Shown here: one piece after another, positions 1 through 64,000 of the stretch
How positions within the stretch are numbered: the first letter of the stretch is position 1
Layout: every line of letters starts with the position of its first letter
Assembly: GCA_028826165.1 (NCBI GenBank)
Contig: JAPDFW010000102.1
Span: 124,001 to 188,000 of the forward strand
DNA from: Anaeramoeba ignava BMAN
Taxonomy: Eukaryota > Protista > Anaeramoebae
Length of the DNA: 64,000 bases
Direction: 5' to 3'
Notes under the pieces: generated by a model
Database searches by the model: none
Told to the model about the DNA's origin: nothing
What the model saw: the letters and a program-made list of their open reading frames with translations, nothing else
Translations under genes and position numbers: made by a program

Positions 1-19
1 AAAATTGTCCACTTTCAAA

Positions 20-960
20 TATAAATTAAATTTAATTCAAATTAATTCAATTCAATTTAATATTCAATTTAATATTCAATTTAATATTTAATATTTAATT
101 CAATTCAATATTTAATATCCAATTCAATATTTAATATCCAATTCAATATTTAATTTAATATTCAATATTTAATATTCAATTCAATATTTAATATTCAATT
201 CAATATTTAATTCAATATTCAATTCAATTCAATATTCAATTCAATTCAATATTCAATATTTAATTCAATTTAATTCAATATTTAATTCAATTTAATATTC
301 AATATTCAATATTCAATATTCAATTCAATTTAATATTTAATATTCAATATTTAATTCAATTCAATATTTAATTTAATATTTAATTCAATATTTAATTCAA
401 TTCAATATTTAATATTTAATTCAATATTTAATTCAATTTAATATTTATTCAATATTTAATTCAATATTTAATTTAATATTCAATTCAATTCAATATTCAA
501 TATTTAATTCAATATTTAATTCAATATTCAATTCAATATTTAATTTAATATTCAATTCAATATTCAATTCAATATTTAATTTAATATTCAATTCAATTCA
601 ATATTCAATATTTAATTCAATATTTAATTCAATTTAATATTTAATATTTAATTCAATTTAATATTCAATATTCAATTTAATATTCAATATTCAATTTAAT
701 ATTCAATATTCAATTTAATATTCAATATTCAATTTAATATTCAATTCAATATTTAATTCAATATTCAATTCAATTCAATTCAATATTCAATTTAATTCAA
801 TATTCAATTCAATATTCAATATTCAATTTAATATTTAATATTCAATTCAATATTTAATTCAATATTCAATTTAATATTTAATTCAATATTTAATTCAATT
901 TAATTCAATATTCAATTCAATTTAATATTTAATTTAATTCAATTGAATATTCAATTTAAT
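20..960. repeat. Intronic ATATTCAATT/TTCAA-type degenerate simple-repeat array
   Basis: Nearly G-free tandem variants of aatattc/aattc/aattt. The array ends just before the acceptor AG at 985-986. Confidence 0.9.
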
Positions 961-986
961 ATTTAACATTTTCTTTTAAAAAATAG

Positions 987-3168
987 TTAAAATTATTGAA
1001 GATAAAGATGGTCTAACTAATAACTCAAAAGTTTATGAAATTGTTTCTTTTCGAAAAGACCAAATATTATCAATTCAAATTATTCAATCACCAACAGAAA
1101 ATCAAAACCAAAAACAATTTGAAGTTGAATTAAATCAAAATCAAAATCAAAATCAAAATGAAAATCAAAATAAAAATCAAAATCAAAATCAAAATCGTTA
1201 TCATCGAAATCGAAATTATGGAAGAAGTCGTGGAAGACAATATAATGATCATAAACAAGAAGAAATTGAATCAAATTGGGATATTTGTGTTGAAAGTTTT
1301 GATAAAATGGGGTTAAAAGAAGGATTATCAAGAGGAATTTATGGATATTGGTATGAAGAACCATCAATTATTCAACAAAAAGGAATTCAACCAATTATTG
1401 AAGGACGTGATGTAATTGGACAAGCTCAACCTGGAACAGGAAAAACAACTACATTTGCAATTGGTGTTTTACAAAAAATAGAGAGAAATTATTTGACTCA
1501 AGCTCTTATTCTTGCTCCAACTAGAGAATTAGCTTCTCAAATAGGTCTTGTTGTAGAAGGACTTAGTGAATATATGGATGTGAAAAGTTATGTTTGTATT
1601 GGAGGAACTGATGTTGAAAAAGATAAAGAAATGTTAAGAAAAGGTCAGAATATTATTGTTGGCACTCCTCGAAGAGGTATTTATTATTACTAAATTCCAT
1701 TTAATTTTCTAAATTCCAATTTAATTTTCTAAATTCAAATTCAATTTTCTAAATTCCAATTTAATTTTCTAAATTCAAATTAATTTTCTAAATTCAATTT
1801 AATTTTCTAAATTCAAATTTAATTTAATTTTCTAAATTAAAATAATCAAAAAAGTTATTCATATGATAATTGATGAACATTTAAAAACTGAAAATATCAA
1901 GATGTTAATTATGGATGAAGCAGATGAATTATTAAGTAGAGGATTTAAAGATCAAATTTATCAAATATTTCAAGAATTACCAAAAGATGTACAAGTATTA
2001 CTTTTTAGTGCAACAATTCCACGTTGATGTACTTGAAGTTACCAAAAAATTTATGAGAGATCCAGCAAAAATCCTTGTTAAAAAAGAAGAATTAACTTTA
2101 CAAGGAATTACCCAATTTTATGTTGATGTTAGACAAGCTAATTGGAAATTTGGTACAATTTGTGATCTTTATAAAACTATTTCAGTTACACAATGTTTGA
2201 TATTTTGTAATAAAAAAGAAGATGTTGAAGATATTGCTAAACAAATGTTAGAAAAAGATTTTGTTGTTTATAAAATGGTTTGTGTTTTTTTTTTGTTTAA
2301 TATAAAAAAAAAGAATTTTATAATATAAATATTAATAATAATAATAATATTTTAAATTATTAATTAGAAAAATGATTTTTTTTGAATATTTTCATTTTCA
2401 TTTATATTCCATTTAAAATTGACTTTGATTATTTAATTTATATTCCATTTAAAATTGACTTTGATTATTTAATTGATTTAAAATTGACTTTGATTAATTA
2501 ATTTATTTTTGATTTAAAATTGATTATTTAATTTATTTTTGATTTAAAATTAAAATTGACTTTGATTAATTAATTTATATTCCATTTAAAATTGACTTTG
2601 ATTATTTAATTTATATTTGATTTGAAATTAAAATTGACTATTTAATTGATTTAAAATTGACTTTGATTAATTAATTTATATTCCATTTAAAATTGACTTT
2701 GATTATTTAATTTATTTTTGATTTAAAATTGATTTAAAATTGACTTTGATTATTTAATTTATATTTGATTTAAAATTGAAATTGAAATTGATTAATTAAT
2801 TTTTGATTATTTTATTTAATTTATTTTTGATTTAATATTTGATTATTAAATAGCATGGAGAAACGGAACCAAGAGAAAGAGAACAAATAATAAGAATGTT
2901 TAGAAAAGGAAAGGCAAGAGTTCTTATTACAACAGATTTACTTTCAAGAGGAATTGATGTTGGAGATATACGACTTGTAATTAATTATGACTTACCACAA
3001 AAAAAAGAAAGTTATATTCACAGAATTGGAAGAAGTGGAAGATTTGGAATAAAACCAGTTGCTATTAATTTTGTTACTGAAGAAGATTTTTCAATTTTAA
3101 AAGATATTCAAACATTTTATTCAACTCAAATTGAAGAAATGCCAGGAAATATTGCAGATTATTTATAA
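987..3168 (+). CDS. eIF4A: eIF4A-like DEAD-box RNA helicase with N-terminal LSm14/Scd6-like extension (5'-partial; exons 987-1676, 1855-2277, 2854-3168; +1 frameshift near 2021)
   Basis: Spliced translation gives IESNW..SFDKMGL, Q motif (PSIIQQ), [44 protein letters not shown] and [12 protein letters not shown]. The frame is open from the acceptor AG at 985-986. Introns are 1677-1854 and 2278-2853. Confidence 0.9.
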
Positions 3169-3448
3169 ATTCATCATTTCAATTTCATCTTCTTTTTTTT
3201 TTAACTTCATTTTTCAATTCAAAATTCAAAATTCAAAATTCAAAATTCAAAATTCAAAATTCAAAATTCAAAATTCAAAATTCAAAATTCAAAATTCAAA
3301 ATTGCTTATTTTGCTCATAAAGATTAATTATGATAATTTAATAATCTTTCCAAAATAAGATTTGATTTGATTTAAATTGTTTTAAATTGAATTGATTTTA
3401 TTTTCCAAAAAAAAAATAAATTGATTTTTAATTTTTTAATTTAATTTT

Positions 3449-6400
3449 TTATTTGTAAATTAAATTTTTTGGAGAAATTAAAGAAAGTCTTTGTTTAATT
3501 AATTGATTCATTGTATTCCATTTTTCTTTTGCATTTTGAGGAAGAGTATAATCACTTTGAGTAATAGTTAAAATTAACACATCAGGATCAGGAGCAGGAA
3601 CTAAAAAAATCAAAATTCATTTATAAAATTAAAATAAGATTAAAATTCATTTATAAAATTAAAATCAAAATCAAAATTCATTTATAAAATTAAAATAAGA
3701 TTAAAATTCATTTATAAAATTAAAATCAAAATTAAAATTCATTTATAAAATTAAAATTAAAATTAAAATTCATTTATAAAATTAAAATAAGATTAAAAAA
3801 GTTCTTACTTTGGATTAATTGAGGTTCAGGTAATTTTGATAAGAAATTTGACAAAGAATCAGGAATTTGTAAATGAGGTTGTTTTTCCTTTTTCACAATA
3901 TGAGGTTTTTTTTCTCTTAAAGAAAAAATATCATCTTTTGGACTGGCAAACAAGAAGTTAAATTCTTGTAAAAAAAGATTTCCAAAATCTTCAAAACCAT
4001 TGCATAAAGTAAGTTTTTTTCCAATTTCTAAAGAATCAATTGAATCCATATAGACATTCAAAAAGTCTTGTGCAATTGGAGATGATCCCATAATATGGTA
4101 CCGTTGGATTAGAAGCGGCAAACTACTTGGATCAACATCAGGAAACGAAGAGGAAAATTTTCTTTCAAGATTTCGAATTGATTTCAAATTTCCAAATTGA
4201 TTTTCAAACAAAAAGAATTTTTTCCATATCAAAAGACTTCTGTCTCTTGATAATACTTTCAGGGCGTTCTGAAACACAGAACGGATTTGTCGAGGGTTGT
4301 AATGATGTTCCAGAAAGCTTATGTAGTCTAAAATAAAATCGGGTTCGTTTGAAAATTTATTCATTCCTTGTTCATATATATTTTTTGCAAATTCCACTTC
4401 ATGATTTATTGAGTATTCTAAATTGGCCATTGCGGAATAAACATGGAAAGTGCAATGGGGAGTTTGGTTATATTTAACAAAGCATCTTCTTGCATATTCA
4501 ACGCCTTTTGTTCGGCGAAGAAACTTGATAAATTGAATCAATCCAAGAGGTGATTTTGGACTTGATTTCAATAATTTTTCAAAAATTCCAATTGCTTTTT
4601 CAGTTTCCTTTTCAGATTCCAAGAGTTCTATATAAGAGAAGTAAAGAATCTCGCACTCTGGGTTCATTTCAATACCTCTGCGATGAAGTGCGTGTGTGAT
4701 TTTTGTGTTTGAAATTGTGTTTGCGAATTGTATTGCTTCAATCCACATGCTTGGATAATGAATCAGATATACAAGTGCCAAGTGATAATAATATAATATT
4801 TGTTTTTGGTGATTTTCTTGGAGTTTGTCTTCGAATTTTAATGGATTTGAATGGACTAATTTGATTAATTTTTTCCATAGTTTGATTTGTTGCATTTCTA
4901 TTTCTGTGTTTTTGGGTGGAAGACTAAATGCTTGATTCATATCAATCCCATTCATGCTTGTTATCATTTCTCTGTAAGTATTTCTTGCAAGCATATATTT
5001 TGGTGAGAATTTTTGAGGGTGTTTATCCTTATTCAAAAAAAAAATATTCAATTCAAATTTTTCAATAAATATTTTCATTTCAAAATTTTTTTATCTTAAT
5101 TATTTTTTTTTCAATAATAAATTTACAAAATTATCAAATTTCGTGATAAATTGTGTATATTCTCTCCAAATCATTTCAACTTGTGCCATAGGAACTGTAA
5201 TAGCTCTTTCATAAATTGATTTCAATTGTTCGTTTTTTTTCTTCTCTTTTTCCTTCTTGATTTTCTGTGATTTTATAAAATTAATATATTCAACCCAAAT
5301 CGGGGCTGATCCAATATCAAATTCAATATGATTTAACACAAATTCAAATGCTTGAATAATCATTTTATTCTGAATTTTAGGTTCAACATTTTTTCTTTCA
5401 TATTTCATAGTTGTTTTTTGATTTTCATTTGAATTTTTATCATCCAAATCCAATCCAATTTTTTTTGCATAAAATGAATTACTTAAAACAATATCTTTTT
5501 TTTCAATCACTCGATAAATATACTTTATATAAGTTATATAAAGTTTCCACAATGGAATATATTGGCAAATTAAGAGACATCTTGCAAATAATTCTTCAAC
5601 TTTTTCTAGTCTTTCTTCATATAATTCATGTTCAATCCATTGCAACCAATATTTTCCAGATGTTGGAAATACTTTTACTAATTTTGAATATATATTTTCA
5701 ACTTCTGATACTTTTTGGAATTTTATTTCTTGCATAATTTTAATCCATGCGTTTGTATCGTATTTATCTTTGTTGATTTCCTCTTCAAATTTTTTAATAT
5801 TTTGTGCAAATATTTCATTTAAATTGATGTTATCTTTTTCATTTTTGATTGGTATTTGTTCTTTTTTTGCATCTTGTGTTGTTTTTCTTCTTTTTATTTC
5901 ATTTTCACTTTCATTTTGATTTTGATTTTCATTTTCAATTTCAATTTCATTTTCATTTTCAATTTCATTTTCAATTTCATTTTCATTTTCAATTTCATTT
6001 TCAATTTCATTTTCATTTTCAATTTCATTCTGATTTTGATTTTGATTTTGATTTTGATTTTGATTTTGATTTTGATTTTGATTTTGATTTTGATTTTGAT
6101 TTTGATTTTGATTTTGATTTTGATTTTGATTTTGATTTTGATTTTGATTTTTAATTTCATTTTCATTTTCATTTTCATTTTCATTTTCATTTTCATTTTC
6201 ATTTTGATTTTTAATTTCAATTTCATTTTGATTTTCATTTTTAATTTCATTTTGATTTTTAATTTCATTTTCATTTTTATTTTGATTTTCATTTTTAATT
6301 TCATTTTCATTTTTAATTTCATTTTTAATTTCATTTTTAATTTCAATTTCATTTTCACTTTCATTTTTAATTTCAATTTCATTTTTATTTTGATTTTGAT

Positions 6401-7319
6401 TTTCATTTTCATTTTCATTTTGATTTTCATTTTTAATTTCAATTTGATTTTGATTTTGATTTTCACTTTCACTTTCACTTTCATTTTCACTTTCATTTTC
6501 ACTTTCATATTCATTTTTGATAAAATTGTCGATTTCATCTTCTAGATTTTTAATTTCATTTTCATTTTCATTTTCATTTTTAATTTTAATTTCATTTTGA
6601 TTTTGATTTTGATTTTGATTTTGATTTTGATTTTGATTTTGATTTTGATTTTGATTTTGATTTTTAATTTCATTTTCATTTTCATTTTTAATTTCATTTT
6701 CATTTTCATTTTCATTTTCATTTTCATTTTCATTTTCATTTTCATTTTCATTTTCATTTTCATTTTCATTTTGATTTTCATTTTGATTTTCATTTTGATT
6801 TTCATTTTCATTTTCATTTTCATTTTCATTTTCATTTTCATTTTCATTTTCATTTTCATTTTCATTTCCATTTTCATTTTCATTTTCACTTTCATATTGA
6901 TTTTCATTTTGATTTTCATTTTGATTTTCATTTTGATTTTCATTTTCATTTTCATTTTCATTTTCATTTTCATTTTCATTTTCATTTTCATTTTCATTTT
7001 CATTTTCATTTTCATTTTCATTTTCATTTTCACTTTCATATTGATTTTCAATTTCATTTTCATTTTCATTTTCATTTTCATTTTCATTTTCATTTTCATT
7101 TTCATTTTCATTTTCATTTTCATTTTCATTTTCATTTTGATTTTCACTTTCATTTTCATTTTTAATTTCATTTTCATTTTCATTATGTTTCTGTTTTTGT
7201 TTTTCTTTATTTTTATGTTTGTGACTTTTTTTTGAATGTTTTTTTGTTTTTCTTCGTTTTATTTTTTGTTTCTCTTTTTTATGTTTTTCTTTTTTATGTT
7301 TTCCTTTTTTATTTTGCAT
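3449..7319 (-). CDS. CSTF3: Cleavage stimulation factor 77 kDa / Rna14 (HAT/Suf repeat) with ~430-aa EN/QN N-terminal tract (exons 7319-5127, 5027-3809, 3600-3449)
   Basis: Motifs YDTNAW, FPTSGKYWLQWIEHE, VEELFARCL, IPLWKLYITY, YERAITVPM, HYPSMW, FIKFLRRTKGVEYARRCF and AKNIYEQGM match Suf/Rna14 HAT repeats. In-frame GT-AG introns at 5126-5028 and 3808-3601. Confidence 0.9.
5900..7185 (-). repeat. Coding (GAAAAT/CAAAAT)n microsatellite encoding EN/QN tract in CstF-77
   Basis: Hexamer array in frame with the 739-aa ORF. Confidence 0.9.
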
Positions 7320-7395
7320 TTTAAATAATAAGAAAAAAAGAAGAAAAGAAAAGAAAAAAATGAAATTTGAAAAAAGAAAAAAAAAATTTTTTTAT

Positions 7396-7977
7396 TTAAA
7401 ATTTATTTTTGATTTTGATTTTGATTTTGATTTTGTTTTTGATTTTGATTTTGTTTTTGATTTTGATTTTGATTTTGATTTTGATTTTGATTTTGATTTT
7501 GATTTTGATTTTGATTTTGATTTTGATTTTTAAATGTTCTTGAATTGCTAAATTTGGATTTGTTAAAAATTTTTCATTTTCTATAAATTGTTTAAATTGT
7601 TCTTTTTCAATCTTTGCAATATCTTTTTTATTTAATTTAATGTTAGAAACCTTTTTATTAAAATTTCGTTTTTCATTTTTATTTTCAATTTCAAGATTTT
7701 TTGGAGAATAAATTTCAACTTCAATTTCATTTTCATTTTTATTTTTATTTTGATTTTTATTTAGTTTTTGATTTTTTTGAATATTTTCTTTTGCTTTTTT
7801 TTTTTCTGCGAGATTTTTTAATAGAATTTGTTTCTTTGAGGTTCTTTTTAATTTTTTAGTCCATCCTGTTTTAGGAGATTTAACTTTTTGAATTGATTCT
7901 TTTTTCTTTTTTTGAAGATTTTTAAATTTTTCATTTAATCTTTGTCTTGGATTTTTTTTATTTTTTTTTTGATTCAT
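7396..7977 (-). CDS. SLX9: Ribosome biogenesis factor SLX9/FAM207A-like
   Basis: Lys-rich protein from ATG 7977. C-terminal EKEQFKQFIENEKFLTNPNLAIQEHL matches the SLX9 terminal motif (F..NP..AI..HL). The KIKI tail is probably a shifted NQ repeat, so the true stop is uncertain. Confidence 0.7.
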   Translation of the reverse strand: MNQKKNKKNPRQRLNEKFKNLQKKKKESIQKVKSPKTGWTKKLKRTSKKQILLKNLAEKKKAKENIQKNQKLNKNQNKNKNENEIEVEIYSPKNLEIENKNEKRNFNKKVSNIKLNKKDIAKIEKEQFKQFIENEKFLTNPNLAIQEHLKIKIKIKIKIKIKIKIKIKIKIKIKNKIKIKNKIKIKIKIKNKF

Positions 7978-8294
7978 TTTAGAAAGAAAAAAATGAAAAT
8001 TAAAAATGGAAAAAAAATAATAAAAAAAAGTGGAATAAAATAATAAAAAAAAGTGGAATAAAGATAAAATCGAAAATGTCAAATTAAAGATAATTTTTTG
8101 TTTATTTTTTTTTTTGAAATCATTTTTGGAGATTTTTATTTTTAGAAAAAAAGAAAAACAATTTGTCAAAATTCAAACAATCAACTTATTGATTTTGTCA
8201 AAAGAAAAAAAGAAAGAAAAAAAGAAAGAGAAAGAAAGAAAAAGATAAAATAATATTTTTCTTTTTTGAATTAAATCAACTCAAAAAAAAAATA

Positions 8295-11200
8295 TCATTT
8301 CCTTCTTGAATGATTAGAATGATGCCTTGAACGAGAATGAGAATGTGAATGTGAATGAGAATGTGAATGATGTGAATGAGGGCTGCTATGATGATGAGAA
8401 GATTTAGGAGAACTTCTATGAGAGTTATGAGAGTCATGATGATGATAATGATTTGATTTTGATTTTTTTCCATGATCTGAATTAGAACTTGATCTTGAAC
8501 GAGAATCACTTTCAGAATCGCTATGACTATTACTATTGCCTCTACTAACACTTTCAGAATCACTTTTACTTTGACTTTGATTTCCTTTATGACTATAACT
8601 TTTTTCATGTTTTTGACTTTCTTGATTAAGTTTTGATTGAGGCTTTGGTTTTGGTCTTGGAAATCTTCCTTGAGTTGGTTTTCGGTTTTGTTGAGTTGAA
8701 TAAGTTCTTGGTCGACTTGTTGTATTTGGCTTTATATTTGAATCTGGATCACTGTTTGTGTTTGTTTGATGTCTTGAATGCGGTGCTCTATCTTCGTATC
8801 CATCTTTATCTTGTGAATGATGATACTTTTTATCTGATAATAATTTCGGTTTTTTTTCCATTGGATGTTCTTCTAAATAAATTTCTTTTAGTTCATCATC
8901 TGAAAGTGTTATTAAATTCACCCATTCACTTGAATCCATTTTTGGGATTGTTCGAAGTAATTCGTTGTGTTCTTTTGTGTATTCTATAAAGAATCCTGTT
9001 AATGTACTCATAAACTTGAAATTATTTTGAAATTATTAAAACATTTTGAATTATTTGAAATTATTTGAATTAATTGAAATTATTTAATTTGAAATTATTT
9101 TGAAATTATTAAATTAATTGAAATTATGAAATTATTTGAAATTATTAAATTAATATGAAAATATTTTGAATTATTTAATTGAAATTATTTTGAAATTATT
9201 TTGAAATTATTTGAAATTATTTGAAATTATTTGAAATTATTTTGAAATTATTTTGAAATTATTTTGAAATTATATTGAAATTAATTATATTGAAATTATT
9301 TTGAAATTATTTAATTGAAATTATTTTGAAATTATTAAATTAATTAGGTTTTTACAACAGAAACTGGTGCATCGATTCCTTTAAATTTTTGACTATTTAA
9401 AGCTTCAAGTCCAATAATAGCATCATAATTAAGAGATTCATAAACACTTTGGACATCTTTAAGTTCTCTTTCAGCCTTAAATTTTTCAATAATAGAAATC
9501 AATTTAAAAATAAATTTAAAAATCATGTTAAAATAAATTTAAATATCATGTTAGAAATCAATTTAAATATCATGTTAAAAATAAATTTAAATATCAATTT
9601 AAATATCAATTTAAATATCATGTTAGAAATCAATTTAAATATTAATTTAAATATCAATTTAAATATCATGTTAGAAATTAATTTAAATATAAATTTAAAA
9701 ATTAATTTAAATATCAATTTAAATATCAATTTAAATATCAATTTAAATATCATGTTAGAAATTAATTTAAATATCAATTTAAATATCAATTTAAATATCA
9801 ATTTTAAATATCGTGTTAGAAATTAATTTAAATTTTATTTAAATATCTTGGAAATTTTTAAAAAGAGGAATTAATTTCATTAATTTTTAACTAAATATCA
9901 TGTTAGAAATTAATTTAAATATCATGTTAGAAATTAATTCAAAATCACCAACAGCTTTTTGACGTGCTTGAATTTTATCTTTCCATAAAGGAAAAAGACC
10001 AACATTTGTTCCAGCTGGTTCAAGTGCTAGATTTGCAATTCTATCTTCCTTTTTATTGTCAAAATTTTTTTTCCTTTCAATTAATTTTTTTTGATTTTTT
10101 TTTTCAATTAAAATTTTACAAAAATTTTTAATGTTTCTTGATGTGCTTTATTTTGAATGTTTGCAAATTTAATTGTTGAACCTCTAAAACCTGTTTTAGT
10201 TCCTTCATAAAAACCAAGAAGAGCTGAAGAAAGTTTAGTGCTTTCTTCACTAAAAAAATTAATTAATTGATTAATTGATTAATTGAAAAATTTCTTAAGT
10301 GTTTTTTTTGTTTTCAAATTTGACAACTATTTTGATTTTTAATTTTACATAAAAGTTCGTAAAGCATCTCTTGTTTTAACCATTGATGTATAAAGAGATG
10401 TATAATCTTTTTCAAATTTGAGAAATTTCTTTGAAATTTACAATTAATTTAAAATTAAAATTGATATAAAATTGATTTAAATTTGAATTAAAATTGATAT
10501 AAAATTGATATAAAATTGATTTAAAATTGATTTAAAATTGATTTAAAATTGATTTAAAATTGATTTAAAATTGATTTAAAATTGATTTAAAATTGATATA
10601 AAATTGATATAAAATTGATTTAAAATTGATATAAAATTGATATAAAATTGATATAAAATTGATTTAAAATTGATTTAAAATTGATTTAAAATTGTTATAA
10701 AATTAATTAAAATTGATTTAAAATTGATTTAAAATTGATTTAAAATTGATTTAAAATTGATATAAAATTGATTTAAAATTGATTTAAAATTGATATAAAA
10801 TTGATTTAAAATTAATATAAAATTGATATAAAATTGATATAAAATTGATATAAAATTGATTTAAAATTGATTTAAAATTGATATAAAATTAATTTAAAAT
10901 TGATTTAAAATTGATTTAAAATTGTTATAAAATTAATATAAAATTGATTTAAAATTGATTTAAAATTGTTATAAAATTGTTATAAAATTGATTTAAAATT
11001 GATTTAAAATTGATTTAAAATTGATTTAAAATTGATTTAAAATTGATTTAAATTTGATATAAAATTGTTATAAAATTGATATAAAATTGATTTAAAATTG
11101 ATATAAAATTGATTTAAAATTGATTTAAAATTAATATAAAATTGAATTAAAATTGTTTTAAAATTGATTTAAAATTGATTTAAAATTGAAATAAAATTGA

Positions 11201-11583
11201 TTTAAAATTGATATAAAATTGATATAAAATTGATATAAAATTGATTTAAAATTGATTTAAAATTGATTTAAAATTGATATAAAATTGATTTAAAATTGAT
11301 TTAAATTTGATTTAAAATTGATTTAATATTGATTTAAAATTGATATAAAATTGATATAAAATTGATATAAAATTGATTTAAAATTGAAAATTAAAAAATT
11401 TACTTGATGAGCCTCTTCAAATCGAGGATCAACAGTTCTATCCATATTTGTAAACTTTTGTCGAATCTAAATTTAAATTTAAATATTTTTATTTTAATTA
11501 AATTTTTTATTAAAATTTTTTATTAAAAAAAAAACCTTTTGTCCTCCTCTTTTAAATTTATCTTTAAATGCTTGCCAACTCAT
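8295..11583 (-). CDS. N-BAR domain protein (amphiphysin/Rvs161-167/Bin3-like) with Ser/His-rich tail; exons 11583-11536, 11466-11404, 10428-10349, 10249-10120, 10048-~9949, ~9475-9356, 9014-8295
   Basis: MSWQAFKDKFKRGGQK|IRQKFTNMDRTVDPRFEEAHQ|KFLKFEKD resembles the Rvs-type N-terminus. AERELKDVQSVYESLN resembles BAR helix 3. One junction (~9948-9476) cannot be resolved. Confidence 0.8.
10445..11395. repeat. Intronic 11-nt tandem array (AAAATTGATTT/AAAATTGATAT)
   Basis: Fills the 975-nt intron 11403-10429 of the BAR gene. Confidence 0.95.
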
Positions 11584-11811
11584 TTGTTTTTAAAAAAGAA
11601 ATAAAATAAGATAATAATTTAGAAAAAAAAAATTGAAAATAAAAAATAGAAAATAAAAGAAAAAAATGAAAAAAATGAAAAAAAAAATTTTAATTTTAAT
11701 TTTTTTTTCATTTTTTTTTTCAATTTTTAAAAACAAAAACAAAAACAAAATTAAAAACAAAATTAAAAACAAAATTAAAAACAAAAACAAAAACAAAATT
11801 AAAAACAAAAA

Positions 11812-14800
11812 ATGAGTTTTGTAAGTTTTAATTAAATTTTTTTTCTTATTAATTTTTTGATTTTTTATTTTTAATTTTTTATTTTTTTTTAACAGCAAGA
11901 AATTGAAAAAAAAGAAGAAAGTGATAAAGAAAAAGAAATTGAAAATGAAATTGAAAGTGATAAAGAAAAACAAAATGAAAATGAAAATGAAAATGAAAAT
12001 GAAATTACTGATAAAGTAAAAAAACAAAAAAAAAAAGCAAAAAAAATTTTTTCCCAATTAAAATTAATTAAATCAAAAAATTAAATTAAAAATAAAAAAT
12101 AAAAATAGAAACAAGATTTAGAAGATTTAGAAGATTCAAATGCTTTTAAAATTAAAATTGATAAATCAACAACTCCAGTTCTTTTTAATCCCAATTTCTA
12201 TTATAGATTAATGATTGAAGATTCATTTCTACAAATTTTTGATTCTGAAAAACTTTTTACACAATTTGAGATTAAACCAGATTCTTTAGTAAATTATTTG
12301 CAAATTAAATATCAATTTAAATATCAAATTAAATATCAATTTTTAAATATTAATTTAAATATTAATTTAAATTGAAAACATCAATTTAAATATCAATTTT
12401 AATATAAATTTTAAATATCAATTTAAATATTAATTTAAATATTGAAAATCAATTTTAAAAATTAATTTAAAAAACAAAAAATAAAATGAAAATAATTTAA
12501 AATCAATTTAAATATTAATTTAAATATCAATTTAAATAAACAAAAATCAAAAAATATTAATTTTTTTAAATTTAAATATTAATTTAAAATCAAAAATAAA
12601 AATAAAAATTAAAATATCAATTTAAATATCAATTTAAATATTAATTTAAATATCAATTTAAATATTAATTTAAATATCAATTTAGAAAATTCAAATATCA
12701 ATTAAAATAAAAATTAAAATTGATAAAAATCAACAAATTAAATATTAATTTAAATATCAAATTAAATATTAATTTAAATATCAAATTAAATATCAATTTA
12801 AAATATAAATTAATGATTGAATATTCATTTAAATACAAAAATTTTTAATTTAAATTCAATTTAAAAAAATTTTTTTTAAATATCAAAAATTTGAAATATA
12901 TAAAATTAAATATCAAATTTAATATAAAAATTAAATATCAAATTTAATTTAAATATAAATAAATTTAAAATATTAATTAAATATAAAATTAAATATCAAT
13001 TTAAATATCAAATTAAATATTAATTTAAATATAAATTTAAATATTAATTTAAATATCAATTTAAATATCAAATTTAAATATTAATTTAAATATCAATTTA
13101 AATATCAATTTAAATATCAAATTTAAATATCAAATTTAAATATTAATTTAAATATCAAATTTAAATATCAAATTTAAAATATAAATTTAAATATCAATTT
13201 AAATATCAATTTTAAATATCATAATTTAAATATCAATTTAAATATCAATTTAAATATTAATTTAAATATCAATTTAAATATCAATTTAAATATCAATTTA
13301 AATATCAAATTAAATATCAATTTAAATATCAATTTTAAATATAAAATTAAAAAATTTTAAAATATTTAAATATATTTAAAAAATTTAAATATCAATTTAA
13401 ATATCAATTTAAATATCAATTTTAAATATTAATTTAAATATCAATTTAATATCAAATTTAAATATCAATTTTAAATATAAAATTCAAAAAATATCAATTT
13501 AAATATCAATTTAAATATAAATATCAATTTAAATATCAATTTTAAATATCAAATTTAAATATCAATTTAAATATCAAATTTAAATATAAAATTAAATATC
13601 AATTTTAAATATCAATTTAAATATCAATTTAAATTAATTTAAATATCAATTTAAATATCAATTTAAATATCAATTTAAATATCAAATTTAAAATAAATTT
13701 AAATATCAAATTAAATATCAAATTAAATATTAATTTAAATATTAATTTAAATATTAATTTAAATATCAATTTAAATATTAAATAATTTAAATATTAATTT
13801 AAATATCAATTTAAATATCAAATTAAATATCAAATTAAATATCAAATTAAATATTAATTTAAATATCAATTTAAATATTAATTTTAAATATCAATTTAAA
13901 TATTAATTTAAATATCAATTTAAATATCAAATTAAATATCAAATTAAATATCAAATTAAATATTAATTTAAATATCAATTTAAATATTAATTTAAATATC
14001 AATTTAAATATTAATTTAAATATCAATTTAAATATTAATTTAAATATTAATTTAAATATCAATTTAAATATCAATTTAAATATCAATTTAAATATCAATT
14101 TAAATATTAATTTAAATATCAATTTAAATACCAATTTAAATATCAATTTAAATATCAATTTAAATATCAATTTAAATATCAATTTATATATCAAATTAAA
14201 TATCAATTTATATATAAATTTAAATATCAAATTTAATATTAATTTAAATATTAATTTAAATATCAATTTAAATATCAATTTAAATACTTTTTAGGTGTTT
14301 CAAAATTCTCAAAATCAAATTGGATGCATTATCTATTTACAAGATTCCATTTTCTTTACTTGTTTCTTTGCTAGTCAAAATGAAAAAGAGAAATTTGTTC
14401 TTTTATTCCAACAAACTTTAAAATCATTAATAGATTCAGAAGAAGTTTTAGAAGATGAAAAACCAGAAAATTTTGAAGAACCAATAGCGAAATTTGAAGT
14501 AAAATTAAAATTAAAATTAAAATTAAAATTAAAATTAAAATTAAAATTAAAAATTAAAATTAAAATTCGTTTTGAAAATTAAAATTAAAATTGATATTAA
14601 AAAGGTTGGAATTAAAACACCATTTGGACTTCCAAGAACAAAAGGAGAATTAATTATAACAAAAGAAAGAATAATAATTCAAACAAAAAAGAAAAAAAAT
14701 TACGAATTTATTCATTTAGAAACAACAACAATATCCAAAAACAAAAAATTGGAAAATGATTGCAATATCACACAAAAAGAAAAAACAGCATTTATTAGTT

Positions 14801-15576
14801 TTGATTCTGAAGAAAATCGAACACTTTTTATTGAAAAAATGTTAGAAATTTCAACAAAAATTTCAGAATTAAAAAAACAATCAAGTGTGAAAAAACTTGC
14901 AGAACAAGAAAATGCTAATTTAAAAGACTTGAGATTTGGAAAGAATATTTATCAATATGATTGTTACATTGTTTCCAAAGAAAAACAAGATGCAAAAATC
15001 GTTTTAAAGGAAAAACAAACAATTATAATTGATTCAAAATTCCACAAATATAAACTTAGTGATACAATTAAAATTACAGAAAAATACACTGAATTACCAA
15101 TTATTCATCTTGGAAATTATCCTGATTTTATTATTCTTCAATTTTTCTCAATTCAAGCTTTACAAGATTTTATAAAGAATTTCGAAATTTTTCATAAAAA
15201 TGATTTGGACTCAAATGATCTTCAACACGAAAAAAAACACGAAATGATTAATAATGAAAATCAAGATCCAAACGAAATTCTTGAGAAGAAAGAATCAAAC
15301 CAATTTCAAGTTATACTTCTTTTCAAAAATTCAGATATCATTTCAGGAAAACTTGAAATTGATGAAGAAAAAATTATTTTTAATTGGAACAAAAAGCAAA
15401 AATTATTCTCAATTGAAAAAGTTAAAATTTCAACTAATGAAAAAGAAATTTTTGGTACAAAGTTATTTTTTCAAGAAGGTGATGATGATTCTGATTCTCT
15501 TTTTGTTAATTTTGGTTCAAAAGAGAAAAAAGAAGAATTTCTTGAATTTTATAAACAGATTAAGAAGAAAAATTAA
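11812..15576 (+). CDS. Uncharacterised protein with about four tandem PH-like modules; exons 11812-11820, 11896-12015, 12109-12288, 14295-14498, 14605-15576
   Basis: Four phase-0 GT-AG introns give one continuous frame. Four beta-rich segments each end in an F.S.....F amphipathic helix (FFASQNEKEKF, ISFDSEENRTLF, QFFSIQALQDF, NFGSKEKKEEF). Confidence 0.65.
12300..14285. repeat. Intronic 12-nt array (TTTAAATATCAA/TTTAAATATTAA)
   Basis: Fills the 2006-nt intron 12289-14294. Confidence 0.95.
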
Positions 15577-15762
15577 GAAACAAAAATTGAACAACAAAAG
15601 AATTTTTTTTCCCTTTTTTTTTTTGGATTCAATTCTGATTAATTTTTAATCAATTTCAAAATCAAATTCAAATTCAAAATTAAAATTTTTTTTTCCTTTT
15701 TTTTCATTTTTTTCATTTTTTATTTTTTTAAAAAATTTAAATTTAAATTTAAATTTAAAATA

Positions 15763-18700
15763 ATGGAAATTTCAATTATTATTAAAACAAATAATAAACA
15801 AATTTACAGACTTAAAGTTGAAAAAAATGTATAAAAAAAAAAGCAAAATATTGAACAATCAAAAAAACAATTTATTAAAAATTTTCTTTCTTTTTTTTTT
15901 GGATTGATTAGATTTATGTTTATAAACTTAAACATAAAATATCAGAAATAACAGGAATAAATGAATCAAAACAGAGTTTAATTTATGAAGGAAAAGAATT
16001 AATAGATGAAAAAAAAATAGATTTTTATGGTAAATTAAACAAAATTTTAAAACAAGATTTTGTATTAAAATTAAAGTTTTAAATTTTAAAATAGAAATTG
16101 AAAATGAATCTGTTATAAATTTAATTGAAAATATAAATTTACAACAAAAACAAATTATTAACGAAAGAGAAGGAGATAATTTAAATTTCAATTCCAATTC
16201 CAATTCAAATTCAAATTCAACTGAAAATGAAATTGAAAATTCAAAATCAAAATCAAAATCAAATTCAAATTCAAAATCAAAATCAAAATCAAATTCTAAA
16301 TCAATTTCAAAATCAAATTCAAAATCAAAATCAAATTCAAAATTCAAATCAAATTCAAATTCAAATTCAAATTCAAATTCAAATTCAAAATCAATTTCAA
16401 AATCAAAATCAAATTCAAAATCAAATTCAAATTCAAATTCAAATCCAAATTCAAATTCAAAATCAAAATCAAAATCAAATTCAAAATCAAAATCAAAATC
16501 AAATTCAAAATCAAAATTCAAAATCAAATTCAAAATCAAAATCAAAATCAAAATTCAAAATCAAAATTCAAAATCAAAATCAAAATCAAATTCAAATTCA
16601 AAATCAAAATCAAAATCAAATTCAAAATCAAATTCAAATTCAAAAACAAAATCAAATTCAAATTCAAAATTCAAAATCAATTTCAAATTCAAAATCAAAA
16701 TCAAAATCAAAATCAAAATCAAATTCAAATTCAAATTCAAATTCAAATTCAAAATCAAATTCAAAATCAAATTCAAAATCAAATTCAAATTCAAATTCAA
16801 ATTCAAAATTCAAAATCAAATTCAAAATCAAATTCAAATTCAAAATCAAAATCAAATTCAAAATCAAAATCAAATTCTAAATCAACTGAAAATGAAATTG
16901 AAAATTCAAATTCAAAATCAAAATCAAAATCAAAATCAAATTCAAAATCAAAATCAAAATCAAATTCAAATTCAAATTCAAATTCAAATTCAAATTCAAA
17001 ATCAATTTCAAATTCAAATTCAAATTCAAATTCAAAATCAATTTCAAATTTCAAAATCAAAATCAAATTCAAAATCAAATCCAAAATCAAAATCAAATTC
17101 AAATTCAAAATCAAAATCAACTTCAAAATCAAATTCAAATTCAAATTCAAATTCAAAATCAAAATCAAAATCAAAATCAAAATCAAATTCAAATTCAAAT
17201 TCAAATTCAAATTCAAAATCAAAAAAATTCAAAATCAAAATCAAATTCTAAATCAACTGAAAATGAAATTGAAAATTCAAAATCAAATTCAAAATCAAAT
17301 TCAAAATCAAATTCAAATTCAAAATCAAATTCAAAATCAAATTCAAATTCAAATTCAAATTCAAATTCAAAATCAAATTCAAATTAAAATCGAAAATGAA
17401 ATTCAAATTGAAAATTCAAAAATCAAATTCAAAAATCAAAATCAAAATCAAATTCCAAATTCAAATTCAAATTCAAATTCAAAATCAAATTCAAATTCAA
17501 ATTCAAAATCAAATTCAAAATCAAATTCAAAATCAAATTCAAAATCAAATTCAAATTCAAAATCAAATTCAAATTCAAATTCAAAATCAAATTCAAATTC
17601 AAAATCAAATTCAAATTCAAAATCAAAATCAAAATCAAAATCAAATTCAAATTCAAAATCAAATTCAAATTCAAAATCAAATTCAAAATCAACTGAAAAT
17701 GAAAATGAAAATGAAAATTCAAATGAAATTGGAAATGAAAATGAAAATTCAAATGAAATTGGAAATACTTTTAGTGAATTTCTTTATAATCATACTAGAA
17801 ATTTTGAAATTAATTCAAATTCAAAATCAACTGAAAATTCAAATGAAAATGAAAATGAAAATGAAAATTCAAATGAAAATGAAAATGAAAATTCAAATGA
17901 AATGAAAATGAAAATGAAAATGAAAATGAAAATGAAAATTCAAATGAAATTGGAAATACTTTTAGTGAATTTCTTTATAATCATACTAGAAATTTTGAAA
18001 TTAATCCAAATTCAAATTCAAATTTACATTCAAATTCAAATTCAAATTCAAATTCAAATTCAAATTCAAATTCAAATTCAGTTATTATTCGTATTTCCAA
18101 TTCAACAAATGATAATGTTATTGTTATTAATCAACAACCCATTATATCTTCAAATCAAAGAAGGAATAGAAATATAAATAGAAATATAAATAGAAATATA
18201 AATAGAAATATAAATAGAAATATAAATAGAAATATAAATAGAAATATAAATATAAATATAAATAGAAATATAAATAGAAATAGAAATATAAATAGAAATA
18301 TAAATAGAAATAGAGATAGATATATAGATAGAGATAGATATATAAATATAAATCGAAATATAAATCGAAATAGATACAGAAGTATAGATATAGATAGATA
18401 TAGAGGTAGTAATCAAAATAACCAAAGTTTAGAAAATGAAAATGAAGCAAAAATTCTTAGCCAATTTTCTCAATCATTAAATTTGTTGGAAGAAAATATT
18501 GTTAATATGGAAAGAAATCAAATTAATGAAAATGATCAAATTCAAAAAACTTTAACACAATCACTTGAAACAAATAATTTAAACCATCAAATAAATCGAT
18601 TTGGAGAAATTATATCAAGAATAGCAGGCAATTTTAATTTTTTCAGAACATTATTTTCGGATTTATCAATTTTCATTTCTAATTCAATCAATGAAAGAAA

Positions 18701-20422
18701 CGATACTAATTCAACATTAAGATTGCATAACTTGCAATTAAATAAATTCACATCTTCAGAAAAATCACTGAATTTTCTTGGATTAATTTTCAATATAATC
18801 AGTCATCAATTTCAACAGATTGTTCCGAATTTATATGGAAATACAGAACAAGAAGAACCATTGAGAATCAGGGAATCAATTGTGGAAATCAATGGGGAAG
18901 AAAGAGAAAATCCCGAATTATATTTTCTTCTTGATAATCTAGTTTCGTTAACAAGACAAGTGATGGAAAATTCATCAAATTTAGGAAACTCATCATTCAC
19001 GTTGTCTTCGTTAAGAAACGAAAATGAGACTCGAACACAAAATTCTGATCAATTAGAAAATTTACTTGCACAACTTTTACTTCAATCTTTATTAAACTCG
19101 TCAGAATCAACAGAACAAACAGAAGAACCAAGAAATTCAGGAAATAACATGGAAAATTTTTTAAGACAATTATCAGAACAATCAAATTCAGAACAATCAA
19201 ATGAAAATATTTTGAATCAGAAGAGAAATGTGAAGCAAAAACAAGACAAACAAAAGCAAAAATATAAAATGAGGAGAAAAAATTCAAATACAAATACAGA
19301 AAAAAATGTAAACCAATTCCTGAATATAAAAGAATACTTTATAAAAGGGCATATGAATCGCCATGGAAAATTATCAACAATATAATCAACCAAAGTGTTT
19401 CAATTGGTGATATGCTTTTATTTCAAATGGGAGATTGGTCTCCTATTGAAAAAATCATGCACAAAATTTCCATTTTTATTCGGAAATATCTTCTTATTAA
19501 AGATTATTCAATTGAAAATATTTATGATATTGCAGAGTATTTAATGATTGAATTTAAAACACAAGCTTATTCATCGAAACTATCACTTAAATTAAAAAGT
19601 AAAATGAGGCCAGGATATGATTTAACAACACATTTACTAGACTTAATTTATCAATCAGTGGTTAGACTACTGTTTTTACTTTCAAAAGATTTAACAATTC
19701 AAGAACAAAATGATTTTGTTTCAAAAAAAGTTCGAATTTTTCTGTCAAAACAATTTCGAAAATCAATAGCTATTTTTCAGTATGCATTTAATAGCGGAGA
19801 AATTCAAATCACAAATCTTGTGAAAAAATACATTTCAGAAGTTGGCAAAAATATAGATAAAGAATTGATTTCAATGATCTCTTCAATTCTTGAAGAGAAA
19901 ATTTACAAAAATACATTTGTTGTTCAACAAAAAATGAAATCAAATCAAATTGCGTTTGAAAAATTCATTCCCTTAAATGAACTTGAATATTGGAAAACAA
20001 CAATTTATCTTGATTCAATTCATCAAAAAAACATGGCTAATCAACAAAGATTTAGTTTTAGTTATTTGAAAGGAAGTTCTGAATTTCAAAAGAAAAAACT
20101 TGTTCAAAATTTTGAAAAATTGAAAAAATTGGATAATTTAAATCTTCATCAAAAAATGCTTCAATTTACTTTATCAAATTCTTTGAAATTATCTAATATT
20201 AACAAGAAATCTTCTCAATTCATTTTGCAAAGTGTTTCTTCAAATCATTCTTTAAATGAAATTTATCTTCATTCTTTTTTGGTTCCTCATTTTAGTAATT
20301 ATTTACTTTTTTCATCAGATTTTCAAAAATCTTTGCATTTAAAAGAAAAATATCCAAGATTGTTATTATTTATTGAAAAGGAATTAAACCAATTTGAAAC
20401 AAGTTTAACAAGAAAATTTTAA
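15763..20422 (+). CDS. BAG6: BAG6/Scythe-like protein (N-terminal ubiquitin-like domain, long S/N/K repeat region, BAG6 C-terminal motifs); frameshifts within the repeats and near 19230-19380
   Basis: Spliced Ubl: [22 protein letters not shown]|[39 protein letters not shown]|[58 protein letters not shown] and the terminal EKYPRL align to BAG6 motifs (W..II..D...Q.......LSDAYLSG; RFPNA). Confidence 0.75.
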
Positions 20423-20424
20423 AA

Positions 20425-20860
20425 CAAAATTTAAAACGAATTAAAAACAAATTTAAAACAAATTTAACAAGAAAATTTAAAACGAATTTAAAACAAATTT
20501 AACAAGAAATTTAACAAGAAAATTTAAAACAAAATTTAAAACAAAGTTTAAAACAAAATTTAAAACAAATTTAAAACAAAGTTTAAAAAGAAAATTTAAC
20601 AAAAAAATTTAAAACAATTTTAACAAGAAAATTTAAAACAAATTTAACAAGAAAATTTAACAAGAAAATTTAAAACAAAGTTTAAAAAGAAAATTTAAAA
20701 CAAATTTAACAAGAAAATTTTAAACAAAATTTAAAACAAAATTTAAAGAAAATTTAAAACAAATTTAACAAGAAAATTTAAAACGAATTTAAAACAAATT
20801 TAACAAGAAAATTTAAAACAAAATTTTAAAACAAAATTTTAAACAAATTTAAAACAATTT
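20425..20860. repeat. Intergenic AAATTTAAAAC/AAATTTAACAAG array
   Basis: Tandem 11-13-nt variants immediately after the BAG6 stop codon. Confidence 0.9.
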
Positions 20861-20866
20861 TTTGAT

Positions 20867-20955
20867 TTGTTCCACTTTTTTACTTTTATTTCTAAAAAAA
20901 ATGAAAATTCTAAAAAAAAAATTTTTTAATTTGAATTAATTTGTTCCACTTTTTT
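20867..20955 (-). promoter_or_regulatory. Candidate 3'-end/3'UTR motif AAAAGTGGAACAA (2 copies)
   Basis: The same motif lies ~25-35 nt after the stops of the DHHC gene and both proteases, in sense orientation. Function is inferred only. Confidence 0.3.
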
Positions 20956-20982
20956 ACTTTTATTTTTATTTTGATTTTTGAT

Positions 20983-22350
20983 TTAATTTTTAAAGATCTT
21001 TATGTTTAAAAACTATTCCATTTCCTTTTTGAATTTTTAAAATGAAAATAATTTTTAATTTTTTATTTTTTTAAATTTTTTAATTTTTAAATTTTTACCT
21101 TTTTCTGATCCAAAACTAAATAAAAAAAGAATTGAAGGTTTTCCTTTAAGATGAAAAAAATGTTCAAAATTTTTTCTTTTTCCAAGATCATAACGATTTA
21201 CAAACTAAAATCAATTAAAATAATTTAAATCAATTAAAATAATTAAAATCAATTAAAATCAATTAAAATCAATTAAATCAATTTAAATCAATTTAAATCA
21301 ATTTAAATCAATTTAAAATAATTCAATTTAAAATCAATTAAATCAATTTAAATAATTCAATTTAATTAAAATAATTCAATTTAAAATCAATTAAAATCAA
21401 TTAAATCAATTAAAATCAATTAAAATCAATTAAAATAAATCAATTAAAATAAATCAATTAAAATAAATCAATTAAATCAATTTAAATCAATTTAAAATAA
21501 TTCAATTTAAATCAATTAAAATCAATTTAAAATAAATCAATTAAAATAAATCAATTAAATCAATTTAAATAATTCAATTAAAATGGATACTTTCGGTTTA
21601 TTCTCAATTTTCCGTTTTTTTTTCTTTTCTAAATTTCGATAATATTCAACAGTAGTTTGATTTGATAAAATTAAAAAAAAACTCCAAATAACCAAAATAG
21701 CAAGAGAAACGGAAAGAGCAATACAAAAACTAAACATCATAAGAAAAACAACTTGAAAATCATCATAATCAACATCATTATAAAAAATCAAGAATTTAAG
21801 AGATAAAAAGGAAATATAAAGACAACCAAGAAGTAAATAAACAAGCAAAAGAACAAAAAACTTGTGATTGTAATAACCAACAGTATTATTAATCCAAGGA
21901 CAAAAATGATCCATTTTCAGAATACATTGATTTGATATTGAATCATGATGAGTTCTTTCTGGTTTGAATTGGTCACATTTTGAACAATATAATTTTGGTG
22001 GCTTTTTTTTCAAATCAACTGATTCTTTATATTCTTTGCGTAAAAGATCCAAAACAGATTCGGAACATAAATTTTTGGGGGGATTTCCTGGTAAATGTAA
22101 ATACTGATTTATAATACAAATAAAAAACTGACGAATTGAACCAAATTGTAATTATTATTTGAATTGTGGATATAATTCTATTTTTGGAAAGTGTTTTGGG
22201 AAATATTGTTGAATAATAAAAATATGTTATTGTCCCTATTATTCCTATTGAGAATATTAAAAAAAGAATTCCAAAAGATTGATATAGAAATTGTCTTGAT
22301 TTTGCAGGTAATTTTTTTGAACGAAAATTAAACAAAAACGGAAAAATCAT
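20983..22350 (-). CDS. DHHC-family (DHFC variant) S-palmitoyltransferase; exons 22350-21591 (+1 frameshift ~22095), 21204-21099, 21024-20983
   Basis: Two N-terminal TM segments, then PGNPP after removing one T. CRD reads CSKCDQFKPERTHH...CILKMDHFCPWINNTVGYYNHKFF. Two further TM segments, NQTTVE (TTxE), NRYDLG..KNF and GNGIVF follow. Confidence 0.9.
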
Positions 22351-25300
22351 GAGAAAAAAGAAAAATGAAAAAATGAAAAAATGAAAAAATGAAAAAATGA
22401 AAATAATATTTTTTTAAAAAAACATTTCTTTTTCTTTTTTTTTTCTTTTGTTTCTTTTGGAAAATCATAAAAATTCTTGAAAAATTGTAAATGAATTTGT
22501 CCCGAAATATTCAATAAATTTCTAAAGAATATTTGATGATAAAAATTTGGAAATTTCAAATTAAAATTATTTGAAATATTTGCAATTTTTTCTTGAATTT
22601 TGAATTGAAACGAAGAAGTAATTTTTTCATCCAAAATAATTTGGTTTTTTGTTTGATTAAGCAAAATTGATTTGATTTGAGTTGATAAATTTTGCGAAAA
22701 TAAACTTGAGCGATTTTTTTCAAAATGGAAATTTGATTTAGAAACAGAGAAGTTTGGATTGAATATTTTTGCAATTGTTTGAGTTGAAATTGGCTCAAGA
22801 AAATTTTGGATCATTTGATTTCCAAATTTTCTGTCGTTTTGAATTTGAAGTAATTTCTGATCAAAAAATTGGGAGACTTTTGAAAATAATTGGCTTTTGA
22901 AAGTAAGAAATTCTTCTTGTTTTAAATTATCACTTGAAAATTGGTTTGGCAAATTTTTGTGAGAATTTTTTGGAAGTGAATTTGTTTTGATTTTGGATTC
23001 TTTTTGCGATTTGCTGTTTTGAGAAGGGAAATCTTTTGTGTCAATGGATGAATATTGGGGAGAATTTTGGATTAAAAGACTACTTGTGCTATTTGAAGGA
23101 TTACGATGATTTCTTCTGCGTGTTTTTGTTTTGGAAGGAAGTTCTCCTGTTGGTGATAATAAATCGTTTGATTTTGTTGTTATGCTCATAAAGTTTGTGT
23201 GCATTTGCAAGTTTTCACTTCTTGATTTCAGAAACTGTTTAACTTCTTCACTTTCTGATATTTTGGCTTTTGAACTAAATGGATTTTGTTGAGTTTTTGG
23301 ATTTGATTTCAAATCATCCTTTTCGCTCCAAAAATTCCCCATTTCCTGCAGTTGATCGTGATTCAAGTGATTTGGAATCAACTGCTCTTCTTTTGGAAAT
23401 GGATAGCATTCTTCATGTATTAAGGCATATTGGGATATTGAGTTGGGATGAACACAAAAACAGAGTGATATCAAAAGAATTCTTCAGAATAATTGATCTT
23501 GATTGCAGATCAATTTCCGAAGAATATGAAGTCGGCGAAAACAAATCCTTTTTCCATTGGTTGCTTAAACAGGAATTGATAATTGGCTGAGAAACCGGAG
23601 TACGCAATCATATAATCGAAATTGGGTAAATTTTTCGAGTCATCCTCTTCATAATTTCTTGATATTTCTTGCGAATTCCCTTCTTTGGGTTGTTTTTTAA
23701 ATGGAGGGAATAAATGCAGAATATAAATCATCCCAATTTGTGTGTTGATTACAAACAAAAATGTTGATGTGTTATCAAGCAAGAGAATATTTTTAAAAAC
23801 TGGATTGCTTTCCGAAATTGTGAATTTGATTGTTTGTAAACATTCCTCAAAAGGAAAAATCCATAATTTGATTTCTTGATTATTCTCGCTTCCTGTAATT
23901 AAAACATTTTCCAATCCAGGACTTATTAAACTAACTTTGCTTGGCTTTCTTGAATGTCCTCTTAATACTCTTGGTGGGATATTTTCATTCTCTAAAAAAT
24001 CCACCTTTTGAGTAGGTTTTTTGTGCTGAAGATCATTTGCCAAATTGGGATTGAATTTTGATTCGTTTTCTTGTGCTGAATTTTTTTGTGTGTTTCTTAA
24101 TATATTAGGCACATAATAATGAGATGAACTTGGCTTCTTTCCACAAAACAATACACTATTTGGAAACAATTCAATTTTGATTTTAAATTTTTAAATTCAA
24201 TTTAAATCCAATTTTAATTTTGATTTTTATTAACCTATAAACAGGAAATCCATCATAAGGCATAATTTCTTGAATAATATTTCCCATTGCAAAATCCCAA
24301 ATTTTCACAAATCCATCCAAACTTGAAGAAGCCAGTCGATTTCCATCAGCGGAAAAAGAAAGACTTGTAATTGAGGATGTATGTCCTTTTAAAATTATTG
24401 CTCCATTTTCAGGTGGAATTTCATCACTATAAAGTTCTGTATGTGATTCATTTCCAATATAAGATTGAATTTTATCAATATTCCAAACATAAATATTATA
24501 ATCTGAACAAGAAGTTGCAAGAATTTTTTCTGATCCAAATTTCCAATCAATTTTTTCAAAATTTCCTTGACTTTTTCTCTTTTAATAAATAATAATAATA
24601 ACAACAACAAATATAAATATAAATATAAATATAAACATTTCCTTTTCTTTTCTTTTAAAATTCTTCATATACATTTTCTCTCCTGTTTTTTGTATGAATT
24701 AAATCACGATCTGAATCTGAATCCAAATCAAAATCAGAATCATCAGGATATAATCTAAATTTATTTGAAAAATTATCATTTTCATTATCATTTTCATTAT
24801 CATTTTTTTCTGGAAATCCTCCTGTAAATTTAACTTGAAGAAGAAGTTTTGCACGAATTTCAACATCTCCATCATGAAGAATCCAAACATCCAACAATCC
24901 ATCACTTGCAACACTTGCAAAAATGTTTTTATCTAATGATTGAAAGCATAAATCCAAAATGGAATCTGTATGATGTCTTAATTCAAGACGATGTCCATTT
25001 CTTCTGTTGATAATCTTAATATTATATGGTTTTTCAACAAAACATAAATATCTATCGTTAACTGAAATTATTCTTCCTAAATTATAATCATAATCAGATT
25101 TGTATAATGTTATTGTTGATGGTTCTAAAACTTTTAATTCGGATTTTTTCCAACTTTTTGCAGAAAAATGTATATTTTTTCCTGATAAAATGATTCCTTT
25201 TGAAACACTTTTTTCATTTGAACTAATTTTATAAATAATTTAATAAATATTTAATAAATAATTTTATTTAATATTTTATAAATAATTTTATTTAATATTT

Positions 25301-26475
25301 TATAAATAATTTTATTTAATAATTTAATAAATAATTTTATAAATAATTTTATTTAATATTTTATAATTAATTTTATTTAATATTTTATAATTAATTTTAT
25401 TTAATATTTTATAATTAATTTTATTTAATATTTTATAATTAATTTTATTTAATATTTTATAAATAATTTTATAATTAAATTTATTTAATATTTTATAAAT
25501 AATTTTATAAATAATTTTATAATTAAATTTATTTAATATTTTATAATTAATTTTATTTAATATTTTAATAAATAATTTTATAAATAATTTTATAAATAAT
25601 TTTATAAATAATTTAATAAATAATTTTATAAATAATTTTATAAATAATTTAATAAATAATTTTATAAATAATTTTATAATTAATTTTATAAATAATTTTA
25701 TAAATAATTTAATAATTAATTTTATAAATAATTTTATATTTAATATTTTATAATTAATTTTATATTTAATTTTATAAATAATTTTATATATAATTTTATA
25801 TATAATTTTATAAATAATTTTATAAATAATTTTATATTTAATTTAATAAATAATTTTATTTAATATTTTATAAATAATTTTATAATTAATTTTATAAATA
25901 TTTTATAATTAATTTAATAAATATTTTATTTAATATTTTATAAATAATTTAATAAATAATTTTATAAGCAAATCCTTCTTCAATTTTGTTAATAATTTGT
26001 AAATAAATGAAATGTACATTAAAAATGAATATTTTATTTCATTTTGATTAGTTAAATTATCATTTTTAAGATCATTTGATTGATTATTTTTTTCAATATT
26101 TTCTTTTTTTGAATCAACAGATAAACTTTTAAAAATTAAATTATCATCATTTTTAGTTTCTTGATTAACTTGTAAAAAACTTAAACTATTATTTGGAATT
26201 TTAATAATTTTATTTGAAAATTGACTTGTTGAAATAAAAGATGTTGCTGTTGGTATTTTTGAAAAATGTGAAGGAAAACTCCAATTCCTCATCCCTTCAA
26301 AATTAGGTTTTGGAAGCCATTTAGATAATTTTGTATGCTTTGTTTTTAATTTCTTTGTTTGTTGTTGAAAATTTTCTTTTTGTTCTTTTTGTTCTTTTTG
26401 TTCTTTTTGTTCTTTTTGTTCTTTTTGTTCTTTTTGTTCTTTTTCCTTATTTTTATTTTTATTTATTGAATTCAT
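22347..26475 (-). CDS. EDC4: Enhancer of mRNA decapping 4 (EDC4/Ge-1/Varicose) WD40 protein; exons 26475-26018, 25222-24673, 24578-24235, 24155-~22400 (frameshifts ~23598, ~23456)
   Basis: ITLYKSDYDYNLGRIISVNDRYLCF, HTDSILDLCF, GHTSSITSLSFS..LASSSLDGFVKIW, LITGSENNQEIKLW, CLQTIKF, FDYMIAYSVSQPII and CVHPNSISQY match the Ge-1 WD40 region. The true stop is uncertain. Confidence 0.8.
25225..25970. repeat. Intronic 12-nt pure-AT array (TTTATAAATAAT)
   Basis: Fills EDC4 intron 26017-25223. Confidence 0.9.
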
Positions 26476-26634
26476 TTATTATTAAAATAAATTTCTTATT
26501 TTGTTTCATTTTTTTACTTCATTCATATTTAAAAGAAAGAAATTAAATTGAATTTTTAATTGAAAGAAAAAATAAAAAATGAAAAAAATGAAAAATGAAA
26601 AAATGAAAAATGAAAAATATTTTTTCCGATTTTT

Positions 26635-28005
26635 TTATTTTGAAATTTTTTCTCCCTTTTCTAAATCAATTATTAAAGCATTATTTTTATTCATCCAAAT
26701 TGGTTTTTCAATCAAACCTTTTTGAGCCAAAACTCTAATTTTCCTTCTTTTATTGCCAAACCAAGAAGAAACTTGTTGATTAGACATTTGACATAATTTT
26801 GCAATTCTTTCTTTTTCTTCTTTTTGAACATAAGGACCTTGTTCATCATTATAATGTTTATTGAAATAATCTTGAAGAATTTTCAAAGCTTTTTGAGAAG
26901 GTCTTATTTTTTTTCTTTTGTTTTTTTTGATAATTTTTTCCATTGTTTCTAATACTTTCATATTTAGTTTTCTTTCTGTTTCTTGAAATATATTTTGAAA
27001 TAATTTTTCGTAATTTTTCCCCATTCCAAATTGATCTAGTGAATGATTTGCTAGTTCAAATTTTGCTTTGAATTTTTTTTTTAAATTTTCAAGTTCTTCA
27101 ATTTCTTCTTCAAATTTTTTTTGTAAAGATTGTAAGGCAAATTTAACTGAAATTGAATTAGTTTTTAACATTTGTTTTTCAATATCATTTCGAATTTTTC
27201 CAGTTAAAATAGAAGAGTTTGATTTTTTTTGATTTTGATTTTGATTTTGATTTTGATTTTGATTTTGATTTAAATTTTGATTTTGATTTTGATTTTGATT
27301 TTGATTTTGATTTTGATTTTGATTTTGATTTTGATTTTGAATTTGATTTTGAATTTGATTTTGATTTTGATTTTGATTTTGATTTTGATTTTGATTTTGA
27401 TTTTGATTTTGATTTTGATTTTGATTTTGATTTTGATTTTGATTTTGATTTTGATTTTGATTTTGATTTTGATTTTGATTTTGATTTTGATTTTGATTTT
27501 GATTTTGATTTTGATTTTGATTTTGATTTTGATTTTGATTTTGATTTTGATTTTGATTTTGATTTTGATTTTGATTTTGATTTTGATTTTGATTTTGATT
27601 TTGATTTTGATTTTGATTTTCTTTCATCAAATGATTAATTACTTTTTTGAAAGTTGAACAAAGAGAATCATTTAAATTTTCCCAAGGAATAAATTGTTTT
27701 GAAAAATCATTTTGATTTTGAATTTGATTTTGATTTTGAATTTGAATTTGATTTTGATTTTGATTTTGATTTTCATTTTCATTTTCAATTTCAATTTCAA
27801 TTTTCTTTTTATTTTCAATTTCAATTTCAATTTCTTTTTTAATGTCAATTTCAATGTCACTTTGTTTTAATTCTTCTTTCAATAATATATTTTCTCTTAA
27901 ATCAAAATCATCCCATTCTTCAAAAACATTTTCATTTGGAAAAATTGAAGATTCATAAAGATCATCAATATCAAAAAAATTCCAATTATTTGTAAAAAAT
28001 GACAT
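26635..28005 (-). CDS. TALE-class homeodomain transcription factor, PBX/PBC-like, with poly-(NQ) tract; intronless
   Basis: Homeodomain KIRPSQKALKILQDYFNKHYNDEQGPYVQKEEKERIAKLCQMSNQQVSSWFGNKRRKIR carries the PBX signature WFGNKR. It is preceded by a helical PBC-B-like segment. ATG at 28005. Confidence 0.85.
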   Translation of the reverse strand: MSFFTNNWNFFDIDDLYESSIFPNENVFEEWDDFDLRENILLKEELKQSDIEIDIKKEIEIEIENKKKIEIEIENENENQNQNQNQIQIQNQNQIQNQNDFSKQFIPWENLNDSLCSTFKKVINHLMKENQNQNQNQNQNQNQNQNQNQNQNQNQNQNQNQNQNQNQNQNQNQNQNQNQNQNQNQNQNQNQNQNQNQNQNQNQNQNQNQNQNQNQNQIQNQIQNQNQNQNQNQNQNQNQNQNQNLNQNQNQNQNQNQNQKKSNSSILTGKIRNDIEKQMLKTNSISVKFALQSLQKKFEEEIEELENLKKKFKAKFELANHSLDQFGMGKNYEKLFQNIFQETERKLNMKVLETMEKIIKKNKRKKIRPSQKALKILQDYFNKHYNDEQGPYVQKEEKERIAKLCQMSNQQVSSWFGNKRRKIRVLAQKGLIEKPIWMNKNNALIIDLEKGEKISK

Positions 28006-28194
28006 TGAAAAAAAAAAAAAAAAAAAAAGATCAAAAAAAAAATAAGATCTCAAAGTCAATTTAATATTTCTTGTTTTTCTCTCAAATTAATTTTGTTTTT
28101 TATTATTATTATTATTTTTTTTTCAATGTCAATTTAATGTTTTTTTTCTTTTTGAAAAATTTTTATTTTTTTCTTTCCATTTTTTTTTTTTAAA

Positions 28195-29379
28195 ATGCAA
28201 TTAGAGAAAAACAATAGAAGAAAATCAATAACAACTCAAGCTGAATTTGATTTTGAAAGTTTAATTAGTAAATTTGAAGAAGAAAAAAAAGAAGATCAAA
28301 AGAAATTAAAAAATAAAATTATTCCACTTGTTGGAATTAAAAATATTGGGAATTCTTGTTACATTTCAGCTTCTCTTCAAAATTTAATTCATTCTTTTTT
28401 TGGAGAAAAAATTCTTAAAAAAGATTTACAAAAAGATTTACAAAAAGATTTACAAAAAGAAAAAGTGGAAATTTTTGTTAAATTTCAACAATTTTTAAAA
28501 AAATATTCAAATCAAAAGGATTTTTCAATAATTTCTCCTAAAAATTTAAAAGAAGAAATGTCAAAAATTCTTCTTAATTTGAAATTATCACAACAAGAAG
28601 ATTCTCATGAATTTTTGTGTTTTTTACTTGATAGAATTGATTTGGAATTAAATCCAGAAAATCAAAAAAATCCCTCTTTAGTTTCTAAAATATTTAAAGG
28701 AGAAACAATTGATGAAATTAAATGTTTAAAATGTGAAAAAATATTTACAAAAATTCAATCATTTTTCACAATTTCCATTCCCTTTTTTAAAAAAACCCAA
28801 AAATCAAAATCTTCTCAAGATTCAATTTATAAATCTCAATATTCGCTTTTTTTTGGAAGTTCTCCTTATATTTCTTCAATTCAAGATTGTTTATCTTTAT
28901 TTACTGAAAAGGAAATTCTTGATGAAAAAAATTTACATTTTTGCGAATTTTGTCAAAAAAAAACTCAATCAACAAAACAAACATTTTTTTCAAAACTTCC
29001 AAAAATATTAATTCTTCATTTAAAAAGATTTGTTGTAAAAACAGATCAAAAAAGCAAAAGAATTCATTTGGAAAAAATTCATTTACCAATTAGATTTCCA
29101 ATTAAAAATTTATCATTAGAAAAATTTATGAAAAAAGAAAATTTGGAAAATCAAAGCAATTATCATTATAATCTTATTGGAATAATTAATCATTATGGAG
29201 GATGTTTTGGAGGACATTACACTGCAAATATTTTACAGAAAGAAACTGGAAAATGGATTAATTTTGATGATGATTTTATCAATTCGATCAAAATTGCAAA
29301 TCCTTCAAGATCTGCTTATTTATTTTTTTATCAATTGCAAAAAAAAGAAAATGAACAAGAAAAAGAACGGAGTTTTTAG
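28195..29379 (+). CDS. Ubiquitin-specific protease (peptidase C19), intronless
   Basis: Cys box GIKNIGNSCY, QQEDSHEFL, two CxxC pairs, LPKILILHLKRF, and His box INHYG..GGHYTA...WINFDD. Confidence 0.95.
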   Translation: MQLEKNNRRKSITTQAEFDFESLISKFEEEKKEDQKKLKNKIIPLVGIKNIGNSCYISASLQNLIHSFFGEKILKKDLQKDLQKDLQKEKVEIFVKFQQFLKKYSNQKDFSIISPKNLKEEMSKILLNLKLSQQEDSHEFLCFLLDRIDLELNPENQKNPSLVSKIFKGETIDEIKCLKCEKIFTKIQSFFTISIPFFKKTQKSKSSQDSIYKSQYSLFFGSSPYISSIQDCLSLFTEKEILDEKNLHFCEFCQKKTQSTKQTFFSKLPKILILHLKRFVVKTDQKSKRIHLEKIHLPIRFPIKNLSLEKFMKKENLENQSNYHYNLIGIINHYGGCFGGHYTANILQKETGKWINFDDDFINSIKIANPSRSAYLFFYQLQKKENEQEKERSF

Positions 29380-29516
29380 AAAGAGAAAATTTCTAATTGA
29401 ATCTAAATTAATTCAAGTAAATCTTTATGAAAAAATAATTTTCAAAATTTTTTTAAAAAAAAAATATTTTTTTTTTCATTTTTTTCTTTCTTCATTTTTC
29501 TTTAATTGATTTCATT

Positions 29517-32500
29517 ATGAATTATCTTTGGAAAATTACATCTAAAGTTAAATCAAATAAAAAAGTTGTTGTTGCTTCTGGAGTTGCTATTGGAATTGTT
29601 GGTTATTTTTCATATAAATATTTCTCACAACAAAATCAAATTATGGAAATTGAAAGAATCACAAAAATTTTCCAAAATGAAAAGGAATCTTTTCAACAAA
29701 ACTCAAAAGAAATTAAATTACTTTTTGAGTCTATTAAGAATCGTAAGTATTTCTTAAAATTTAAAATTAAATTTTTAAATTAAATTCTTTTTTATTTTTA
29801 GTTAATGATTCAATTCCAAATGAATTAATTCAAGAAATTATTTCCACTTTTTCTCCATTAATTACTTTTGAAAATTTTAAAACTGATGAAGAAGCTTGTT
29901 ATTTTTTATTTGAAATTTTACAAATTTTCTGTTCAAAAAGTAACATTAAAAAATTTAAAATTTAAAATTCAAAATTCAAAATTTAAATCAAAATTAAATT
30001 TAAAAATCAAGTTGATTCTGTTAAAGAAATTAAATGGGATGATTATATTTTATCCATTTCAAAAAATATGGATTTTTTTATTCAACAAAAACAAACAGAA
30101 CCAAAAATTGCGGATTATGAAGATTATATTGCAAAAGGAATAAAAATTCTTGCGGAAATTGTTAGAATAACACAAAAAAGAGAGAATGTTGAACTTATTC
30201 TTAAAAACACACAAAAAGAAACCTTTTATAAACTTTTTTCAGGAAATCAAGTGCAAATTTCAATTGAAATTTCCAAATTAATGACTTGGATGTCAGAATA
30301 TAATGGAGAAGTTATTAAAGAATTAACTGACGAAAAATTTCTCGTCAAATTGATTGAGTTTTTAAGTTCAGAAAACGAAGAATTGCTGGCAAATATTTGC
30401 TCACTTCTTCGCGATATTGTTTTAAATAATCCAAAAACAATCCCAATTATTATGAAAAACAACACAGTCAATATTTTGAAGAAATTACTCAATTCAAAAT
30501 CAATTGAAGTCAAATGCGATTCAAGTTTAGCGCTTTCAACTATCATGAAAAAATGCGATTTAGAAACCAGTGAATTTGATGCGGATCCAAATTTATTATC
30601 AATTATTCTCAACAATTTCTTTTCCGAAAAGGAAAGTGCCAAAAAATCATCTTTAATTTATTCTGGTTTAGAATTAATTTATTCTTTGGCTTTGCAATCA
30701 AATAAAAACAAAGAATCTATTCGCGAAAATCAGTTCTTTCCTTATATTCTTCGTTGTCTTGAAATACGAAATCAAAGAATAAATAAACTTACTATTCGCA
30801 CAATTAAAATGTTAACAACTAATTCAAAGGTTACTCATAATGTTGATGAATTTTTGAATTTGAATTTATTGGAAATTTTTACAGCAATAATTCCAGAAAT
30901 TAAAGATGATGAAATTTTAAGTGATATTGAAGCTATTATTGGTGATGTTGCTTTTTTAAGTAATTGAATTTTTATACAATTTTTATACAATTTTCAATTC
31001 AATTTTTATACAATTTTTATACAATTTTTAATATTCAATTCAATTCAATTCAATATTCAATTTATTCTTTTTTTAGGTGAAGAAAATAGACGCAAAATTC
31101 AACAAATTGGTCTTTTTGATTTTTTACTCCAAAATCTTTTTTCTAAAAATCCTTCAGTTCAATCAAAATCTGTTTGTGCAATTGCAAATTGTTTATTAAG
31201 CAGTATTTCATTATTTCAATCAAAATCAAAATCAAAATCAAAATTTAAATTCAAAATCAAAATTTAAATTTATAATAAAAATAAAAGTGGATCTTCAATT
31301 AGAACTTTTAAAAAATAATTTATTGCCACAAATAATTGAATTATTAAATTCTGATGAACCAAATTCTAGACTTGGAGCAATGCTTTCAGTTAGACATCTT
31401 GCAGTTTTAGGTTCAGATCCACCAACACAAATTTGGGGTAAAATCAAATATATTTAAATTAAAATTAAATAAAGAATTTAAATTAAAATTAAATAAAAAA
31501 TTTAAATTAAAATTAAATAAATTTAAATTAAAATCGGATAAAAAATTTAAATTAAAATTAAATAAAGAATTTAAATTAAAAATTAAATTTAAATTAAAAT
31601 TAAATAAAAAATTTAAATTAAAATCAGATAAAAAATTTAAATTAAAATCGGATAAATAATTTAAATTAAAATCGGATAAAAAATTTAAATTAAAATTAAA
31701 TAAAAAATTTAAATTAAAATTAAATATAAAATTTAAATTAAAATCGGATAAAAAATTTAAATTAAAATCGGATAAAAAATTTAAATTAAAATTAGATAAA
31801 AAATTTAAATTAAAATTAAATAAAAAATTTAAATTAAAATTAAATAGATAAATAATTTAAATTAAAATTAAATATAAAAATTTAAATTAAAATTAGATAA
31901 AAATTTAAATTAAAATCGGATAAAAATTTAAATTAAAATTGGATAAAAATTTAAATTAAAATCGGATAAAAATTTAAATTAAAATTAAATAAAAAGAATT
32001 TAAATTAAAATCAAATAAAAATTTAAATTTAAATTAAAATTAAATAAAATTTAAAATTAAAATCGGATAAAAAATTAAAATTAAAATTAATTAAAAATTT
32101 AAATTAAATAAATAATTTAAATTAAAATTAAATAAAAAATTTAAATTAAAATTAAATAAAAAATTTAAATTAAAATTAAATAAAGAATTTAAATTAAAAT
32201 TAAATAAAAAATTTAAATTAAAATCAAATATAAAATTTAAATTAAAATCGGATAAAAAATTTAAATTAAAATTAAATAAAATTAAAATTAAATAAAATTA
32301 AAATCAAAAAATATAAAATTTAAATTTAAATTAAAATTAAATAAATTAAAATTAAAATCGGATAAAAAATTAAAATTAAAATTAATTAAAAAATTTAAAT
32401 TAAAATCAAAATGAAAATTTAAATTAAAAAAAAAAGCTGAAAATGCTTCAATTTTAAGTGATCTTCACATTTTAACTGCTTTCGTTCGTTTACAAGAAAA

Positions 32501-32678
32501 AGAACCTAAATTCCAACAATGGATTTTGGAATCAATTTTCCATTTATCAAAACATCGTAAATATTTTTTTAAATTTCAATTTTAATTTTAATTTTAATTT
32601 TTATTTTAATTTTTATTTTAATTTTTAGCTAAATTCCAACAAGAAATTCAAAAATATACTTCAACTTTTAAAGTTTAA
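29517..32678 (+). CDS. Armadillo-repeat protein with N-terminal signal-anchor; exons 29517-29742, 29802-29939, 30012-30959, 31077-31202, 31288-31437, 32437-32556, 32629-32678
   Basis: Hydrophobic anchor VVVASGVAIGIVGYFSY is flanked by lysines. ARM-like units include LIEFLSSENEELLANICSLLRDI, LKKLLNSKSIEVKCDSSLALSTI and LFSKNPSVQSKSVCAIANC. Six phase-1 GT-AG introns preserve the frame. Confidence 0.8.
31440..32430. repeat. Intronic AAAATT-based array with recurrent ATCGGATAAAAA variant
   Basis: Fills intron 31438-32436. Confidence 0.9.
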
Positions 32679-32751
32679 ACCCAATTCAAAACAAAATTTA
32701 CAATAAAATTTCAATTCAAATTTTTCAATTTTAATTTTAATTTTAATTTTA

Positions 32752-35700
32752 TTAATTCAAATTCTCTTTGTTTTCAATAAAATTCCCAATTCTTAAATCT
32801 CCATTTGCTAATCCAACAGCAATAAAACCTTTCTTAATAATTGAAATGGAATAAATCTTTTCTTTTAAATCAAAATTTTTAATTGTTTTCAAATCAACCA
32901 AATTTCTCGCTTCAAGATTGCCTTTTTCTCCACCTAAAAACAAGAAATTCGAATCCTGAGAAATTGCGATTGAATAAATATTTTGGGAGCAAGTGATTTC
33001 TTTTACAAGATAAACATTTATGGTGAACAATCTCAACTTATTTGAATTTTCTGAAAAAGTGACAATATTTCCTTCTTTTGTAATTTTGATGATTGAAATC
33101 GGCTGCTTATCTGTGAGCATTATTGTTTGGAAATGCTTTCCTTTGGTTAGCGAATGGATTATAAGCTTGCCATCAGTTGATCCACTTAAAACAATATCAT
33201 ATTCAATTGAGATTGCAACGCTTTTGACTTCTTTTTCCTGCTCAAAAAAAACATGTTTCGGTTTTTCTTTCACTTTGCCCTCATTTGCATCAAATTCCCA
33301 AACGATCACTGTTGTGTCTTTTGATCCAGTGGCGATATAGTTCCAATCCATGGCTAAGCAGTTGACAATATCGCGATGTTTTGACACAATTTGGGTCATT
33401 TTGTAATTTTCAATTTCGAATATTTTGAACGTGTTATCGCAAAATCCGCCGCAAATCAAATAGTCGGAATTTTTGTCGACGGCGGTGCATTCTTGGAAAT
33501 TATTGAAGTCCTGCGAGAACGAGATTCCGATTTTCTGTTTTTTCTCCAAGTTCTCGTCGATTTCAAACGCGAATTTGGGGTTTTTTCTGTTTGGATCAAA
33601 AAGATCCCATCGATGATTTCCAATGATTCTTTCTTGATCAAATGTGATGATTTTATCGCATTCTTCCACAAGCGATATTTTCTGCAGCATTTTGTAATAA
33701 TTTGTGAATATTATTGGGCTCGTGCTAATTTTGAATTTTGTGGAATGAAAGGATTCCGATGACGAGAGTATGTTTTTCCATTCAAAAGAAGGAAATGATG
33801 ACATTTTCTGATGGATTTCTTCTTTTGTTTGTCTTTTAGGGTGTTTTTTGTTGAATAATTGAACAGGGATTTGTCCGTTTGTTTGGATTCCCCTTTTGAT
33901 TTCTCCCACTTTTTCTTCGTTTAAGTTGGAAAAATCAATGTTTTCTTCATATAAATTTGGATGGAATAAATTATTGGATTTTTTCGCTTCTTCACCCTTT
34001 TGTTTGTATCCAAAAACCAAATCAATCCATTCGTTAAGATGCTCGGAAACATACTCGGATTCAAGGGCTTCCTGATGAATTTGGATGAATTCTTCTGATG
34101 TTTTTGCCCATTTTGGAAGAACAACGTCTTCGATCGCAATTTCTTTTTTATTCAGATTATCATGTTTGAAAATTTTGGGTTTTCTTAGGAAATCCGGAAG
34201 ATGAAAAAATTCTGGGATGAGCTCGCGGAAATCATCGTGATTTGATTTATTGATTGTTTTCCATTCTTCATGAACAGATTTGAAAACAGGGTATTTTTCT
34301 TTTAAACAGATTGACGTAAACGGCTCCAATCTAATTAGATAAGAAGAAACAATTTCGGGATTTGAATAATTTTTCTGGTAGTTGAATTGCATCTCTTTTT
34401 CAGAGCAAATGATGATTCTGTTGTTCAATAATCCGATCGGTTTCGACAAATCGCGAAATATTTTTGGATCGTTTAGATCCAATTTTTCCGATTCGTAATC
34501 TGAAAGAATCCACGGGAAAACAGGATATTGCGAAAGATCCTGGTATGTTCTTCCTGATATTGTGTTCAGATACATCAGATACTCAAAGTTCGTTATTTTT
34601 CTTTTTTGCCATTTCTGTGTCATTCGGCTTTTTTCGATCCATTTTGTTGGTTCATTTCCTGAATAATTATATTTTGATTTTCCGATCGTTATAAATTTGT
34701 TTTTCTCAATTTCTTCGTAAATTTCGTTTCTTTCTTCCACTGTTGGGAAATTGAAAAAGACGCATTTCCTGTTTTCGAAAATGATCTCTAACGCCGAATG
34801 GTTGAAATTGCATCTTCTTTTATGGATTGATTCGACGGTTTCAATTTTCCATAAATAATCTTTTTCTTTTTCTTCGATTTTCTTCAAATCAGCAAAAAAA
34901 CGAACAAGTGTTTTTGTAATTTCAAATCTTCCTTTGATGGTTTTTGTTTTTGAAATGATTTCGCATTTGGATGAAAATAGGATATTTGTTTTTTTCGCTT
35001 TTTGTTTCTTATGCATTTGTTGCTGTTTTTGTTTCTCTTTGATTTCTTGCAATTTCTGTTGATTTTGCAACAATTTATCTGAAATTTCAGTTATTTTTGA
35101 TTTTGTTTTTTGGTTCAATTTGATCAAGTTTAGTTTCTCGTTTGGATTCTGGTTTTCTTTTGAGTAAAATTTGATTTTCTTCTGTCTTCTTGTTTCATCT
35201 TCAATATCTGAAAGTTTAATATAAAAATTCAATTTTTCAACTTGATAATCCAAAATACTCATTTCATTTGCGCTCCATGGATACTTCCCCAAAATGGAGT
35301 TTTCTACCATTTTTTTGAATCGTTGCAGATGAATCAAGACTTTTCTTTGATTAATCTCCAATTTCAATTTTCTGATTGTTTCTTTTAAAACTAAGTTTTT
35401 CTTTTCGTTTTCAATTTGGATCGAAAACGTTTCAATTTGTTTTTGTTTTTTTTCATGGAACGAATTTTCCAAATAGAAGATGTTATTTGATTGAATCTTG
35501 ATAAATTCCTTTTCATTTTCTTGGATATCTTCTGATATTTTTTGAATAATTGGGAAGAAAATATTCTTCGTTATTTTTTTGAACTCTTCTTTCATAATTT
35601 CTTTTTCAAAAATTTCGATATCTTGACTTGTGAACACAAAAGAATCTTGAGATTTTTTGGAAAGCAAAGCTTGTTTTTTGTTTTGGTTTGCAAATAAACG

Positions 35701-38700
35701 AAAAAGGAAATTGTAATTTTCTTGGATTATAATTTGCAAATATGATAACAAGAGGTTTTTTTTAGCTTTTCTTTCAATTTCAATTTCATTTTCAATTTCA
35801 TTTTCATTTTGATTTTCATTTTTAATTTGATTTTCATTAAAATTTTGAATAGAGGAAAATAAAAACGAAAAACAGATTGTAATCAATTCTTGTGATTTTT
35901 TCACTGGAGTCGTTTTTGGATTCGATAAATGATTCATAATTTCATTTAATTTCGAAAGAAGAAAATCTGTTGATTCAATGTTCAATTTTGGAATTGTTGC
36001 AAGAATCAAGAAAATGATAATTTTGTAAATAATCCTTTTTTCTTTTTCTTCTTTGTTTTTGAACTGGATTCTTTTTTTGAATTGAATTTTCTTTTCTTTA
36101 AAAAATTCAAATTTTTCCAATAAAAGAATCAAGTTTTTCAGAATTTTTCCTTTTCCAAATAGATCGAATTTAACCTCCAAAATATTTCTTAAGTTTTTTT
36201 CATTATTTACACCAATTTTTTTATTTGATTTTTTGCTTTTGAGAATTTTGATAAATTGTTTTGAAACACTTGTTTGAATAATTTGATTTTGTGATTGATT
36301 CTCTGTTTTAATAATTTGGAATTTATTTCCTGATAGATTGAAAATGATTCCATTTAAAACTTTGATGAGATAAAATAAATTTTTAAAGAAATCCTCTTTT
36401 GAAATTTTAGAGTGTGGCACTGATATTGATTTGATATAATCTTGATTTTTACTGTCATATTCTTGTTTTGAATTACGATTAAGATCATCAACAATATCGT
36501 TTATTATTCTTTGAATTATTATTGATGTTGTTTCTTTTGTGGCTGAAAAATGAACAAGATAAATGGATGCAAGAAATTGTTCAAATATTTCTGGGAAATT
36601 ATAAGAAGGGTTATGAAAAGCATAAATAAATAAGAGATTGAAAATTTTGAAAATAAATTCGTTAACAGTATCTTGATTTTTTCTGGGATTATTTTTAAAA
36701 GATTCAATTTTTTCCTTTTGATTTTGATTTTGATTTTGATTTTCATTTTGATTTTCATTGTATTTAAAATTTATTAAAGAAATCAACCATTTTTGCCAAT
36801 GAAACTCTGCAAGAACATTTTCTTTATTGAAATTCCTTTCTGCTATTACAACCAATAGTTTATTGAAATGTAATATATCAACTAAATTTGGTAAATGATT
36901 ATACATATCACAAACTGTTTGCAAAATGAATGGATTTCGAACCATTGAATATTGAGATTTATCATTTCGATTTTCGTAAATTAACATTTTGAAAAGAATA
37001 TCAACAATTTCCTTTGAAATACGATTTACGTTATCAATCAATATTTTGTGAATTAAAGGATAAACATCTTCCAATTTATCAATTTCAAATTCCTTTTTCT
37101 TTTCCAAACTATGTATTATTTCTTCATTTTCATCCAAAGAAATATCAACAAAATGAATAATTTCAAGACATAATTCCATTATTTTTGTGTTTTCATATTC
37201 TTTCATTAACTGAATAAATGGATTGAATAACTTAACAGAAAATAATTGCTTCCAGTTTTGTTTTTGGTTTTTGTTGATAAATTTGTAAATAAATTCAAGT
37301 GTTCTTTCAATAAAATATTCTGTTTTGAAAATGAAACATGTTGAAATCAAAGAACGAATATATTTTTTTTTGGAAATATCGTTTTGGATCTTATCAAAAA
37401 GGATTTCAATGAGTGAAAATACATTATGTGATAATTCAGCAATTTTATTTTTGAAATTTAAATTATGATTATCGAATTTTGGTTGTTGTATTTTTGTTAA
37501 AGATTCATCATAATAATGTAGTATAACTAATAAATCAAAAATTGTAATATTATTTATATCTTCTTCTTTCGTTAATTCCATTTCTTGTATATTTTTGATA
37601 AATTCTGTTATTTCTGCATTATTTTTAATATTTTCATTATTTTCATTATTTTCATTATTTTTCATTATTTTTAATATTTTCATTATTTTCATTATTTTTA
37701 ATATTTTTATTATTTTCATTATTTTCATTATTTTCATTATTTTTAATATTTTCATCATTTTTATTATTTTCATCATTTTCATTATTTTCATTATTTTCTT
37801 CACTTTCTTTATTTATGTTTTGTTGTTGAATTTCAAATATGAAATGCTTCCAAATATTAAAATCAAAAATTAAATTATTTTTTAATTGTATTTGAAATTG
37901 TTCATTTTCAATATTTTCTTTTAATTTCTTGATAAAATCATAAATTTGACTTGAAAAATATTTTGGATTAATTGATTTGAGTAAATTGCTAAATATCGGA
38001 AATAATTGTTTTTGAATCATTTCTTCTTGAAAATTTGGATCATTTAATAAAATATCTCGAATTATTTTCAATATCTCTTCAAAAAGTGATTTTGGATTGA
38101 TTTCATTCACATTTGTTGTGGATATCTCTTGTTTTGTATCTGATGAATTTTCATTTACATTTTCATTTACATTTTCATTACTTAATAACTGTAATTTATT
38201 CATTTCCATCTTTTTAACATCAAATAATTCATCAATTTGAAGAATCAAATAAAAAAAGGAACGAATTCCTCCTAAACAATGAATAATATCTTGGAAATTA
38301 GTTTTTGTGAATGAATAAATCTTATTTATTTTTGAATTTCCTTTGACAATATTTGACGGACTTTGATTCAAACAGAAATTGTTTTTTGTTTCTTTTGGAT
38401 TATGATAAATGATTGTTTTTTGACTTAGTTTCCCATTGAAATTTTCCTTTAATTCTTTTTCAAATTTTGGATTGGAATATTCAAAAATTTCATTTTGATA
38501 GAAAAATGATTTATAATTAGGACCAAGAAAATGAATTGCTTTGACTTGATTTTCATTGAGAAACTCTTGGAAAAAATAAATTGTTCCAATTTGTCCAAAA
38601 AATGATTTTTGATTTTCTTGGTTTGAAAATGTAAAATTTGAACCAATTTCATTTTGAATAAAAGGTTGTTTAGTATTTCCAATTTTTTTCGTCAATTTGA

Positions 38701-41700
38701 TGATTTTTGATGATTGTTGTTTTTCACCAAGATAAATACAAACTTCCAATTCTGAATTTAATCTTTTGTATTTTTGTGTGAAAACGAAAAAAGTCCATTT
38801 CTTAGTTTCAATTTCAAAGGGAAATTTTGTTTCAATTAATTCGTTTTCTTGACTTAAATAAATTTTATAAAGAAAAGATTCTGGTTGTTTTGTTTCTTTG
38901 TTAAATTCCAAAAGTAATTCAATCCCCTTTGAATCGTCTGTTAAAAAACTTAGTATTTGTGTTTTATAGATTTTTTCAATATTTTCATTTTCAATATTTT
39001 CTTTTAATGGAGAAAAAATATTTTGAAAATCTTCAAATCTGATCCAAGTAAAAAAACTGAATTTTTTGGAAATTAAAGAGTTTCTGAAAGTTGGAAGTTG
39101 AACATTTGAGTTTTGCTCGTAAAAATCAAAGAAATTAATTGGATTTTCTTCTTGCTGTTGATTTTTGTTGATCATTTTTCTTAATTCAATCAACATTAAA
39201 TTGGCGTATTGATTACTTTTTATACTTCTTTTCAATTCATCTTTCAAAAAGGAAAAATATTGTTTCATTTCTGAAACCAGAATTTTATGTGCTCCAAGTT
39301 TTCCAAAAAATTGGATAATTTGTTCAAATAATTGTACATTTTTGATATTTGGAATTAATTCAAGTAAAAATGAAACAATATCTTTTTCACAACAACAATA
39401 AATATTATGAATTGATTTTGCACATATTTTGTTAAAAGTTTCCAAAACTTGAATCAAAGAAAATTTTTCATTTTGATTTTCAAATTTTGATTTTCATTTT
39501 GATTTTCATTTTGATTTTCATTTTCATTTTGATTCAAATTTTGATTAAAATCTTGTTTCAATTTTTGAGAATAAAGTTCCAAAATTATAGTTATCATATT
39601 TGTATCTCTTATAATAAAATTATTTTCTATCGAAAATTTTCCATTTCCAATCATTAAATCCAAAAGAATTTCAAATAATTTTTTTGTTGGTTTTTCTTTT
39701 TCTGTTTCATAAAGTAGCTCAATAAATTCTGACACTGAAATTAAATTATAAAATTCATATATCATTTTTTCATTGTTTCTTATGATTTCTTTAAGCATTG
39801 ATAAAACAAGATATGTAGATTTTTGTTCTTTATCATTCAACAATGTTTTGAAAACTAATAATAGATTTGTACTTAAAATAATTTCCTGAATGACAATTCT
39901 ATTTTTCGAAATGGATTTGGAACATTTTGAAAAAAGTTTTTCGAGATGTTTAAATTCAATTTCATCTGATTTTTCTTTTTGGATTTTTGAATTGATTTCT
40001 TGATATAAAAAAAGAATTTTTTGAAATAAATAGGAAATGAATTGTTTTTCTTTTTCTCCATTTTTGTTTGTAGTTTTTTCAAGAATCTTTGAGATGTATA
40101 TCAATGAAATTTTTTGAGTGATTTTGTGTGGAAATAAATCAATTAAAGTGTTAATAATTTCTTCATTTTGGAAAATAAGCTCAGTATTTGCATTTTCAAA
40201 AGTTGATTCCAAAATTTTTATGCATAAATTAATTGCTTCATTTTCCATTTCATTTTGTTTTTGGTTTTTTTCAAGTATTTGAACCAAAATTTCTTGGATT
40301 TGTTTGAATCCTTCATTTTTAATGATTTTGTTAGTTGAAATTTGAGGTTTTATTTTGATAATTTCAATTATCATTTCTAAAAATCGATTTAACAAAAATG
40401 AGTTTGATTTGATTTTTTGATTTTTCAAAACTTGATTAAACAAGAATTTATAATCAAAATCATCTTGATATATTGAGAGAATATTAAGAAGTAAATCAAT
40501 TAATAATGTTTGTAAATTTGTATTTGCTTCATTTAATTTGATTTTTTCATTTTCTTGAATCTAAAATCAAAAAAATTAAAAATAAAAATTTGAATGAAAA
40601 TTTGAATGACTTTTTTTTTCTTACATTTAAATTGTTGAAATTATTTCTGATAAAATAATCAGAAAAACAAATTTCCCATCCTCCATTTTTTTGGAAAAAT
40701 TTAAGAGATTCTTGATTGTTTTCATTTTCGTTTTCATTTTCATTTCCATTTTCATTTCCAATTTGAATTTGATGAATAATAATTTTCTTGAATTCAAATA
40801 AAATGTACATTTGAAGTTCAGGATAAATATATTTAATATATTGTTGAATTTCAATAATTTTCTCATTTGACAAATTATGCATTAAAGATGAATTTGAAGA
40901 TTCTTCAGTTTTGAATAAATCAAGATATGTTAAGATTAGCCTTTCTTTGAAAGAATTGACTTTTGTTTTGGTTTGATTTGTAAATTTATCCAATTCATTT
41001 TTGATGGTTTCTTTTGATGAATCATTTGGATTTGAATTTGAATTTTCAATCATTTGTAGATTTCTGAGATTATTAAAAAGAATATCCAAATAAGGATTGT
41101 ATAAATTGATTTCTGAGACTTTTTTTGGTTGAATATTTTCCAATTTATTTTCCAATTTATTTTCCAATTTATTTTCCAATTTATTTTCCAATTTATTTTC
41201 CAATTTATTTTCCAATTTATTTTTCAATTTATTTTCCAATTTATTTTCCAATTTATTTTCTTGTTGTTCTTGTTCTTGTTCTTTAATTTCCATGATCAAC
41301 TCCTCCAAATTTTTGGAAAATTTTGGTTTAAAAGCATAAGAAATCCAAAGAATAAAATCTCCAAGATATAAAATATTGTTATTATTTGAAATTTGTTCAA
41401 TGATATTCTCTTCTTTAATCATTTTGGGGATGAATTGGAAAACATTTGAACGAAAATCAAACTCCAAATGAGTTAAATTGCCTTTAACGTTTTTGAAATT
41501 TTGAGAAATGAAAGGATTTTCTTCTCTTGAAATTTTTGGATCAAAGATGAAAAAATTTGTTTGGAAAAAATCTTCAATATTTTCATGTGTTTGATTTGCA
41601 AATCCAATATTTGGAAGATCTGGTGATAAATTTGGAGACTGGAAAAATGTTAAAAGAGATGTAATTAATTCAATTTTTTGTTTTTCTGTTAATAGATTTA

Positions 41701-42774
41701 ATTCATAAAAATTTTCAAAATTTTGAAGAAATTTTAATTTAATATCAATTTGTTTTTCTGAAAAAATGAATGATTTTCTGAGATTTAAATTTGTTTGGAA
41801 ACATTCTATTATTATTATTATTATTTTTTTTTTTATAAAATTAGATTAAAAATTAAAAATTTTTCAATTAAAAATTTACGAATTATTGATGGAATTATTT
41901 TTGATTTTTTAGTTGATTCTAGAATTTCTTGATTTGGAAAAACTTGTCTTTCTCTTAAAAATTGATTTAAAATTTCCATAGTTTCTGAAAGAATAAATTG
42001 TATTTCAATTAAATAATAAATTGAGAGTGAAGAATTTGATTTCTTTTGTTTTCAAAAAAAAAGAAGAAAAATTTGATTAATAAAATGTATTTTTTTTCAA
42101 TATTTTTTTTTACTCTTAAATTCTCCATTAATTTAAAAAGATTTTTTATAATTTCTAATAAATCTTGAATAATTTGTAAAATTCCATTTTCAAATAAAAC
42201 TTGACGATTAAATTTTGATTTTGAAAGAATTGAAATGATTGATAAAGAAATTAAACATTTATGAGCTTGAATATTTTCATTTTGATTTTGATTTTGATTT
42301 TGATTTTGAATATTTTCTATTTTTTTTGAAAAAAAAAACCATTAAAATAATTATAATTAAAATTATAAATAATATCAACCTTTTATAAAATCTTTTGAAT
42401 AAATTAATAAACTAATAATAAAAAGTATAAATTTTATTGGATGAGCTTCTTTTTGAAGAATTGCTTCATTAATTTCTTCAATTTCAAAAGATTTTTCAAA
42501 TTGTTTTTCTTTTATTTTTCGATTTGCTTTTGTTCTTAAAGGATTCCATTTTTGAAAAGAATTTTGGAATAAGATATAAAATTCAATAATTTTTTCGTTA
42601 ATCTAAAAACAATTTTTTTAATTTAAAATTTGAATAAGAAAAAAAATTATAAAAAATTTTTGTTACTTCAGTTAAATGTTTTGATTTAATTTCTTTCCAA
42701 ATGGTAAAAAGTTCATTTCCGTTTGGAAAATTTATAAAGAATTCTTTTTCTTTTTGTTCTTCAATTTGATCCAT
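32752..42774 (-). CDS. Large BEACH-domain protein (neurobeachin/LYST-like: ARM-like, ConA-like, PH, BEACH, WD40); several short 5' introns, frameshifts near 39485 and 37660
   Basis: BEACH: [88 protein letters not shown]. C-terminal WD40 repeats. ConA-like FSFFTWIRFE and SFFGQIG. ATG 42774 is followed by GT-AG introns. Confidence 0.9.
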
Positions 42775-42871
42775 TTAAAAAATTAAATTAAAAAAAAAAA
42801 ACGAAAAAAAAAAATGAAAATTAAATTTTCAAATTAAAATTAAGAATGAAATTAAAAAATTTAAAAATAAT

Positions 42872-45695
42872 AAATCAAAGTAATTAAAAAACTAAATAAA
42901 AAATTAAATCAAAATATTAATAAATAAAATATAAATATTTTTAAATTAAAAAATAACAAATTAATAATAAATTCATTAATAAATTCATTAATAATTAATA
43001 TTTTTAAATTAATAATAAATCAAAACAATTAAAAACTAAATAAAAATTAAATCAAAAAATATTAATAAATAAAAATAAATATTTTTAAATTAAAAATAAC
43101 AAATTAATAATAGATTTATTAATAAATTCATTAATAAATAATATTTCTAAATTAATTATAAATCAAAACAATTAAAAACTAAATAAAAATTAAATCAAAA
43201 TATTAATAAATAAAAATAAATATTTTTAAATTAAAAATAACAAATTAATAATAGATTTATTAATAAATTCATTAATAAATAATATTTTTAAATTAATTAT
43301 AAATCAAAACAATTAAAAACTAAATAAAAATTAAATCAAAAATATTAATAAATAAAAATAAATATTTTTAAATTAAAAATAATAAAATAATAATAGGTTT
43401 AGGTTTAAATTCAATTAATAATTAATATTTTTAAATAAATAATAAATCAAAACAATTAAAAAATTAAATAAAAATTAAATTAAAATATTAATAAATAAAA
43501 TATAAATATTTTTAAATTAAAAATAATAAATTAATAACAAATTTATTAATAAATTCATTAATAAATAATATTTTTAAATTAATAATAAATCAAAACAAAT
43601 AAAAACTAAATAAAAAATTAAATCAAAAATATTAATAAATAAAATATAAATATTTTTAAATTAAAAAAATAATAAAATAATAACAAATTTATTAATAAAT
43701 TCATTAATAATTAATATTTTTAAATAAATAATAAATCAAAAATAATTAAAAATTAAATAAAAATTAAATCAAAATATTAATAAATAAAATGTAAATATTT
43801 TTAAATTAAAAATAATAAATTTATTAATAAATTAATTAATAAATTCATTAATAAATTATATTTTTAAATAAATATTAAATCAAAACAATTAAAAATTAAA
43901 TAAAAAATTAAATCAAAAATATTAATAAATAAAATATAAATATTTTTAAATTAAAAATAATAAAATAATAATAAATTAATTGATAAATTCATTAATAATT
44001 TATATTTTTAAATAAATAATAAATCAAAATAATTAAAAATTAAATAAAAAATTAAATTAAAAATATTAATAAATAAAATATAAATATTTTTAAATTAAAA
44101 ATAATAAAATAATAACAAATTTATTAATAAATTAATTAATAATTTATATTTTTAAATAAATAATAAATCAAAATAATTAAAAATTAAATAAAAAAATTAA
44201 ATCAAAATATTAATAAATAAAATATAAATATTTTTAAATTAAAAATAATAAATTAATAATAGATTTATTAATAAATTCATTAATAATTTATATTTTTAAA
44301 TTAAATAATAAATCAAAATAATTAAAAACTAAATAAAAATTAAATCAAAATATTAATAAATAAAATATAAATATTTTTAAATTAAAAATAATAAAGATAA
44401 TAATAAATTTATTAATAAATTCATTAATAATTAATATTTTTAAATTAATAATAAATCAAAATAATTAAAAATTAAATAAAAATTAAATTAAAATATTAAT
44501 AAATAAAATATAAATATTTTTAAATTAAAAATAATAAATTAATAATAAATTAATTAATAAATTCATTAATAATTAATATTTTTAAATTAATAATAAATAA
44601 ATCAAAATAATTAAAAAAAAATAAAAATAAAAATTAAAATATTAATAAATAAAATCTAAATATTTTTAAATTAAAAAATAATAAATTAATAATAAATTTA
44701 TTAATAAATTCATTAATAAATAATATTTTTAAATAAATAATAAATCAAAATAATTAAAAATTAAATAAAAATTAAATTAAAATATTAATAAATAAAATAT
44801 AAATATTTTTAAATTAAAAATAACAAAATAATAATAAATTCATTAATAAATTCATTAATAATTAATATTTTTAAATTAATAATAAATCAAAACAATTAAA
44901 AAATTAAATAAAAAATTAAATCAAAATATTAATAAATAAAATATAAATATTTTTAAATTAAAAAATAATAAAATAATAATAAATTTATTAATAAATTCAT
45001 TAATAAATTATATTTCTAAATAAATAATAAATCAAAATAATTAAAAACTAAATAAAAATTAAATCAAAATATTAATAAATAAAATATAAATATTTTTAAA
45101 TTAAAAAAATAATAAAATAATAATAGATTTATTAATAAATTTATTAATAATTAATATTTTTAAATAAATTATAAATCAAAATAATTAAAAATTAAATTAA
45201 AAATTAAAAATAAAAATTAAAATTTTTAAATTAAAAATAACAAAATAATAATAAATTTATTAATAAATTCATTAATAATTTATATTTCTAAATAAATAAT
45301 AAATCAAAACAATTAAAAACTAAATAAAAATTAAAAATTAATAAATAAAATATAAATATTTTTAAATTAAAAATAATAAATTAATAACAAATTCATTAAT
45401 AAATTCATTAATAAATTAATATTTTTAAATTAATAATAAATCAAAATAATTAAAAAATTAAATAAAAAATTAAATTAAAATATTAATAAATAAAATATAA
45501 ATATTTTTAAATTAAAAAATAATAAATTAATAACAAATTTATTAATAAATTCATTAATAAATAATATTTTTAAATTAATAATAAATCAAAACAATTAAAA
45601 AATTAAATAAAAAATTAAATCTAAAATATTAATAAATAAAATCTAAATATTTTTAAATTAAAAAATAATAAAATAATAATAAATTAATTAATAAA
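42872..45695. repeat. Intergenic satellite, about 20 copies of a ~143-bp unit
   Basis: Anchor aaatcaaaac(a)att recurs at 43017, 43160, 43301, 43444, 43587 and onward to 45583. Almost no G on the + strand. Confidence 0.95.
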
Positions 45696-45784
45696 ATTAA
45701 ATTAATTTTTGTTTCTTATTTATTTAATTGATTGAAAATAAAAGAAGATGATTGAATTTTGAAAAGTAATTAAGAAGAAAGTTT

Positions 45785-47197
45785 TTAAATGAAAAAAGTT
45801 TCAACTTCATCAACAATCCATGATTTATAAGAACCAGCTAAATAATTTTCAGCTCTTTCTGTTCCTTGTGAAATTCCTTGAGGTAATATATAACTCCAAC
45901 CAAAATTTGAATAACCAGGTTGTAAATTAGAATTTAAGGAAAAATCAAAACCTCCTCCAAAAATTGGACCTCTATCTGAATATCTATTATCAATTGCTTT
46001 TTTTTCTTGTCCTTCTTGAATTGGAAATTTACTTGGTTCTCTATCATTCTTATCATTTCTTAATGAGAAAATAAATGCATTTGAATCACTAATCCAATTT
46101 TGATTTCTTTTGATCCATCCAATTGAAGTAAATCCTCCAAAAATAAAATTATCTTTTGTTTTAATAATAACTAATGTTTTTCCTTTATCATCACAAATTA
46201 AATGCCATTTTTTAGCATCAAATCCATCTCTTTTGGCTGAATATCCTTTTTTCATTTTGGAAAAGAATTCATCATCATTTATCCATTCTTTTAATTTATT
46301 GAAAAGTTGCTTTTCTTTCACGATTTCTGAATCAAATTGAAATCTTGGTTTGAAAATTAATGAATTTTCTTTTTCAATAAATTGATTTAGTTTTTTTTCA
46401 TCTTGAAGTTTTTGGAATTGAATTAATTTTTGTGAAATTTGATTAGGAATTAAATCTTCTTTCAAAGTGTCTTCCAATTCTTTTTTTGAGAAATCAATAA
46501 ATCTGATTTTATCAATAAGATTTGAAATTTGATTTTGTAATTTTTCTTTTTCTTCTTTTTCTTGATTAATATTTAATTTATGTTTTCCCCATTTGATTAT
46601 TGATTGGAAAATTTCAAATTCATCTGTTGGAATATCATTATTTAATAGTATTGAATTTAAATGATTTTCTTCAAGTTCAAGAAAAAATGAAGTTTTAATA
46701 AATTTATCAAAATTATCCAAAATAAATTGATAAGAAGAATCTATTAATTGATTAAAGTTCATTGATTCAGATAATTTAAGAATATCAATAACAGTTTCAA
46801 TTTGTAAATTGTTTTTGATAAATTTTGAACAAGTTTCAATTAATTCATCAATTAAATATTTTGATGAAAAAAATAAAATTTGAATTGCATTTTCTAAATT
46901 AATTTCAATTTTTCCTGAATAAAAATAATTCAAAATTGGAGATAGAATTGAACTTGAAACATCTTTTAGAATTAATTTATTTTCTTGAACTTCTTTCATT
47001 TTAGATTTAAAATATTGACTTCTTGAAGAAAGAATTGATTTATGAGTTTTAAATGAAGTTTGATTTTGTTCACAAATTATTTCAAAATCAAAATAACTTT
47101 CTTCTTGATTTTGATTTTGATTTTGATTTTGATTTTGATTTTGAAATAAATTTTTTAAATCATTTGAAAGTTTTTGTAAATTTGAATAATTTTCCAT
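45785..47197 (-). CDS. BTB/POZ-BACK-TLDc domain protein, intronless
   Basis: BTB: DFEIIC..FKTHKSILSSRSQYF..ILNYFYSGKI. BACK: EFEIFQSIIKWG, IRFIDFS. TLDc: YSAKRDGF...CDDKGKTLVIIKT...IFGGFT..W...DSNAFIFSL...GPIFGG...VDEVETF. Confidence 0.95.
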   Translation of the reverse strand: MENYSNLQKLSNDLKNLFQNQNQNQNQNQNQEESYFDFEIICEQNQTSFKTHKSILSSRSQYFKSKMKEVQENKLILKDVSSSILSPILNYFYSGKIEINLENAIQILFFSSKYLIDELIETCSKFIKNNLQIETVIDILKLSESMNFNQLIDSSYQFILDNFDKFIKTSFFLELEENHLNSILLNNDIPTDEFEIFQSIIKWGKHKLNINQEKEEKEKLQNQISNLIDKIRFIDFSKKELEDTLKEDLIPNQISQKLIQFQKLQDEKKLNQFIEKENSLIFKPRFQFDSEIVKEKQLFNKLKEWINDDEFFSKMKKGYSAKRDGFDAKKWHLICDDKGKTLVIIKTKDNFIFGGFTSIGWIKRNQNWISDSNAFIFSLRNDKNDREPSKFPIQEGQEKKAIDNRYSDRGPIFGGGFDFSLNSNLQPGYSNFGWSYILPQGISQGTERAENYLAGSYKSWIVDEVETFFI

Positions 47198-47298
47198 TTT
47201 ATTTAAAAATTTTGAAAAAGAAAAAAATGAAAACAAAAAAAACAAAAAAAAAACAAAAATTTTTTTTGAAATTGAAACAAAAAGGAAAAAGTAATTTT

Positions 47299-49662
47299 TT
47301 AAAGAGTTGTTTTTGAATGAGAATCAATAACAGTTTTTGTAATTGATTTCTAAATAAAAATTAAAAATAAAAAAAGAAAATTAAAATTTTAAATTAAAAT
47401 TTAAATTTAAATCAAACTTACAAAGAAATTTTTGATATTATTTGTATCAGTAGCGCAAGTAAATTGACTAATAATTTTTCTATTTGATTTTGATTTTGAT
47501 TTTGATTTTGATTTTGATTTTCCAACTGATTCAAATTTTTTTTTAATAAATTCAGAAGCTTTATCATAATTTAAACCACCATTATAATCTTTCCAACAAA
47601 TTGAGAGATCAACTTGTTTAATTTTTTCTTCAAAAAGATCTCTTTTATTAAATAATAAAATGCAATTTTTATTCTTAAAAGTTGGATTATTAACAGTTTT
47701 TTCAAATAAAGCAAGTGATTCTCTCATTCTATTAACTGATTCATCTTCATAAAGTTTTTGATCAAATTCGCTTAAAGCAACAACATAGATTAAAACAGTA
47801 ACATTATCAAATTGGTGAATCCATTTTCTTCTTTCAGATCTTTGACCACCAACATCAACAATTCTAAAATTAATTTTTATTTTAATTTTAATTTTAATTT
47901 TAATTTTAATTTTAAATTTTAATTTTATTTTTAATTTTATCCGATTTTGATTTTATTTTTAATTTTGATTTTGATTTTGATTTTTAATTTTAATTTTAAT
48001 TTTAATTGTAATTTTAATTTTAATTTTAATTTTGATTTTAATTTTGATTTTAATTTTTAATTTTAATTTTAATTTTAATCCGATTTTATTTTTAATTTTA
48101 ATTTTAATTTTAAATTTTAATTTTAATTTTAATTTTGATTTTTAATTTTAATTTTAATTTTAATTTTAATTTTAATTTTAATTTTAATTTTAATTTTAAT
48201 TTTAATTTTAATTTTAATTTTAATTTTAATTTTAAATTTTAATTTTGATTTTGAATTTTAATTTTAATTTTAATTTTAATTTTGATTTTAATTTTGAATT
48301 TTAAATTTTAATTTTTGATTTTAATTTTAAATTTTAATTTTGATTTTAATTTTTAAATTTTAATTTTGATTTTAATTTTAATTTTAATTTTATTTTTAAT
48401 TTTAATTTTAATTTTAATTTTAATTTTAATTTAATTTTAATTTTAATTTGATTTTAATTTTGATTTTGATTTTGATTTTGATTTTAATTTTAATTTACTT
48501 CCAAGGATATCCTTCTAAATCAAATGATAAAACTTTTACTCCTGTTGTTGGAATTCTACATCTAAGAATATCTTCTTGTGATGGAAGATAATCAACTTTC
48601 ATAATTTCATCAATTCTATCCAAAAAACTAATTTAAATAATTAAATTAAATAATTAAATTAAATAATTAAATTTTTCATTATAAATTTACTATGAAGATG
48701 AATCGGGAATTTGAAAATCGGATCTTTTTTCAAATGCTTTTTTTAATCCTGGATCTTTCCATAATTTTTTAATATCATCAACAACATCATCAGGAATTTC
48801 ACCTTTACTTACAGAAGGAAGATCTAAAAACTCTTCAGCAATTATCTAATTTTTAAATTTTGAATTTAATTTTGAATTTAATTTTAATTTTAATTTTAAT
48901 TTTAAATTTAATTTTAATTTTAAATTTTGATTTTAATTTTAATTTTGATTTTAATTTGATTTTGATTTTGATTTTAATTTTGATTTATTTTAATTTTAAT
49001 AGAAATTTACTTGATTTTCTTTTAAAAGTGAAATGTTTAATTCTTCTGCTGCTCTAATTAATGCTTTCATATGAAAAACCAAATTAGCACGAATAACTTG
49101 CTTATGAGCTTTTTGATCATCTTCATTAAATCCTTCTTTAAAAAGAATTTGAATTTGTTTAACAAAAGTACTCTTTCCAGAATCACCAGTTCCTTTTTAA
49201 TTTTAAATTTAATTTTAAATTTTAATTTTAATTTTGATTTTAATTTTGATTTTAATTTTAATTTTAATTTTGATTTTAATTTTAATTTTGATTTTAATTT
49301 TAATTTTGATTTTGATTTTAATTTTAATTAAGATCGTAATAAGATTTTAATTAAGATCGTAATTAGATTTTAATTTTATTTAAGATCGTAATTAGATTTG
49401 AATTGTGATTTTATTCTTAATTATATTCTTAATTGTATTCTTAATTATTCTTAATTATATTCTTAATTATATTCTTAATTATTCAATTTTAAATAAAAAA
49501 AAGGGGTTTAAAAATTTTTTTTTCTTCTAAAATACCTGTTAAAAGCAATTTAATTTCTTTCTCTTCTTGTAATTGATCTTGTTGAAGTTGTTCTTCAATA
49601 ATCGCATTTTTCTTTTTTTCAAGTTTTCTTAATTTCTTTGTTCTTGAAGATTTTATCCCCAT
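47299..49662 (-). CDS. Heterotrimeric G-protein alpha subunit (6 exons)
   Basis: Spliced: MGIKSS.. KLLLTG|TGDSGKST, DILRCRIPTTG, DVGGQRSERRKW, LFNKRD, TCATDT. N-terminal Gly2/Ser6 myristoylation pattern. Confidence 0.95.
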
Positions 49663-50199
49663 TTTAATTTAAAATCAAAAATAAAAAATAATAAAAAATA
49701 AAAATAAAAAAATGTAATTTAATAACAAAGAGTTTGTGTTTTTAAAGTAAAATAAAAAAATGAAAGAAATTTTTATTTTATTTTTTATTTTTTTTTAATT
49801 TTTTTTTAATTAAAATTTTTTTTACACGTTTCAATAAATTTTTAAATGTAGATCTTTAAAAGAAAAATTTTTTAATTAAATTTTTTTTTTGTTTTTTTGT
49901 TTTAAGAGGGATTCTTGAATCATAGTTTTATTTTAATTTATTTTAATAAAGAAAAATTAAATCAAATAAATTAAAATCTCTTTAAAAAAATTAAAATTAA
50001 ATCAAAAAGGCGAAAGAAAGGGGGTGAAAAAAATTCTAATTCAGATCTTCATTCCAAAATTCACTTATTGAAATCTTTTTAAAAAAAAAAGAAAAAAAGA
50101 ATAATTTAAATGTGATCTAATTGAAAGCAAATAAAGCAACAATTAAATAATAATTAAAAGCAAAAATCAAATCAAAAATTAAAGCAAAAATTAAAGCAA

Positions 50200-51275
50200 A
50201 AATTAAAGCAAAAATTAAAGCAAATATTAAATATTAAATATTAAATATCAAATATTAAATATCTAAATATTAAATATTAAATAATTAAATATTAAATATT
50301 AAATATTAAATATTAAATATTAAATATTAAATATTAAATATCCAAATATTAAATAATAAATATCCAAATATTAAATATTAAATATCTAAATATCTAAATA
50401 ATAAATATTAAATATTAAATATCTAAATAATAAATATTAAATATTAAATATTAAATATCCAAATATCAAATATCCAAATATCCAAATATTAAATATTAAA
50501 TATCCAAATATTAAATATTAAATATTAAATAATAAATATTAAATATCTAAATAATAAATATTAAATATTAAATAATAACCAAATATTAAATATTAAATAT
50601 TAAATATCAAATATCCAAATATTAAATATTAAATATTAAATATTAAATAATAAATATTAAATATTAAATATTAAATAATAAATAATAAATAATAAATATT
50701 AAATATTAAATATTAAATATCCAAATATTAAATAATAAATAATAAATATTAAATAATAAATATCAAATATTAAATATTAAATATTAAATAATAAATATTA
50801 AATATTAAATATTAAATAATAAATATTAAATATTAAATATTAAATATTAAATATTAAATATCCAAATATTAAATATTAAATATCCAAATATTAAATATCC
50901 AAATATTAAATATCCAAATAATAAATATTAAATATTAAAATATTAAATATTAAATAATAAATATTAAATATCTAAATAATAAATATTAAATAATAAATAT
51001 TAAATATTAAATATTAAATATTAAATAATAAATATTAAATAATAAATATTAAATATTAAATATCCAATATTAAATATCCAAATATTAAATATCCAAATAT
51101 CCAAATATCCAAATATCCAAATATCAAATATTAAATATTAAATAATAAATATTAAATATTAAATAATAAATATTAAATATCCAAATATCCAAATATTAAA
51201 TAATAAATATTAAATAATAAATAATAAATATTAAATATTAAATAATAAATAATAAATAATAAATATTAAATATTA
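50200..51275. repeat. Intergenic 7-8-nt array (AAATATT/AAATATCC/AAATAAT)
   Basis: Tandem array between the divergent G-alpha and eIF4E start codons. Confidence 0.9.
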
Positions 51276-51354
51276 AAAAAAATTTTTTTCATTTTTCATT
51301 TTTCATTTTTTATTATTTTTTATTTAGACTTATATAACAATAACTATAAAAAAA

Positions 51355-53707
51355 ATGAATTCTTCTGATACAAAAAAACAAGAAACACAAACACAAACAC
51401 AAACACAAACACAAACACAAACACAAACACAAACACAAACACAAACACAAACACAAACACAAACACAAACACAAACACAAAAACAAACAAAAGAAAACCA
51501 AAAAAATCAAGAAAAAGTTCAACACAAAAAATCTTTAAATTTAATATTAAAATTAAAATTAAAATTAAAATTAAAATTAAAATTGAAATTAAAATTAAAA
51601 TTAAAATTAAAATCAAAATTAAAATTAAAATCAAAATTAAAATTAAAATTAAATTTAAAATTTAAAATCAAAATTAAATTAAAATTAAAATTAAAATTAA
51701 AAAATTAAAATTTTAAAATAAAAAAATTAAAATTTTAAAATTAAATTAAAATTGAACATTAAATTATAATTAAAATTAAAATTAAAATTAAAATTAAAAT
51801 TTAAAATCATAATTAAAATTAAAATTAAAAATAAAATCAAAATTAAAATTAAAATTAAAATTTATAATTAAAATTAAATTAAAATCAAAATTAAAATCAA
51901 AATTAAAATTAAAATTAAAATTAAAATTGAAATTAAAAATTAAAATTAAAATTAAAATTAAAATTAAATTTAACAATTTTAGAATAAAATACATGGAATT
52001 TTAGCAGATCCAAAAGATCATCCCAAAAATGAACATCTTGTTTGTTAAAAAAAAACAATTTAGATTTGAAATTTCTTATTAAGAAATAATAAATAAAATT
52101 GAATAAATATTTTCAAATAAATTAGTTACAATCACAATGGACTTTATGGATTCATATAAGATCAACTCCATATGAACAAGGATTTATTCAAATTGGAACA
52201 TTTTCTACTATTGAAGAATTTTGGAGGTTGATTTCAAATCAAAATTAAAATTAAAATTCATTTTAAAATTAAAATTAAAATTTAAATTAAAATTTAAATT
52301 ATAATTAAAATTAAAATTAAAATTAAAATTTGTAGAAATTTTGTTTTTATTAAATGTGGAGAAGATCTCCCAGAACCATGGAACTATTTTATCTTTCGAA
52401 AAGACACAAAACCACTTTGGAAAGTTTGAAATTCAAGAAAACAAAAACAAAAACAAAAATCAAATTCAAAATCAAAATTAAAATTAAAATCAAATTTAAA
52501 ATCAAATCGAAAAAACAAAAACTTTCAAAAGTTTGAAATTAAAATCAGAAAATCAAAATAAAAATCAAATTCAAAATTCAAAAAAAACAAAATTAAAAAA
52601 TTAAAAATTCAAAAATCAAAAAATCAAAATCAAAATCAAAATTAAAATTAAAATCAAAATCAAAATCAAAATCAAAATCAAAATCAAAATCAAAATCAAA
52701 ATCAAAATCAAAATCAAAATTAAAAAATCAAAATTAATTTATAAAATTAAAAAGAATTTTCCGCAAGGAGGAAATTGGTCAATTAAATTCAATGAACATT
52801 TGAAATCAAATCCCACAAAGCAACTAAAAATTAGAGAAAAATGGCTTAAATTAGTTAATATTAAATTAAAATCAATTAATAATTTTTAATTTAATTAATT
52901 ATTAAAAAAAAATATTTTTTGAAAAAATTTGATTTTTAAATTTGAAATATTATAGTGTCTTTCAACATTAGGTGAATTTTGGGAAAATCCAAATATTGTT
53001 GGTATTAGTGTTTCTCGTAATCATTTAGGATTTTGTTTCTCAATTTGGACAGAAATTTTAATTGATCCAAATTCAAAAAAGCAAAAGAAGTATTTTTTAA
53101 ATTTAATATTAATTTTTAATTTTAATTTTAATTTTAATATTAATTTTAATTTTAATTTTTATCCAATTTTGATTTTAATATTAATTTTAATTTTAATTTT
53201 TATCCAATTTTCATTTTAATTTTTAATTTTAATTTTAATTTTGTCCAATTTCATTTTAATTTAATTTTAATTTTTAATTTCAATTTCGATTTTAATATTA
53301 ATTTTAATTTTAATTTTGATTTTATTTTAATTTCAATTTCGATTTTAATTTTTATCCAATTTTAATTTTAATTTTATAAATGAATTTAATTTTAAATTTA
53401 AATTTTAATTTTAATTTAATTTTAATTTTAATTTTAATTTCAATTTTAATTTTAATTTTAATTTTAATTTTAATTTAATTTTAATTTTAATTTAAATTTT
53501 AATTTTATAAATGAATTTAATTTTTAATTTGAATTTTAATTTAGATTTGAAAATCATCTTATGAAATTTTTTCCTGATATAAATGCTGGATGGAAATATT
53601 CAAATCATGAATCATTACTTCAATCAAATAGAATGAAATCTCGACAACATTTTCATAATCAAAAAATATCAAGATTTTCACGTTCTCCAAATAAACAATT
53701 TATGTGA
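51355..53707 (+). CDS. eIF4E: Divergent eIF4E-family protein; exons 51355-51516, 51983-52039, 52126-52226, 52336-52423, 52755-52853, 52956-53089, 53545-53707
   Basis: Spliced: EHL|LQSQWTLWIH..YEQGF..IGTFSTIEEFW|..YFIFRKDTKPLWK|NFPQGGNW..KWLKL|CLSTLGE..IVGISVS..FSIW..YSNH. The first donor (51517) is the least certain junction. Confidence 0.85.
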
Positions 53708-53873
53708 TCACAAATCAAAATTTCAAAAGAAAATTCCTTTTTTTTTTTAAAAAAAACAATAACAAAAATTTTTCAATCAAAAAATCAATAAATTTCGAAA
53801 TTAAATAAAAATAAAAGAATTTTTGATTTTTATTCTATTTTTTTAATTTTAATTTTAAATTTAAATTTTAATT

Positions 53874-54740
53874 TTAATTTTTTTCTGTTTTCATTTGATT
53901 TTTTTTATTGATTTTTTTCTTTGAATTTTTTTTCTCTTCAATGAATCTAATTTTTGCTTCTTTTCTTGCTTGTTTTTTTTGTTCAATTCTTTGATTGATT
54001 TGAATTTGTTCTAAAAATTTAAGACACATTGATTTTAATTTTTGAGCTCTAATTTGATAAGGATTTAATTTAATATCTCTTTCCATTGAAATATAATCAT
54101 CATTATATTTATCAATAAGAATTTTGATTCCATCCATTTCACTTTGACATAATCTTTTTCTTCTAGGTTTTGCAGCTTTTGCTGCAATTCTTTCAAATTC
54201 TTGAATGATTGGAAATTTTGATTGATTTTTTTGATTTAAATTTTGATTTGAATTTTGATTTGAATTTTGATTTGAATTTTGATTTGAATTTTGATTTGAA
54301 TTTTGATTTGAATTTTGATTTGAATTTTCTTTTATATTTTCATTTGAATTTTCTTTTATATTTTCATTTGAATTTTCTTTTTTATTTTGATTTGAATTTT
54401 GATTTGAATTTTCTTTTATATTTTGATTTGAATTTTCTTTTTTATTTTCTTTTTTATTTTCTTTTTTATTTTCATTTTCTTTTTCAGATCTTTTTTTCAA
54501 TTCTTCAAATATCTTCTTTTTTTTAATCTCTAATGTCTCAATTGGTACAATTGCACTTCCTTTTATTGCAACTCGTTCAATCCCTTTTTGTGGATTTAAA
54601 ACTAATCCCATTCTTCGATAATTTTGAATTAATGTTTGTTTTTTATTCCATCCAGTTCGTAAATCTGTTGCAACTTTTTTAAACGGTTTGATAGTTTGTC
54701 GTGTTTTTTTTCTAAGTCTTTGTTTTTTAGATTTTCCCAT
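53874..54740 (-). CDS. NOP16: Nucleolar protein 16 (60S biogenesis)
   Basis: WNKKQTLIQNYRRMGLVLNP and LIDKYNDDYISMERDIKLNPYQ are the two Nop16 motifs. Confidence 0.9.
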   Translation of the reverse strand: MGKSKKQRLRKKTRQTIKPFKKVATDLRTGWNKKQTLIQNYRRMGLVLNPQKGIERVAIKGSAIVPIETLEIKKKKIFEELKKRSEKENENKKENKKENKKENSNQNIKENSNQNSNQNKKENSNENIKENSNENIKENSNQNSNQNSNQNSNQNSNQNSNQNSNQNLNQKNQSKFPIIQEFERIAAKAAKPRRKRLCQSEMDGIKILIDKYNDDYISMERDIKLNPYQIRAQKLKSMCLKFLEQIQINQRIEQKKQARKEAKIRFIEEKKNSKKKINKKNQMKTEKN

Positions 54741-54992
54741 TTAAAAAAAAAAATGAAAAGAAAAAAATGAAAAAAAAAAATGAAAAAAAAAAATTAAAAA
54801 AAAAATTGTTCATTGTTTTTAATTATCAAAATCAAAATCAAAATCAAAATCAAAAGAAAAGAAAAAGAAAAAGAAAAAGAAAAAGAAAAATTCAATCAAT
54901 TTAAAGCAAAAAAAAAGAAAGCAAAAAAATCCCTAAAAGAAAAAAATCTGTTCCACTTTTTTCTTATTTCTTATCTTTTTTCTTTTTTTCTT

Positions 54993-57974
54993 TTAAAAGA
55001 CATTCAAAAGAATCAAAAGAAAAGCAAGAAAAGATAAAACGAGAGAATGAGCAGAATTGAAAGTAATATTTTCACTTAAAGCACCATATTGACTGTCAAG
55101 AATTGGAGCAACCCAACAAGTTGCATTTGTATAAGAACTTGCAGTGTCAACTGTTGGTGAAGTTTTTGATGTTTCCCATAAATATAATTCTCCATCAATT
55201 ATTGCCTTTACAAAATACTTTTGTGCTCCTGGATAACTGTCCCAATTTAATGTAAATTGGTTACTTGATGGACTTACTTTTAATCCTGTTACAGTATCAT
55301 TAAATTTAGTTAATCCATCGTTTGTACTTCCTGTTGCAAAATATGCATAATTTTCAATTCCACAAAGATTTATTCCTCTTTCAAATCGGAACTATAATTT
55401 AAAATCAAAATTAAAATTAAAATTAAAATTAAAATTAAAATTAAAATTTAAAATTAAAATTAAAATTAAAATTAAAATTAAAATTCAAAATTAAAATTAA
55501 AATTAAAATCAAAAATTAAAAATTAAAATTAAAATTAAAATTAAAATTAAAATTAAAATTAAAATTAAAATTAAAATTAAAATTAAAATTAAAATTAAAA
55601 TTAAAATTAAAAATCAAATTTAAAATTAAAATTAAAATTAAAATTAAAATTAAAATTTAAATTAAAATTAAAATTAAAATCAAAATTAAAATTAAAATTA
55701 AAATTAAATTCAAAAATTAAAATCAAAATCAAAATTAAAATTCAAATTAAAATTAAAATCATAATCAAAATTAAAATTTAAATCGGATAAAAAATTCAAA
55801 ATCGGATAAAAAATAAACTTACAAAACCATTTTCACCCCAACCAGTTCCCCAAGAATTTTTAACTCTCCAAAAAGGAGTAGTACCATCAGTACCATAACC
55901 TACAAGACTTGGAGCATGATTAGCATTACTTGGATTATTAGAGCAAGACATTGAAGTAGCAACACCATCTTCATAATAAGAAAGAGAATCAGCATCAATA
56001 GCAATACCAACAGGTCCATAACTAACAAGAATCTGTTGTAAAAGACCAACAGGATCAGAATCTGTATAAAGGAAAACTGTGGATTGATTCTTCACTTTCA
56101 CAAAACTGTTTGCTTGACAATTATCAAAACTTGTTCCTGAACATACTCCATTTTGTCCTTCATATCCCCATAAATAATCTCCACATGATCCATTTACTTG
56201 AATGTAATCTAATGCATATGATGTTACTCCTCCATCACATCCTGCACATGTTGTTGTGCAACTTATTACTTGTTGTTGTGATAAATCCATCAATATTCCA
56301 TCGTTTAAATTAAACACTCCTTCTGCAACTGCTGTTGCTCTTTATTTCATTTTAATTTATTATTAAATATTTAATATTGAATTGAATATTGAATTAAATA
56401 TTGAATTAAATATTGAATTGAATATCGAATTAAATATTGAATTGAATATTGAATTGAATATTGAATATTGATTTGAATTGAATATTGAATATTGAATATT
56501 GATTTGAATTAAATTGAATATTGAATTAAATATTAAATTAAATTGAATATTGAATTGAATATTGAATTGAATATTGAATTGAATATTGAATATTGATTTG
56601 AATTGAATATTAAATATTAAATATTTAATTAAATATTGAATTAAATATTGAATTAAATATTAAATATTGAATTAAAATTATTGAATTGAATATTGAATAA
56701 ATATTAAATATTGAATTGAATATTGAATTAAATATTGAATTAAATATTAAATTAAATATTGAATTAAATATTGAATTGAATATTGAAATTGAATATTGAA
56801 TTGAATATTGAATATCGAATTAAATTGAATTGAATATTAAATATTGAATTAAAATATTGAATATTAAATATTAAAATTGAATATTGAATTGAAATGAATA
56901 TTGAATTGAAATATTGAATTAAATATTAAATTAAATATTGAATCAAATTGAATTAAATATTGGATTAAATATTGAAATTGAATATTGAATATTAAATTGA
57001 AATTGAAAATATTGAATTGAAATGAATTGAATATTAAATATGAATTGAAATTAAATATTGGAATTGAATTGAAATTGAATTGAATTATTGAATTAAATAT
57101 TGAATATTGAATATTGAATTGAATTGAATATTAAATTGAATTGAATATTAAATTGAATTGAATATTGAATTAAATATTGAATTAAATATTGAATTAAATA
57201 TTGAATTAAATATTGAATTAAATTGAATTGTTGAATTTTTTAATTGATTGAAATTGGATTGAATGATGAATGGAAAATTTACGAGAAAGCCTAATTTAAA
57301 AATAAAACAACAAAAGAAATTCTATTAGAAAAAGAAAAAGAAAAAAAAATTTTTTTTTGCCAGATGATCAAAAACAAACCCAACAAGCACCACAAGAACC
57401 TTGATTTTTAACAGCAGTAATATTATTTCTTAAATCATAAGTATCAGGAAGAGAAGTCAATGGTTGTAATTTTGAACGATCGATTGGATCATTTTTAAAT
57501 TCAGGAAGAGGAAATTTAGTCAAATAAGCTTTAAATTCACCATCTGACCAATCAGTAAATTGATTTTCACCAGCTTTTGTTTAAAAATTTAAAATTAAAA
57601 TTAAATTTAAAAATTTAATTAAAAAGATCAAAAAAGAAAAAATTCTTTCATCAAAATTATTTTTAATCATTTTAATCAATCATTTTAATTATTTATTATT
57701 ATTTATTATTTATTATTTAAATACCTCCCCAAGTTTGACTTGAATCTTCATTGTGCTTTTTAATTCTTTCTAAATTCTCTCGATAAATTTGTTTTCTTGC
57801 TTTATATTCTTCTGGTCCATAATTTTTATTGTGACTTTTAATGTAAATATCAAATTCATCTTCTTTTATCTTTCCTTGTCTTGTTTTTGTTACTGTTTCT
57901 TCTTCTATAAGTTTTACTTTAGAAGAAAAAACAAAAGCTAAAATTAATAAAAAATAAAGTAAATAAAACTTCAT
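54993..57974 (-). CDS. Papain-family (C1A) cysteine protease, copy 1: signal peptide, I29 prodomain, catalytic domain, FN3-like domain, GPI-type signal; exons 57974-57725, 57573-57380, 57290-57283, 56339-55823, 55391-54993
   Basis: ERFNIN-like and GENQFTD prodomain motifs. Catalytic QGSCGACW|AFS|A, NH and VKNSWG. Ends ..NSAHSLVLSFLAFLLILLNVF*. Confidence 0.92.
56360..57235. repeat. Intronic AATATTGAATT array
   Basis: Fills intron 57282-56340. On the sense strand it is the same repeat class as the array at 20-960. Confidence 0.9.
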
Positions 57975-58466
57975 CAAAAAAAAAAAAAAGTTGAGAAAAA
58001 ATTTTTCAAAAGTAAAAAAAAAAATAAATTTTAATTTTGTTTTAAATTTTCTTTTAATCTTATTCAATTTGCCTGAAACCCTTTCTTTTTTTTTTTTAAA
58101 TTTTTGTTTTTGTTCAAATAACAATCTTTTATTTATTTTTTTTTAATTTTAATTAATCCCTCTAAATCACTTTTGATCAGATGGCAAATAAAAAGATCAA
58201 AAAAAAAAAGAGAAAAGATCAAAAATTAAAAACAAAAACAAAAACAAAATCAAAATTGAAATTAAAATTAAAAGTCAAATTTTTAAGATAAAAAGTTGTT
58301 CATTGTGTTTTTTTTTTGGAGTTGGCAAATCAAATCAATTTGAATTGAATTGAATTGAAAAAAAAAAAGTAAATCAAATTAAAGCAAAAAAAAAAGCAAA
58401 AAAAAAAAAACGGAAAAGAGAAAAAAATTTTTTTGTTCCACTTTCTTTTTGTTTTTGTTTTTGTTT

Positions 58467-61400
58467 TTAAAAGAAGTTGAAAAGAATCAAAAGAAAAGCG
58501 AAGAAAGATAAAACGAGAGAATGAGCAGAATTGAAAGTAATATTTTCACCTAAAGCACCATATTGACTGTCAAGAATTGGGCCAACCCAACAAGTTGTAT
58601 CTCCATAAGAACCAGCAACTAAGATCGTTGCCGGAATTTTTGATGTTTCCCATAAAAATAATTCTCCATCAATTATTGCTTTTACAAAATATCTTTGTGC
58701 TCCTGGATAACTGTCCCAATCAAGTGTAAATTCATCGTGTGCTGATTCAACTGATAATCCTGTTACAGCTCCTGTGAATTTGGTTAATCCTCCATTTGAT
58801 GTTGCTTCTACAAAATATGCAATATTTTCAATTCCACAAATATTTGAACCTCTTGCGAAACGGAACTATAAAATTAAAAATAAAAATAAAAATTTAAAAA
58901 TTAAAATTAAAACAAAATAAAAATTATTTTAAAATTAAAATTAGAATTAAAATTAAAATTAAAATTAAAATTAAAATTAAAATTAAAATTAAAATTAAAA
59001 TTAAAATTAAAATTAAAATTAAAATTAAAATTAAAATTAAAATTAAAATTAAAATTAAAATTAAAATTAAAATTAAAAATTAAAATTAAAATTAAAATTA
59101 AAATCAAAATTAAAATTAAAATTAAAAATTAAATTTATTAAAATTAAAATTAAAATTAAAATTAAAATTAAATTTAAAATTTAAATTAAATTAAAATTAA
59201 AATTAAAATTAAAATTAAAATTCATTTTAAAATTAAAATCGGATAAAAATTAGAGTTAAAATTAAAATTTAAATTTAAATTAGAATTAAAATTAAAATTA
59301 AAATTAAATATAAAATTAAAATTAAAATTAAAATCAAAATCATTTTAATATTAAAATTAAAAAATTAAAAATTTAAAATTTAAAATTCAAAATTTAATTT
59401 AAAATTAAAATTAAAAATTAAAATTAAAATTAAAATTAAAATTAAAAATTAAAATTCATTTATAAAATTAAAATTAAAATTAAAATTAAAATTAAAATTA
59501 AAATTAAAATTAAAAATATAAAATTAAAATTAAAATCGGATAAAAAATTTAAAATCGGATAAAAAATAAACTTACAAAACCATTTTCACCCCAACCAGTT
59601 CCCCAAGAATTTTTAACTCTCCAAAAAGGAGTAGTACCATCAGTACCATAACCAACGATAGTAACAGCATGATTAGCATCAGCATAAACACTTGAGCAGC
59701 TCATCCAAGTAGCAATACCATCATCATAATCAGAAAGAGAATCAGCATCAATAGCGACACCAACTGAACCATAAGTAGCAACAATTTGCATTAAAGCATC
59801 AACACGTTCATTTTCAGGAAGAGTATAGATATAAGTTGTGTTGATATCAGTCACAAAAACATTTGCATTGCTTTCACAGTTTGTTTTACTTGTTCCTGAA
59901 CAGTCTTGATCTTGTGCTGCATATCCCCATAAATAATCCCCACATGCTCCGTTGTCCTTAATGTAGTTAAGTCCATATGATGTTACTCCTCCATTGCATC
60001 CGGAACATGATGTTTGGCAACTGATTAATTGTTGTTGTGATAAATCCATCAATATATCTTCATGTATTTTAAATGCACTTTCCGCTACTGCTACAGCTCT
60101 TTATTTTTTTTTTGTATATTTTTTTAGTTTAATATTTTTTTTTCTTTTTAAAATTTTTTACGAGAAAGACTAATTGTGTTTTTAAAAAAAAAGAATAAGA
60201 ATTTAATTTTAATTTTAATTTTAATTTTAATATTAATTTTGATTTTAATTTTAATTTTAAATTTAATTTGAATTTAAATTTAATTTTGATTTTAATTTTA
60301 TTAATTTTAATTTTAATTTTTAATTTTAATTTTAATTTTAATTTTAATTTTAATTTTAATTTTAATTTTAATTTTAATTTTAATTTTAATTTGAATTTTA
60401 ATTTTAATTTTTAATTTTAATTTTAATTTTAATTTTAATTTTAATTTTTAATTTTAATTTTAATTTAATTTAATTTAATTTTAATTTTAATTTTAATTTT
60501 AATTTTAATTTTAATTTTAATTTTAATTTTAATTTTAATTTTAATTTTAATTTTAATTTTAATTTTAATTTTAATTTTAATTTTAATTTTAATTTTAATT
60601 TTAATTTTAATTTTAATTTTAATTTTTATTTTTAATTTTAATTTTAATTTTTATTTTCATTTTTCATTTTTCATTTTATTTAGTTTGTGAATAAATTACC
60701 CAACAACCACCACAAGAACCTTGATCTTTAACAGAAGTAATATTATCTCTCCAATCAACAGTCACTGGAAGAGCAGTTAATGGTTGTAATTTTGAACGAT
60801 CAAGTGGAGTAAATTCTAATTCAGGCATTGTGAATTTTGTTAAATAAGCATGAAATTCTTCTTTGGTCCAATCTGTAAATTGATTTTCACCAGCTATTTT
60901 TAATTTTTAATTTAAATTTTAATTTTAATTTTAATTTAAATTTTAAATTTTAATTTTAATTTTAATTTTAATTTTAAATTTTAATTTTAATTTTAATTTT
61001 AATTTTAAATTTTAATATTGATTTTAATTTTAATTTTAATTTTAATTTTAATTTTAATTTGAATTTAATTTTGAATTTTAATTTTAATTTTAATTTTAAT
61101 TTTAATTATTTTAATTTTAATTCCAATTTTAATATTTATTTTTAATTTTAATTTTAATTATTTTAATTTTAATTCCAATTTTAATATTTTTAATTTTTAA
61201 TTTTAATTTTAATTTTAATTTTAATTTTAATTTAAATTTTAATTTTAATTTTATTTTTAATTTTAATTTTAATTTTATTTTTAATTTTAATTTTAATTTT
61301 AATTTTATTTTTAATTTTAATTTTAATTCTAATTTTTGATTTTTAATTTTAATTTTAATATTGATTTTGATTTTAATTTTTAATTTTTAATTTTAATTTT

Positions 61401-62152
61401 AATTTTTATTTTTAATTTTAATTTTGATTTTTAATTTTAATTTTTAATTTTAATTTTAATTTTAATTTTATTTTAATTTTAATTTTGATTTTAATTTTAA
61501 TTTTAATTTTAATAATTTTAATTTTAATTTTAATTTTAATTTTAATTTTAATTTTAATTTTAATTTTAATTTTAATTTTAATTTTAATTATAATTTTAAT
61601 TTTAATTTTAATTTTAATTTTTATTTAATTTTAATTTAAATAATAATTTTAATTTTAATTTTGATTTTAATTTTAATTTTAAATTTAAATTTTAATTATA
61701 ATTTTGATTTTAATTTTAATTTTAATTTTGATTTTAATTTTAATTATAATTTTAATTTTAATTTTAATTTTAATATTAATTTTAATTTTAATTTTGATTT
61801 TGATTTTAAAATGAATTTTTATGTTAAATTTTAATATTGGGAATTAAAAGGGAAAAAAATTTAAAAAAGGAAAAAATAAAAATTATAAAAATTTACCTTT
61901 CCAAGTTTGAGTTTCATCTTCATTATGTTTCTTAATTCTTTCTAAATTCTTAATATAAATATCTTTTCTTGCTTTATATTCTTTTGGTTCATAATTTTTA
62001 TTAAACTTTTCAATATAAGAATCAAAAGGATGTTCTAAAAATAATTGTTTTTTTGTTTTTGTTAATTTTGTTGATTCTCCTTCTTTAAGTGTAATTTTTG
62101 CAGAAAAAACAAAAGCTAAAATTAATAAGAAAGAAAGTAAATAAATTTTCAT
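58467..62152 (-). CDS. Papain-family (C1A) cysteine protease, copy 2 (tandem paralogue, same architecture); exons 62152-61897, 60893-60700, 60169-60162, 60098-59576, 58865-58467
   Basis: QGSCGGCW|SFS|A, ANHAVTIVGYG and VKNSWG. Intron positions are identical to copy 1. Ends ..NSAHSLVLSFFAFLLILFNFF*. Confidence 0.92.
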
Positions 62153-62429
62153 TTTAAAAACGAAAAAAAAAATAAAAAAAAATAAGAAAAAAAATGAAAA
62201 AATAAAAACAAAAATAAAAACAAAAATATTAGGAATTGAAATCTTAAAATCAATCGCCGGCTAATTGTTCTCTTAATTTATTTTTAGTTTCTAATTAAAA
62301 TAATAATTTTTTGATCTTTATTACTCAAAAATAATATTTATTAGTAATCAAATGTTTTTTTTTTATTTTTAATTATTTAATAATCAATTTTTCCTTTAAT
62401 TTTCAATTCAAATCAAATCAACAAAAAAA

Positions 62430-63825
62430 AGTGGAATAAATCTATAAATCAAAAGTGGAATAAATTTGTAAATAAATTTGTAAATAAATTTATAAATAAA
62501 AAGTGGAATAAATTTTAAATAAATTTGTAAATAAATTTATAAATAAAAAGTGGAATAAATATATAAATAAATTTGTAAATAAATTTATAAATAAATATAT
62601 AAATAAATTTGTAAATAAATATATAAATAAATTTGTAAATAAATATATAAATAAAAAGTGGAATAAAATTTTGTAAATAAATTTATAAATAAATATATAA
62701 AAATAAAATGTAAAAATAAATTTGTAAAAAAAATAAATAAAATTTATAAATAAAATTTGAATAAATATATAAATAAATTTGTAAAATAAATTTGTAAATA
62801 AATTTGTAAATAAATATAAAATAAATTTATAAATAAATTTGTGAAATAAATTTGTAAATAAATTTTAAATAAATTTGTAAATAAATTTGTAAAAAAATAT
62901 GTAAATAAAAATTTATAAATAAAATTTATAAATAAATAAAAATTTGGAATAAATTTATAAAAAGTGGAATAAATAACTATAAATATAAATAAATTTATAA
63001 ATAAATTTATAAATAAATAATAAATTTATAAATAAATTTATAAATAAATATAAATAAATAAAATTTATAAAAATAAATTTGTAAATAAATTTGTAAATAA
63101 ATTTGTAAATAAAATCTATAAATAAATTTGTAAATAAAATTGTAAATAAATTTGTAAATAAAAATTGTAAAAAAAAACTGTAAATAAATTTAAATAAAAT
63201 AAATAAAACTTAAATAAATAAATAAAAAAAAGTGGAATAAATATATAAATCAATTTGTAAATAAAAAGTGGAATAAATTTGTAAATAAATTTATAAATAA
63301 ATTTATAAATAAATTTATAAATAAATCTGTAAAATAAATTTGTAAACAAATTTATAAATAAATTTGTAAAATAAATTTGTAAATAAATTTATAAACAAAA
63401 ATAAATAAAATAAAATTTATAAATAAAATTTATAAATAAATTTATAAATAAATTTGTAAATAAATCATAAAATAAATTTATAAATAAAATTTTAAATAAA
63501 TTTATAAATAAATTTGGAAAAATAAATAAATTTATAAATAAATTTGTAAATAAATTTGTAAATAAAATAAATTTGTAAATAAACATATAAATAAATTTAT
63601 AAATAAATTTATAAATAAATTTATAAATAAATTTGTAAATAAATATGTAAATAAATTTGTAAATAAATATATAAATAAATTTATAAATAAATTTATAAAT
63701 AAAAAGTGGAATAAATTTATAAATAAATTTATGTAAATAAATTTGTAAATAAATTTGTAAATAAATTTATGAATAAATTTATAAATAAATTTGTAAATAA
63801 ATTTATAAATAAATTTGTAAATAAA
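62430..63825. repeat. Intergenic 12-nt array (AAATAAATTTGT/AAATAAATTTAT) with interspersed AAAGTGGAATAAA
   Basis: Tandem array upstream of protease copy 2. Confidence 0.9.
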
Positions 63826-64000
63826 AGAAAAAGAAAAAGAATGAGAGAGAAAGTTGTTCATTTTTGTTTTTGAGTTTTCCATTAAAATTAAAGAAAAAAT
63901 TAAAGAAAAATTGAAAGAAAAAAAAATAATTTTGTTCCACTTTTTGATTGGATTTGATTGAATTTGATTGGATTTGATTTTGATTTTTTTAAAAGAAATT

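Follow-up and report, generated by a model that had tools for sequence, protein, structure and literature searches.

A probable young LSm14–eIF4A chimera, born by duplication and decaying in its helicase half, in Anaeramoeba ignava

At the start of a 64,000-nt stretch of the Anaeramoeba ignava BMAN genome (the window; C103:124001-188000, where C103 is contig JAPDFW010000102.1 of assembly GCA_028826165.1), the exons of an LSm14-type Sm domain run on, in a single reading frame, into a copy of the initiation helicase eIF4A. The copy is the product of a duplication involving an intact eIF4A gene just upstream, both of its junctions can be located, and in the assembly its helicase part is broken by a frameshift and carries the marks of relaxed selection. 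The locus is probably a young, duplication-born LSm14–eIF4A chimera whose helicase half is decaying. An earlier note on this DNA, made from the sequence letters, had read it as a lineage-specific fusion of an Sm domain with eIF4A. The fused architecture is real, being found in the DNA as well as in the public gene model, but the helicase half proved to be a young, neutrally evolving and frameshifted duplicate.

Exon structure and the LSm14-type Sm domain

Within the window, the parts of this locus all lie on the forward strand. Window positions 980-1306 form a single open frame of 109 codons that contains no ATG, GTG or TTG and is continuous with the eIF4A core. In a window of 82% A+T the chance of 109 stop-free codons is about 1e-5, which bears out the earlier observation of a frame open for some 107 codons 5' of the annotated Met. 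That Met, at 1307, cannot be the true start because eIF4A homology (IESNWD..VESFD) begins 5' of it. The AG at 985-986 is a phase-1 splice acceptor followed by TT (987-988), and the further exon that had been expected outside the window is present in the fetched upstream DNA (L008, in which the window position equals the L008 position minus 4000). There, exon 1 (L008:3828-3969) starts with ATG and comprises 47 complete codons and the first base, G, of a Val codon that the intron divides; its donor reads GGTTTGT, cut after the first G, and this last exonic G together with the TT at 987-988 makes the Val codon. The whole of intron 1 spans 1,017 nt (L008:3970-4986), of which the 3' 986 nt occupy window positions 1-986 and consist almost entirely of a 12/19-nt A+T-rich satellite ending in the acceptor.

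The same splice sites are used by a public protein of 334 aa (P0001), named "eukaryotic initiation factor 4a-11 [Anaeramoeba ignava]", which was the sole protein returned when the N-terminal part of exon 2 was used in a word search, and for which the precomputed Pfam domains are LSM14 and DEAD. P0001 runs in order through exon 1, Val, exon 2, Val, and exon 3 as far as a stop at window positions 2025-2027, so that exon 1 and exon 2 are joined in it identically. The spliced N-terminus was examined by way of P0001, and the upstream eIF4A and the parts beyond the frameshift were examined exon by exon; the 986/987 junction and the inserted base described below are read from the assembly and the public gene model. 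A search of the archives found eight sequencing runs, none of them on record as RNA.

Exon 2 opens with the C-terminal half of the Sm domain (987-1099; strands 4-5, [17 protein letters not shown]), which corresponds to Pfam LSM14 positions 50-74. It continues through an Asn/Gln-rich linker (1100-1195), with a (CAAAAT)n coding microsatellite at 1132-1196, into the eIF4A N-terminus (RNYGRSRGR, IESNWD), the Q motif and motifs I, Ia and Ib (1196-1676). The linker and the RNYGRSRGR patch had both been singled out before as parts of the fusion, and both are present; the patch, however, is eIF4A's own N-terminus and is found in the stand-alone copy as well. Intron 2 (1677-1854; GT..AG, phase 1) contains a 20-nt minisatellite and precedes exon 3 (1855-2277), which encodes the DEAD and SAT motifs and beyond the TGA is readable only in the +1 frame. 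Intron 3 (2278-2853; GT..AG, phase 0) contains a 36-nt minisatellite and is followed by the former last exon (2854-3168), encoding the end of RecA2 with motifs V-VI, which now lies 3' of the premature stop and still ends in the original TAA of the eIF4A copy (3166-3168).

Exon 1 encodes the N-terminal half of the Sm domain (IGQVIDC..KGIIYRGKI), and with the half in exon 2 it makes up residues 1-95 of P0001, which match Pfam LSM14 (PF12701) with E 2.3e-6 and 28.0 bits over profile positions 3-74 of 75, a score slightly below the gathering score of 30 bits. Taken singly, the two exon halves give weak but colinear PF12701 matches, at profile positions 3-35 and 50-74. For the same residues SM-ATX scored far below LSM14, and the canonical LSM family was absent from the Pfam results. 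Feature and structure comparisons point the same way. Scd6-like Sm clusters headed an ESM Atlas features search (0.87, 180/256 features), and the Atlas's own model compared with an LSM14A cluster at TM 0.70. An AF2 model at pLDDT 72.9, built from a three-row alignment and accompanied by four poor models, has a helix at residues 7-11 and strands at 18-23, 28-38, 41-52, 63-70 and 74-81, and Foldseek placed 6f9w LSM14, 2vxf RAP55 and 2vxe Tral as its top three matches (E 5.5e-5 to 9.4e-5). The reading of this domain as LSm14/Scd6-type, first made on a C-terminal half, thus holds with the upstream exon in hand, since that exon supplies the N-terminal half of the Sm fold and a match to an LSm profile exists, albeit below the family cut-off.

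Relatives of the Sm part are scarce. Searched with phmmer against 1.84 billion representative proteins, it returned only P0001 itself, as did word searches with P0001 regions 1-110 and 1-95, and phmmer against PDB sequences gave just weak matches to SmD3 (E 0.16). Like LSm14, Scd6, RAP55 and Trailer hitch, the chimera has an N-terminal divergent PF12701-type Sm domain followed by a low-complexity linker; unlike them, it is without FDF, FFD and TFG boxes and without an RGG tail of its own. LSm14 binds DDX6 through its FDF, FFD and TFG elements. A Pfam scan found no FDF in P0001, in which the sequence after the linker is that of eIF4A, and no remnant of an LSm14 C-terminus was found nearby, tblastn with the paralogue on contig C61 matching only the Sm half near the locus.

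Elsewhere in the genome the Sm exons occur just once, in that paralogue. Its two exons are 55% and 44% identical to those of the chimera, and it has an intron of the same phase (phase 1) at the same position. Downstream, the C61 gene contains an FFD box and a TFG box, both read by eye; LSM14-like clusters are at the top of its Atlas features search (0.88, a lead only), and its exon 1 weakly matches PF12701. The C61 paralogue gave no match in the protein database and no Pfam FDF on exon 2, and its FFD-TFG stretch had no match in the PDB. Judged from these sequence features, the C61 gene appears to be the genome's fuller LSm14/Scd6-like gene and the Sm exons on C103 an old paralogue of it. At identities this low, the Sm part must be far older than the helicase part. 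The dN/dS of 0.87 between the C103 and C61 Sm paralogues is uninformative, because saturation and the constraint imposed by 82% A+T both affect the synonymous sites.

Origin of the helicase half from the adjacent eIF4A gene

An intact three-exon eIF4A gene lies at L008:1587-3400, 3.4 kb upstream of the copy, and its motifs are canonical (AQSGTGKT, PTRELA, GTPGR, DEAD, SAT, [13 protein letters not shown]). From position 1182 to approximately 3363 the window is 98-99% identical to this gene, both introns and approximately 195 nt of 3' UTR included. The introns of the two copies differ mainly in minisatellite copy number, intron 2 of the chimera being 81 nt and intron 3 approximately 100 nt longer than the counterparts in the parent. 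A processed (retro) pseudogene was rejected since both eIF4A introns are kept in the copy.

The 5' junction of the duplication falls within positions 1182-1195, where 14 nt (AT plus two CAAAAT units) occur both in the Sm gene's linker and in codons 4-8 of the parent. Because CAAAAT is read as Gln-Asn by both genes, recombination or template switching at this point keeps the frame. At the other end, the duplicated eIF4A 3' UTR (3169-3363) includes an (AATTCAA)n repeat, and homology to the parent stops near 3363 at a GATTT microhomology. The upstream gene has approximately 31 residues before IESNW, the normal length for a stand-alone eIF4A, and its own ATG directly follows an AG acceptor, likely that of a 5'-UTR intron. 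With this N-terminus, this start codon and all of its motifs in place, it is taken to be the parent, and we infer the direction of the event on these grounds.

Residues 120-334 of P0001, the helicase part, matched eIF4A-I/II best in a phmmer search of the PDB (219-221 bits), followed by yeast eIF4A (212) and eIF4A-III (206), with Dhh1 at 122 bits and DDX6 at 108 bits. The chimera is like eIF4A (eIF4A-I/II, Tif1/2) in its exon structure and its 98% identity to the adjacent gene, and differs in being frameshifted after motif III, in its altered motif residues and in having an Sm domain at its N-terminus. Stand-alone counterparts are all present in the genome: besides the upstream eIF4A and the LSm14-like gene on C61 there are an eIF4A-III on C13 and, on C145, a multi-exon DDX6/Dhh1 gene with ARAKNGTGKT whose best PDB matches are p54, Dhh1 and DDX6. 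Other candidates for DDX6 were set aside, those on C35 being three tandem Dbp5/DDX19-like copies, that on C137 DDX3/DDX23-like, that on C1 DDX39/Sub2-like and that on C46 ambiguous.

The history that we propose would begin with an old, diverged LSm14/Scd6 paralogue directly downstream of a housekeeping eIF4A, its two exons encoding the Sm domain and the Asn/Gln linker. A DNA-level duplication of approximately 2 kb would then have taken eIF4A from codon 4, with both introns and approximately 195 nt of 3' UTR, and joined it to the linker inside the CAAAAT repeat, read as Gln-Asn by both partners so that the frame would have been kept automatically, the 3' join being made at the GATTT microhomology. 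With an intact parent adjacent, the helicase half has probably been free of selection ever since, and neutral decay would account for the approximately 2% of substitutions, a dN/dS near 1, the changes in ATPase and RNA-binding motifs and the +1 frameshift.

Decay of the helicase half and competing explanations

The amino-terminal part of the helicase is recognized, P0001 matching the DEAD domain with E 4e-43 and containing GKT, PTRELA, DEAD and SAT. An extra T at 2024/2025 then causes a frameshift after SAT (motif III) and creates a TGA at 2025-2027, so that only RecA1 is in frame; RecA2, with motifs IV-VI, is out of frame with it, and the exon encoding Helicase_C is open only in another frame. 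Within the in-frame RecA1, the Ser of motif I has become Pro and the adjacent Ala Thr, GTPGR has become GTPRR, and a Gly before the Q-motif region is replaced by Trp. By position, the derived changes of exon 2 are E>G, G>W, S>P (1430, within motif I), A>T and G>R (1670, within GTPGR), and those of the last exon are M>T, M>I, QQVS>GDIR (7 of the 11 nt at 2962-2972) and RKG>IKP (3050, 3055-3056). The frameshift, the altered helicase motifs and the intact parent gene just outside the window were missing from the earlier note. The multi-nucleotide clusters at 2962-2972 and 3055-3056 are atypical of simple decay by point mutation; for the former, the only cluster examined, no local or inverted template was found.

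Across their 404 shared codons the copy and the parent are separated by 5 synonymous and 19 non-synonymous changes, which correspond to dS 0.021, dN 0.020 and a dN/dS of 0.95 that rests on small counts and has a wide interval. The finding of relaxed selection is robust despite these counts because a constrained eIF4A predicts approximately one replacement at this dS. The 216 codons 5' of the frameshift account for 6 non-synonymous and 2 synonymous changes (dN/dS 0.76 on 8 changes), and the changes are densest in the last exon, with 12 non-synonymous versus 2 synonymous. With eIF4A-III of the same genome (C13) as outgroup, 13 of the 15 residue changes could be polarised; every one of these lies on the window copy, and the parent has none. 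The largest product that the locus would yield is thus one of 334 aa, made up of the Sm domain, the Asn/Gln linker and a mutated RecA1 half-helicase, and this product cannot work as a DEAD-box helicase. With its stop 250 nt 5' of the final exon junction, the chimeric mRNA may be a target of nonsense-mediated decay (NMD). Neither the Sm exons nor any of the splice sites are damaged, and to judge from the sequence the N-terminal part may still be in use.

Were the single inserted T an error of assembly or polishing, a full-length Sm-eIF4A fusion of approximately 490 aa with a new, perhaps ATPase-independent role would stand in the genome, its product an RNA clamp or pseudo-helicase recruited to LSm14 partners, near to what the earlier note proposed. 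The assembly was made from Nanopore R9 reads and polished with Illumina data (ABruijn, Racon, Nanopolish, Pilon; PMC11550330), and residual indels in the near-identical duplicates of such an assembly are possible. One inserted base is the sole break in the frame, no splice site is damaged, the original stop is in place, the motifs DEAD, SAT and [10 protein letters not shown] are intact, and nearly all replacements lie on the copy, so that the branch-specific dN/dS could exceed 1. Against this, the T lies outside any long homopolymer with a copy-specific SNV 6 nt away, and polishing with short reads ought to have resolved it; at 2% divergence, neutral decay predicts approximately 1-2 indels per 1.2 kb, which matches what is observed; GTPRR, the P-loop Ser>Pro and IKP alter residues conserved among the DEAD-box proteins compared and in the literature; and the excess of changes in the last exon is what would be expected if it were untranslated. 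We consider this reading unlikely. A real frameshift would still be compatible with a truncated 334-aa product that is made and functional, either as a decoy or adaptor with the eIF4G/PDCD4-binding surface of RecA1 or as an Sm protein with a passenger tail. In favor of such a product, the Sm exons are intact, as are the start codon, the splice sites and the 3' UTR inherited from eIF4A, and a public annotation predicts the protein; further points are the sparser changes 5' of the frameshift and the age of the Sm paralogue, which is much older than the fusion and so was probably a working gene beforehand. Conserved positions of the in-frame RecA1 have nevertheless been altered by S>P, G>W and G>R, the premature stop 5' of an intron suggests NMD, and no relative of the Sm paralogue was found among the 1.84 billion representative proteins searched. 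A functional 334-aa product is accordingly unlikely, and it is equally unlikely that this protein, with its catalytically dead RecA1 half, is expressed and now serves as a new regulator, for example by connecting the partners of eIF4A to LSm14-type repression or decapping partners.

The order of events could also be reversed, with an ancestral and working Sm-eIF4A fusion that decayed after giving rise to the stand-alone upstream gene as a new copy; two copies alone give no direction of duplication, and the Sm part is old. The upstream copy has, however, a normal N-terminus, its own ATG after an AG acceptor and every canonical motif, and a new copy would have had to come by its promoter, start codon and correct frame through chance, whereas fusion mediated by the repeat keeps the frame. 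We regard this order as very unlikely. Least probable of all is that the tandem arrangement is a misassembly, by collapse of haplotypes or repeats or by chimerism, and that the fused gene is absent from the cell. The locus is rich in satellites and near-identical duplicates and thus difficult to assemble, but 24 coding positions and the repeat numbers of the introns distinguish the two copies, unlike a collapse, and of the 31-mers sampled from L008:3780-7200, 42-74% are present in contigs built from four DNA runs of this organism, which exceeds what the part shared with the parent copy could supply, with the reservation that the runs probably derive from the source sample and so are not independent. 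A young chimera with a decaying helicase half is hence the explanation that we favor.

Comparison with known systems and significance

Young chimeric genes that arise by DNA-level duplication and fusion form a class that includes new genes of the Drosophila jingwei and Sdic type. The locus described here resembles these in having an intact adjacent parent, in keeping its introns, in its in-frame microhomology junction and in an early phase of relaxed selection; it differs in having its junction inside a coding hexanucleotide microsatellite, for which the two partners use one and the same phase. Since the recruited part is already frameshifted, the chimera is likely to represent a failed or failing new gene.

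A resemblance to the non-covalent LSm14-DDX6 complex (Scd6-Dhh1, CAR-1-CGH-1) is apparent in the combination of an LSm14-type protein with a DEAD-box helicase. In that complex it is the FDF/FFD-TFG region, not the Sm domain, that binds RecA2 of DDX6 (PDB 6f9s, 6f9w). Unlike the complex, the chimera has a helicase of eIF4A type, its RecA2 is out of frame and its FDF/FFD-TFG region is absent, and DDX6 is encoded separately on C145. The proposal that the fusion tethers an initiation helicase to the P-body/decapping machinery is not supported, given a dS of 0.02 with dN/dS 0.95, the frameshift, the loss of conserved motif residues, and the want of FDF, FFD or TFG elements.

The locus offers a clean case of how unrelated genes can be joined in frame, in a single step, by a coding microsatellite that they have in common, and one in which the parent gene, both junctions and the first approximately 2% of divergence are still readable. 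It shows as well the usual aftermath of such an event, in which the recruited domain decays at once while the parent stays intact. For annotation, "eIF4A-11" is best left out of the tally of working eIF4A paralogues, and it should not be cited as evidence of an LSm14-helicase fusion in this lineage. Were the truncated product to be expressed and under selection, the locus would instead hold a rare newborn Sm-domain regulator, seen within approximately 2% divergence of its origin.

LSm14/Scd6-like and DEAD-box genes elsewhere in the genome

The fuller LSm14/Scd6-like paralogue of the chimera's Sm exons lies on the plus strand of contig C61 (545886-547722 of the genome assembly, G000) and consists of two exons, which occupy positions 1507-1630 of one stretch of that contig (L010) and 1493-2325 of another (L012). 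Its Sm domain, interrupted by a satellite-filled intron of ~880 nt, is followed by a Q/N/Y-rich linker, by FFD and TFG boxes (identified by eye) and by an Arg/Asn-rich tail. A word-based protein search returned no matches for this gene, and because even the entry for its own product was lacking, the gene may be absent from the public proteome or mis-modelled there.

The DDX6/Dhh1-type gene, on the minus strand of contig C145 (26,764-28,700; L025), is divided into many short exons and encodes a long N-terminal extension that is Pro/Tyr/Asn-rich and His-rich. On contig C35 (627,000-636,500), a Dbp5/DDX19-like gene is present in three tandem copies spaced ~3.6 kb apart, with open frames of 322-405 aa.

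Substitution clusters and the adjoining gene

Background divergence of the window eIF4A copy from its parent is ~2%, except in two multi-nucleotide clusters. At window 2962-2972, 7 of 11 nt are substituted (QQVS to GDIR), and at 3055-3056 GG is replaced by CC. Searches to a distance of 3 kb and across the fetched loci gave no direct or inverted template for the 2962-2972 cluster. Facing the chimera's 3' end is a convergent minus-strand gene (window 3449-5078) with a 434-aa open exon, whose predicted product, judged by eye, looks like helical repeats.

Repeats in and around the two eIF4A copies

The parent eIF4A ATG is preceded by a (TAAA)n/(TTAATAAA)n microsatellite of approximately 1 kb (540-1586 of L008, which includes the flank upstream of the window). 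The last bases of this microsatellite, AAAATAG, abut the start codon, which suggests a 5'-UTR intron composed almost entirely of microsatellite.

The introns of both copies are filled by A+T-rich minisatellites with 20-nt and 36-nt units (window 1690-1843 and 2396-2848; parent, L008:2092-2188 and 2611-3085). Copy number is unequal between these 98%-identical duplicates, the window copy being longer by 81 nt and by ~100 nt; satellite length therefore evolves faster than point substitutions accumulate.
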